Assembly: GCF_028641065.1 (NCBI RefSeq)
Contig: NC_073382.1
Span: forward strand, 26,474,001 to 26,538,000
DNA length: 64,000 nt
Source of the DNA: Leucoraja erinacea
Lineage: Eukaryota
Direction of reading: 5' to 3'
A model generated the notes under the pieces. That model had not been told where the DNA came from. It searched no databases and worked only from the letters and a program-made list of their open reading frames with translations. This document shows, in pieces, positions 1 to 64,000 of the stretch. The translations under genes were made by a program, and so were the position numbers. The number at the start of each line of letters is the position of its first letter. The stretch's first letter is position 1.

Positions 1-229
1 CTTTATTTTTTATTATTGTATGGCTGTATGGGAATTTCATTTCACTGTGCCATCTGGCACATGTGACAATTAAATGAATCTTGAATCTTGAATGATCACA
101 GTGAGTGGCGGTGCTGGCTCGAAGGGCCAAATGGCCTACTCCAGCACCTATTGTCTATTATTTATTGATATTTGAAGGAAAACACAGAAAATGCTGAAAC
201 ATATACAACATTGAGACAAGGACAAGGAG

Positions 230-630
230 AAATAAAGTTCACTTTCCAGATTGAAGTCCCTGATATTTTTATGTCCCAATCCAGAGAAGTGAGAACAAAA
301 AGCTGGATTGCTACTTCAATGCAGGACTGGTATAAATACAAATTGGGCTCTCATTGGCTTTAGTATGGACAGAAAATATTCTCCAGCACTATGCTGAATA
401 AGATCAAGAGTGTTATTTGTGGTGAACCAGCCAACATTTAAGCGGTAATCAGCAAAATTGATCTGGTCATCACAGTTTGTAGAAGCTCGCAACACTTTAA
501 GATGTTCTTTCATTGGAAACTACTGTACGTAATTTCTTATAATTTAAGGTTATAACTTAAGGTATAACCTTATAACTTAAGGTTATAAAAGAGGCGTGTA
601 AATGTAGGAGTTCCTTTCTTCTCTTTTATC
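230..630 (+). mobile_element. Degenerate DeuSINE/SacSINE1 (AmnSINE-related) ancient SINE, copy A
   Basis: Resembles the remembered DeuSINE consensus (TGTCCCAATCCAGAGAAGTGAGAACAAAA...ACTTCAATGCAG...GCCAACATTTA...TCTGGTCATCACAGTTTGT...TAAATGTAGGAGTTCCTTTCTT); closely similar copy at about 24430-24785. Confidence 0.6.
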
Positions 631-1279
631 ATGTGGCGGCACAGTGACGTAGCGGTAGAGTTGCAGGTTCAAGGATCTGACTAGTAGAATCGAAAAAGGC
701 TCACTCATCTGTTTAGTTACAAATCAGTTTTATTGGCAAGAGAGAACAAAAACAATACTTGGCATGCACGGGGTCCGTTTTACAGCAGCACACCTCTCTC
801 TCCCTCTCTTTTTGTTTTCCTTTCAAAAAACTTTATTCAACACAATTATATGATACAACGCATCAAAACATGATCAGAAATTACAATATATCAAATAATC
901 CTTATAGTACAACAATGCATTCATTGTTTACAATACTCTCAACCCCACGTGGTGACCAGTGTGCGTGTGTGCGTGTGTGCGTGTGTGCGTGTGTGTGTCC
1001 CCCTCTCTCTCTCCCTCTCCCCATTTCAATTCAATTTAAAAAAAACTTTATTGGCATGATAAAACACATCGTTATATTGCCAAAGTATAAAACATGACAT
1101 ACATATTTTAAATGCATAAATATTAATACAAGTATACAGTGCATGGATAGATTAATCCCAAGAAAATGCGCAGATTCTTAGATTAATTTGATAATGTAAG
1201 CTACCACTCATGTAGGTGAAAGGTAGGAAAATCAGGGTGAAGTACATGGGCAGGTAAGATACAATAACATACAGGGCAA

Positions 1280-1865
1280 GGTTACACAAAAAAAGCTGGA
1301 GAAACTCAGCGGGTGCAGCAGCATCTATGGAGCGAAGGAAATAGGCAACGTTTCGGGCCGAAACCCTTCTTCAGACTGATCGGGGGCGGGGGTGGGTGGG
1401 GACAGGAAAAGGGAAAAGGAGGAGTAGCCAGAAGGCTGGGGGATGGGGGGAGACAGCAGGGGGGCTGAGGAAGGGGAGGAGACAGCAAGGACTAACAAAA
1501 TTGGGAGAATTCGATGTTCATGCCCCCCGGGGTGCAGACTCCCCAACTCCCCAGCACCTCATATTCCGTTTGGGGAGTCTGCACCCCGGGGCCATGAACA
1601 TCGAATTCTCCCAATTTTGTTAGTCCTTGCTGTCTCCTCCCCTTCCTCAGCCCCCCTGCTGTCTCCTCCCATCCCCCAGCCTTCTGGCTACTCCTCCTTT
1701 TCCCTTTCTTGTCCCCACCCACCCCCGCCCCCGATCAGTCTGAAGAAGGGTTTCGGCCCGAAACGTTGCCTATTTCCTTCGCTCCATAGATGCTGCTGCA
1801 CCCGCTGAGTTTCTCCAGCTTTTTTGTGTAACCTTCGATTCTCCAGCATCTGCAGTTCCCTCTTA
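1280..1865. mobile_element. Penelope-like element fragment as a long inverted repeat, with GIY-YIG C-terminal remnant and hammerhead-like motifs
   Basis: Arms 1280-1546 and 1570-1833 are near-perfect reverse complements; encodes QHLIFRLGSLHPGAMNIEFSQF, typical of a Penelope endonuclease C-terminus; 14-bp TSD AACATACAGGGCAA at 1266-1279 and 1866-1879. Confidence 0.85.
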
Positions 1866-2004
1866 AACATACAGGGCAATGTGGAAATGTGGGATTGTTT
1901 GGAGAGCTGGCACAGACTTTCAGATTTGATTGGCTGATTGGCCTCTTCGTACATTGGAAGGAAATCTGAAAATGAATTTCTGCTTCTGTTGTTGTCTAGT
2001 TAAG

Positions 2005-2319
2005 GTTAGTTTAGTTTAAAGATACAGCGCGGAAACAGGCCCTTCGACCCATCGAGTCCACGCCGACCAACGATCCCCACACAACACTATCCTACGCACA
2101 CTAGGGAAATTTAGAATTATACCAAGCCAATTTACCTACAAACCTGTACATCTCTGGAGTGTGGGAGGAAAATAAAGATATCTGAGAATACCCATGCAAG
2201 TCACGGGGAGAACATACAAACTCCGTACAGACAGCACTCATAGTCAGGATCGAACGTGAGTCTCCGACGCTGTAAGCGCTGTAAGGCAGCAACTCCACCG
2301 CTGCGCCACTGTGCCGCCC
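2005..2319 (-). mobile_element. tRNA-derived SINE (HE1-like)
   Basis: Minus strand starts GGGCGGCACAGTGGCGCAGCGGTGGAG (A box), has GTTCGATCC (B box) and ends in a (CTAAA)n tail. Confidence 0.85.
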
Positions 2320-2484
2320 ATGACGTCTAATTTTCTGAAAAATATATTAGACGATATTATGGACCAATAATCTTTAGAAAGGCACATTCAAAAAGCCATT
2401 GAGGTCTGCCTTGATGCTGCAATGAAAATAAGGTAAATATGGTTAGTGTAGTGGTGGAAGGAACAAGACTTATGTTGGTCATTG

Positions 2485-3594
2485 TGTAAATAGCTCATTC
2501 TAAGCTTCCCCCAGTCTAGTTTCAGTCAATAAGATACTGAGTCAAGCATTTGCACATCTAAACTTTACTTTGGAAAAACACAATAACAGTTCCCCACTAC
2601 TATACCTAACCACCGCGGGTTCGATCCTTGTATCTGCTTGGCCAAGCCCTTCTAGCCTCTTGCAAGCAGAGACACTCCAAAAGGTCACACAGTCCCAAGC
2701 GTTCTTCCAGAAGATCGACACAGGACTTCGTGGGAGCTACCTTTTATAGGTCCCGAACCTTGAGGGGCCGAACCATATGGGGGTGGTCTCTTTACAGTCC
2801 AATAACAGATATCGCCAAGGACTGCTCTCACCCCAACCATGGACTGTTTACCCTCCTACCATCCGGGAGGCGCTACAGGTCTCCCCGTTGCCGGACCAGC
2901 AGGTCCAGGAACAGCTTCTTCCCTGCGGCTGTCACACAACTCAACAATGTACCTCGGTGACTGCCAATCACCCCACCCCCCGGACACTCCTCCCACAGGA
3001 AAATACACTATGTCTGTATACATGTAAATAGATTTATTTATTGAAATCATATTCTATGTCGCTCTTCCAGGGAGATGCTAACTGCATTTCGTTGTCTCTG
3101 TATTGTACACTGACAATGACAATTAAAGTTGAATCTGAATCTGAATCTGAATCCGGATATCAATTAACACAGCACATGATAGACATTTCCCTAACCCAAT
3201 AATGCAGTGACCAATACATGGTATTCAAACGGAGCTTCTGGAAGGAAGCAAACATAGCAACGTTTGACCAAATATTCAAGAAACCCAGACAAGGCTCAAG
3301 ACTTAACCCAATCAACATCTAGCAAAGTAAAGCTTTGCAACAATATTTACAATGTGTATGTTTGCTTTGCATTCACCCAATCCGTTTCATGCAATTTACA
3401 CCTAATTGTCAGAATCTGCAGATGTCCCATTCTTTCTCTGCAACTCTTATCTGGGCTCTAGACAAGCTGGCACCATTCTGCAGCTTGTCCCATTTCTGCA
3501 GAAGGCACATTTAAATTGACCAAATGGCCTCGCAGCACAGAAGCGTTTACTCAATTTTAGTGTCCCGGCATCCCCAATTTGACCAAAAGTAACA
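2485..3594 (-). mobile_element. Solo retroviral LTR related to the LTRs at 50824-51446 and 57130-57898, interrupted by a LINE 3' fragment
   Basis: Minus strand begins TGTTAC and ends TTTACA; colinear similarity to the 3' LTR, including CCTATAAAAG TATA region and GGGGAAGCTTAGAA end; 4-bp TSD ATTG at 2481-2484 and 3595-3598. Confidence 0.88.
2814..3155 (+). mobile_element. 5'-truncated Rex1/Babar-type LINE 3' end inserted in the solo LTR
   Basis: Encodes DCSHPNHGLFTLLPSGRRYRSPRCRTSRSRNSFFPAAV; (GAATCT)n tail; GATATC on both flanks (2808-2813, 3156-3161). Confidence 0.85.
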
Positions 3595-3829
3595 ATTGTA
3601 TTTGAGCCACTTATTTGGACATTTTCGGCAACATCATCCAAAGCAAAAAGAGGTAACTTGCTAGTTTATCATCTTATGGTTTTATATTTAAAGTGACATT
3701 CTTCAAATTTGTTCCTGTGCAGTAACATACACAAGTAAAACTCTACATCATCATTCATCTTCCATTAGTTTTGATAGAAGTGGCATTATTAAAATGAATG
3801 CTACCTTTTCAACCTTGTTGTATTAGTCA

Positions 3830-4325
3830 CCCATCTTTTTGGAAGAATGTCACTAAGCTGGAAGGGTGCAAAAAAGATTCACAAGGCTGTTACTGACACT
3901 GGAGTGCTTGAATTATAAGGAGAGACTGAATAAGCTGGTATCTTTTTCCCTGGTGTGCAGAAGGTTGAGGGGTGATCATATAGAGGTGTACAAAATCATG
4001 AGGACATTGTTTATAAGGTGAATGGCCACAATCTTTCTCCCAGCGTGAGATAGACTAAAATTAGAGGGCATCCATTTTAAACGAGATGGGAAAGATTTAA
4101 AAGAAACCCAAGTGGCAATACTTTCCACACAAAGGGGTGGTGGGTATCTAAAAGGAGCAATTACGAGGTTTAAAAAACATTTAGACGGGTTCATGGATAC
4201 ATAAATGTTTAGAAGGATTTGGGCCAAAAACAGACAAATGGGATGCCCAGATAGATATCTTCATCAGCATAGACAAGTTGGGCCAAAGGGTATGCTTCCT
4301 TTCTGTCTAACTATGACTCTTTGAT
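3830..4325 (+). mobile_element. CR1/HER1-like LINE 3' fragment
   Basis: Degenerate ORF2 C-terminal sequence (GGTTGAGGGGTGATCATATAGAGGTGTACAAAATCATG) plus typical 3' UTR ending CTATGACTCT. Confidence 0.75.
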
Positions 4326-4886
4326 TCTATACCAAATCTTATTGCCATCTCTTGCATCAGTTTATATGTAAAGGCATACCAGCAGAACAACCGTATTTAC
4401 TTTGGTATTCTAAAATCTAAAATGTTTATTTATTTTGTGTGGCAAAATAGTCAAGAAAATATAGCACATATAGGCAAGCAAATAATCTACACATGAGATT
4501 GAAGTTATACTGACCCAACTACAGACTCTGTTGTGTAATTGTGCATGTACCCAGCAGATGGAGCCCAGTGATGGAGATAATCATGGCAATTGCTTGATAA
4601 ATGAATAAGAAAGAAGTGGAGCATCAACAATATAGACCAATGCCTGGAATTTGTAGCCAGTAGCAATATGCCAATGCTTGAACTTGGCAAAGAAAGCCTA
4701 CACAGATCTAGCAGTCTCTAAGGCAAGGGTTCTTCCACCCCCAAGAATATTGTGATCTTGTGATCTGGTTCTTGTGATCCCTGGCATCTGGCATCAATGG
4801 CACCCATCACATAAAATAGCTCTCACAGGCAGCAAACCAGGAAACAAAAAGCACAGCTTGCAACTAACTATTTACCAGCCTATTCA

Positions 4887-5187
4887 GGGCGGCACAATGG
4901 CACAGTGGTAGAGTTGCTGCTTTGCTGCGCTTACAGCACCAGAGACCCGGGTTCAATCCTGACTATGGGTGCTTGGCTTTATGGAGTTTGCATGTTCTCC
5001 CCATGACCTGCGTAGGTTTTCTCCGAGAGCTTGGGTTTCCTCTCATACTCCAAAGAAGTTTTAGGTTAATTGGTTTAGTAGTGTAAAAACTGTCCCTACT
5101 GTAGGATAGTGTTAATGTGCAGGGATCATTATTCATTGCGGACTCGGTGGGCCGAAGGACCAGTGTCCCTAACTTAAACTAAACTTA
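4887..5187 (+). mobile_element. tRNA-derived SINE (HE1-like)
   Basis: GGGCGGCACAATGGCACAGTGG head, GGTTCAATCC B box, CTAAA tail. Confidence 0.85.
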
Positions 5188-5189
5188 AT

Positions 5190-5900
5190 CAGAACATAAG
5201 CAATTAGAACATAGAACCATAAACAGTACAGGACAGGCCCTTTGTCCATGCCAAACATGATGACAAGACTAATGCATCCTCAGAATTCATATCCCTCCAT
5301 TCCCTGCATACCCATATGCCTATCCGGAAGTCTCTTAAATGGCACCATCATATCTGCAACAACCACCAGCCCTGGCACCATGTTCCAAGCTCTCACCACC
5401 CACTAGAGAGAAGGTGCACCTCACCTTTAAACTTTCCCCCTCTCACCTTAAACCTATGTCCTCTAGTATTTGATGTTTCTATCCTGAGAAAAAGATTCTT
5501 TCTACACTATCTGTGCCTCTCAGAATTTTACATACTTCTGTACCTTAGAACCACTGGCGGTCCAGAGAAAACAATTTGTTTAACCTGTCACTGTAGCTAA
5601 AAAACCCGTAATCCAGGTTTCATTCTGGTAAACCTCCTCTGGGCGCTTTCTGAAGCCTCCACATCCTTGCTGTAATGGGACGATCAGAATTCTCAATTCT
5701 CGCAATTCTCCAAATGCTGTCTAACCAAAGTCCATGCCAACCTTCTTGTCCATTAACACAAATCTAATTTGCATGCATTAGGTTCATGTCCTTCTATGCT
5801 TTGCCTATTTAAGTATCTATCTGAATTAATCTGAAACATTGTGATTGAATAAAACTCCACCTCATCCTCTGGCAATGAGTTCCAGATATCAACTATTTCT
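5190..5900 (-). mobile_element. CR1-like LINE 3' fragments
   Basis: AGAACATAGAACC tail and CR1 3' region in reverse; ORF 5753-6031 contains IWNSLPED. Confidence 0.65.
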
Positions 5901-8900
5901 GTCATCAATTGCTTGTAAACGGCTGCAAGGCAGTGAAAAGAAAAAGACTGTGAATAAAACATGGCATTAGTGCAAAACACAAGTGGAAAACAAGTCCATG
6001 ATAGTGAAGGAGGTAGCCCATGGTGTTCCATAGCTGAGCTAGAATTAGGTTTGTACAGGTCAGTACAAGAACCTGAATAATGCAGGAAAGTAGCTACAGC
6101 ATTCCTGAATCTGGTGGAATATTTACTGAACTCTCTACCAACTAATGGTGCAGTCCCTCACAATAGCACATTATTTGCCAAATGACAGTGATTAGAAGAT
6201 TGTGCGAGTTGGCTCGTAATGGTTGACATGAATATTGCTTAAATTGTTTTAAGAAATTATTTTTTTCATTTTGGCTGAGAAAAAATTAATCTGTGTAAAA
6301 AATTATATTGATACAAATCTAAGTTGAATTACATTGTAATGATATTATTTACAGTCTCTTACTTAGTTTTTGTTAAAGTATCCTATTTTTCTTTATATTA
6401 CAATATTATGGAACTGGTTTCATACACTTGACTCTTTCCAGAAGATTCAGCTAAAATATCAGGTCACAAAAATCTCCAGACAACCAATAATAGTCCAAGA
6501 AACATATGTGCCGAAGGGCCTGTACCTGTACTGTACTGTGTTCTATGTTCTATGTTCTATAACTCTGTAAATATCCATCCATCCAGGCAGCATCTGCAGG
6601 GAGACAAAACAAGATGATGATTTAGGTTGATGAATTTTCATCAGAGAACTGGAAAAAAGTTAAAGATAAAGCAAATGTTAAGGTACATAGAGAGTCAGAA
6701 AAGTTCATAAGTTCAAGTTATAGGAGCAGAATTAAGCCATTCGGCCCATCAAGTCTACTCCACCATTCCATCATGGTAGATCTATCTTTCCCTCTCAACC
6801 CCATTCTCCTGCCTCCTCCTCATAACCTCTGACACCCTAATCCTAATCAAGTAAGGTTTGTGATAGGGTAGAATGCTGGATAGATTGAAAGACAAAATGA
6901 TGAGAAAGCTAACCATCTGATTCTTAGACATGTCAATATCACTGAACCATTAATTATAATTATCGGTAATAAATTGGCTTAAATTCATTGTATAGTAAAT
7001 TGAAAGATAATTTACTGAGGATAAGACACTCAATGGGGCAATGCTGTTGGGTGGGTGGGGGTGGATGGGGGGGGGGGGATGGGTTCAATACACTTCCAAC
7101 TATGTTATATCTGCTCTGGAAATACTTGAAGACAACTGGAAGTGCTTATGATTTTGTGGCATATAAAATTATCCCATCAAATTATTTATTGAAATTATCA
7201 GATGGAATATATATTAGAATAACATTATTTGTGTAATTGTTAATGCATTGTAAGGGTTAATGCACATACTGTAGGTCAATCTGTAGGTTCGTAAAATCTA
7301 ATGCAAGATGATAGACTGTAGTGCTGGATAAACTAGAGGTTTTATATGGTAAACTCTGAAAAAAAGGTAACTAAATTTGCATCGAAGGTGACCTTATGAG
7401 GTCAGAGCTACACCATATCTGATGACCATCATAATTGTATTATTGTAAACCTGATCGTCTCTGTATCTTTGGAACTAAGTTTGAATCGTTTAACTTGTAA
7501 GCTCTAAATTTTGTACTAGATGTCTTATAAAATACACAACTATTATTTACAATGTTTATTGAATGGTTAAAACACCCATTCATCTTATTTGTGGTGTGTG
7601 AGCTTGATCGAGACTAAAGGCCACCATTCAGCGGCAACATTCTTCATGCTGACCGACATAAAAAATGTATTTTAATGGTAGTGAGCACAATGTGTAATAC
7701 ATTCAAAATGCAAACTCTGTCATGCTACCATTATAACTAGCTTTTAGTACTACACTCATATCCATGTCTCCATTAATGCACCACTAAAAGTCTATTATAG
7801 AACTCGCTGGAATTATTCCACATTTACTTGCATCGATTAGCGGAACCTCATAAACTGGTGGCTTTATAGTTGCGTAGCCTTGTATTGGCTCCAATATACA
7901 GAATCATGAAGTATGAACACATTCAGAGATGTGCCTTATAAAATGTTTGGAGAGGATTTTTACTGCATGTCAGGAAATCTTGACAACCAGTTTCAAACTA
8001 CTAATTGGGCAATGTTATTTAGAATACTCAAGGGGCACTCTTGATGGATGCATTAGTGAAGATCTGGATTCATTGCTTCACGTGCTGTCAAGATGTGCTC
8101 CTGTAATTTTGTGGGAGGGTCTTGTTTTATAGGCAATAGACAATAGACAACAGGTGCAGGATCCAGCTAGAACCGCCATTCAATGTGATCATGGCTGATC
8201 ATCCACACTCAGTACCCTGTTCCTGCCTTCTCCCCATATCCCCTGACTCCGCTATCTTTAAGAGCCCTATCTAACTCTCTCTTGAAAGCATCCAGAGAAC
8301 CGGCCTCCACCGCCCTCTAAGGCAGAGAATTCCACAGACTCACAACTCTCTGTGTGAAGAAGTGTTTCCTTGAATCCGTTCTAAATGGCTTACCCTTTAT
8401 TCTTAAACTGTGGCTCCTGGTTCTAGACTCCCCCAACATTGGGAACATGTTTCCTGCCTCTAGCATGTCCAAACCCTTAATAATCTTACATGTTTCAATA
8501 AGATCCCCTCTCATGCTTCTAAACTCCAGAGTATACAAGCTCAGCCGCTCCATTCCCTCAGCATATGACAGTCCCGCCATCCCGTGAGTTAAACTTGTAA
8601 ACCTACGCTGCACTCACTCAATAGCAAGAATGTGTTTCCTCAAATTAGGGGACCAAAACTGCACACTATACTCCAGGTGTGGTCTCATTAGGGCCCTATA
8701 CAACTGGAGAAGGATCACTTTGCTCCTATACGCAACTCCTCTTGTTATAAAGGCCAACATGCCATTCGCTTTCTTCACTGCCTTGCCGTACCCCATTAGT
8801 CACTGCCTGCCATTCTGAAAGGGACCCGTTAATCCCTACTCTTTGTTTCCTGTCTGCTAACCAATTTTCTATCCATGTCAGCACTCTATCCCCAATACCA

Positions 8901-9911
8901 TGTGCCCTAATTTTGCCCCCTAATCTCCTATGTGGGACCTTATCAAATGCTTTCTGAAAGTTCAGGTACACTACATCCACTGGCTCTCCCTTGTCCATTT
9001 TCCTAGTTACATCCTCAAAAAATTCTGGAAGATTGGTCATGCATGATTTCCCCTTCGTAAATCCATGCTGACTCGGACCGATCCTGTTGCTGCTATCCAA
9101 ATGTGCAGTTATTTCAACTTTTATACTTCCCCACCACCGATGTCTGGCTAACTGGTCTATAATTCCGTTTTCTCTCTCCCGCCTTTCTTAAGCAGTGGGA
9201 TAACATAAGCTACCCTCCAATCCACATGAACTGATCCTGAATCTATAGAACATTGGAAAATTATCACCAATGTGTCCACGATTTTTAGAGCCACTTACTT
9301 AAGTACCCTGGGATGCAGACCATCAGGCCCTGGGGATTTATCAGCCTTCAGTCACACCAGTCTATCCAACACCATTTCCTGCCAAATGTGATTTCCTTCA
9401 TTTCCTCCATCACCCCAGATTCTCTGGCCACTAGTACATCAGGAAGATTGTTTGTGTCCTCCTTAGTGAAGATGGATCCAAAGTATCTGTTCAACTCATC
9501 TGCCATTTTCTTGTTCCCCATAATAAATTCACCTTTTTCAGTCTTCAAGGGTCCAACTTTGTTCTTAACTAATTTTTTCCTCTTCACATACCTAAAGAAG
9601 CTTTTACTATCCTCCTTTATATTCTTGGCTAGCTTACCTTCGTACCTCATCTTTTCTCCCCGTATTGCCTTTTTAGTTATCTTCTGTTGCTCCTTAAACA
9701 TTACACAATCCTCTTGCTTCCCGCTCATCTTTGCTTTGTTGTACTTCTTCTCTTTTATTTTTATACTGTCCCTGACATCCCTTGTCAGCCACGGTCTCCC
9801 CTTACTCCAGTTGGAATCTTTCTTCCTCTTTGGATTGAGCTGATCCTGCACGTTCTGTATTATACCCAGAAATACCTGCCATTGTTGTTCCACTGTCATC
9901 CCTACTTGGGT

Positions 9912-10729
9912 GGGCGGCGCGACCGACGTCGCAGCGGCCTCTGCAGTCCGTCTTTTTTTTTTTGTCCCGTGAGGGTATAGTTTATAGTGGGTTTTTAAAT
10001 GTGTATGTGTGGGGGCGGGGGGTGGGTGGGGGAAACTTTTAAGTCTCTTCCCTGTACGGGGACCCGACCTTTTCCCTGTCGGGTCTCCATTGCCGTTGGG
10101 GCCTAGCACCGTGGAGCGGCCTCCAACTGGAACGACGGGTGCTCAAGTCATGGAGCCGGCGGAGCTGCGGACCTACCGTCGTGGAGCTGGCCGGGCTTCG
10201 GAGCGTGGAGAGCTGTGATGGCGCGCTGCTGCGACCCGACTCCGGTGGATGGTGACACCGGGAGCTCGCGGGTCCCCGGTGGGAGACTGCTTCACGGAGC
10301 ACCAGCAACAGCAACTTCTCCCGCCCGAATTGCGGGGTTGAAAGTGACCTGGAGCGGGGCCTTACATCGCCCGGCGTGGCTTAAACAGCCGCGGGACTTG
10401 CTAGCGCCCGCCTGGGGCTCCAACATCAAGACCCGGAGCAGGGCCTTACATCGCCCGGCGTGGCTTTAAATGGCCGCGGACTTGCTAGCGCCCGCCGGGG
10501 GCTTTGACTTTGACATCGGGAGAAGAATGGAGAGCAGGGGAGAGACAAGACTTTGTCTTCCATCACAGTGAGGAGGAGATTCACTGTGATGGATGTTTGT
10601 GTAAATTGTGTTGGTGTGTGTCTTGGTTCTTTTCTTGTATGGCTGCAGAAACCAAATTTCGTTTGAACCTCATGTGAGGTTCAAATGACAAATAAATGAT
10701 ATTGTATTGTATTGTATTGTATTGTATTG
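9912..10729 (+). mobile_element. GC-rich non-autonomous retroelement with internal ~80-bp duplication, two 3' hairpins and (TATTG)n tail, inserted in the CR1
   Basis: CR1 sequence resumes on both sides; imperfect TSD TTGGGT/TAGGGT; hairpins at 10560-10592 and 10662-10685; AATAAA before the microsatellite tail. Confidence 0.8.
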
Positions 10730-11394
10730 TAGGGTATCTTTTCAGTCAACTTTGGCCAGCTCCTCCCTCATGGCTCCGTAGTCCCCTTTTTTCAACGGTA
10801 ACACTGACACCTCTGATTTACCCATCTCCCTCTTCAATTGTAGATTAAACTTGGCCATATTATGGTCACTACCTCCTAATGGCTCCTTAACCTCAAGTTC
10901 CTTTATCAAATCCAGTTTGTTACATAACACCAAATCCAGAATTGCCTTCTCCCTGGTAGGTTCCAATACAAGCTGCTCTAAGAATCCATCACGGAGGCAC
11001 TCCACAAACTCCCTTTCTTGGGGTCCAGTATCAACCTGGTTTTCACAGTCTACCTGCATATTGAAATTTCCCATAACAACTGTACCATTACCTTTACTAC
11101 ATGCCAATTTTAACTCCTGATTCAACTTGTACCCTATATCCAGGCTACTGTTTGGGGGCCTGAAGATAAGTCCCATTAGGGATTTTTTACCCTTACAATT
11201 CCTTAGTTCTATTCATACTGACTCCACATCTCCTGTTTCAATGTCACCCCTTGCAAGGGACTGAATTTCATTCTTCACCAACAGAGCTACCCCACCCCCT
11301 CTGCCCACCTGTCTGTCTTTTTGATAGGAGGTATACCCTTGAATATTCAGTTCCCAGCCCTGGCCCACTTTATTTCTTATACTTTGCGCATTAA

Positions 11395-11650
11395 TATACA
11401 ATACAATACAATACAATACAAATTTATTATCATTTGAGCCCCAGTGAGACTCAAACGAAATGTTGTTTCCACAGCCATACAAACAAAGACACTGTCTTAC
11501 AGACATACACATAATTAAATTCACACAAACATCCATCACAGTGAAGCCACTGTGATGGAAGGCAAGTCTTTTCTCTCCCCTGTTCTCCGTGTCTCTCCCG
11601 ATGTCCAAGCCCCAGGCGGGCGATGATGAGTCCCACGGCCATTTTAGGTT
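11395..11650 (-). mobile_element. 5'-truncated copy of the GC-rich element family
   Basis: Reverse complement carries GACATCGGGAGAG, AAGACTTGCCTTCCATCACAGTG...CACTGTGATGGATGTTTG and a (TATTG)n tail; interrupts the CR1 endonuclease region. Confidence 0.75.
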
Positions 11651-13699
11651 CAACACTTTGACCTCGGTATTCACCTCCCCTCTAGCACTGCTCGCAATTG
11701 GCCCTGACCTTACTCTCTTATCCCTTCTCAAACTTTCCTTCCCATCAATCCGGGAGTCTTTTGTAACTTTTCCTGTACTCACTTTCCCTTCAACTCCATC
11801 TTTATACTCCCAATTTGTCATTATAGCATTGGTAATTTTTTATTAGCAATAAATTGGCTGTAATTAGCAGTATGGGAAAGATAACATACCGGGGAACATC
11901 ACTGCAGTGAAGCCATGGAGTCCACTTCTCAATGTGTTCAGAGAATACCTGATGTCCCTGCCAAGAGTCAATGGTTTTGTAAAGACAATAGCTGCAACAA
12001 AGACCATTCAACAAAGCTATTAATCAAGCAGCTAAAACCAACCAAATCAAAATATTCTGAATTCAACTGATTTTGAAATGGCAAGCAGACCAATTAGATC
12101 CAATTTAATTTAAATGGCAGATAGACACAAAAAGCTGGAGTAACTCAGCAGGACAAGCAGCATCTCTGGAGTGAAGGAATGGGTGACGTTTCGGGTCAAG
12201 ACACTTCATGGAATTCTCTTGGTTATGTACTGCTACCATGGCACAGATCCTGAACATCTGCCCTGGAATTTCATTTAAATAATGCATATATTTTAGACCA
12301 AATGTGATTGGTGTATGATCAGTGGGCACAAATTTACAAAATGTCAAATTACATAGCTTAATGCCAAATGCATAACGTGTCCTTGCATGGACACTGTTGG
12401 GATGCAAAATGGGTGCCATCTATCATGCATCCCAAATGATGCAACTGCTGAAATGCAATCTTGCAACAATGTAAAATACAGGTCTTGAACAGGAAATACT
12501 TAAAGGTACAAGGAATTCCCACCCAAGCATTAGCTAAAGGCATATTCCTTCCCTGAGCCCAACTGGACACCTTTGTGTCTCGTCAACGGGATACTGATTG
12601 GGGATGTTCAGCCATGATCACATTGAATGGCTCAAAGGGCCGAATGGCCTACTCCTGCACCTATTGTCTATTGTCTATTGTCTATTGTCAAACTCTGATC
12701 CCATAGCTATCCCCACCATTGCTACCAACCCAGATCAAGCATAAGAGAAGCAGGACGCTAATTTCATCTCCACACTGTGTGAAGCAAATCCACATATTAT
12801 TTCCAGTACTAGTTCATTTTGAGAGCCTTCACTTCAAGACTCGATTCATCGGGCGCCTCCCCAAGAGATTGAGCGCAGTGACTGGACGTGACCTGCAACG
12901 GCAGTGAGCGGTGGAGCAGCAGTGGAAAGCACCAACAACTTTGCTTGGCCAGGCCAACCCTACAATGCCACCAGAACCACGGACTTATATGGCCAGGTTA
13001 AGAACTCTGCACTTGGACTTGAAAATGGCACCAAAACCTTGCGACTCTTGTATACTGCCTCAGTGTAGCATCCCATTGCAGTTGTACTTAATCCAAGACT
13101 GTACAGATGCATAGTTATACTTTTACTGAACAGTATGCAAAAATCAATTTCACTGTACCTCGGAACATGTGACAATAAAATACCATTGAAACATTGAAAA
13201 TGCACAATAGTTTCTGAAACTAGTAGTGCATAACCACATTGAGGTGTCACAGAGAGTGCTATTTAATGTGTATCTCTTTGAAAGCAGAGCATCATGATAA
13301 TTGCTTCTCCGCCACCTCCTGCAGCTTCTTATCATTCTTTCTGTGTGGAATACAATTTCTAGCCTCTGACCTGTTTTCTCAAGCATCATAGCTGAATGTG
13401 TGTAAAATATTGCAAAGATTTTACAACACTGCAGCAATTTTAGTTCTTCCTCTCATCTCTTAAGAGAGAGAGACCCTCTAGTTCATAAGGTATACATTCA
13501 TAGCCCAAAGGACTATGAATTGACTTTACAAGCCTGACTGGCAAACAAAGACATCTACATTCGCTGGAGGAGGTTTAACTTTCTTATTTAGACTGCAGTT
13601 GAGCTCTCAGGAATAAGGGGACAATGTTTGATAGAATCATCCATGCCCAGGTATGTCATATTAATGCTGGCGAGATAAAGAATAAGCCTTCATTTATAG

Positions 13700-13890
13700 G
13701 TTGACAAAAATGCTGGAGAAACTCAGCGGGTGAGGCAGCATCTATGGAGCAAAGGAAATAGGCGACGTTTCGGGTCGAGACCCTTCTTCAGACTGATGTG
13801 GGGGTGAGAGAGGCAGGAAGAAGAAATGAACAGGCGGAGACAGTGGGCTGTGGGAGAGCTGGAAAGGGGAGGGGAAAGAAGGGAAAAAAA
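13700..13890 (-). mobile_element. Penelope-derived repeat with hammerhead-like core
   Basis: Minus strand CAGTCTGAAGAAGGGTCTCGACCCGAAACGTCGCC followed by the GATGCTGCC...CCCGCTGAGTTTCTCCAGC block. Confidence 0.75.
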
Positions 13891-14055
13891 TAAGCCTTTA
13901 TTTATACATCAACTTCAAATGCATTTTACTTGCATTGTTATTAATGCTGCAATGTATGTAAATCCAACAAAAATGTATACAAGGCCATACAATACAACAA
14001 ATTAATATTTAGACACAAGTAACTGCAGATGTTGGATTCTTGAGCAAAACACTAA

Positions 14056-14484
14056 ATGGCCTGTCCCACGAGCATGCGACTGCATGCAGCAAACGCGACC
14101 TAACGTGGGCGTTTGAGCCGTACGGCCTCACGGGGCCGGTCCTACTTCGATTGCCAGAGCCATATGGAGTTGTGCAGAGCTGGTCCCGACATCGCGCGGG
14201 GTTCCGAAAAACTGACATTGTCCAAAAATTCCGCGCGGCAACGGCCTGCCGGCCCGCAGCCACATTGAGGCCGTACGCACCGCCTCGACGGGCGTGCGCA
14301 GCGCCTCGACACTGTACGCAGCGTCTTAACGCCGTACGCAGCGTCTTGACGGCGTACGCCTAGCGCGAACTTCCCACGGACTTCGCTTGAACTTCACGTC
14401 GGGATCACTTGACCTCCGCATGGCCCCCGCTTCCGGTTTGGTTGCGGTTGCCGCCTGCAGTCGCATGCTCGTGGGACAGGCCCT
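14056..14484. mobile_element. MITE, PIF/Harbinger-like
   Basis: TIR GGCCTGTCCCACGAGCATGCGACTGCA and its reverse complement; TAA TSD at 14053-14055 and 14485-14487; CpG-rich interior; sits inside a Penelope-derived repeat. Confidence 0.88.
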
Positions 14485-14966
14485 TAAGTGCTAAAGGAAC
14501 TCAGTGGGCAGTCAGCATCTGTGGAGGAAATCAAAAGGCAGTGTTTCAGGTTGGTACACATACTCATACTGTTCACAATGGATATCCATGTGTAATTGAG
14601 AAAGAAATGTAATCCTGGACACCTCTTTCTTCTATATCAGTTTTGGCCGCATGACATTGATCCCAGCCAGTCACAGCTGCTGCTGAACTTCTCCAACAGA
14701 TAGCAATCTTTTTAACATTTCCCAGAAATATAATTTCAAATGATTTTGAGGCCCTAAAGCATTATTCAGACTCAGAAATGAGAGATCAAAGTTAACACCT
14801 AGGTGTTAATGGAGATGGTGCATTTTAGACAATAGGCTGTCTCAGAATGAACACCTGACATGGCCACTCCTGGACACGAGTGAATTTCCATTACTTTAAA
14901 TCCAATTCCCCTTCCTACATATAACGTTCAACCTGATCACAACATAACTAGTTTCCTCTCTCTCTC

Positions 14967-15652
14967 NNNNNNNNNNNNNNNNNNNNNNNNNNNNNNNNNN
15001 NNNNNNNNNNNNNNNNNNNNNNNNNNNNNNNNNNNNNNNNNNNNNNNNNNNNNNNNNNNNNNNNNNNNNNNNNNNNNNNNNNNNNNNNNNNNNNNNNNNN
15101 NNNNNNNNNNNNNNNNNNNNNNNNNNNNNNNNNNNNNNNNNNNNNNNNNNNNNNNNNNNNNNNNNNNNNNNNNNNNNNNNNNNNNNNNNNNNNNNNNNNN
15201 NNNNNNNNNNNNNNNNNNNNNNNNNNNNNNNNNNNNNNNNNNNNNNNNNNNNNNNNNNNNNNNNNNNNNNNNNNNNNNNNNNNNNNNNNNNNNNNNNNNN
15301 NNNNNNNNNNNNNNNNNNNNNNNNNNNNNNNNNNNNNNNNNNNNNNNNNNNNNNNNNNNNNNNNNNNNNNNNNNNNNNNNNNNNNNNNNNNNNNNNNNNN
15401 NNNNNNNNNNNNNNNNNNNNNNNNNNNNNNNNNNNNNNNNNNNNNNNNNNNNNNNNNNNNNNNNNNNNNNNNNNNNNNNNNNNNNNNNNNNNNNNNNNNN
15501 NNNNNNNNNNNNNNNNNNNNNNNNNNNNNNNNNNNNNNNNNNNNNNNNNNNNNNNNNNNNNNNNNNNNNNNNNNNNNNNNNNNNNNNNNNNNNNNNNNNN
15601 NNNNNNNNNNNNNNNNNNNNNNNNNNNNNNNNNNNNNNNNNNNNNNNNNNNN
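14967..15652. other. Assembly gap (N run)
   Basis: Run of N. Confidence 1.
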
Positions 15653-16454
15653 TATTTTACAATGGATAAATTCAACACCTGTAAAAATAGAACCCATTTG
15701 TTACCGGGTGGCTGCCTGCAACAAGGCTCCTAACTCTGACCTTAGTCTCCACCACCACATGTCTCAAACCTCAAACGCTCAGAGGCTGCCACTCACTGGC
15801 ACAAACATGTGCACACATGCACACTCATACTAAGATACATACACATGCACACATGCTTAACCAAACCTAAACGCACACTCACACTCATACTCACAAACAT
15901 TCACTCACCTCATGCACTCAAACAAACATCCACACGCCATCATATTAACGCAGGCATGTGTGAAATATTAGGTGAAAATTAGGATGATCTCAAAACAAAG
16001 AAATATAAAATTCTAAAATGGGAAAGGTGAGCTACATGGGCCATGAACTGCCAAAAATACCTTTCTGTTGTGAGTGTGAATTTGATAAGGCTAGTAGCTG
16101 AAGTTAAAGACCACCCAGAACTGCCCAATGAAATGGTTCTGTATGTTAAATATCTTGTAGAACAATGAAAAAAAGCTCAAAATTAATTCCACAACACTGT
16201 GCCCTGTGCAAGGTTTTGTATTATTTCACTCTTGAAATATCTCTTTTATTTCTTTTAACACATTCAAATTATTGATCCCGAGGGCAGTGGAATTACAACT
16301 CATGCCTGTGAAATAATAAATGTATGCCATATATCAAAATGAAATTTCTTCCAATACTGGCTTAATGTGCAGCATGTAAATCTTTGTCGATAAAATCTGC
16401 ACAAGGCTAGCTCAACACACTCCATGGAAAGGAAAAATCACTTACGGAGGCAGA

Positions 16455-17350
16455 AGAGGCTGCAGATGCTGGAATTTGTAGCAAAAATTAAAAAAGACCA
16501 GAGGTAGGAACACAATACATCAGGTAGCATCTGTGGAAGGAAGTGGATATTTAACATTTTGGTCGAGACCCATCAGACTAGAAGGGAAGTAGTCAGTATA
16601 AAGAAGTGGGGAAAGGGTTGGGGCAAAAATTAGCAGCAATAGGTGGATACAGGTGAGGAGGGGTTGGATTGGCTCATGGTTGGGGGGAGGGAGGAGGGGA
16701 GGAGGGGAGGATAGGGGAGGATGGAGGTAGAATTTTAAAGATGGAACTGGATTAGGGGTGCTGGCAAATTGGATCACAGAGGGAGGGGAGGGGTGAGTAT
16801 GGAGGGAAGGGGATCCAGGGGGAATAAGACAGGAAGAAGGGGATGTGTGAATGGATTAAAGTGGATAAGAGAAGAGTGGAAAGGACAGAGAGGGGGCCTG
16901 GAACTGGAGATTTCAATGTTCATGCCAGTGGGATATAGACTACCCAGGCGTGCTATGGGGTGCTGTTTCCCTGGTTTGCATTTGGCTTCATCCCGGCAGT
17001 TATGGAGGCCAGGGACAGATAGGTCAGTGTGGATAGGAATAAGTAGGAGCAATTGAAATAGCATGCGACCTGAGATTCAGATGGCTGCAGAGGACAGGGC
17101 GCACAGGCTCGGCAAAGTGGGTGCCTAATCTGTGTAAGAAGGAATTGCAGATACTGGTTTAAACCGAAGATAGACACAAAATGCAGGAGTAACTCAGCAG
17201 GACAGGCAGCATCTCTGGAGAGAAGGAATGGGTGATGTTTTGGTTTGAGGCCCTTCCTCAGACAGAAACGTCACCCATTCCTTCTCTCCAGGGATGCTGC
17301 CTGTCCTGCTGAGTTACTCCAGAATTTTGTGTCTGTCTTCACCTAATCTG
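16455..17350 (-). mobile_element. Penelope-like element 3' fragment plus a short inverted pLTR pair
   Basis: Encodes QHPIARLGSLYPTGMNIEISS; 17166-17340 is a self-complementary pair of the GATGCTGCCTGTCC...GCTGAGTTACTCC block. Confidence 0.75.
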
Positions 17351-17999
17351 TGTTTCACCTCACTGATGTAGAGGCTGCTCTGTTATTCTAGAGGAGAACC
17401 AAATATAACAGATGAGGCTGGAAGAATCTCTCTCTCTCTCACCTGGAAGGGCTGTTTAGAAATTACACTTGATTTCTTTTGATGGGACTGAAAGATTTAG
17501 AGGGTCACAACTCTCTATGATGTGCCATCTTACGCCTTGATTCAGTCACAGTTCACAAACCGTACCATGGGCAAACGGAAAGAACTGTCACCAATAAGCA
17601 TATGTTAATTATTGGGGAGATCACAAACAGGTCAATGAAGAGGCACCGGCTGCGAGAGAATGAAACATTGTGCTGGAGGGGAAATAAAAAGGGGCAGCTG
17701 GAATCTGTGACAGAAGACATTACTGGGATCTGAGCACACTAGGAGAGCAGGCGCAGAGACACAGAGCTGCGGAGCCCCTTGCTTTTACAGGCATTTGCTC
17801 TGAATTAATGAGGATTGGCTTCTGAAATGAATAGCTCTTCACACGTCTGATTCCTGCAAGCTGCATTATTCTGCTTTTTCAAAGTTCCTTATTATGTTAC
17901 ACGCCTTCTCAGACATTCTCTAATTATTTCTCTTTGTGTGCATTACATCAAATAGATCTCTGCCTGGGATCAGTCTTTATGCCAGCAACGTTTGGCATA

Positions 18000-18266
18000 G
18001 AAGATAGACACAAAATGCTGGAGTAGCTCAGCGGGACAGGCAGCATCTCTGGTGAGAAGGAATGGGTGACATTTCAGGTCGAGACCATTCTTCAGACTGA
18101 GAGTCAGGGGCGAGGGAAACCCTAGAGATATGGAAGGGTACAAAGAGCATATAAGGTGTTAAAAGGACAGCATGGAACCGGACAACGGGAGGAATCACAG
18201 AGGGGGAGCAGCGAGAGAGGCTGTTGCAGAACTCTCGTCTGAGAGAGGAGCAGAACTTCTTCAAAG
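18000..18266 (-). mobile_element. Penelope-derived repeat
   Basis: Minus strand CAGTCTGAAGAATGGTCTCGACCTGAAATGTCACC and the shared downstream block. Confidence 0.7.
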
Positions 18267-18989
18267 TTTGGCAGAGGTAGCATGTTCAGACTGGCAACGT
18301 GAATGGGTAAAATTAATTCTGGATTGCCTTGTCTTTATGTGACTGAGATCACAGGCAAGGTTGATATGGATTAATCAATCATTTGATCTCTTCTCTTTTC
18401 ACTTACTCATCGAGATGCTTTTCAACCAGGGGGGATTTTCCTGTGGTATCCCTGCTTCCTATGATAATAGTAACATAATTTCAATAGGTAGCTACTATAT
18501 ACTCTCATACCATTAATGGAAAACAAATAAAACTGCAATCCATCCAGTCAGCGGTACCTGTGGAAAGAGGAACCAATAAATACTTCAGGTCGAAGAAGCT
18601 ACAGTACATAAATTTGCAACCTGATAAAGTGCTTTCCACCTGGAAAGTTCACTGTTTTCTCTTTTCGTATTTCAACTTTCTTACCATCCAGCATTCTCCA
18701 CTTTCCCCTGGCTACTACCATTCTTCCCACATCGTCATCCACAAGTACCTCCGTCTAACTGATCAGCAGATACACAGCATCTAAAACAGTGACAAATTTG
18801 GAGAATTTGACATCCTAAACGGATGCCTTGGTGTTGCAAGAAATTGTTTGATGTTTATTATATGGAAGCGGCAGGTCTTCTATTCACTGCTGGATACTTT
18901 GGTGGCTGGGATTATTGTGAAGAACTAACAGGGACAGTTGATGTGGTGTCGATTTTCTGTACCTCAGCAATCTCTACCTGAACTCCAGG

Positions 18990-19410
18990 GACCGAGTTCT
19001 AGGTATATTTAGGGCAGGCTGGGACTTTATTCCTTGGAGCACAGGAGACCGAGGGGTGATTTTATAGAGGTGTAAGATCGTGTGGAGGATAGTCGGAGTG
19101 AATGCAACACATTATTTTTCAAAGGGTTGGGGAATCAAAAACTAGGGGGCACAAGTTTAAGAAGAGAGGGAAAGATTTAATAGGAACCCGAGGAGTAACC
19201 TTCTCATGCAAAGTTATGGAATAAGCTGCCAGAGAAAGTGAATGAGGCAAGAAAAAGAACAAGATCTAAAATACATTTGTACAGGTACATGGATAGGAAA
19301 GGTTTAGATGGACATTGACAAATAGGACCAGCTGAGATGGGCATCTCGATCAGTATAGAAATGTTGGAGAGAAGGGCCTGTTTCTGTACTCTAACTCCAA
19401 GACACTATGA
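18990..19410 (+). mobile_element. CR1-like LINE 3' fragment
   Basis: GAGGGGTGATTTTATAGAGGTG...GGGAATCAAAAACTAGGGGGCAC...GGAATAAGCTGCCAGAG...GAAGGGCCTGTTTC. Confidence 0.7.
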
Positions 19411-20401
19411 GCCTATTATGTTTTGTCCTCCACAACCAAGTAAATGATCAGGACTTCAGGTGTGGGCATTGCATAGCTGTTCAACAAACATTTTCTAAGA
19501 CAGTTAAGGACAGGCCTTTCATAAGGTTACACCATTCACCCCGTAAGGCAAAAACAAACATAACCAGGACCCTTGCAATTAGCTTGAACCTCTGCACATT
19601 GCAAACTCACATTTTGCTGCTGGAAATAACCTTTGTGCTGTTTCCCAAAGGAGCGAGTCAGATGCTCAGATCTTTAAAACAGCAAGCCAGACATTCTTGT
19701 GCAAAGAAGGCCCTATGGTGGATATCAACAACGACAATTATCATGTGACCGAACTGCATTTTTCCTCAAGCAAAAATCTTTTCAAGCAATTTCAAAGACA
19801 TTGTGTTGAATGCCAGAAATTCTAGTAAGGAGATTTGAGCACACAGCCATCAGGCACTAGAACTTCAATGTGCCTCTTTCTCCTTTTGAACTCTTTAACT
19901 TTTACCAGGGTATGGATTCACGTGGACGTCTTTTTCTGGGGCTTCATCCACTGCTGGTCAGGAATGACATTCTTCCTGCATAAGAAAATGCCCTGTATTT
20001 ATAACATTAAGAACCCATTTTGTGGCATTTTGGCTTAATCCAATGCACATCCAAGATCTGAACATTGGAAAAGTAACGCATTCTATGAAAAAATGGAGGG
20101 AATATTCCTCATAAAGACTTTCCATGTGAAGAAGCTTTTAAACTAGAGAGAAGAAATACATATGCCTTCACCTCATTGAACATGACAAGAAACATTCCAA
20201 AATAAGTAAAACGTAAATTCTATAAAAGTGTGACATTTACTTCACCTCGTACTCTCAGAACATCCCACATTAAAGACTTTGATTGTGATCATTGTTGCAA
20301 TGTAGAAAATACAACAGACAACTTACACAGATAATCTAATTGACTGATGTGAGTTGAGGCATAAATATTAGCTAGGCCCTTTGAAAATTTATTTTTAACT
20401 G

Positions 20402-20651
20402 TTGGCAATGTGGAGCAGCAGTAGAGTTGCTGCCTTACAACACCAGGGACCCGGGTTTGATCCTGACTACAGGTGGTGTCTGTACGGAGTTTATACGTTC
20501 TCTCCGGGACTGTAATTTCTATAAAATTGTAAATTGGTCCTATTGTGTAGGATAGTGCTAGTGTGAATGGGTGATCGATGGTCGGTACGGACTCAGTGGG
20601 CCAAAGGGTCTGTTTCCACCTTGTATCTCTAAACTAAACTAAACTAAATTA
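20402..20651 (+). mobile_element. tRNA-derived SINE (HE1-like, internally deleted) inside an older DeuSINE-like relic
   Basis: GTAGAGTTGCTGCCTTAC...GGGTTTGATCC and (CTAAA)n tail; flanks GTTGAGGCATAAATATT and TTTACATCCACCT resemble a minus-strand DeuSINE. Confidence 0.75.
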
Positions 20652-20730
20652 AGGCCATGAGGGAAAATCCAACCTCTTCTTTAAAATGCAACATTGGATA
20701 GTTTACATCCACCTATGTGAGCTTTGGTTT

Positions 20731-20865
20731 GTCTGAGGAAGGGTCTCGACCCGAAACATCACCTATTCCTTTTCTCCAGTGATGCTCTCTGACCCGCTGA
20801 GTTACTCCAGCTTTTTGTATCTACCTTCGGTTTAAACCAGCATCTGCAGTTCTTGCATATATATT
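20731..20865 (+). mobile_element. Penelope-derived repeat with hammerhead-like core
   Basis: GTCTGAGGAAGGGTCTCGACCCGAAACATCACC; flanked by near-duplicate TGTGAGCTTTGGTTT / TGTGAGCGTTGGTTT. Confidence 0.75.
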
Positions 20866-23764
20866 TTGTGAGCGTTGGTTTAATGTCTCATTCCTCACTT
20901 TGCACCAACTAACACCTAATCTGTGCCCATGAATGTTGCCACTGTATCAGAGCTTAATTACTAATATAAATTTAGCACAGTATACATTCCACATCTTGGA
21001 AATAATGGATAAACTTCCATCCAAACTCAAATGCAATTAAACCTATGTGCAGAAAGCAAGAAGAAAAATGAGCAGATAAGTAGTATCATACTTTATGAAA
21101 TGCTGCCCATTTGTATTGTTTATAAATCAGCAATTGCGAATGCATTTTGCAGCTTAGATCTTTCAAACACCTCCCCCATCCCACCCCAGTCCACCCAGAA
21201 CTCTGAAACCTGCCACTCTGTCTCCTGTGGTGTGTCTTCCTGTCTTCAAGTCATTCGACCACCTGCTGCCACGATTGTTATCTGCTGCATAGCCCAGAGG
21301 CTCCAATGATAACAGCATTGATTCCTATGTACATCTAATTATGCCTCATAATCTACTCATTTCACAATAGTGCAGTGAAACATCTGCCACATCATAGACT
21401 CTTAATACCACCATCAAAACAACACATAATGCCAAATATCTGATTTTACACTGCTTGCCTTCCCATGATATCAGAAGCTGAATTTGAGTACTCAATAAAT
21501 CATTTTCTGTGCCCTGGTAAATACAATACAAATGAAAGTCACGGTACTAAACCATTGGCATCCTTCCCATTTTCAATCATCGCCAATAAAGGACTCTTTT
21601 TGTTGTCTTTTTTGCAAAACCTCCAGATTTCCAGATTATTTTTCAGAAGATGCACTTGGAATAACAAAGTTTATGCTTATCTATTCTTACTTGAGAAATA
21701 AATTATTTGTTTATTCGTCCTGTGATACATTTGAAATGTTTAGCGGCAATTTCTTTTCTTTTGACAGCATGGTAGAAGCCTAATAAAATTTGCAAACGAG
21801 ATCTACAATTTTCATTTAATCTAAGAAGGTCCAAAATGAGTTCAGCCTTTTTCTTACAACTACTTCAAAGCACTATGTGTTTTTAAAGGGGCACACACAC
21901 TCTTGGTCAATTGATTGAAATTTTAGGTACCTGTACAGAGAATGGCACTGTCAGGTAAATAACTTTTTTAATAATTGTAAGGGTACCAGAAATCAGAAAT
22001 GAAAAAGAAAGGAACCAAAGGCTAATAAAATTACATATTTAGACATTGTTGCCCTTCGCCTATTTGCTAGACAATGTCCACTCATTATTTCCAGCATTCA
22101 TGCTAAAAAAAAACACTGCTCAATTTAAACCATAAAAGCTTAGGCTGCACCTTGCTTTGGTTGTTTTTCATTTAATGGTTCAAATGCTATGGTCTAACTC
22201 AGAGATGCTTCCTCGTTACGTTCCGAGAACAGAAATGGATTTGTTAAAAACCTCCCTGGTGTTAAGACAGTTTGAATTGCCTGTATAATATATAGGGATG
22301 GGGGAAAGGTGGGTCTGTATTCCCCATAGAAACTCCACAAGAAGATTCAAATTACATCCTTTTGCCGAATTGATGAAACCCCAGCCCCCCTACCCCACCA
22401 CTACACCCCCACCAAAGGTATAACTAAAAAAATAACCTCTAGACTTTTATGATCTCTCAGTTTTTTAAAGTATTTAATATCATGCGAGAATAAAGCATTT
22501 ACTGTGTAAACTGGAAAAGAACTGACGGAGCTTGACAGTTAAATCCACCATTAAGGGGTTAAAAATGACTGCTTTTTATTTTTACGTTTCAGGGTTTTAG
22601 TTTTGTAGATGGCTCACATGAATTAAAAAATGCAACGGCTTCATGCCTGCAAGTTAACTCCAGCATATTTAGTGCAAAACATTGGAAACAGTAATGTCTC
22701 TTTAGCTCCTCATGTATGAGACCACTTGAAGTTAAATTAATAAGCCAATATAATTAGTGCTCACTGGAGGATGTGACATGAATGTTCTCCTTTGCACGTC
22801 AGTATTACTTCTGTCAGTGGGTTCATTGGAAATGCCCTGCATATGGGCCATTGGTGTCTGGTTGGTTTTCCCATGAGCACTGGCACAGAGGGTGCCTTTA
22901 TGGAGCTCATTAATAAATGAATAAAGCCCACGTGGCTCAAAATTGCTGCCTCGCACATCAATTTTCATCTTAAAATTGCCAATCCTTTTATTTCCTTGAT
23001 GTGGTTGAAGTATTTATTTCAACATTATAATTTTCTACCTTTAGTTCTCTCAGGTCATGGCAAAGATAATGAAATGAAGTCTGCCATTAATGAAGCTTAA
23101 ATAAGAGAGATCCTGTACAATCTCCAGTTGAAAATGCTGCAGGTTTCTTTTAAAATATTAATCATGATGAATCAAAATTATAAGGGAGAAAATGATTGAA
23201 GCTTTTATTCAATGTACTGGTCTGTGGAACGGTAATGTAAAAATCATACAGCTCTCATGTATCTATTAAGCCATAATTTTTATTTTAACTGGCTTTCTTT
23301 TTCCATTGAGGTATATCATGTTTGTGGTATGGTATTTACTTTGTGATATTTCTATTATATTTGTTAAGTTGAGCTGATCTATAACACTGCCGCCAAATTT
23401 TTATTGTTCACTGTTCTGTTCATCTAAGCCTTTGTTTTTAATTCACATTCGCACCTGCTCGAAAATTCCTTGATTTTTTAATTTTCAACCTTGCCATAAA
23501 ATTCTCTATGCCTCACCACTCTTAATCATCATAACCTTCACCATAACCAGCTTACTAGCAAGACATAGTGGCACAGCCAGTAGATCCAATGACTCGGGTT
23601 CAATCCAGACCTCTGGTGCTATATGTGTGGAATTTGCACATTCTTCCTGTGACTGCATAGGTTTCTCTTGGTGCTCCAGTTTCCTCTTAGACCCCATAAA
23701 TGTGCAGGTTGGTAGGTTAATTGACCACTATAAATTGTACCTACTAAATAGGTGAGTGACTTTA

Positions 23765-24058
23765 AAGTTTACATTTTAGAGATAGGGTGAGGAAACAGGC
23801 CCTTCGGCCCACCGAATCCACGCTGACCAGTGACCACCCTTGTACACTAGCACTATCCAACACACTAGGGACAATTTACAATTTTACAGAAGCCAATTAA
23901 CCTACCAAACTGTACGTCGTTGGAGTGTGGGAGGAAACCAGAGCACCCGGAGGAAACCCAAGCGGTCACAGGGAGAACGTACAAGCTCCATACAGGCAGC
24001 ACCCGTAGTCAGGATTGAACTAGGTTCGCTGACTCTACTGCTATGCCTCTGAGCCACC
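23765..24058 (-). mobile_element. tRNA-derived SINE nested in an older plus-strand SINE (about 23561-24200)
   Basis: Same SINE body in opposite orientations; the outer element resumes at about 24066. Confidence 0.7.
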
Positions 24059-24429
24059 CTAATCCGCTGGTAGAATCTGGGGGAAGTTAATGAGAATGTG
24101 AAGAAAATAAAGTGGAATTAGTGTTGGATTGATTTAATGTAAATGTTGTGGTCAACTCAGATTCAATGGGGTGAATGGCCTATTTCTGAGCTACATGAAT
24201 ATGAATCTCCCATGTTTATGGTCTTCAGATTTTATCATATGTTCCATCATATCTTCTGCTGGAATTCTGGAATTCTCCTTACGTCACCCAGCCACCCACC
24301 TCTTTACCATTTATTTGGATCTTATCTCCTACCCCTTTGATCACTTCATATTTCATCATATAAGTTGGTGATAAAATTTGTCGAATCATGCTCCATAACG
24401 GCACATTTTCTCACAACTGAGTTAAAAGA

Positions 24430-24785
24430 GAAATTATGTTCACTTTCCAAATTGAAGGCCCCTGTATTTTCATGTCCCATTCCAGAGACGTGAGAACAAA
24501 ACTCTGGTTTGCTACTTCAATGCAGCACTCGGGGGGAAATTGAGCTCTCATTGGCTTTAGTATGGAAAGAAAATATTCCCCAGCATTATGCTGGATAAGA
24601 TGAGGAGTGTTATTTGTGGTGAACCAGCCAACATTTATGTTGTAATCAATAAAACGGATCTGATCATCACAGTTTGTAAAAGCTCACTATAGTTTAAGAT
24701 GTTCTGTGATTGGAAACTACTGTAGAATGTTATAAGGGCATAACAGAGACATGTAAATGTAGGAGTTCCTTTCTTTTCTTTTATA
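24430..24785 (+). mobile_element. Degenerate DeuSINE/SacSINE1-like SINE, copy B
   Basis: Colinear with 230-630. Confidence 0.6.
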
Positions 24786-24789
24786 TTAA

Positions 24790-25112
24790 GTGGAGGCATG
24801 ATGGCTAAATGGTAGATTTGTTGTCTTACAGCCCCAGAGCAACACTCGGGTTCAATCCTAAGTACGGGTGTTGTCTGTATTGCATTTTTCACGTTTTACC
24901 CATGACCTGTGTGGATTTTCTCCGGGATCTCCTGTTTCCTCCCACACTCCAAAGACGTACAGGTTTGTAGGTTAGTTGGCTTGGTAAAATTGTAAATTGT
25001 CCCTAGTGCGTGTTGATTAGCATTAATGTGCGGGGATCACTGGTCGGTGCGGACTCGGTGGGCTGAAGGGTCTGTTTCCGCCCTGCATCTCCAAACTAAA
25101 CTAAACTGAACT
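24790..25112 (+). mobile_element. tRNA-derived SINE (HE1-like)
   Basis: GGGTTCAATCC B box, CCCACACTCCAAAGACGTACAGGTTTGTAGG core, (CTAAA)n tail. Confidence 0.85.
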
Positions 25113-26077
25113 ATATGATTGTTCTTGTGTTGCCAAGCAGTTTAAACTACTCTATAACATATTCACCACCAAATGTGAAGTTAATTGAACAATGTAATTT
25201 CAAATATTACACCAACCACATGTGATTCTCACACCCACACTATGGCACAGCAACAACTTCAAATCAAAAATATAATTTAGTGGTTAAGTACTAAGAATCT
25301 AAAGACACAAGGTTTTTATCAGTATTTAGCACATTCTCCTTATCCTTGTAAATGCCCCAGTGAGAAGATTTGTTTTGGTTGGAAACAATTTTTCCCTCCA
25401 TTTGATGCTACTGAAGCCATTAACTATTGCTAAGGAACAGAAAGAAAGCACTCATATTACACATTTCTGCAAGTGCCAATCACTCTTTATCAAAGCCACG
25501 TGAAGTGTATAATAAAGCCATTTTCAACGCTGGAGGTATCACAACCCCATCTATTCCTGTTCTCACCTGAAATCCATAAAGCAGACAATTCCTAAAAGTC
25601 ACTGAGAACTTTGGAGGATTTTCCTCTCTCCAGATAATTGTAAGACAAATGTAAGTACGCAGCCGGCTCTCGAGCTTCAAACCACCAGGTACCAGAGTTC
25701 ATACTTCAAGCTTTTTAGTTCAGGTGCGTTTAAAAAAAAAAAAATGAAACCTTCTGCGATTATAATCATTAGAGGAGATGAAACACTTTATTTTCCAAAC
25801 TGAGATGAGGACAAAAGAGAATTGAAGAATCGGACAATAGTACTCGTACTCTATTAATAAAAAAACCTTCAACAGATCCTGGAATGAAATCCTTGACTGA
25901 AAAATGGAATCTTGCACCTAATACAATGTTCAAAGTCACATATTCAACATCTCCGCATTAAATATCAAAGAAGAGTTACTACCTTTTATTCCCCTGTTTT
26001 TCATGCATTTATCTTCTTTCACTGAGGTCTGGTGGGAAGCTTTCTTACAATTCAGCTTCATCGTGGCTATTAGTTGG

Positions 26078-26957
26078 CATATTCAAAATGGCGGCACTGC
26101 CTTAGCAGCTGCGGCTCGCCTGCAGTCCGTCTGGTTTTTTTTTTTGTGTTGTTCTTTTGTTCTGGTTTAGTTCATTTTTGGTTTATTGTGTATGTGTGTG
26201 GGTGGGGGGGAGAAAACATGTTTTTGGTCTCTTATTTCGGGGGGATGCGACTTCTCTTGTCGTATCCCCCGTCTCCGTCTCCGCCTGCGCCGAGGCCTTA
26301 TTTTGGGGGGACCTGACCTCGGAGCAGGCAGCGGCTGCGGCGACCCGATCCCAGAGCGGGCAGCGGCAGCCACCAGACCTTGGAGTGGGCAGAGGCAGTT
26401 GCGACCCGACCTCAGAGCGGGCAGTGGCAGCAGCAGCAGCCACCAGACCTCGGAGCGGGCAGAGGCAGCGGCAGCAGCGATCCGACCTCAGAGGATCGGC
26501 CGCGGGCCCGGTGGACGACATCATCGGGAGCTCGCAGGTCCCAGGTTGGTGACCTGTTCTCCGGAGCTCCTGCGGCAACAGCTGCGTCCTCTGGACTGGA
26601 GGGCCACAGCTTAGGCGGCTTCGACCACCCCGGGCCGCGAGGTTGAACCGGCCCGTTCGCGGAGCTTGGATTCAGCCGCGGGACTGACATTACTTACCAT
26701 CACCCGGCGGGGTCACAACATCCGAAGCCTGGATCGCCTCGGCGCAGAGGGAGAATAAGAAGGGAAGAGACAAAGACAAGACTTTTGCCTTCCATCACAG
26801 TGAGGAGTATTCAACACTGTGGTGGATGTTAATTTGTGTTTTTTGTGTGTTTTTGTCATTTTTTACTATATGTAGGACTGCAAGGCAACAACATTTTGTT
26901 CAGACCGCAAGGTCTGAATGACAATAAAGGCTACTTTGACTTTGACTTTGACTTTGA
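26078..26957 (+). mobile_element. GC-rich non-autonomous retroelement with central minisatellite and (CTTTGA)n tail
   Basis: Head GGCGGC...GCAGCTGCGGCTCGCCTGCAGTCCGTC then T-run as at 9912; repeated GACCTCRGAGCGGGCAG units 26310-26490; CCTTCCATCACAGTGAGGAG 3' block. Confidence 0.8.
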
Positions 26958-27094
26958 GTTATTGTGCATTGGTCTCAATTGTGCGTAAGAGGCTTTCTAT
27001 TTTAATTGCGGATCTGTAAGACGTGGGACAAGTGCTGTCAAAATGTTATGACATAGATGATAGGGCAATAAAGCCAGTACTGATATAAGACATG

Positions 27095-27225
27095 TGTAAG
27101 AAGGAACTGCAGATGCTAGTTTAAATCAAAGATAGTCACAAAAAGCTGGAGTAATTCAGCGGGACAGGCAGCATCTCTGCAGAGAAGGATTGGGTGACGT
27201 TTCGGGTCGAGACCCTTGTTCAGAC
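27095..27225 (-). mobile_element. Penelope-derived repeat
   Basis: Minus strand GTCTGAACAAGGGTCTCGACCCGAAACGTCACC. Confidence 0.75.
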
Positions 27226-27604
27226 GGTTATAATTATATAAGACATGAATATATTCAGTATCACATAACAGACTTTGTGTGTTGTAGGTACCAAAATGTT
27301 TTGATTTATTTCCAAACATCCGACAGCTGGCATGCCAGTTATTCCATTCATAGTGTAGGTGTAATATTATCAGAATTGCAAAATAATCACAATTATTATT
27401 ACCTGATATCAAATGGATATGTGTTTTGATGTATGTACGCATGATATAATAAAGATTAGAGCAGATGTTTAATAATTATAATGTTGTTTGATATTTTTAA
27501 GAAAAAGTGCTTTATTTGGTCCTTTCAATAACTGGTAAACTAGGGGAGAAGCAGCACAGAATGGGCAGCAAACATTTGAATGAATTACAATATTAAAGGA
27601 AGGT

Positions 27605-27738
27605 TGTGTAGGAAAGAACCGCAGATGCTGGTTTAAATCGAAGGTATACACAAAATGCTGGAGTAACTCAGCGGGACAGGCAGCATCTCTGGCGAGATAA
27701 AATGGGTGATGTTTCGGGTCGAGACCCTTCTTCAGACC
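27605..27738 (-). mobile_element. Penelope-derived repeat
   Basis: Minus strand GGTCTGAAGAAGGGTCTCGACCCGAAACATCACC. Confidence 0.75.
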
Positions 27739-30700
27739 TGGGCAGGCATTGGGAATGGTTGTGTTGTGCATGACAGTAACAAAAGTGCTTCAGCAGAAGA
27801 GAACCTGCGCTGGGCTATGTTGGACCATGTCACAGATGTTGATGGATTCTCTTTCTTAACATTCACAGAAGCCTAAAGATCAGTTTTGGGAAAACACTAG
27901 AATATTGAAGTTCTGAGCATGTGGCTTCAAATTGACACAGTCAAGGATCAGGGGTCAGAAAAACCTTCTCGTGTTTGATTGGAAGATGTTACAGTTCATA
28001 AAGCTGGTGTGAAAGTTTGGAATTAGTGGAGGGGTTGCAAGAGGTGCTGGAGAAGCAGGGATGTGTCAACAAACAGATAGAATTGGACACTTTTTCAATG
28101 AAGAGTAGTGCGTTGGTTGAGGAATTGGAAGGGTGTTTTGACAAGGTAATTTTGATGGGGATGAGATATCATTAGTACAGATTATCCCTGAATTATGGGG
28201 CCGCTCTTTTCCTAGACAAGGCTGTGTCGTGGTTTTCCATAACGCAAAGCAAACGCGAGTTGAAAAATAAATTTTTGTGTTGATTTATTGACTATTCTTT
28301 CAGATGAATTTCATGGTTAGTGATTTGTGAATACTGTGAGAGCAAATTTCCATAATGCGAATGGCTGCCATGCAGGGGTCACCTTTCATGTTGTCGCTGA
28401 CTGTATTTTGGCAGCACAATGCTGCTGCCTCACACCTCCAGCAGCTAAGGTTCAATCCTGATCTTTGGTGATGCCAGCGTGAAGTTTGACATTTTCTCTG
28501 TGACCACGTGGGTGCTCTGGTTTCTTCTTGGCTTATTTAGATTAATTTGGCTGCTCTAAATTGTCCCTTGTGCAGTTGGGTGGTAGGGCAATAAGGTAGA
28601 ATTGATGGGCATGTGAGGAATAAGTGGGAGAACGGGATTGCTTTGAGAGCTGGCATAGATTTAATGGGCTGAATAGCCTTCTATATCATAAAAGAAAGGA
28701 TGGAAATATGAGAAATACATGTCATTGGAATCAAGTGAGAGCAATTCAGCCAAGGGGACAGTAGAAAGGAGCACTATTTGCATATAATGGTGTATTGATC
28801 AAGAGGGATACAAAGGATAATACTGCAATTGCTTAATATTGTGGCTAAAGGTGTTATGAAGAAGTGAATGGAGTGAGAAGAGCCTACTTGCAGAATCACA
28901 TAAGGTGGTGTTGGATTAACAGACACAAATATAGGAAGTCAGTTCATGGACAATGACTGAGAACTGTGTTCAAATCATCGCAAACTTTGGAAAATATGTT
29001 GTATTATTTACACATGGAATGATGTACAAACTAACGCCGTACTAAAGCTTTTGAAATCTTTAGTATTGTTAAATGCTATCTTTCCCAAAAGTAAATCCAT
29101 TCATTTTAACTTCAGATTTCATCACTTCATTATAATTTTCAATTTGGGACAGAACCTTGCTCCTTGTCGATACCTTGTGATTTTAGGGCCATCACAGGAC
29201 AGATGTCCTTTATGCTTTTTGCTCCAGCTGTGCCACAAGTCTGACTGATAAAGTCATAAAGAAGAAATGGAACTTGCTTTGTTTCTTCATAATACTGTTC
29301 TCTCTGTAAAGATTTTCAGCTGTTTCTACTACAAACAGCTGCACATTGATTCCCTGCTGTTTTTCTAATTCTTCTAAGCTACTGTACAGCCGATTCATCT
29401 GGAAATCTCCAAAAGGCATGACTAATTTGTATAATTAATTTGTAAAGACATTAGCACCGCCAAATGAGCCTGATAAACAATTAAATGTGAATTTGAAGAT
29501 AATAAGCAAGTTATCCGCATACCAGTTATTCATTGGCTTTTCTAAGGATTTAATCATTACTCCCTATTTAAAAGGTGACAATAATTTGGGATGTCCCTTC
29601 AAGCCACCCACATCAGTCTTTGGTGCTCTCAATTAGGAAGATGATTTCAAACATTGCCACAACACTTTTGCCATGCCATGAAAGCATATCGGGAGTATGT
29701 ACTGTAATTAAGGCAGGAAAGGAAGGTTCTTGTGGGGCCTGTTTAGGGGTTAATGAGACATTGGCAGCTTCCAGCTGAGGGGATAGAGCCAGTTTAGCAC
29801 AGCTTCAAGAGGAAGCCACCCATAGGGGTTTCCTTTGAAGTGTCAAAAGGTCCCCTTGTTCTGGGTGGCTCATGTTTCATTTCTCTGAGTGGTGTATAAA
29901 AAATAAATGAGCTGCCAGCAGCAGCCTTCCCGACATTATTCCAGGATTGTATTTCCAACATGTTTGCCTGTAAATAAATTTGGGTAGAAGGGACATGAAA
30001 GAGAAGAGAAAAATTAAAGCATTTAAAAGTAGTTTCCAAAGTCTTCCAAAATGATACATTGGGTCAGGTGCCAGGAATAGTGGAGGGGATTCTTTTTAAC
30101 ATACCATGTGATATAATATCCTGTGTGGTATTTATTTTTCATCTGCCAACATAATACACATATTTTGTCCAATCAATATTTCTTAAGCTGTTTATTAAAT
30201 CAAAGTAAGTTATATTGCCATTTTTATACATTGTTGTGGGATAAGTTGGTTTAAAAAAAATTACATCTTCCATATGACTGCTGCATCTTTGGTATTTGTT
30301 TAATTTTAAATACGGAGATATGTGCATTTACGGTTTGGTTAGTAAATTAAAGTGAATTGTTAGGAAATGCCATCCAAATTGTCATGTATTAATCCAGTCT
30401 AGTTAAATGAATAGTACGTTCCGAGAAGTCATACAGAATTGTATGTTGTCAAGGATAAATCACATAATATAATGGGCTGCATTTTGCAAACCTGCATAAA
30501 TTTTGCAGTGTTCTTTGGAACCATACAGTTAAGGCCCAAATTCTGGAAGTGAATTAAATCAGCTTCCCGAGGCTTTCACTTCAACCTCTTAGGGGTAGAT
30601 AGAGGACATTGCCTAAGCTGTTAATTGTCCGATCAGCCCAGATACATTTTATTGCGCATGATAGAGTGTTCAATAAATTTCACTATTCAATACATACGTT

Positions 30701-31004
30701 CCCATTTTACATTATTTTATTCAGCATTAAAAATAAATTTACCTGAATTAATGGTTCACTATATAAGTGGTATTTATCTGCTCAGAATACATTATTATTA
30801 AGTAGGACATTCTGGAAATGATGTTATGGTTATAATATCACCATCTGATGCAGTGTTTGGACCCAAAATGTCACCCATCCCTTTGCCTCCAGATACTGCA
30901 TGACCCATGAGTTCCTCCAGTAAACCAAAACCAAAAGATGGCTTCTTACAGACAAAGATTGTCCTCACCTCACTTGGCTCTTGATTCCATTTCGCTCAGG
31001 AGAA

Positions 31005-31137
31005 TTCTGAAGAAGGGTCTCGACCCAAAACGTCACCCATTCCTTCTCTCCAGAGATGCTGCCTGGCCCGCTGAGTTACTCCAGCTTGTTGCGTCTATCT
31101 TAGGTTTAAACCAGCATCTGCGGTTCCTTCCTACACA
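31005..31137 (+). mobile_element. Penelope-derived repeat
   Basis: TCTGAAGAAGGGTCTCGACCCAAAACGTCACC plus shared downstream block. Confidence 0.75.
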
Positions 31138-31848
31138 TTTCGTCAGCACAGGAGAATTATATGGTAAAACAAGTGTCATTCTGCCACCCACAAACATAGC
31201 TTTTATTCAGGGTGCCATAGATGTAGCAACTTCACAGGACTGTATTGAAACAAATGAAAAGAAGCTGGAGGAGATACTGGAACCAAGGACAAAAAGCCTA
31301 CTCAAAGAGTTTGGTCGTTAGGAATATATTAAAGAAACATAGGAGAGTGGAGTCAGTGGCCCTGGTCTGGAGGCAGCTGAGGATAGGCAAAATCAGTGAA
31401 CCCCGCATGGGAATCTGAAGATGGGTCACAACCGAAATCATCACACATCAGTCCTTCTACAGATGGAGCCCGACCTGCAGAGTTCCTCCTCAAGCACTCC
31501 CTTCAGTTTTTTTATTGAAGCAGCAGTAGTGATGAAGATGTAGGAGGGTATTCCAGTGATTAGAAAATACGATGACCATGTTCAAGCATTGCTTCTACTG
31601 CCTTTGTTGGCATCAACTAACTTTGTTGTGCTTAGCAGGTGTCCAGATTTGTTATAGTTTGTTGTATATTGAAGAGCATCACAGTTATGCCCAGCTCTTT
31701 ACAGTAATTGTGGAACTTGAAAAGAAAGAAAATCAACAGAAAGAACTGGAGTAGCAGAGACCCAAAAGTATCTTGGATCAGTTAAACCTAAAAGATGTGC
31801 ACAAGGAGATTGGTATGTAATGCAGTCAGGAGATTGTTTCAACAATGA

Positions 31849-31985
31849 NNNNNNNNNNNNNNNNNNNNNNNNNNNNNNNNNNNNNNNNNNNNNNNNNNNN
31901 NNNNNNNNNNNNNNNNNNNNNNNNNNNNNNNNNNNNNNNNNNNNNNNNNNNNNNNNNNNNNNNNNNNNNNNNNNNNNNNNNNNNN
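31849..31985. other. Assembly gap (N run)
   Basis: Run of N. Confidence 1.
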
Positions 31986-32864
31986 AGGACCTTTGACCCA
32001 CCAAATGTGTGGCAACCAGCGATCCCTGTACACTATCACTATCCTATACACTAGGGATGATTTACAATTCTTACTGAAGCCAATTAACGACAAACCTGTG
32101 TGTCTTTGGAATGTGGGATGAATCCAGAACACCCAGAGAAAACCCACGCGGTCACAGGGAGAACGTACAAACTCCATACAGACAGCACCCGTAGTCAAGA
32201 TCGAACCTGGATTTCTGACACTGTAAAGCCCCTGTCCCACTTACGTGTCCTTGGCATGCTAATTACGTGACCTCATGGTCGTGTTGAGGCGCGAAGGTTG
32301 CGCGCGACTTCATGCATCCGCACAGCCATCTGGAGCGTGTGAACGTCATTTGAAGATGGACACAAAATGCAGGAGTAACTCAGCGGGACCAGCAGCATCT
32401 CTGGAGAGAAGCAATGGGTGATGACTCGGGTCGAGACCCTTCTTCAGTCTGAAAGAAGGGTCTTGACCCGAAACATCATCCATTCCTTCTCTCCAGAGAT
32501 GCTGCCGGTCACGCTGAGTTACTCCAGCATTTTGTGTCTATCTTCAATTTTTCTTGGCCCTGCTCTGGGAGTAGAAATGGCGGCGGATCCGGACCACGTG
32601 ATGTCAGAGCCGTGAGCCCCAGGCTGAGTTCGGCGATCGTTTGCCTGCTTCTGCTGCTGTTGGAGGTGAGATGTTGCATTGCGTCGCGCCAGGGTCTTGG
32701 GCCTGTCCCACTTTGGCTGTCAGTTACACGACTGGCCCTGTGTGGCCACACGATGCCTGTGCGTATCAATGCAACGACGAGGTTGTGTAATTTGCGTGCC
32801 AAGGACACGTAAGTGAGGCAGTGCCTTAAGACAGCAACTCTACCACTGTGCCACCGTGCCGCCC
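31986..32864 (-). mobile_element. tRNA-derived SINE interrupted by a MITE
   Basis: SINE body 31986-32226 and head 32827-32864 (reverse of GGGCGGCACGGTGGCACAGTGG). Confidence 0.8.
32227..32826. mobile_element. MITE, PIF/Harbinger-like, carrying a nested inverted Penelope-derived pair (about 32352-32547)
   Basis: TIR AGCCCCTGTCCCACTTACGTGTCCTTGGCA / TGCCAAGGACACGTAAGTGAGGCAGTGCCT; TAA TSD at 32224-32226 and 32827-32829. Confidence 0.82.
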
Positions 32865-35239
32865 TGAGATCCTATATGGACAATGCCAAAATTTGCAATC
32901 AACACTACTGATTCATTGTGAAGGATTACTTTGGGGTTACAGTGGACATTACAAAGCATCTGCTCATCAGACTTTGTTAACAGCCGGGAAGTTCATTAAA
33001 TTGGTGCAAGCAGATTTTAGGGATTGATAGTCAGTGGCGATTCTGAGTTGAAGGCACATGATTGGTTCCATGATTGATTGCAATCTGGTAGATTCAGAAA
33101 AAATAATTGAAGCAAGTTTAAAATTAGTATTCGTATAAAATCTTTTGTTTTTATATTTCATAGAGATTTATTTTCCTTACTCTCTCAGCACAGATATCAT
33201 GAGGTTTTATAAATTTAACCAGTGACTTCAAACGAGTACAACCTGCCCAAGGGCTTATTGTAGTATGCATGTATCCTTCATGTGCATTAAAGCATATTAG
33301 CAATGTTTCACTGCCCTCATCCCTCTGCAGTGTCCTGCCTTGTAAAACCTGTATCACTGGTAATGGAAGGATTAAATTCATTATTTTATGCCTAAGATGA
33401 CCCGTCATGGTGTTAATTTATTTATAAGTACTTCAGTGGAAATTAAACATAGTCTATAGTTGTTTCTAGGATGCTTTATTATCCCTTGTTATTTGTAGGA
33501 ATAGATGTCCAAGTGTTCAGCTTTCAGGTCAAATAATTTATGAAATTTCCTAATTCAGGCCATGCTTTGCATTTAGTTAACTGATGTCAGAAGAAGTGTC
33601 AACCACACCGTGCCTGAAACTAGTTATAAATCCTCTGAGTTATGAAGAAATTAAAGTAACTATTGTTACCCATGCTGTAAAAATGGATATATGAATATAG
33701 TTCAGATGCCATGGACAAAAGATCAATTATATTGATACCTGCAGTCCATTCAACCACAAAGAGTAGCCATCTGACTAATGTACAGATGTACCACTTGAAG
33801 AAGTGGACTGGGATGTATTCAGGTTGGTGGGTTTAATGGCTACTGTAAATTGCCCCAAGTGTAGATGAGTGGCAGAACTTGTGAAGAGTTTATGCAAATG
33901 GAGGGAGAATTAAATGTGGTTAACAAAAGATTAATGTAAATGGGTAATGTTGGTGAGCGTGGACTTGGGCTGAAGAACTGTTTCCGTGCTGAATGATTCT
34001 GTGTGACTATAACATTCACTTAGAATCACAGAATAAAATGCATATTTAATGCTGGTGCCAGTGTTCACCATCTTTAAACGTTGTGTACTATATTGTGATC
34101 ATAATGTTAGAGAAACGGATTTGAGATGAACAAGTGTCAGGAGGACAAAATTCATTATTTGAGGCTAGATGCGCATGATTGCATCGCATCATAATTGTGT
34201 GAAAACGATTCTTTGCAAACTCTTATAGATCTTAATTTTCATGTCCATTTCAGATAACTGCATATTAAAATGCTCTGATGTAACATTGACAAGTTTGAAA
34301 GGCAAGATTGCAAACAAACCATTACTGCAGTAACTTTGGGGGCATTATACTCAAGTTCCTGGAGGGTACAATGACAAAGAAAAAGCAAAAGTGAGTTTCA
34401 TTCCATTCTTTGTTCTGCCACAGCAATTATATCTTTATCAGATGGAGACTATTGCTTCAAAACCCCTCAAAGCTACTTGAAAGGGCAAGCTGCTTGTGGA
34501 TTGTGCTTTATGTTTGAAGCGTTAACAAAACCAAACATATGCACCCTTCGCTTTTAAAATTTCTCCTGCTGCAGTTACCTTGAACACAGAAATGGGAAGG
34601 TTGCCAGAGCACCAAGCCTTCATCATCTTCAGTGGCTGACAGGCTTAAGTAATACTAAAACAGTCATTAAAAATACAAGAGAGCTTACAAAATGGTACAT
34701 CAAAATAGAATTACAACAATGGTTCAAGCTCAGAAGATTGTGAACAGTAGTATTATGAAGAAAACAATGCTACTGTTGTGAAATTCACTTCTACTTGCAA
34801 TTTTAGAAGTTGCACATCTCTCTAGAATTCTATCCATACCTAATTATCAATAGACTGGTAGACTCCAAAATTTGAGTCTCATTTATGAGAGTTTCTGAAT
34901 AATGGAAATTATTATTCTTTGATGCTTATCACACATTTATGGGGTGATTATGACACTTTAAATTCAGGAAAACCCAATGTTTCAAAAAAGTATACAATTA
35001 AATGTATACATTGTTTGCATGCCAATATAAAATTAATCCCTGTTGATTCCTGTCCGACAGCATCAGTGAGTGGTTCTACAAAGATTTAGTTTAAGAGTCT
35101 ACAACAAATAAGTAATCTCCATTTAACTCTCAGAAATACAAGTTATGGTTCTGAGAAATCATTCACATTCACATTGTTAGCATCTTCCAACGCATTTTTG
35201 CTATTATTGTTTACAATTGTTGCAACGACTATCACCACC

Positions 35240-35518
35240 CGGTGGCACGGTGGCGCAGTGGTAGAGTTGTCTCCTTACAGCACCAGATCCTCACCATGGA
35301 TGCTGTCTGTACGTTCACCCCGTCACCTGCGTGGGTATTCTCCGGGTGCTCCGTTTTTTTTACACACTCCAAAGACGTACAGGATTGTAGGTAAATTGGC
35401 TTGGTATAATTGTAAATTGTCCCTAGTGTGTGCGGGATAGTGTAAGTGTGCGGGGAATGCTGGTCGGCGCTGACTCGGTAAGACAAAGGGCCTGTTTCCA
35501 CACTGTCTCTAAACCAAA
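35240..35518 (+). mobile_element. tRNA-derived SINE (HE1-like)
   Basis: GGTGGCACGGTGGCGCAGTGGTAGAGTTG head and conserved core. Confidence 0.8.
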
Positions 35519-35609
35519 CGACTAGCACCACCCCTTTACTATTCCTTCCGACCCTCATTTCTTTCCCCTGCTCTCCCTCTCTCTCTTTACACCAGAAGAC
35601 CGTAAAACC

Positions 35610-37788
35610 ATGACATAGAAGCAAATTAGGCCATTCGGTACATCGATATACTCCCCATCCAATCATGGCTGATCTATTTTTCCTCTCAATCCCATTCACC
35701 TGCCTCCTCCACATAATCTTTGACGCCCTTCCTAATCAAGAACCCATCACTCTCTGCTTTAAAAATACCCAATGTTTTAGCCTCCACAGCCGACCGTGCC
35801 AATACGTTCCACAGATTCACCATCCTCTGGCTAAAGAAATTTCTTCTCATCTCCATTCCAATGGTATATTCTTTAATTCTGAATATGTTTCCTCAGGTTC
35901 TAGGTTCCCATTACTGAAAACATCCTTTCCATGCCCACTCTGTCTAAGCCTATCATTATTTGATGGGTTTCAGTGAGATCCTCCCCTGATCCTTATGAAC
36001 TTCAGAAGCCCAGAGCCTTGAAACAATTCTCATATATTAACACAATTATCCCCAGAATCATTCTCCTAAAGCTCCTCTAAACCATTTCCAAACTAACACA
36101 TCCTTCCTCAGATTTGAACTGTTTTTTTGCCAGGTTTGATTGCGCCGACAGCAGTGACATCATACAGGCACAGCAGGGACCCTCACCACCGGTGCTGACT
36201 CTGAGCCCCCACGACAGGGACCCTCACCACCGGCGCTGACTCTGAGCCCCCACGACGTGAGACGGACCCTGCAGCACATCAACCCCAACAAGGCCACCGG
36301 ACCTGACGGAGTACCAGGGCGGGTTCTGAAGCACTGCGCAGGGGAGCTGACTGTGGTGTTCACGGACCTGTTTAACACCTCCCTGCTGCAGGCCTCCATC
36401 CCAACATGCCTCAAGACAGCCACAATCATCCCTGTGCCAAAACAATCAGCCATCAGGTCCCTCAACGACTATCGGCCAGTGCCGCTGACACCGGTGGTGA
36501 TTAAGTGCTTCGAACGTCTGGTACTGGGACACATGAAGAACAGCATCCCCCCCTCCTTAGACCACCACCAATTTGCCTATAGGGCAAACAGGTCGATGAA
36601 GGACGCAATGTCACTGGCCCTCCACTTCACCCTGACACACCTTGACCAGCGGGACAGTTATGTGCGGATGCTATTCATAGATTATAGCTCCGCCTTTAAC
36701 ACCATCCCCCCCATAAACTAGTCACCAAGCTGGACCACCTGGGCCTCAACACACACCTGAGCAGCTGGGTCCTGGACTTTCTCACCGGCCGACCACAGAC
36801 TGTGCGCATGGGGAGGCAGGTCTCCTCCAGCATCACCCTGAACATCGGTGCACCACAGGGCTGTGTGTTGAGCCCCTCTACACTTTCGACTGCAACTGCA
36901 AACCCACCCACGAGGCCAACACCATATTAAAGTTTGCAGATGACACCATCGTGGTAGGCAGGATCACGAGTAACAACGAGGCCGCCTACAGGACAGAGGT
37001 AGAGAACCTGGTCAGCTGGAGCCGTGAGAACAACCTGATCCTCAACGCAGCAAAAACAAAGGAGATGATCCTGGACTTCAGGAGGAGACCGAAGACCTTT
37101 GTCCATCAGCCCATCACCATTAACGGCGAGACAGTGGAGGCTGTGCAGAACATCAGGTACCTCGGGGTCAACATCAGCCACGACCTGACCTGGACCGTCA
37201 ACATCACGGCGACAGCCGAGAAAGGACTTCCAAGGCTTCACTTCCTGAGGTGCTTGAAGAGGGCACGTCTCCCACAACAGCTGCTGGTGAGCTTCTACAG
37301 GTCAGCCATCGAGTCAGTTCTCACATACTGCATCACAGTATGGTACTCTGGCTGCACCGCAGAGAACAGGAAAGCTCTCCAACGCGTCATTAAGACTGCT
37401 GAGAGGATCACTGGCACCCAGCTCTCCAGACTGGAGGACATCTACCAGACCCGCTGCATCCGGAGGGTCAAGGGCATCATTAGAGACAGCACACACCCTG
37501 GACACTGCCTCTTCACCCCCGTGCCCTCAGGAAGACGATACAGGACACTGAGCGCCTGCACGACAAGACTAAAAAACAGCTTCTACCATAGAGCTGTGAC
37601 ACTACTGAACTCTATCCCCCTCCCACACTGACTCCCCCCCTCTCTCTCACACACACCCGCCCATACTCCTATATGTTTATAGTCTAATTTTTTAATAGTT
37701 CTTTTTTAAACGTATTTTATACTCATATTCCTGTGCAGCTGGAGGACTGCCCCAACAAAATGTTGTTGTCTTGTACAATGACAATAAA

Positions 37789-37864
<76 letters not shown>

Positions 37865-38020
37865 TGTGACCCAAAACTGCTCACAGTATTCTAAATGTGG
37901 CCTCACCAGTGCCTTATAAAGCCTTAACACTACATCCCTGGTTTTATATTCTAGTACCCTTGAAATGAATGCTAGCATTGCATTTGACTTCCTTACCGAC
38001 GACCCAATCTGCAAATTAAT
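35610..38020 (-). mobile_element. CR1-like LINE 3' fragment split by the Rex/Babar insertion (parts about 35610-36116 and 37862-38020)
   Basis: Minus ORF 37706-38014 contains NAMLAFISR...LYKALVRPHLEYCEQFW; CR1 3' UTR at 35610-35800. Confidence 0.75.
36117..37861 (+). mobile_element. 5'-truncated Rex1/Babar-type LINE with nearly complete RT domain, frameshifted
   Basis: [77 protein letters not shown]; (TTA)n tail 37789-37861; TSD ATTTG at 36112-36116 and 37862-37866. Confidence 0.92.
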
Positions 38021-40159
38021 CTTTCATCACCATTCACCTCCAACCCTTCTGCCTCCTATTTCCCTCCGCTCTACTCTGACTCATCACACCGCATGCCAGT
38101 CCTTGCGTTACATCCGTTCATCTCCACTCTCCTCCCTCTTTCTATCCCTGCTCCAATTCCACCAAAGCCACACTGCCTCTCTCTATTTTTCACAAAGTTA
38201 GCAGATCACCTGCACTAAGTTTGAAGGTGCCAGGGAGTATGTACCAACATCTGAGAAGTTGTTGCCTGGACGTCTTGTTGTTGGTCATCCAATTAGAGGC
38301 AAAGTGGTTCACCATACTAATACCTGCAGTCCCTCATCACGTGATTAATGATGGATAAACAAGGTAAGGTGATGTATCAGCCATTAAGGGTCTCGGATGT
38401 CATTGTGGCGTTGTTGCCTACTTGGATTGTCCAAGGCATTGGGAAGAAGGAGTGGGGAGGTGATTTTACCAATAACTGCATGTCCAAAGTGTAAAGTTTG
38501 AGACCACGTAAGGCCCTGTTGTGACTAGCACAAAGAAAACACGTGCGACATCTTGTAAGTAAGATTTAATCTGAACAACCCACGGAAACTTCTCGAAGGT
38601 CACCTGACCTCAATCACGAGGCACAGGCATTTATATTAAAGGGGCACTGGCATTTATATTACATATACATCACACAAAGCAATGAGAGTGTAGCCCATGT
38701 TACATCAATCATTTAGGAAGGGAGTGTTGGTCTGGGCTAAAGTGTGATTGGAAACCCAGAGAAAACAGAGTGTGGGGTTGGTGTGTTGGACAAAGACAAC
38801 CCATGAGTGGGGAAAATCTGAGGCAATGGAGGGATTGTCCAAGTGATAGTTTTGAATTATGGTGGCCTGGAAGTACTAGACTCTAGTTTCCAATTTACAG
38901 GGTGGCCATGGTTAGTGCTGGAAAGATTGGTGGACAACCCAACCACAGAGCAGGTAGGAATCCCAATTTACAAGGTCATTGGGAAGCAAGGGGTTTCCAA
39001 TCTCCAAGACAATGTAGAAGGCTTGGTGAGCTTCAACGTGCCTGCTAATCTCTACGATTTACTGCCAACCTGTAGATTTTCGAACTTCCTGATGAATCCA
39101 GCCGACCAGATCTCACCAACCAAGCTCCACCTGTTAATTCCATGTGGAGTACAGTGATGGAGCAGAATCTGCACTCAGAGCCTGAGCTGAAATAGATCTG
39201 CTACCTATCTGTGAATCCACTTGTTATACAAATGTGTGGGAGAAAGGCAATAATTTAATACATTCATTTAATTGTGTTTACTTCACTCATTATATTCATT
39301 TATTAAAAAAATAATTGTTTGAGAATTTTAATTTTAAAAATACCTACTCAATTGGTTACATTCTTTATTATACTTTTCTTTTACTTTGCTGATTTGAAAA
39401 ATTACCTGATAGCTTTGTCAAATGCCACCTGTCAAATGTTTCCAGAGGAGGTTTGAGGGCAGGGCTAGTTGTGGCCCACCCATGTCCCTGGATCACCACA
39501 CTCAAGTCCCACATTCTACACTGCCCCTTGCTCGTTGACTCCATCATTGTCTCAGCCATCAAGGTCATGAGAAGATTGGCAAACAATATTTAACAATGAG
39601 ACACATAAGGGGATAAAACTGAATATGTTTCATAGGGAATTGTAATGGAGGAGAGATAGGAGCAGGTTCTTTTAGGATGTCCCTTAGATGTGGGGTTTAG
39701 CAATGATAGAATGCTTGAAGTATGGACTTAGCGAAAGGTCAAAATTGATGGAGTGCAGATACTTTTGGAGGACTGTGTTGAGGAGGGTTACATCTTTTAT
39801 CCATAGAATTAGTCAGATAAAGATTGCTGCTTCATTGAGATGCAAAATGCTCCATTGGCATCAGTTAATTGGTTCATGAATTGTTTAAAGTATTGATTTA
39901 AGTAGTCAATCACTTGAATAATTGTATACATGTAGCCTATCTGGATTACTTCATTTTAAATACAAACTTGACCTGTTCCAAGAATCTTCTTGATCATTCA
40001 CAAATCATTCCTCATCAGTCCCACAGCACTAATAAATATAAACCAGTTAGGGAACTGCCGACGTGTCCAGATTCCAACCATCTCTGTCAATACAATTTAT
40101 TTACTTCTGATATGAAATTTATCTGATCTACATTTAATCATCAACTCCTCTACTTTCTT

Positions 40160-40740
40160 AGAAGATTGAGGAGATACAGTATGTCAACAAAAACTATCTT
40201 GAACGCCTACAGGTGCATAGTAGAGAACATATTGACTGTTTGCACCATGGCTTGGTCTGGCAACTCGAACACTCAGGAACAAAGGAGATTACATTGGTGG
40301 ACACTGCCCGTTCCATTATAGCTACTGACCTCCCCAACATCGAGGGGATCCATAAGAGGTGTTGCCTCACAAAAGCAGCCAGTATCATCAAAGACCCACA
40401 CCACCCTGACTGTGCTCTTGTTTCAAGAAGAAGGTATAGAATCTAAAAACTGTATCCACCAATTTCAGGAATAGCTTCTTTCCAAAAACCATCAGACTCT
40501 TGAACACTACACAGCATTAACCTTAACTATAAATCATGGACTGTCTTTGGTTGCACTAAGGACTTTGGGTTTTTTTGCACTAGTATATGAGTTCTAACCT
40601 TATTGACTGATTATTATACATTATCTATGTGTATTCTGATTACGGTTCTGCCAGTAAGAATTTCACTGTTCTGTCAGAATTTCACTGTCAGTATATATGA
40701 CAAATAAACACTTTTGACTCTCTTGTCTCTTGTCTCTTTA
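40160..40740 (+). mobile_element. Old Rex/Babar-type LINE 3' fragment
   Basis: VDTARSIIATDLPNIEGIHKRCCLTKAASIIKDPHHP; TGACAAATAAAC and (TCTTGTC)n tail. Confidence 0.78.
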
Positions 40741-40816
40741 TTTCTTACCATGATATCCCTCCCTCCAGCTTTATATTTCATTCCTCCTCTTCTCTCCTTC
40801 AGACACCCCTTTTTTT

Positions 40817-41083
40817 AATGATACAGTGTGGAAACAGGCCCTTCGGCCCACCGTGTCCATGCCAACTAGCGACCCATACACTAGTTTCATCCTACAAATT
40901 AGGGACAATTTACAGAAGCCAATTAACCTACAAACCTGCGTATGTTTTGGAATGTGGGAGGAAACCGCAGCCCCCAGAGAAAACCCACACATTCACAGGG
41001 AAAACATACAAACTCTGTACAGATGCACCCATAGTCAAGATCGAACCCAGGCAGCATCTCTGTCACAGCACCACTGCGTGGCC
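40817..41083 (-). mobile_element. tRNA-derived SINE
   Basis: GGAAACAGGCCCTTCGGCCCACC...AAGCCAATTAACCTACAAACC core in reverse orientation. Confidence 0.78.
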
Positions 41084-41389
41084 TCCTTTTTTGTCCTTAT
41101 TGTCTCCTTTTCATCTCTAGCCTTTGTCACTTACCCCACCCATCTGCCAAACAACACCTCCCCCCCCCCCCCCCCCCCCCCCCGCCCGCCACCCCCCACC
41201 TGCATCTGCCCTACATTTGCCAGGCTTTATCCCACCTCTTTTTTTCCCAGCTATTTCCTCCCTTCTACAATCAGTGAAGAAGTGTTCTGACATGAATCAT
41301 CAACTGCCCATTCCTTCAACAGTATTTTTACCAGTAAATTGCCCAGGTTAGGTGGTATGAGATGTTGGATACAAATATTGTTTTCTGTA

Positions 41390-41770
41390 TCTAGCAGGAT
41401 AGTTAGAGGTTGAGAGGATATCTAATAGAATTATATAAAATTATGGGAGGCATAGATAGGGTGGACAGTTGGAACCTTTATCCCCAGAGTGTAAATATCA
41501 AAGACTAGAGGGCATGGCATTTAGGTGAGGGTGGAATTTATTTTTACACAATGGGAGATTGGTGGCTTGAAAAAGCTGCCAGGGAGTGGTGGGGAAGGCA
41601 AATATGATTGTGCCATTTTAGATAGACATGTGGATATGCATGGAAAGGAGATATATGGATCAAAAGCAGGCAGATGGGATTAGTTTGGCTCTGCATCATG
41701 TTCAGCACAAAATTGTGGGCTGAATGGCCTGTTCTTGTGGTGTACATTTCTATGTTTTATGTTCAATTTG
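41390..41770 (+). mobile_element. CR1-like LINE 3' fragment
   Basis: GAGGTTGAGAGGATATCTAATAGAA...GACTAGAGGGCAT...GGGCTGAATGGCCTGTTC. Confidence 0.65.
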
Positions 41771-41873
41771 TTCTATACTGCCTGATCCGTTGAATTCCTC
41801 CTGCACTTTGATGAAAATCAGGTTGCCTTTAGATGATTCTAAAGATTTTAGTGTTTCATATATTTCAAACATT

Positions 41874-41950
41874 TATGTTATGTTATGTTATGTTATGTTA
41901 TGTTATGTTATGTTATGTTATGTTATGTTATGTTATGTTATGTTATGTAT
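41874..41950. repeat. (TATGT)n pentanucleotide microsatellite
   Basis: Direct observation. Confidence 0.95.
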
Positions 41951-43700
41951 GTAATAATATGTCTTATATTGGTTATATACATAATTCTAACCATCTGAAC
42001 TCAGAGAGGTCTATTGTGGTTAGCCAGTGCATTAATCAGCAACGGGGAAAATAAGACACATTGACACATTTATCTGTCTCACTGTTCTCAGCCATTCAGC
42101 TCTTTCCAACTCTGAGAATTCATAGCTGTCCTTTATTCCTTCATCTTAATCTGTTATTAGGTTCAAAACAGTTCAAATTGTGCTAAAATAAGAAACAATA
42201 GGAGAGTTTTCCAGTGCAAATTATTTCTGTTGTTCTCATCTCAGCAGTGTGCAGGAGTGGCTTCTCTTAGGTTCACTGTAGAGTTCTTAATACACTTGCT
42301 GATTTACTTGGAGTGCACAAATATTGATAAATAAGGGAGGTCACCATGGTTATAAATTGAAATTTCTACCTGAAACTAACCCAAGTAACTAAAGGCTTAA
42401 GGAGGAACTGCAGATGCTAGAAGAATCGAAGGTAGGCAAAAGTGCTGGAGAAACTCAGCGGGTGAGGCAGCATCTATGGTGCTCCTTAGCACACAAACAG
42501 AGCCTGATCTAGCTGTCAGCACTTACAATTACTTCCATATCTGGAGGCATTTGTAGGAAAGTAGAAAAAAGTACTTCCAATACGTTGTCTTTTTTGCTGT
42601 AGAGGATATATTTGGTAGTATTAAACATATCATCCTGATCTGGAGGTGCTAATATGCACCAGCACAGCGCAGTACAGTCCAACACAATCCAAACCTAAAC
42701 GTTTTATCATAATATGCAACAAATTGGATTTGACAGCAACAAAAACAGGCAAGTCCCATCATGCTTCTCGTAAAGATTACACATGGTTGAAGGGAAACAG
42801 AATCCCTATAAGAATCCATACAATCTAGTCTGTGCAATGCTCGTTTCTCTCTTCAATTGATGATTCAGTTTACCACTGCGGTTTGGAGTTCCCCATTTGC
42901 AAGCAGGAAGCAGCTGATTTTGAAAAGCAGACTCAGTGCCTCCATTTGCAACATGAACCCATTATAAGCCCTATCTCATCACCTGATTTTGCAATATGTA
43001 AGCCTTAGCGTCGTGCTTTCCGAAAGACCAGTGATATCATTGTTAATAGCATGTAATAAACTTAATGACCTATTTACTAAAGGTACTCCTTAGCACTCAA
43101 TGTAAATCTGTATGCGGCTATGGACTCAGCGAGGTTAATGTTGTGAATAAATGAATAAGTTTATTGGCCAAGTATTCACATACAAGGAATTTGCCTTGTG
43201 CTCCGCCCGCAAGTGACAACATGACATACAGTTACAGTTAAGAATGATACATTAAACATTAATAATAAAACATTATTGATTAAACATGTGAATTAAATAA
43301 AATATCAGAGCAAAAGGAGGCTACAGATTTTTGGTTATTAAATAGAGCTACTACTCGTGGAAAAAAAGCTGTTTTTATGTCTGGCTGTGGCAGCTTTGAC
43401 AGTCTGGTGTCGCCGTCCAGAGGGAAGTGATTCAAAGTGCAAGTAGTGCAAAGTAGTTTGAGTAGTGTAAAGATACTCTGGAATGTTGGAAAGGAAAAAT
43501 GGAAGATTCTAGATCCTGTTCATAATCACAATCCAATAACTACACTTGGAAAATGTACCAGGATGGGAACAGGTATCCCACATCTGCAGTACCTTCTATC
43601 TCATTGGGAATAAGTATCTATTCTGGTTCAATACCTGTTATTCAGACTGATATGAAGAACTGCAGTGGCACGGTGGCGCAGCAGTAGAGCTGCTGCCTTC

Positions 43701-43935
43701 TGCCCCTGTCCCACTTAGGAAACCTGAATAGAAACCTCTGGAGACTTTGCGCCCCACCCAAGGTTTCCGTGCGGTTCCCGGAGGTTGCAGCTGGTTGCCG
43801 GAGGTTGCAGGTAGTGGAAGCAGGTAGGGCGACTGACAAAAACCTCCGGGAACCTCCGGGAACCGCACGGAAACCTTGGGTGGGGCGCAAAGTCTCCAGA
43901 GGTTTCCGTTCAGATTTCTAAGTGGGACAGGGGCA
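43701..43935. mobile_element. MITE, PIF/Harbinger-like, almost fully palindromic
   Basis: TGCCCCTGTCCCACTTAG...CGGTTCCCGGAGGTT arm and its reverse complement (about 85 bp each); right flank TAA, left flank TTC. Confidence 0.85.
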
Positions 43936-44064
43936 TAACAGCACTTACAGCTCCAGAGACCAGATTCGATCCTGACTACAGGTGCTGTCTGTATGGAGTT
44001 TGTATGTTCTCCCTATGACCTGCGTGGGTTTTCTTCAAGATCTTCGGTTTACTCCCACACTCCA

Positions 44065-44225
44065 AACATAGAAACATAGAAACATAGAAAATAGGTGCAG
44101 GAGTAGGCCATTCGGCCCTTCGAGCCTGCACCGCCATTCAATATGATCATGGCTGATCATCCAACTCAGTATCCTGTACCTGCCTTCTCTCCATACCCCG
44201 TGATCCCTTTAGCCACAAGGGCCAG
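44065..44225 (-). mobile_element. CR1-like LINE extreme 3' end
   Basis: (ACATAGAA)n tail then AATAGGTGCAGGAGTAGGCCATTCGGCCCTTCGAGCC. Confidence 0.8.
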
Positions 44226-44279
44226 GGATGTACAGGTTTGTAAGATTGGCTTGGTATAAATGTAAAATTGTCCCTAATG

Positions 44280-45014
44280 TACAATACAATACAATCCAAT
44301 AATACTTTATTAGCCAAGTATGTTTTGCAACATACGAGGAATTTAATTTGCCAAGTCAGTTATAAAAATAAAAAGCAACAGAACACAGAAAATACTTTTT
44401 AACATAAACATAAGGTTAACATAAACATAAAATTAAACATGCCCAAGTGATTCCTCCTCATTCCTGATTGTGATGGAAGGCGAAAAAAAAGTTAAATCTC
44501 TTCCCTTCTTTGTCCTCCAGCGGTCGGAGGCCTTGAGCCTCCCGTTGACGGGACGATCTTATTCCTGTAGCCAATGGCGGGCCTCCTCGTCAGGGTGAAC
44601 AGCTCCTACATCGGAGGGAAATCTCAGCTTCCCCGCACTGGGCGTTCTGACCCCGGGTCAGGGCTGCTCAAACGTCGTGCGGCTTCCGGAGGCTCCTGAG
44701 ACTGCGTGCCTTTGATAGGAAAATCCACAGGCCGTGGTTGGAGCAATCCCAGGTAAGGGATCGGCTGAGACTGCGACCCTTTGATAGGAAAAATCACAGG
44801 CCAGCGGTGGGCTACTTTTGATAGGAAAAGTCCGGAGAAGCCTCAGGCCATGTGGCCGCAAAGGGACCGCAATCCAGCAGGATTGAAAAAACAGGGAATC
44901 CCCCTCCCCCCCTCCCCCATGGTAAACGAACCACTAACTTTTAAAACACACTAAAAATAACAAAAAAAGCGAAAAAACCAGACAGTGGTGGGGAGGCTGC
45001 TCAAACGGCGCCCC
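44280..45014 (-). mobile_element. GC-rich non-autonomous retroelement variant with internal tandem repeats
   Basis: (TATTG)n tail, reverse of CCTTCCATCAC block at about 44468-44480, repeated TTTGATAGGAAAA units 44700-44830, GC-rich head followed by T-run. Confidence 0.65.
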
Positions 45015-45033
45015 TGATGTAATGTGTGTAGGA

Positions 45034-45552
45034 GGCGGTAGGCGGCCAGCTCCAGCATGTTCTGGCCTGTCCGCGTTTTTATTATTTTTTGTCTGTGTTT
45101 TTATGTAGTTTTTGTTATTTTATGTTGGGGTGTGTGAATCGCAACTGCCTGGAGACCCGAGGTAAGAGATTTGAAAACGAGGAGCAATAAAGCCCCTGGT
45201 GCCGACTCACCGTTGCCGTCGCGGAGCCCGACCGGGTGGGTGGAGCCGCTGCTGCTGCTGCCGATGCTGCTGCTGCTGATGCGAAGGCCACTAACTTTTC
45301 TGCGGACGGCGGCACACCGGAGCCCGCGGATAACAAAGGGAGAAAGCTTTTCGAAAGCGACTCCCGACAGGGTGAAGGCGGAGCGGGGCTAACACCACTG
45401 CCCCGCGCGGTACGGCGCCAACCCAAGATTGTCGCAACCCCGTGTTCAATGGCCGCGGGACAATCGCCATCGCCAGCCGGGGGCTTTGACTGACTCTGAC
45501 ATCGGGGGGGGGGAGAGTGGTGGAGAGATATTTTGGGCCTTCCATCACAGCT
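45034..45552 (+). mobile_element. GC-rich non-autonomous retroelement lacking its tail
   Basis: GGCCTGTCCGCGTTTTT head, GGGGCTTTGAC...TGACATCGGGGG...CCTTCCATCACAG as in 10495-10570. Confidence 0.7.
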
Positions 45553-46579
45553 ATGGTGGGCCAAAGGGCCTGTTTCCACATTGTATCTCTAAACTAAACT
45601 AAACTAAAACCTAGTTGTTGGATGATCATTGCAACCTGTAGAAACACCAGTGATCACAAGAGGAAAAATAATTTAAAAAAAGCAGCAAATGCACATTAAT
45701 AAGCATAACAGCAGAATGATTAATATTAATGGAGTAAAGGTTTAAGAGTGTGAAGCTTATGTGGCAGAATAAATGCAATAGATCACAGAAAAGAAGTAAC
45801 AATGAAAGACGATACCTAGGCAGGTTTCATTTCTTTTGATATCACTAGAAATATAATGGCATTTAGGTTTGCACTGATTGCTAATTCTTGATTGAAACGC
45901 ACCTCCACTGGATTATTGGCTTGTCAGCATTTGCCAATCAACCTGTTCACAGAAGTATATGTAAACTCAATCAACCAAGGTCGACATCATTACAGTTGTC
46001 AGGTAATAAAGATGAGATTTGCAGTTCTTGTTTTATATCAAAATGCTGCCTCAAATAGATGATAAAAGTCAGATGTTACTCTAATTTAATTAACCTTAAT
46101 AAACTACTTATTATAAACCTATGCTTACATTTTGTATATCTGGTACAAGAGGAGCATAAAAGAATTACCTCTATGTCAGATTTCAATCTTTACCATTGTG
46201 ATAAACCAGTACTGTGTATAGTCGTGCCACTCATTCAGTTTTCCCGCAACGACCATGAACTTGGCCAAAAATAATTTTGAAACACCATTTGGGCATTATA
46301 CCCCAAAATATGCATCAAAATGTAACCTGCATTGTTCCCGGCAGGCCTGCCATAGGAAAGGAGAGATTGGGTTGTCTAGCCCTGCATTCACTAGAGTTCA
46401 GAAAAATAAGAGATCTCATGGAAATTAAAAAAAATACTGACAGGGTTAAGAAGGAATATGGGAGAACAGTGCATCGAAATCTTAGGGTATGGGGGCAGAT
46501 GTTTATGATAAGTAGGTGAAAATTATTTCCCTAACATCTGGTGAACCTGTGAAACTCTACCACAGTAGCCAGTGGAACT

Positions 46580-47455
46580 CGAGTCAGAACCATACAGCAC
46601 GGAAATGGACCATTCTGCCCAACTTGCCCATGCCAGACAAGGTGCCCCATATACACTAGACCCATCTTTTGAATTTGGCCATATTCCCCTAAACCTTTCC
46701 TATCCAATGCACTCTTCAAATGCCTTTTAAATGTTGTTACAGTACCTGCCTCAACTACCTCCTCTGGCAGCTCATACCATATACCCAGCACCCTTTTATG
46801 TGAAAAAGTTACCCATCAGGTTCCTATTAAATCTTTCCCCACTTAAATCTATGTCCCCTGGTTCTTGATTCACCTATGAGTAAAAGACACAGTTCATTTA
46901 TCTTACCTATTCCTTTAACGATCTTATATACCTCTATAAGATCACCCCTCATCCTCCTGTGCTCCAAGGAATAAAGTTCTAGCCTGCATAACCTCTCCCT
47001 AGAGCTTAGACCCTCAAGTCCTGGCTATATCCTCGTAAATCTTATCTGCACTCTTTTCAGCTAAACAGCATCCTTCCTATAGCAGGGTAACCAAAACTGA
47101 ACACAACACTCCAAATGCAACCTCACCAATGTTTTGTACAACTACAACAGAACACCCCAATTTTTATTCTCAATATATTTAGGAAGGAACTGCTGACACT
47201 TGTTTACACCAAAGATAGACACACAATGCTGGAGTAACTCAGAGGGACAGGCACCATCTCAGGAGAGAAGGAATGGGTGGAGTTTTGGGTCCAAGGAAGG
47301 GTTTCTAGCGAAATGTCACATTCCTACTCTCCAGAGATGCTGCTTGTCCTATTGAGTTACTCCAGCATTTTGTGGCTATCTTCTATTCTGAATATCCGGA
47401 CTGATGTAGACTCATGTACCAAAAGCTTTTTTAACCACCCTATCGACCTGTGGGT
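46580..47455 (-). mobile_element. CR1-like LINE 3' fragment with nested inverted Penelope-derived pair (about 47180-47385)
   Basis: GIWYELPEEVVEAGTVTTFKRHL; CR1 sequence resumes after 47385. Confidence 0.75.
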
Positions 47456-48224
47456 CACTGATTAGAGTCACTGACTATATTTAAGAATGGAATAGATAGA
47501 TTACTGGATATAAAATGAACAAGGAATAAGGGACGGAGAAAGAATATGATATTGAGACAGAGAATCAAACATGATCAATAGTGGATCAGCATCTTGGGCT
47601 TTGTGGCTGATTCCTACTCCTTTTCTCTTCCTTTCTCACTTTCAATTTTCCACTTTCAATCTGTCCAAATCCTTACCAGTACATTTCTATTGATGTGTTT
47701 GGTGCTTATATGCTATCAATAGTCACTAGCAGATAGCAGATGGCATAATCCACATGATCCATGGTGCGATAAGCCTGAGACCGCCAGAGCCCCTTCTCAA
47801 GGTGCGGGTGAGCTATGAAGACAAGGACTGAGCTGCCGGGACAAGCCACCACGCACGTGCTCTGATGGCAAGGGACAGCACTTCACAGAGTTCTGGACTT
47901 TCTTTACCACTGTAAATAGAATAAATCATATGAGTTTACTCTGCTGCGAGTGTCAGTGTGGTCACTGCCAAAACCGTATCATCCCTGAGCAGATCCTATA
48001 CAAATTAAATATTTTCTATGCCAGAGAGATCTTACATTCATCATATTTTAATTGCCAATTCTGTTATAGGTGTATAATGCTGTATTGTGTCAGCGAAGGC
48101 CACAATATTAAACTGACTCATTACATTCATTCATGCTTGGGTAATTAAAATATGTTTTGATGTGGAATCTTGATGTTTAAAGCCACATTGCTTGGTTCCT
48201 CTAAATACTCTTAGTTTTTATTTA

Positions 48225-48524
48225 GGGGCGGCTCGGTGGCGCAGTGGTAAAGTTCCTGCCTTACATCCCCACAGACCTGGGTTTGATCCTGACTACAGGT
48301 GCTGTCTGTACAAAGTCTGTATGTTCTCCCCATGACCACGTGAGTTTTCTCTGGCTGCTGCAGTTTCCTCCCACGTTCCAAAGACATACAGGTTTGTAGG
48401 TTAATTGGCTTCAGTAAGAATTGTAAATTGTAATGTGTACTATAGTGTCAGTGTATGGGGATCACTGGGCTGTGGGCTGAAGGGCTTGTTTACGTGCTGT
48501 ATCTCTAAACTAAACTAAACTAAA
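48225..48524 (+). mobile_element. tRNA-derived SINE (HE1-like)
   Basis: GGGGCGGCTCGGTGGCGCAGTGG head, GGGTTTGATCC, (CTAAA)n tail. Confidence 0.85.
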
Positions 48525-49509
48525 ATGTGACAAATCCTTCATTAGACAGGAGTTGCTGCAGTTTAAATCTGTTTCTGTGTTTAGGGGAGTAGGGTCACAG
48601 TAACGTAACTTTTTTTCCTGAACAGTCATTAAAATTTCTTGCTAGTATTGTGTTATGAACCAAAATGCTGACCATGTTCTTACTGGTTTACTGTACTGAT
48701 CGTCACCAGATTACCTTCACCTCGGCACTGGGGTTAATTTTGCCTGGAAAGGACTTGAATTTTTTAACGTGAAATACAATGCACTACTGTGACCATATCA
48801 CACATCGAGTACAACCAGACATGAATTCTTTGTGTTGAACTGAACTGGAAGTACATTTATCCCTGTGAACCTGCATTCTGCAGTTTATTGGCGTTTTAGC
48901 TAGACTGCTAGCTAAGCCAGGTGGAACATCACCTCCAAGCAAAAGAAAGTTATATTTAGTCCATGTTACCTTGCACACCCTGTAGTTTAAACCATGGGTG
49001 ATGCCAAGGTTCTTGCTGGGATTGTAAATGCTCAGTCTAAAGACTAGAATCTTGATTCCCTACTGTTACTAAATTTAATGCTGATGTTATGGTGACTTTA
49101 TTGATCTTGTGAAAAGGTGTTCAGCAATTCTCAAAATAATTAGTAGATTGAATGCTGATTGTCAAATTTTTAAGCTTCCAGGGTACATTATAACTGCTGC
49201 CATATGGTATTAACCAATAGAATATGCTTTAATGGATATTCTTTCCTGTAACATCTGGAGGAAGCTGTGTTTTTTCCAGGATACACAAGAGCTAAGGGTA
49301 TACATGACATATGATACATGAAGGAAAGGATCAAAGGAGCTTGTCAGAAGGTAGTATTTCTTATTTAATTTAGCATTGTAATGTGGTATTGTTACTAATT
49401 GATGAATGTGACTGAGCAGTCCATGTGTGTAAAACTAGGGTAAGGTGGATATATTTGAGGTTTGATCCTCCCCTGAAGTATGTCAATAGTCAAATTGGAA
49501 TTTATCTAA

Positions 49510-49991
49510 AAGAACCCAAAGTGCTGGAGTAACTCAGTGGGTCAGGCATCTATCCATGTTCTGGAGGAGGAAAGAAAGTTGAAAGAGAGGAGAAGCTGAA
49601 CAAAGCATGGCAAGGAATAGGCTGACACAGGTGAGGGGGGGGGGGGGGGGGTGATATGCAGATGGTTGGAACAAAGGTCCGAGATAAAAGCAAAAGGTCT
49701 GAAACAGGATTAAAGAGTTGCAAACTGTGAAGCCAGAGGAACTGTGAAGGAATGAAGAGGTGGGGAAGGGAGAGGGAAGAATAAGGTGGGAGTCCGGGTG
49801 GGCACAGGGGAGGTGAGAGGGTTGAGAAAGGGGTGAGGGATGTGGAAGAGAAGGGAAGGGAGGGTGGAGGGTTGTTAGAGGTTACCTAATATGAAGACTT
49901 CAATGTTCATACCATTGGGTTGAAACTACCCAAGCGAAATATGAAGTGTTGTTACTCTAGTTTGCGTGTGGCCTCACTCTGGCAATGGAGG
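49510..49991 (-). mobile_element. Penelope-like element 3' fragment
   Basis: Minus-strand translation LHCQSEATRKLE*QHFIFRLGSFQPNGMNIE. Confidence 0.75.
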
Positions 49992-50680
49992 TTCTTGGTT
50001 CTTGGTTTCTTGGTCCTCCAAAATATTCCAAATAGAATTTAAACTGGAGGTGGTGAAGGGAAGGCTTAATCCAGAAAGGGTTATTGGGAAGAAAGAGCTA
50101 CTTTAAATGTAGTTGCATCTGGTTGGGTAACTATAGTAGGGTGGAGATTATTCCATGCTTTAATTGTGCGGGGGAAGAACAAATTGCTGTACACATCTGT
50201 CTTTGTAGCTGGGATCACAAATTGGATCAAATACCCTTGTCTGCTCCTAATTGGTTTGGGTTTGGTGTAGGTCTTGTAGTCTATGTCGAGCTGACCATTT
50301 AACATTTTGTAAAAACAGGTCAAACGGTGAGCTTCATGTCTGTCTTGGAGAGGGTTCCACCCCAAAGAATTCAGAAGTTTGGTGACACTCGCTTCTCTCT
50401 CATAGGTGTTAGTAACAAATCGAGCTGCCTGTCTTTGGACACGTTTGATGGAAGAAATGTTATTATTTGTGTATGGGTCCCATGCTGCAACTGTGTAGTC
50501 CAAATGAGGTCTAACGAGGGTGAAGTGTAGCTTCTCCTTGACAGAAGTTGAACAATGATGAAAGTTACGCCTCAAAAAGTTTAGGACACCTGTTGCTTTC
50601 ACCGTTGCATGATGAGTCTGACCATTCTAACGCAGATCATTCTGCAATTTGATGCCAAGATACTTGGTTTGTTTGGTGCC
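49992..50680 (-). mobile_element. 5'-truncated LINE of a CR1/L2-supergroup lineage distinct from the local CR1
   Basis: KYLGI, GVLNFLRRNF, LVRPHLDY...WDPY, RVQRQAARFV, LGWNPLQDR, FFPRTIKAWNNL; short 3' UTR and (CCAAGAA)n tail; 173-aa stretch without stops. Confidence 0.85.
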
Positions 50681-50823
50681 CCAGGAATTGAATAAAATAG
50701 GCATTGAATAGTTACCGGCCAGGAGATCAATCTGCAATCTTATTATTCCCATTTCTTGACACTTCTCCAAAGCCATCCAATTTATATTACTTTCTGTACT
50801 TGTCTAATTAATCAATTTCCCAG

Positions 50824-51446
50824 CCATGGCTAAAAATGGAGAGGCTATGACTTCAAAATGGGGTAAAATCTTCAGGGCTGCTGGGAGATTTGGTCAATTG
50901 GAATTGCTCTCTGCAGAGCTGGGACAAGCTGCGAAGAGGTGCTGGTGTGTCTGGAGTTTAGATACAATTTGCAAGCAGACTTTGCCGAGTTTTGATTGGA
51001 TGAGGCATTGAGCCTTGTCTGGGTTTCCTGTAGATCAGGGTAAATGTTTCTAAGTTGGCTTCCTTACGAAGTCCGTTTTGAATACAACGTATAGAGCTGT
51101 TGTATTATTGTGTTAGGGGAATGTTTGTTAAGTATGGGGTTAATCGATATCTGTAATTGGGTTATTAAGAGACCAACCCCATGTGGTTTGGCCCCTCGAG
51201 GTCCCGGGACATATAAAAGTACGCTACCATGAGGTTCAGCGTCGATCTTCTGGGAGAGCGCTTGGGACTGCTTGAAATTCTGGAGTGTCTCTGCCTGAGC
51301 AAGGCCTAGAGTACTTGAACAGGCAGAAACGAGGTACAGTAGTTGAACCGTAATGTGCTTTTGTTAAAATAAAATTTAGTTGTTTCAAGTGCTTGATTCT
51401 GTGTTTTTACTGAAACTAGAGGAAGCTTAGAAACGAGCAATTTACA
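50824..51446 (+). repeat. 5' LTR (5' terminus eroded, ~115-bp internal deletion)
   Basis: Aligns to 57140-57898; CATATAAAAG TATA near 51210; AATAAA near 51368; ends TTTACA. Confidence 0.88.
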
Positions 51447-51447
51447 T

Positions 51448-51465
51448 TGGGGGCTCGTCCGGGAT
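51448..51465 (+). promoter_or_regulatory. Primer-binding site, tRNA-Pro
   Basis: TGGGGGCTCGTCCGGGAT, the same 18-mer as the MLV tRNA-Pro PBS, one base after the LTR CA. Confidence 0.95.
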
Positions 51466-53420
51466 TTCAAAAGACCTCCAAACATGTTTGGAATCAAGGG
51501 TGTTGAGCTGCTTCGATCGCAAGTGCAGAAATCGGGCTCAAGGTGCAGTTTTAGCATTGATTTTCGGCACTTCGTTAGTCGGTGTAGATCGATCATTCAT
51601 GGGCTTGGGAAAGGGTCTAATCGAGATCATTAGAACAGAGTCTAGCAAGCACGGGGAGTACTTAGCATGGCTTTGTGTTAGGGGCCCATAAAAGCAGGGT
51701 GGGGTTAGAGGCCCTTTTCTGGGTTAGAGGCCCAAAACCTTGGTCGTAGTTGGCAGACTGCAGCTGCTTTAATGAGAGCCAAACGCGCTTCATCGGGCAA
51801 GGGGTGGCCCAGGGTTAGATTTGGTATCCAAATTGGTGGGGTATTAAAATACAGGTCTTGCCTTCAATCGGATCGTTGCCGGGAGCGCAAATTGAAAAGG
51901 TGTGTTCTGAAAATCGGCATCGATAACTCGCAGCGTGAAGCAGCTGGGCACTGGATCCTCAGTGCCCAGCAGAGAGAAGTGTCTGTGTGAAGGTATCTGT
52001 GTCTCTCCCTGAAGTGACAGACGAAGAGCCTCGAGAAGGTACTGGGCTTGGACAGACAGACTATAGATTGGCCGGAATACTCCAGTTCATTCAAGAATTT
52101 AACTGGGCAATTTTAGTTGATTCAAGAGCCCGCGTAGTAGAAGAGATACGCACTAAAATTAGGAGATCGAGTTCGAGTCTATAGTTGCAAAGCCAAATTT
52201 TCAAATAATGAATTTCATATTGGAATTCTGCCATTAAGGTGGAATTCGAATTCCTGTGTTTAGAACTTCGAAGTTGGTGCATGTCCGTGATCGATTACGA
52301 ATAGTGGCTGATCAACAGTGAATAGTAACCCTCTGGTCGATTGTTGATTAGTATCTGATAGCGAAGAGTACCTGAGAGACGGGAGCCTCCTTACTTGACG
52401 AAAAGTAATCCGAATAGCGAAGGGTACCCTTAATTCTGTCGAATTTAGAGAGGAGCGATAGAGGTCCCCCTTTAGAAGTCCAGTCTTGGCAGAGGGATAG
52501 TAACATTCGGGGGGGGGAGTAATTATTTAAGGAATAGTACCCCTCAGCAAAGAGTAAACTAGGAAGGGGAAAATCTTCGGTATCTGAGGGAGAGGTTCAC
52601 TGATAACAGCGTGACGCGGCGTTGAGATCGAGTGGTCATGAATTGTGCGCTAGTGCTTTAAATCATATTGTAAATTGTAAAAATCTAGCTTTTCGTATTG
52701 TCATAGGGTCAGGATTTTGTAAATATTCTGTGCATGTAAATAAACTTAGAGTATATTAAGAATTAAAAGTTATGATTTAGATCGTGTTAAATCCGCGGAC
52801 TGTCATTTGTGTTGCTGCTTGAGCGAGTGTTTACGGATTTAGAAACTTGAAGTAAGAGTGTGTTTAAGTTAGATATTTGTAATTGTTTAAGATTGTTTTG
52901 TAAGAATCTGAATCGGGGTGGTTCGATCATGGGTTGTACTCCTTCGACCCCTGCATTTGGGGAGGAGTCATCACGCTGATTGATTGCGCCACAAGGAAGA
53001 TTAATTAGAGGTGGGTGTACAGGATCATTATAGTTTATATTGGGGTGTGTTTTGGGTTATTGATAATCGGGGGAATATTTTTGTTCTTATTTATAGTTCT
53101 GTTAGCTTGGTTTGGGTTTGTCTGGCTGTGCAAACTTAAAGTGAATTGAGTGAGAGAGAGATTGCTGTGTGAGAGACTGCTAGTGGGACTTAGACTTGGA
53201 TTGAGATCCTTTGTTTGAAAGTTTGAATAATTGAATAGGAGTGACTGTGAGACAGTTGAAAGGAAGCGATTGCTAGAGTAAGTGTGAATCGGAAAGACCG
53301 TTGACCATTGTGTGGGAGAGATTCCATTGACCTTGGAGTCTGAGAGGAGGAGTGATTGAAAGAGGTGCTAGTGTCTGGAACCTTTATTTTGTAATTTGTG
53401 TTTTGACCATTGTTCCGAGA

Positions 53421-54870
53421 ATGGGGAATGTCTTTGAGAAGGATCGATCGAACCGTTTAGAAAGCCCGATAAGGATAATTTGAGGGGAGCTTCCAAATGA
53501 AGCAGATAGACCTGGAGGATTATCGGGGAAATTAAATGCAATTTTGAAAGACAAACTTTGGCCGTTGGGGGGACTAAAATCTTTAATAGGGATAAACTAT
53601 AAAGAGACGATCGTTAAAAAATATGGGAATAGTGAGGAAGTAAACAAGTTAATTGGGATGTGCAGGATATTCTTCACTAAAAGAAAAATAAACAAATAAA
53701 TAGTTTTGCTGTCCACCCTAAGAATGGCGGCTTGTAAATTGGGAATAGGAGAAAACGATAGAAATGTCTCAGGATATTTCAGAGTGGGGACAGGGAGAAT
53801 TAGTAAGCCAACAGCAGGAGCAGGAGAGAGTGTCATCTTTTCAAAGGGAGACTACTGAGACAGCACTTAAAGCGGAGGTGCCAACGAAGACTAAATCAGA
53901 TAAATTTGGTAAGAGTGAACCAGGGTCTGCACATCTTGAAGGGAGATATATTTATTATATGCCAGGGTGTGCAGAATTCTTCGGAGTGGAGCTAGAGCCA
54001 CAGTATTCCTCACCAAACACTCATGTTCTCAATTCGGAGAAACCATGCGCTGCCTGCGAGCAGGGCACATGGGAGGAGTCAGCGTTATCTTCGGCTCCTC
54101 CCCCTAAATTTAAATCTGAAATAGAGACATCGGGGAGAGATCTCTATCTCCTATGATTGCCCCACATGTGGAGGACAGTAGGGGTAATCAAGGAGCTAGA
54201 AGGAAGAATCCATCGACATGGGTACTGAAATTAATTAGGGATTCCAGTAGCAAGAGGATGAAAGAATCCTTCTTGAAGTACTGGGATAAAACAAATAGCC
54301 TTTCAGGGGGTGAGATAGGGGGAGAATGTAGATGGATTGATTTGGACATGGATAATATTATTATGTCAGAGCAATTCACGACGGAAGGGGATTTAGTAAG
54401 TAGACAATGTGTTTTTGTAGGGAGATGCCCTAATTTGGTATCAAATGTTTCCCAGACCACAGACAGTCAGACATCAAGGCAGCCTGGTTCAACGGCAGCC
54501 CGGAAATTAGAGGTTCAAATAAAATAAATAAGAACAAATGAGGAAAAGGAGGAAGAAGACCTCAAGGCCTGGATAGACCTCCCATTCAAAGAACCGACCT
54601 TTCCTCAGTTTGGCTGGTGAAGTTATAGAGCGCTCCGGCCTGATCAGTGTTACAGTTGTGGGGGATTGAGATACCTGAGTCAGTCGTTTCCTATGAGAGA
54701 ATATTATCAGGAAGGAAGGGGGCAGAGAAGGAGGCCATGGGATCACAAAAAGCGATGGATTCCAAGAGGGTACCGAGACTCTTGGAACCCCGAAGGTAGA
54801 GGACGAAAACACTGGCAGGGAGATCAGGGGGCAGGGACGTTCCAACAATCCAACCCATTTCGGTAGCCCT
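53421..54870 (+). pseudogene. gag: Disrupted gag-like region
   Basis: MGNVFEK...ESPIRII*GELPNE...KLWPLGG (Gly2 and a WPxxG matrix-like motif), later SAPPP and an Arg/Gly-rich segment (54666-54866); stops and frameshifts. Confidence 0.55.
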
Positions 54871-57115
54871 AACCTGCAATACCATCTATTAAAATTAAAG
54901 GCAGCCTCACTTGGCCTGAGAAACAGCATTATACATTAAAAAGAACACCACCCCTTCCAAGTAGGAGGAGATACATAGAATCCGACTCTCATAGAAACCT
55001 TCACTAAAAGGAAGAAACACGACAGGGAAACATAATAGCTAGCATGAGAAGGGATGGCAACTAAGGAATGGAAATGCCACTAGGGCGAGAAGAAACAAAC
55101 TTACCGTGCAGGAGGAATGGGAGTGGGGAAAGAAGATATTAAATTAATATGTTGCTGAGTTTGTGCCTGCAGGACAGTATATCGACGAGAGACTATCTGG
55201 GGAGTGAGGTAAAAGGATGCACAGACCCTTTAAGAATGGGAAGAAGACAGCAAAAGGTAATGTTGCTCCCCAGAAACAGGTGACCAGCAGGAAGAATTGA
55301 TACTGTCCTGCCCCTTTAAGACATTTGGGAGGGCCAGCAGGCAGAGCAATATGCTCCGCAGTATCCCCACTCCCTAGTAATTAAAAACTACCATCAGAAA
55401 GGAAGAAGAAAAAGACCTACCCAAGTGCCCAACTTTAATATCACCTAGCTATTGGTGAAAGAAAAGGAAGGAGAATAAAGGACATTTTAATCATCTTTGA
55501 AAGAAACAACACAGATGACTTTTGACGACTTCTAGGACAAGCCTCACTTTAAATAAAAAAACATTCCTCTGTGGTTTGGAGTAAAATACCTGAATTGTGT
55601 CTAAATTATGGGTATTAGAAATAAATTTAGACATTTCGGATTTGGTCTCGAAATTGTATGATGATGAATAGGAGGGACTTTAAACATATTTGAGATTTGG
55701 AATAGACTTGCGGAATCTGACTAAGGAATAATTGGAGTTTGATTATTAACTGACACTGTTATTATCTCGTCCTCAGAAAAGCAGACAAAGGTGGAAAGGA
55801 TTGTTTAAAGGGCATCAAGAAGGATGGAACTTGGGAAGATCTGGTAACGTGGAATTACTTGGGGAATATGAGAGTTAGAATTTGAATTGGGATTAAAACT
55901 GGAATTAAAATTGAAAATTAAAATGGGAATTGACATTGAAATTGGAGTGGAAGTGAAAATGGTGAAAAGAGGAACTATGAGCAGCAGGGCTACCCTTTAA
56001 GAAACCGGACTAAGGAATTATTCAGTCGTTAAGAACGAGTACAAGTAAGAACCCCTAAACAAAGAATGAAGCCAATAGAATAAAAGCGAGAACCCCAGAC
56101 AGAGAACGAAGCCAACATAGTTAAAAGCTAATAGAATAAAGAACCAACATAGTAGAGAATCAACATAGTAACGAGTTACCATAGTGAGGAGTGCATACAT
56201 AAATAGGAAGAGGTACTGAAGGAAAGACTTGGTAAACTGTAGGGATAAACATGAATTGTATTGAGAATAGCAGAGCCGATGCATATTTGCCCAATGGATT
56301 TGAATTGTTTAACCCTTGATGGTAAAGTGGCTTCTATTATCAAGGTGGAAAGAAATTGTCCCTGGATTTGGCATTCTTGATTGGATTTAGGATAAAATTG
56401 ATAATATTGGAAATTGATTGTTTAAATTTGAACAGCTGGGAATTCCACAGGAATTTGGAATGGAATTGTATTATCGGCTACAATGCTGTGGAATGCGAAG
56501 GATGAGATGGGCATTGAAATTTGAAACAGTAAATTGAAGGCTGAGACTGAATTTGGTTAAATTGGAACACATATCATGGTTTGCTTTAAATTTAAGTCAT
56601 GCATGTAGGGAAATCTGGACAGAACCCAGCTGAAATTGATATGATCACCTGTCATCGGATATACATATTATAAGGTCGTGTGAGTATGAAGAAGGCTAAT
56701 TAGGGACGATCCTAGAATAATTAAGAGTATATTAGGGAACAGAATAAGAATAGGGAATGTAATAGGTTTGAATAGGGATAGTATTGCGAATGTGTGGGAA
56801 AGCATGAGTGCATGATGGTAACTTGCTTAGCCCCAAGTTTAATGTCTAGGTTTTAGGTTCAATTGAGGAAGGTGATGGAAGACTGGGCAGTAACACGGAT
56901 GGAGGAGATTCGTGCCCACAAAAACTCGGGAGGTGAAGACTCCTCAGACAGAACTTGTGAAGTTATGCCCATGAAAACTCGGGGCGCTTGACAAGATTCT
57001 GGGAAGAAACATCATCATCTTGTGTTGCTAGATGGAAAATATAAAGCACACAAGTATATCTGGTTAGCTGATTGAGCCATTTTAGTTATCATAAATGATG
57101 TGTTATCATATATGA

Positions 57116-57129
57116 TAAAAAGGAAGGAA
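57116..57129 (+). promoter_or_regulatory. Polypurine tract
   Basis: AAAAAGGAAGGAA immediately before the TGTTAC start of the 3' LTR. Confidence 0.8.
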
Positions 57130-57898
57130 TGTTACTCCTGGCTAAATTGGAGAGGCTGGGAGTAAAATGGAGTAAAAGCTTCAGGGCTGCTGGGAGATTT
57201 GGTCAATTGGAATTGCTCTCTGTAGAGCTGGGGCAAGCTGCGAAGAGGTGCCAGTGTGTCTGGAGCTTAGATACAATTTGCAAGCAAAGAATGAGAACAT
57301 CTGCCAGCCCTGCTAATTAGGTGCAAAATGCATAGAATGGATTACATGGCTGCAAACCAGACATACACCTTGTAAATAATTGTAAATAATGTTGCAGAGT
57401 TCAACTTTGCTGAGTGTTGATTGGATGAGGTATTGAGCCCCGTCTGGGTTTCCGGTAGATCAGTGTAAATGTTTCTAAGTTGTCTTCCTTATGAAGTCCG
57501 TTTTGAATACAATGTATTGAGCTGTTGCATTATTGGGTTAGGGGATTGTCTGTTCTGTATGGGGTTAATTGATATCTGTAATTGGGTTATTAAGAGACCA
57601 CCCCTGTGGTTCGGCCCCTCGAGGTCCCAGGCCATATAAAAGTCCGCTACCACAAGGTTCAGAGTTGATCTTCTGGGAGAGTGCTTGGGACTGCGTGAAC
57701 GTCTGGAGTGTCTCTGTCTGAGCGAGGCCTAGAGGGCTTGAACAGGCAGACACGAGGATCAAACCCGCAGTGGGATAGGTGCAATAATTGAACTGTAATG
57801 CGCTTTTGTTAAAATAAAATTTAGTTGTTTCAAGTGCTTGATTCAATATTTTTTACTGAAACGAGTCTGGGGGGAAGCTTAGAAATGAACAATTTACA
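57130..57898 (+). repeat. 3' LTR (769 bp)
   Basis: TGTTAC...TTTACA termini, TATA (CATATAAAAG) near 57633, AATAAA near 57813. Confidence 0.92.
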
Positions 57899-58891
57899 AG
57901 ATGTGGTGGCTGTCAGTTGATCAATTACTTTAAACTTTAAGCAACTTAACAAAGACGGGGCTGTGAGATTTTTGGACTAATCCAACACAGAAAACCTCAT
58001 TGGTTTATTGTCATCCTCATTGGAGACCATCAGACTATCTTTGATCGGACTTTACTGGAGTTTATCGTGCACTAAATGATACGATATGATTGGATAGAGC
58101 TTTACTCCCAGGAGAGAAATTGCTCTGCCAACAGTCATAAAACATAACAAGATACATGAAACATGAAATTAAAGTGACGAGTGGGAAGTCCAGGATTGGG
58201 TTTGTGCAAATATTGAGGGAAAGGTTGGTGGGGGGGTTTGAGGGGAGTCAGTCTACCCCTTTGAGGTGTTGTATAGTTTGATAACCACAGGGAAAAATAA
58301 TCTCCTGTGGTGTTCGGTGTTGCATCTTGGTGGTACCAGTCTGTTGCTGAAGGTGCTCCTCAGGTTGACCAGTGTGTTATCACTGTTTAAACGTGATTCA
58401 CATTATTCCCTTCATTGTATATCTGTATAGTATGAATGGCTCAATTGTAATCGTGTATTGTCTTTCCGCTGATTGGTTAGCACGCAACCAAAGGTTTTCA
58501 CCGTACCTCGGTACAAGTGACAATAAACTAAACTCAAAAAATAATCGTGCGGTCTTGGAAACTTGAATCCAAAACATATAGAAGAATTTAAGCGGTCATC
58601 ATTATTCAGCCAAATGTTAAACTGAATATAAGTGAGAAATTCATCCTCTGTCACCCGCACTATAATGGCAGCTGTGCATCATTCCCCACTTCTGAAATTC
58701 TGTTGACTTTTATGAATCCAATTTCTTTTTTAAGCAAAGCCTGACAAGATGCTTCTACCATGTTGTATTTTTAACATAAGAAATGTCGACTGGTCAGAGT
58801 GGAAGTTTGTTCGAACAAGATATCAGTATGATTAACATAAAGGCTATGGGTTATAAGGCCATCAGCATGGAAACAAGCCATTCAGCCCATG

Positions 58892-59186
58892 GTTTAGTTT
58901 AGTTTAGAGATACAGTGTGGAAATAGGCCCTTTGGCCCACCATGTCCTGGCCAACCAGCGATTCCTGCGCACTAGCACTATCTTGCATACTCGGGACAAT
59001 TTATAATTTTACTGAAGCCAATTAACCTACAAACCTGCACATCTTTGTAATGTGGGAGGGAACTGGAGCACCTGGAGAAAATCCACACAGAACGTACAAA
59101 TTCCATACAGATAGCACTCATAGTCACGATTGAACCCGGGTCCCTGGTACAGTAAGGCAGCAACTCTACCACTGCGCCACCTTGCC
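58892..59186 (-). mobile_element. tRNA-derived SINE (HE1-like)
   Basis: (TTTAG)n tail and reverse of GGGCAAGGTGGCGCAGTGGTAGAG head. Confidence 0.85.
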
Positions 59187-60086
59187 CTATTAAACAAATC
59201 ATCCATTGTTTGTCCTGAACAATCTTAATATGCAACAGTAGGCTGTATATTCCAAGTACTCGTCACTCTGTGGGTGCAATGGAACGCCTTAGCTCTCCTC
59301 TCCTCCTTTACCCTATATCTATGCTGTGAAAGGTTTTGTTCGGCAGCTTCAAATATAAAGGTAAGTTTGGTGTTTTTCCACCACTGCAAGCTGTTATCAA
59401 CCCAGAATCATCCCACACCAAGTATTTATCATTCCTGCTTGTTCTAGGACATTGGTCTTCTCTGAGTCAAATTCTTGTGTCATATGTGGAGTTGGTGGGT
59501 TGGGGCAGTAGCAGGAGCCAGGTCGCCTAACTAATTAGATTGAGTGCACACAGTTGTTTTGGGGCTCAAGCTAACGGCCTGTATGTATGCATACACACAT
59601 AACTAAGCACGCATGAATAAACAGACAAATGTGTGCACGCATTATTAAAAATACATATTAGTCCAGATTGGTGCAGAATTATGGCCAGATTACACATTAT
59701 AACTGTTAACATTATTCATTGTACATTTATTTGTTGTGTTAGTGTACCTGTAAAGCTGCAGTAAGTAAAAATGTAATTGTTCTATTCCCAATACAAATGA
59801 CCATTAAACAGTCTTGACTTGAAATATATTTGTGTAACGATGATCTTATAAACATGATAAAGATTGCTAGCAACATAAAGTCTGTTGAACAACTCAACAA
59901 CAGTACATATGTAAACACCTTCTTGACCTGATCCATGAAAAAATAAGTGATAAAACCACTTATAAAAGGGGCCTCCAGAGAAAATGTCACACCATTCCAA
60001 CCAGCATGAGAAGCTACTAATGCCACCGCTAAAACCAATTTCTCCTCAAAAAGTTGGGTTGAGTGACTTTGGGTGATTCTGCACAC

Positions 60087-60356
60087 TTTAGAGATACAGT
60101 GTGCAAACAGGCCCTTTGGCCCACCAAGTCCACGCCGACCAGTGATCACTCCAAACACTAACACGCAAGGGACAATTTTACAATTTCCGAAGCCAATGAA
60201 CCTACAAATCTGTACATCTTTGGAGTGTGGGAGGAAACCCAGGTGGTCACAGGGAGAGCGTACAAACTCCATACAGACAACACACATAGTCAGGATCGAA
60301 CCGGAGTTTCTGGCACTGTAAGCGACAAATCTACCACTGCGCCACAGTGCCGCCCC
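60087..60356 (-). mobile_element. tRNA-derived SINE (HE1-like)
   Basis: Reverse of GGGCGGCACTGTGGCGCAGTGG head and GGTTCGATCC B box. Confidence 0.85.
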
Positions 60357-61574
60357 CCAAGTGGAGAGACATGAAGGATCGACACAAATGCTGCTAGTTT
60401 TGCAGAGTTCCTTTAGTAGATTGTTGTTTACTCTGGCATCCAGCATCTATAGTCTCTTGTGTTTCTGTTTCTAATGATGTTGTGTCACTAATATCCTTGA
60501 GATATGGGAAAATAAGTTAGCAGTGAATGTTCACTTGGAAAACATTGTGCATTGCAAGGTCCTCCCAAGGACAAATATAAACTGCAAAACTTAGCAAGAG
60601 TGGTTATTTCATGCTATAAATGACTTCACTGAGTTGAAAAAAGAGGATGAAATATGTTAAAATGATAATTGAGTGACAGACGCTAAGATCTTTTTTTGTG
60701 TAGTTTATATGAAGAAAAGCCGAAGTGAAATAGGTCATCCCCATAGTTTTGAAATCCTGTAAAAGAATTTGTTAGATTAAGACAAGAAAAATATCCTGGA
60801 AATGCTGGAAATCTGCAATGAAGATATCTAGAAGTACTCACCAGACCAGGCAGCATCTGTGGAGAGAAAAATAGAACATATGCTTCAGGTTGATGGCTTT
60901 TCATCAGAAACCTCATTGACCTGAAATATTAATGCTCTTTCTTTATCTACACATGCAAACTGAGCCCTCAAGAGCTTCCAGTATTATAGCTTTTATTATA
61001 GTAGACGGAGATAATGTACTTTTAATTTCAACATTGAAGAAGAAAAATGCTAAAGGCAGCACATGGCTGATTTAGGAAGAACATGTGTGAAATTATGGTG
61101 TCATTAAAATAAATCAAAATAAGGACAATTACAGCACTTGGAGGACGTGCTGAGATTGTACAAGCTAATCGGTATTATCATTTTGTTCAGGACTGTCAGC
61201 AGCCTCAGTTGTGGGCGAGTGGAAGACAGTTTTAACATTTGATGTCAGAGACAAAAACAAATTGCCAGGCCAGCACTCCAGAACAGATGAAGTATTTAGA
61301 CATGGGAGCAATGTCTTTTGAGTGGGATGTTAAATCAGGGCCCCATCTGATCTCCTAGGCAGATTAAAAAGTTTTCAAGGCATGACTTCCATGATATTCA
61401 GTACTACATGATACCACTTAGAAACTTGCAACAGTAGCTAATTGCTCTCTGTACATTGTTGGTGCATGAATATAGGACAGAACATTTCAGAGATTTACTG
61501 TCTGCTTATGTGGAAAGTAACCTGCCTGTTCAGTAGTAGATAGATTCTGCTTGTCTCTCGCTGAATCATTCTCA

Positions 61575-62890
61575 TGGAGTGGTACAGTATGGAAACAGGC
61601 CCTTCGACCCATCTTACCCATGCCAACCAAGATGTCCCATCTACAGTAGTCCCACATGCTCGCTTTTGGCCTATATGCCACTAAACCTTTCCTATCCATA
61701 TGCTTGTTCAAATGTCTTTGAGATGTTATTAAAGTACCTGCCCCAACTACCCCCTCTGGCAGCTCCTGCCAAATACCTATCACCCTCTTTGAGAAAAAGT
61801 TGTTCGTCAGCGTCCCTATTAAATCTGTCCCCACTCACCTTAAACCAATTCTTGATTCCCCATCTCTGGATAAACGACTTTCTGCATTAACCATATCTAT
61901 TCCCCTCATGATTTCATAAACCTTTATATCACCCCTCATCCTCCTGCACTCCAAGAAATAGTCCTGGCCTGCCCTACCTCTCCCCATAGATAAGGCCTTC
62001 AAATCCTGATAACATCATCCTAAATCTTTTCTGCACTCATTCAGGCTTGACAACAACAATTAGCCAAGCTACTACCTGTGAGCCACACCACAAGTAGGGG
62101 AATCAAGAACCCGAGGATATCAACTTAAGGTGAGGGGGGAAAGATGTAATATGAACCTGAGGGGTAACTTATGCACACAAATGGTGGTGGGTGTATGGAA
62201 TGAACTGCCAGAGGAGGTAGTTGAGGCTGGTATATTTAAGAAACATTTAGGTACATGGATAGGAGGGATATGGGCCAAATACGGGTAGGTGGGACTATAG
62301 ATGGGACATGTTGGCCAGTGTGGGCAAGTTGGGTCGAAGGGCCTGTTTCCATGCTGTAAGACTCTATGACTCTAAGTCACAAGCCTCGTGTCTGATAAAT
62401 AACTTTCCACTATTACCCTCTGCTTCCTTTCATGAAGCCAATTTTCCATGGATCCCATGCTATCTAACCTTTCAGAGCAGCCTACAACACGGAACCCAAT
62501 CACAAATCCTGCTGAAATTCACGTAGACAACATCTATGGCTCTACTCTCGTCAACCTTTTTGGTTACATCTTCAAAAAACTTAGATTCAGGAGACACCAT
62601 CTCCCAGGTACAAAACCATGCTGACCTAATCATCCCTAATCAGCCCCTCTCTATTCAAATGCATATATTTCTTATCTCACAGAATACTCTGCAGCAACTT
62701 GCCTGCCACAGATGTTGGGCTCACTAGTCTACAGTTCCTAGGCTTTCCCTTGCAGTCCTTCTTAAATAGAGGCACAACATTAGCCCTCCAGATTGCCGGC
62801 ACCTCACCCATATCAAATGATGATTCATATATTACAGCCAGGGTGCCTGCAAATTTTACTCTCACTTCCCACAGTGTATTTGGATATGTG
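61575..62890. mobile_element. Cluster of CR1-like LINE fragments (minus 61575-62060, plus 62095-62375, minus 62390-62890)
   Basis: RVIGIWQELPEGVV; WRANVVPLFKK...NCRLVSPTSVAGKLLQSIL. Confidence 0.75.
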
Positions 62891-64000
62891 ATTCTCTTTA
62901 ACAAAAACATTTTACTTGTTTAAATAGCAAACTATTCCTTAAGTACTATAGTAAGTGAATGAATGAACAATTTCAATGAACTTCAAGCAACTTATTTTGA
63001 ACATCTTAACCAACATTTACTCCTCAACAACATCACAAAAGTAGTTAATCAGTCATTACAGCATTACTGTTTGTTTTAGCTTGCTGTGCACAATTTGGTT
63101 GGTTGATTTCTGATATTACAACAATGATAATACTTCAGGACTTTACAGGTTTAACATTACTTTGTTTCTCTTTGATTACAATCTGTTTGATTCCCATCAA
63201 TAACACCATCACAATTTAAAAATGTTCCTTTACTTGGAGATATCTCCTGAATTTATTTTTACCGGTCTATACAATGAATGTGAAATAATGTTTATGACAA
63301 TTATACATTTTAAATATGTTGATAAGGTTAATGTTTAACAAAAGAAACAGACAAGTATTTTCTTACCTGGACATGACAATGAAATGGTTTCTCATTCATT
63401 CATTATATCCGGTTTGCTGCTTCTCGCAATCTTATCAAATTGGTTTTGCTTGTAATTACTGATGAAATATTTGATCTTCATGATGACTACATGATTAGTT
63501 TTCATGAAATCAGTCAACCGGAATGCTTGGCATCACTCATGTGAGACTCCGTTGATTTAACTGCTAGGCAGCACAATGAGACAAATGGATACTCCTCTGT
63601 GGGGAAAAGGGGAGGCGAATAAAGGGCATTTTTACAGGTAATGATATTGCACTAACAGATATTTTTGGTTCTACTTAATTCTATTCCTTTGTTCATATTT
63701 TCTCCAATCTTCTTAAGGACCCTAACCTTCCTGTAATATGCCAATATTCTTACAGCAGATTTTAAACCTTTTTATCATCACTATTACTTTTTCTCACATG
63801 ACGTCCCAAAATGAAAATGCATAAGTTGGAGGTTTACTTCTTAAGATCTTTTGGGACGTGATAATTTTAGTGCTGTTGTAAATCCTTGAAGCATTAAAAA
63901 TGTTGCATTCATCTTTTTAACATTTTCCTTCATCGCCTTCTGTAAATATCTCTAACACTTATAAATAGATAATTCTACAAGCTGCAGCTTTTGTAAAACT

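Follow-up and report, generated by a model that had tools for sequence, protein, structure and literature searches.

A probable gag-only, non-autonomous class I-like endogenous retrovirus family in a skate genome

The element at positions 50824..57898 of the 64,000-nucleotide stretch of Leucoraja erinacea DNA analyzed here (the window) is most probably an old and defunct member of a multi-copy, gag-only, non-autonomous class I-like endogenous retrovirus (ERV) family that spread via the enzymes of a helper. An initial annotation had proposed a non-autonomous or gag-only lineage in a probable chondrichthyan host, and both proposals are supported, as the segment downstream of gag is found in the runs of four organisms and carries no coding relic, and as the only named homolog comes from Leucoraja erinacea.

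The features sought for class I, paired TG...CA long terminal repeats (LTRs), a primer binding site (PBS) and a polypurine tract (PPT), are all present, with the 5' LTR clipped by a LINE, and the alignment and coordinates bear out their first description. The 5' LTR (50824..51446, forward strand) ends in CA, with TATAAAA at 51212 and AATAAA at 51368, while the 3' LTR (57130..57898, forward strand), preceded by a PPT of 13 purines (57117..57129, forward strand), is complete, 769 nt from TG to CA, with TATAAAA at 57635 and AATAAA at 57813. The two are identical at 558 of 624 aligned positions (89%; K2P 0.115). Deletions of 116, 22, and 6 nt are found in the 5' LTR, the two longer blocks being present in both the 3' LTR and a solo LTR elsewhere in the window, and its first ~9 nt, including the TG end, have been replaced by the 5'-truncated LINE. 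For this element we found no target site duplication (TSD) to pair with its right flank, an absence that the LINE explains. The cis signals, described as intact, were thus overstated, given the clipping, the deletions and the missing TSD.

The adjoining region (49990..50823, reverse strand), which we take to be a LINE from familiar reverse transcriptase (RT) motifs, corresponds to the C-terminal part of RT and ends in a microsatellite tail, a tandem array at 49990-50014. It has a 181-aa stop-free frame (50081-50626), is of very high depth in sequencing runs, has no match in Pfam, and is not part of the ERV; used as a control, its frame relic showed 3 breaks versus 8.8 in shuffles (1/300). The solo LTR (2485..3594, reverse strand) has TG...CA ends, a CAAT TSD and a later insertion of ~350 nt (3161-2813). 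Its identity with the 3' LTR is no more than 73-76%, which places it in a divergent subfamily. A TSD of 4 bp is typical for class I (gamma/epsilon-like) ERVs; the one reported earlier stands for this related solo LTR and not for the element itself.

An absolute date from the LTR distance was discarded: the rate assumed in the available part of PMC4422223 gives ~260 My and the jawless-fish rate in PMC10699275, 1.5e-9, gives ~38 My. As two published rates differ to this extent, only ‘old’ is safe as an age.

The PBS (51448..51465, forward strand; TGGGGGCTCGTCCGGGAT) is an exact 18-nt match to tRNA-Pro and begins one base 3' of the 5' LTR end (51446). Such a PBS is typical of class I ERVs, not exclusive to them. 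The likeness to murine leukemia virus (MLV) noted previously is correct, the MLV PBS probe in PMC4587795 having the same letters. The leader, put earlier at ~2 kb, measures 1,955 nt (51466..53420, forward strand), contains 10 upstream ATGs and is non-coding, with no coding relic in the frame-relic score (31 breaks versus 28.9 +/- 3.0 in shuffles). Within it, a GC-rich 12-bp hairpin tipped by the palindrome GGATCC (51943..51970, forward strand) is a candidate dimerization/packaging signal; the fold that includes it (51840-51990), the best of 40 segments scanned, has a z of -3.6, with 0 of 200 shuffles equally stable. No tRNA genes were found in the window, and Rfam gave no match.

The decayed frame that follows (53421..54866, forward strand; 481 codons, TAG stop) had been called a broken gag-like frame, and its 4 internal stops, together with 2 frame breaks, bear this out. 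Its relic is nonetheless strong (8 breaks versus 18.7 +/- 2.3, none of 300 shuffles being as low). A start that appears matrix-like, from its position and its MG, is followed by a linker, a ~150-aa segment that occupies the expected place of a capsid and is short for one, a single degenerate zinc knuckle near 54648, and an Arg/Gly-rich tail. When a 1,200-codon frame was compared by phmmer with 1.84 billion proteins, three matches (P0001-P0003) were obtained, all within the gag part. The sole named relative, P0001, a predicted protein of the little skate, follows the gag-like frame in one frame, collinearly over 265 columns, to the same terminal stop, the knuckle being incomplete in both. The best PDB match of P0001 is MLV NCp10 (a weak E of 0.0034), and its match to Pfam zf-CCHC (E 0.043) falls below the cut-off. 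No capsid domain was recognized in Pfam and PDB searches of P0001 or with a three-sequence PDB profile (best E 0.11). The window's own frame has no Pfam or PDB match, and word-based homolog searches returned none of 3,733 candidates for it and P0001 alone among 786 candidates for P0001. The ESM Atlas held nothing usable for P0001 or P0003, and structure models of the gag-like proteins were unusable (pLDDT 34-38; 34 for AlphaFold of P0001 without an alignment). We call the frame gag-like from its position, the weak knuckle match and familiar motifs.

The 4 internal stops compare with 3.55 expected for decay at half the LTR distance, and the frame was probably still open when this copy inserted. 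The open 313-codon frame of P0001 was dropped as proof of selection, because at 6-12% decay the chance of such a frame is 1-10% per copy and the copies are many.

From the gag stop to the 3' LTR there are 2,263 nt, 61% purine, in agreement with the purine-rich ~2.2 kb free of pol and env motifs reported initially: a regex scan of all six frames of the post-gag segment (54867..57116, forward strand) turned up nothing credible for a protease, an RT, an integrase or an env. Chance matches do occur, including one DSG triplet at 56995. No coding relic was found on either strand (42 versus 39.4 +/- 3.4 breaks on the forward, 23 versus 22.9 on the reverse), Pfam over six read-through frames gave a single junk match, a PDB sequence search with three post-gag frames gave nothing, and phmmer gave no match in this part. 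What the segment does contain are short A-rich tandem repeats (55885-55944 and 56058-56178) and a structured last ~250 nt (fold z -4.6).

Could this segment be a pol or env decayed past recognition? The database blanks are weak evidence for decayed frames, because Pfam and PDB also missed the decayed gag-like frame, and the first ~25 codons past the gag stop may loosely resemble an RT N-terminus. The gag-like frame, however, is equally old and keeps a strong frame signal while the post-gag segment keeps none. Pol plus env need far more room than 2,263 nt, and this content is thus unlikely on length as well as on the lack of database matches. We consider such decay very improbable, and a very ancient remnant, non-coding before the family spread, would still amount to a non-autonomous element.

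It is just as improbable that a one-off deletion after insertion took pol and env from an ordinary autonomous ERV. Deletions in the 5' LTR fit such an event, as do deletion joints in other copies, including P0002. So does the depth of the final 0.8 kb and of a portion of the leader, several times that of gag, which means that these ends also occur in other layouts. Weighing against the main reading, a pair of contigs from different organisms apparently diverges from the window at 56669, continuing with ~190 letters that do not align. Against a one-off deletion, other copies stay collinear with the element past the gag stop and over most of the post-gag segment, at 87-95% identity, and what remains of the segment is free of any coding relic. 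Among the contig pieces listed, 2 of 32 cross the gag stop collinearly (~94% and ~87% identity), and the four DNA runs, from four organisms, all cover each of the 30 bins and with them the whole interior, post-gag bins 54907-55990 being about equal to or above gag bins in depth. This evidence comes from short contigs, none spanning the whole element; they can reveal what copies contain but not what they lack, and summed depth cannot be read as a copy number. The reduced layout without pol and env is common to other copies, and the one-off deletion is already largely refuted. The family is apparently widespread, with part of it present in 8 organisms of the run index, no RNA run being listed with them.

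Slightly less probable still is copying by host-level duplication or LINE-type processing rather than by retroviral enzymes in trans. The missing TSD of this copy and the failure to see a helper fit that reading; two full-type LTRs, an exact PBS, a PPT and a solo LTR with TG...CA ends and a 4-bp TSD do not, nor do copies 85-95% alike, near the LTR-LTR distance. A joining of LTRs from two proviruses by recombination, making layout and LTR age misleading here, would suit the 11% difference, the three indels and the missing TSD, but is equally improbable, as the gag stop count agrees with the LTR-derived age, the LINE accounts for the missing TSD and other copies match the interior collinearly.

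For a gag-only family mobilized in trans, the LTR would drive a full-length RNA, the leader structure would permit packaging into helper particles, and a helper RT would prime on tRNA-Pro and the PPT, with a helper integrase inserting the element with a 4-bp duplication, as on the solo LTR. The gag-like frame, open in the copying lineage, would have decayed post-insertion, and the LINE clipping would also have come later. No helper virus was confirmed with P0001 among 970 longer proteins or in metagenome and viral contig scans, which are weak tests for a fish ERV.

The literature covered, which excludes subscription journals, Dfam and Repbase, contains no account of this skate family that we could find. 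Its kind, however, is not as sparsely described as first suggested, BHIKHARI, ENS-1, MaLR and VL30 being examples. The retrovirus surveys of PMC10699275 and, in its available part, PMC4422223 take Pol as the starting point, and a pol-less family would thus escape them. Elephant shark CmiERVs, as described there (PMC4422223), are likewise old cartilaginous-fish ERVs, two lineages being epsilon-like, but they are defined by Pol plus a downstream Env and thus as complete viruses, leaving that screen blind to a family such as this.

Among mammalian systems, mouse VL30, in the available parts of PMC4859993 and PMC6466679, is class I, as the skate element probably is, and likewise non-autonomous, of the 5-6 kb size class and without env, with tRNA-Pro in some copies and MLV as a helper. 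VL30 has a stop-ridden gag and pol remnants and no open reading frame (ORF), whereas the skate element has no pol relic and a gag-like frame seemingly open during copying; with its homolog in a skate rather than a rodent host, we do not place it in VL30. Mouse IAP 1-delta-1 is a deleted non-autonomous ERV that keeps a shortened, cis-acting ORF, but it is class II, with a gag-pol fusion ORF whose cis role was tested (PMC6466679, available part). It serves as the model for a doubtful further reading, a capsid-less ‘hitch-hiker Gag’ of matrix and nucleocapsid ends, with most or all of the capsid gone, kept by selection, that would serve in cis as an adaptor to load the element's RNA into helper particles. 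If true, this would be such a Gag in a vertebrate ERV, unseen by Pol-based surveys of cartilaginous fish, and a short, capsid-poor Gag under selection would let nature itself test the reason for which ERVs that are non-autonomous retain an ORF.

The closest parallels are found in zebrafish and chicken, both as given in the available part of PMC12067270. Chicken ENS-1/ERNI is non-autonomous and retains a Gag-like ORF alone, but belongs to an ERV-L sister clade, is very young, has a predicted capsid fold and has a known autonomous partner, ENS-3/Soprano. Zebrafish BHIKHARI (Bik-1, Bik-2) are gag-only ERVs, LTR elements that have gag as their one ORF, lack pol and env, are complemented in trans and have left many solo LTRs, their helper likewise not identified. 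Bik is related to lokiretroviruses, whose type of Gag has an N-terminal coiled coil, and is young and polymorphic, with an intact 617-aa Gag that has a predicted capsid and a demonstrated developmental role, whereas the skate copy is old and broken, with a Pro PBS, an MLV NC-like knuckle and no recognized capsid. No Bik protein is among the three phmmer matches, and the knuckle points elsewhere. Gag-only ERVs are thus already known from zebrafish BHIKHARI and chicken ENS-1, and the skate family adds to them, probably as a class I-like lineage of skate genomes.

An LTR element is recognised on the + strand of the window (50824..57898). Its 3' LTR (57130-57898, + strand) is complete, with TG...CA ends, and stands directly after a PPT of 13 purines; the 5' LTR (+ strand) has its CA end at 51446, with the PBS (51448-51465) beginning one base further on. 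The two LTRs are alike at 558 of 624 aligned positions (K2P 0.115), each retaining a TATA box and AATAAA, and the PBS is exact over 18 nt and identical to the MLV tRNA-Pro PBS probe sequence (PMC4587795). The paired LTRs, the MLV-type PBS and the PPT proposed in the initial annotation are thus all in place, as is the 4-bp TSD, CAAT, on a related solo LTR with TG...CA ends (3594-2485, minus strand). At only 73-76% identity to the 3' LTR, the latter belongs to a divergent subfamily; inserted in it is an element of ~350 nt (3161-2813) that has a tail of hexamer repeats and what looks like a short duplication. The cis signals, also described as intact, are not fully so: the outermost ~9 nt of the 5' LTR have given way to a 5'-truncated, minus-strand LINE, the same LTR has lost segments of 116, 22 and 6 nt, and this copy has no TSD that matches its right flank. 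In the leader (52001-53000), CpG observed/expected is about 1.0, whereas gag and the 3' segment have 0.4-0.5; elsewhere, at 45200-45500, lies a CpG-rich stretch whose + strand has an open frame rich in alanine.

The gag-like frame runs on the + strand from the ATG at 53421 to the TAG at 54864-54866 (481 codons, 4 internal stops, 2 frame breaks). Scored by the minimum breaks required to traverse a region, with dinucleotide shuffles as the null, it gives 8 versus 18.7 +/- 2.3 (0/300 shuffles); the adjoining LINE, scored as a control, gives 3 versus 8.8. One 1,200-codon read-through frame, searched by phmmer against 1.84 billion proteins, had three matches, all within the gag-like part: P0001 (XP_055498707.1, an uncharacterized Leucoraja erinacea protein), which is 45% identical in a single frame across 265 columns and shares the terminal stop, and two short unnamed fragments, P0002 and P0003. 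The broken gag-like frame reported earlier is confirmed. P0002, from another copy, fuses the start of the gag linker straight to the segment beyond, an internal gag deletion variant. The top PDB match of P0001 is the MLV nucleocapsid NCp10 (E 0.0034), its Pfam zf-CCHC match falls under the Pfam cut-off, and its fold model was unusable. The label "gag" is putative and follows from where the frame lies, its MG start, one weak knuckle and characteristic motifs. Searches of Pfam, PDB and Atlas revealed no capsid, and the distance from the proline-rich linker to the knuckle, about 150-175 residues in each of two copies, falls short of the about 260 residues of a gammaretroviral capsid. At insertion the frame was probably still open, since neutral decay simulated at half the LTR distance gives 3.55 stops versus the 4 observed. 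A short, capsid-poor Gag seems to have stayed open while the element was copying; that it was a selected cis adaptor is unlikely.

The absence of recognisable pol or env in the ~2.2 kb after gag, as first claimed, holds by motif, by database match and by frame relic. The segment, 2,263 nt long, is too short to hold pol and env; no credible catalytic or env motifs were found in it, and it had no match in Pfam, PDB or phmmer (one frame only). These database blanks are weak on their own, because Pfam and PDB were likewise blank for the window's own gag-like frame. The missing frame relic is the stronger evidence, the segment and the gag-like frame being equal in age: the + strand scores 42 versus 39.4 +/- 3.4 in shuffles, the minus strand 23 versus 22.9 +/- 3.0, and three sub-parts have no relic either. 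With no relic on either strand despite this age, the segment was likely already non-coding at the time of copying. In frame past the gag TAG, the first ~25 codons (54867-54945) loosely resemble a retroviral RT start; a PDB sequence search with the post-gag frame including them gave no match.

A one-off deletion, with pol or env retained in other copies, is not what those copies display. Element sequence occurs in 20 of 24 run-index rows, from 8 coded organisms (shares 0.05-0.45), and in four DNA runs from four organisms all 30 bins are covered. Among 32 listed contig pieces (79,935 further ones exist), two from run X6 (record 22 at about 94% identity, record 23 at about 87%) pass collinearly over the gag stop with ample sequence to either side, and further listed pieces, 87-90% identical, tile most of the post-gag segment. 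From these collinear crossings, the tiling and the covered bins it follows that the pol-less layout is common to other copies; no contig among the matches listed spans the whole element. Difference rows of run X1 give 2-37 contigs per site, with the minimum near tandem repeats at 55977-56027. Summed depth in X1 is 797-2,081 in gag bins, 2,204-2,686 in bins 54907-55990, 10,552-15,375 in bins 56262-57074 and about 30,000-55,000 in LTR bins, with the same pattern in the remaining runs and depths of 10-36 for individual listed contigs; summed depth is not copy number and, loosely read, suggests interiors in the tens and far more numerous LTRs. Parts of the leader (52197-52738) and 3' segment (56262-57074) have several times the gag depth in 4/4 runs; they are either conserved cis elements or ends common to other, commoner layouts, a helper possibly among them, to which the deeper ends may belong. 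Deletion joints occur in the gag and leader of other copies, and records 24 (X6) and 32 (X7) apparently depart from the window at the same base, 56669, with ~190 unaligned letters each; in two organisms the 3' segment would appear to have a variant structure. This insertion is also present in organism B, as the junction of the 3' LTR with its flank is crossed by one X3 contig that has 4 differences.

The anatomy and the integrase-type TSD on the relative were observed together with a common layout and no coding relic past gag, and the last two support the original interpretation of a non-autonomous, gag-only lineage. Mobilisation in trans would involve LTR-driven transcription, packaging of the RNA into helper particles, priming by tRNA-Pro with helper enzymes and integration through such enzymes. 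A 12-bp hairpin tipped by a GGATCC palindrome (51943-51970, + strand, z -3.6) is a predicted candidate dimerisation signal, and the last 250 nt ahead of the 3' LTR are likewise predicted to be structured (z -4.6), both regions having been selected out of a 40-window scan. No helper virus was found among the longer proteins, metagenome contigs and viral contigs searched, sources of little power for a fish ERV.

PBS, TSD and knuckle, rather than RT, suggest class I membership. MLV mobilises VL30, a non-autonomous class I element that has a Pro PBS in some copies (PMC4859993, PMC6466679), and the shortened ORF retained by IAP 1-delta-1 functions in cis (PMC6466679). Fish ERV reviews place epsilon-like ERVs in cartilaginous fish (PMC4977317, PMC6001957), and the shark ERV screens cited here start from Pol (PMC4422223, PMC10699275). 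The literature listings searched gave no account of this skate family. Such lineages had been called sparsely described, a view that must be revised: gag-only non-autonomous ERVs are an already described kind, as zebrafish Bik-1 and Bik-2 encode gag and lack both pol and env, and chicken ENS-1 is similar to them (PMC12067270). The skate ERV works like BHIKHARI/ENS-1, a likeness only, with membership in neither claimed.

Follow-up and report, generated by a model that had tools for sequence, protein, structure and literature searches.

The long 5' leader of a decayed LTR element in the 64 kb window (the whole stretch of DNA analyzed) probably encodes a membrane micropeptide about 40 residues long, immediately ahead of what is likely to be gag, and an MGC start at 52929 in the same leader is best explained as a mutation of this copy alone. 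We are fairly confident that the hydrophobic frame at 53009..53149 was translated as a gene while the element was still replicating. Our confidence that its product was a functional membrane micropeptide standing on its own, judged from sequence features, is more modest and still on the favorable side. The original prediction had placed here a myristoylated single-pass protein of about 73 residues that might replace or supplement env. Its core, a small membrane-protein ORF 5' of gag in an env-less element, probably stands, but not in a 73-residue, FAST-like form.

The LTR element and its gag-like gene

The element lies on the plus strand at approximately 50827-57898. Its 5' LTR (50827..51446, start approximate) was recognized as a direct repeat with 57139-57898, and the 3' LTR (57130-57898) was assigned from the repeat match and the sequence. 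The pair shows 52 mismatches over 558 gap-free bases (K2P 0.10), and the 5' LTR is the shorter of the two; about 117 bases at 57287-57403 of the 3' LTR are missing from it. Directly after the terminal CA of the 5' LTR is a primer-binding site (51448..51465), which we take to be of the tRNA-Pro type, an assignment that comes from gammaretroviruses. A polypurine tract, identified from the sequence, is found at 57117-57129. The element has the two LTRs, primer-binding site, and polypurine tract that are one mark of class I (gamma/epsilon-like) endogenous retroviruses, the others being a reverse transcriptase that groups with gamma/epsilon viruses and a Gag homologous to retroviral MA/CA/NC. Six RNA molecules start at 51285 within the 5' LTR, about 70 bases past a TATA-like motif near 51211.

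Between the LTRs, a long leader that is poor in ATG codons (51466..53008) is followed by the hydrophobic frame, an ATG-free spacer (53150..53420), a gag-like gene (53421..54866), and a 3' internal region (54867..57116) in which sequence searches of Pfam and the PDB revealed no recognizable pol or env. Translated in its three forward frames, the element matched no Pfam family, and the reverse frames gave a single sub-threshold match (E 0.27) that lies outside the 3' internal region; for that region, nothing in the PDB matched the sequence of the three forward frames at E ≤ 10. The element is a decayed LTR element without recognizable pol or env. A low-complexity G/A/T repeat tract occupies 55870-55960 of its 3' internal region.

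Three-frame translation of 53421..54866 revealed stops and frame changes, an MG start at the candidate gag ATG (53421, 271 nt past the stop of the hydrophobic frame), and a degenerate Cys knuckle-like motif near 54648-54689. From its position, its MG start, and this motif, the gene is likely to be gag. Family and homologue searches with pieces of the gene gave no match, and a structure model of its product had a pLDDT of 31.5, so that the fold was unusable. A T-rich tract with an AG (53390-53420) stands directly 5' of the gag ATG, and a donor-like GT is present at 53150, just past the stop of the small frame; the listed RNA joints include no spliced read.

The element belongs to a multi-copy family: between 10,657 and 13,550 contigs per run, counted over the whole element, aligned to it in three contig runs. 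Contig depth over 52220-52700 and 56300-57020 was several-fold higher than over gag, which suggests that many internally deleted relatives keep only these parts, which are perhaps related to packaging.

A hydrophobic frame ahead of the gag-like gene

The frame that follows the stop codon at 53006-53008 is 46 codons long from stop to stop, has no start codon in the present copy, and is likely to represent an ORF of about 40 codons. It has some 36 hydrophobic residues, more than a single membrane span requires, and it contains a GxxxG motif, a central GG, and a Cys followed by a KLKVN tail. A single-sequence structure model, which is weak evidence for hydrophobic peptides, gave one helix spanning residues 2-45. 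The original prediction carried the caveat that DNA rich in G and T translates as hydrophobic by composition alone. This concern did not hold: the best 35-residue window has a Kyte-Doolittle mean of 2.73, a value that was reached in none of 3000 dinucleotide shuffles of the local stretch itself, and a 19-residue window gave P values of 0.004-0.011 in such shuffles. Three other stretches in the window are as hydrophobic, and all of them are microsatellites. These results support the conclusion that the hydrophobicity of the frame is not a product of its G/T-rich composition.

For evidence from the family, we used one RNA run and three contig runs, four of 24 listed runs, aligned to the present copy. 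Near the head of the frame, an in-frame start codon is present in 92-100% of the aligned related depth and in all five RNA reads. The leader around it is depleted of ATG codons: 51446-53008 contains 10, compared with 29.1 in shuffled sequences, and 53009-53420 contains none, compared with 10.5, whereas the gag control has 27 and its shuffles 28.8. Hardly any of the related depth carries the leader ATGs that the present copy has at 52208, 52772, and 52929. One near-fixed difference places a polar residue within the hydrophobic run. At one site, four of six RNA reads (with two start places) carry an in-frame stop inside the frame, indicating that the transcribed copy in that sample is broken. 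The first mate lies on the minus strand in 9 of 11 RNA reads, which in most stranded libraries corresponds to sense transcription.

We then considered the pattern of substitution among copies, for which each of the 40 listed differences (of 65) was classed singly. In the post-stop frame, 16 differences have a pooled share of 10-80% (a class picked after the table had been seen); nine of these are silent, six replace one hydrophobic residue with another, and one is of another kind. The corresponding probabilities were 0.036 for silent changes and 0.002 for silent and hydrophobic changes together, and the silent excess in the other five frames gave P values of 0.12 or more. The best run had nine silent differences of ten (scan-corrected P 0.004-0.05 over four thresholds). 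The near-fixed differences over the whole of the claimed ORF (n = 13) showed no bias, with 3 silent compared with 2.7 expected; most of these belong to the present copy itself and reflect decay after insertion, and so no bias was to be expected of them.

Some of the data would suit a non-coding G/T-rich leader in which the hydrophobic frame arose by chance and CpG decay produced the silent bias, a reading that we regard as unlikely. When four sites in CpG context were removed, the silent excess over the whole post-stop frame was lost (5/12, compared with 4.45 expected; P 0.48). The excess was also not significant when all listed differences were counted (15/40 silent, 11.1 expected; P 0.096), or all those after the stop (10/27, 7.9 expected; P 0.22). 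The internal stop in the RNA reads agrees with this reading, as does the outcome of the searches with the hydrophobic frame: there was no homologue at E ≤ 0.001 among 1.84 billion representatives and none in a further search restricted to sequences of 34-109 aa, and Pfam returned only a sub-threshold match to DUF2273 (E 0.78-0.91). One pattern of 23 nt was without a match in metagenome contigs. An accidental frame, however, fits poorly with a hydrophobicity that local shuffles do not reach, with a near-fixed in-frame start at the head of the frame within an ATG-poor leader, and with the finding that 15 of the 16 segregating differences are silent or keep a hydrophobic residue. With the CpG-context sites removed, silent changes make up 5/6 in the second half of the frame (P 0.025) and 0/6 in the first half, a split that was likewise picked after the table had been seen.

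Two other sources of the substitution pattern were examined and rejected. RNA structure showed nothing unusual (z +0.51), and alignment slippage within the period-6 G/T tract, inspected by eye at three sites, was not the cause of the third-position differences. Gaps were present in 7/24 of the listed pieces here and in 21/24 of those listed element-wide, a contrast of little weight because the element-wide pieces have roughly double the length and contain the present copy's own indels.

On the reading that we favor, a translated gene for a micropeptide, the full-length RNA would serve as the template for translation of the small ORF ahead of gag. Scanning ribosomes would begin at the small ORF in some cases and in others continue to gag, by leaky scanning or re-initiation, because there is no ATG between the two. 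The same arrangement, an ORF before gag with no intervening ATG, would serve a translated uORF that sets the level of gag translation and whose peptide is inert; we consider this decidedly improbable, as 35 hydrophobic residues and a silent bias in the changes are both superfluous for a pure regulator. The micropeptide itself is predicted to form one long hydrophobic helix, or else a tight hairpin that turns at the central GG, with the Cys/Lys tail as a predicted anchor; by general rules, the Cys may be palmitoylated and the C terminus cytosolic. Our guess is that it would self-associate through its GxxxG face and act as a viroporin-like or membrane-remodeling accessory, one that may have helped Gag particles to leave cells or pass between them. 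Bovine papillomavirus E5, paramyxovirus SH, and HTLV-1 p12 are very short, nearly all-hydrophobic membrane accessories that self-associate, and the likeness of the putative micropeptide to them would be one of size and composition only.

The MGC start and the 73-residue protein

The letters on which the 73-residue protein was based are present as described: an ATG at 52929 that opens MGCTPSTPAFG (52929..52961, plus strand) and fits the MGxxxS pattern, the TAG at 53006-53008, and a later stop at 53147-53149. The hydrophobic text is read in a different frame from MGCTPSTPAFG, and a joint product was proposed to arise by restoring one base in a G-run and by reading through the TAG. The aligned relatives bear out neither repair, and nearly all of them lack the start. 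At the second position of the ATG, 98.7%, 96.4%, and 95.8% of the depth in the three contig runs (21, 24, and 29 contigs) and 5/5 RNA reads have a different base, and a myristoylated N terminus is not supported. No indel at a share of at least 10% in 52915-53150 is among the differences listed for related copies. Of the 24 listed pieces (552 in total), 5 extend over the G-run by 31 letters on each side; 4 of these are gap-free, and the fifth is one letter short. As for the TAG, the sole difference at this codon among the 40 of 65 listed affects the third base (39%, 20%, and 10%) and leaves a stop, so that the copies aligned at this position retain one. The check that had been suggested, an alignment of family copies for an open 73-codon frame, thus came out against a single gene joining both halves, and the 73-residue myristoylated protein is refuted as far as the aligned copies go.

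The start at 52929 is likely to be a mutation of the present copy alone. When the upstream 120 nt were shuffled 5000 times, a start of the MGxxxS/T type appeared in 162 cases (about 3%), and six other places in the leader are one base away from such a start. The ATGs at 52208 and 52772 are likewise missing from nearly all of the related depth, indicating that the decay of this copy routinely generates new ATGs. The case shows a trap, in that what looks like a convincing start for myristoylation can be a mutation of one decayed copy. That the element nonetheless encoded a 73-residue, N-myristoylated, FAST-like single-pass protein in place of env is, in our judgment, highly improbable. In the present copy, the rarity of such starts in shuffles, the MGxxxS motif, and its position about 30 residues ahead of the hydrophobic run, a FAST-like spacing, speak for such a protein; the family data given above speak against it, as do the two K/R residues after the helix and the 5-residue tail, which fall short of the published polybasic pattern. 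A fusion of the glyco-Gag type was also considered and rejected; the frame differs from that of gag and ends in a stop at which no difference is listed.

The alignments cover the region around the stop unevenly. Depth at 53006-53008 is 20-42% of that in neighboring sequence, suggesting that other subfamilies differ around the stop and the start, and 5, 11, and 17 contigs in the three runs cease to align at 52959; the result for the MGxxxS/T start excludes such copies. Because most copies diverge over 53005-53030 and the 5' part of these contigs is not covered, the hydrophobic frame might be the membrane anchor of a longer protein with a different N-terminal part, made in other subfamilies or from a spliced transcript, for which acceptor-like AG sites are available at 52705 and 52822. 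We think such a protein improbable. There is no silent excess before the stop (2/6, P 0.58), and no RNA read supports a splice joint among the 15 of 374 joints listed element-wide or among the 2 of 2 at the ORF.

Comparison with known small membrane proteins

As described in a recent report, sORF2 proteins of Drosophila MDG1-group LTR retrotransposons and smORF2 of nackednaviruses are FAST-like proteins of 63-107 and 75-114 aa, respectively, that have an ectodomain some 30 residues long, in many cases an MGxxxS/T motif, a polybasic patch, and an amphipathic tail (10.1101/2025.03.14.642691). The FAST-like class is defined there by a length of 60-210 aa, an MGxxxS/T motif with an ectodomain of 10-50 aa, a single N-out/C-in transmembrane segment, at least three K/R within 15 residues past that segment followed by an amphipathic tail, a sense-strand position 5' of the capsid gene in an env-less element, and activity in cell-cell fusion or protrusion; the screens that it describes were made on Repbase entries from arthropods and on NCBI nr sequences of viruses (10.1101/2025.03.14.642691). 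The frame described here resembles sORF2 and smORF2 in its position, as a small membrane ORF on the sense strand upstream of a capsid gene (here a gene whose identity as gag was deduced as above) in an env-less element. It differs from them in that the predicted micropeptide has about 40 aa, no ectodomain, two Lys, and a tail of 5 residues. Its frame of 46 codons is below the published length range, which the 73-residue form would reach only with a start and a frame change that are absent from relatives; the MGxxxS/T motif occurs in the present copy only and out of frame; and the last 15 residues contain two K/R. By these features the peptide would not be a FAST-type fusogen. If it is real, small membrane ORFs before the capsid gene of env-less elements, as in nackednaviruses and the retrotransposons of insects, would also occur in a retrovirus-like family of vertebrates, and as the peptide is too short and plain for the published sORF2/FAST filter, a class of such genes may escape current screens. 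It is quite unlikely, but conceivable, that this is a vertebrate gag-only, env-less family in which a membrane micropeptide of about 40 residues allows capsids to move from cell to cell, or to enter the germ line, in the absence of an envelope, as a counterpart of sORF2 with a non-FAST architecture.

Among retroviruses of fish, the class I virus WDSV has an accessory ORF 5' of gag, Orf C, that is presumed to be translated from full-length RNA (PMC3185748). The position of the small frame is similar. According to the same description, 7 bases lie between the end of Orf C and gag, Orf C is longer (with a helix at residues 78-89) and targets mitochondria, and WDSV has pol and env, neither of which is recognizable here (PMC3185748). 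Homologue searches gave no sequence link between the micropeptide and Orf C. The class I endogenous retrovirus HERV-T also has a pre-gag ORF (PMC5388530); compared by description only, it is alike in position, and the description gives it no membrane character or function. Class I-like endogenous retroviruses are known in a cartilaginous fish (PMC4977317).

The zebrafish BHIKHARI elements (Bik-1 and Bik-2) are lokiretrovirus-related, gag-only endogenous retroviruses with a single long ORF, and the word "transmembrane" is absent from the main text of their description (PMC12067270). Judged from the internal sequence of one copy, the element analyzed here, LTR-bounded and multi-copy, may similarly be non-autonomous, with a likely gag and no recognizable pol or env. 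It differs in its primer-binding site, presumably of the Pro type, and in its extra small frame. Among titles and abstract openings, with most subscription papers, Repbase, and Dfam outside the scope, we found no literature on a peptide of this kind in a gag-only element of a vertebrate.

Elsewhere in the window, a diverged LTR of the same family lies on the minus strand at 2485-3558 and is 72-74% identical to the 5' LTR. No internal sequence was matched near it, it contains about 330 bases of other sequence, and it is probably a solo LTR. Just outside the 5' LTR, a stop-free frame of 181 codons on the minus strand (50081-50626) reads like what we take to be the end of a LINE reverse transcriptase. 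Two inverted repeats, at 43719-43918 and 47212-47382, have arms of 78 nt and 64 nt, respectively, that stand 43-44 nt apart.
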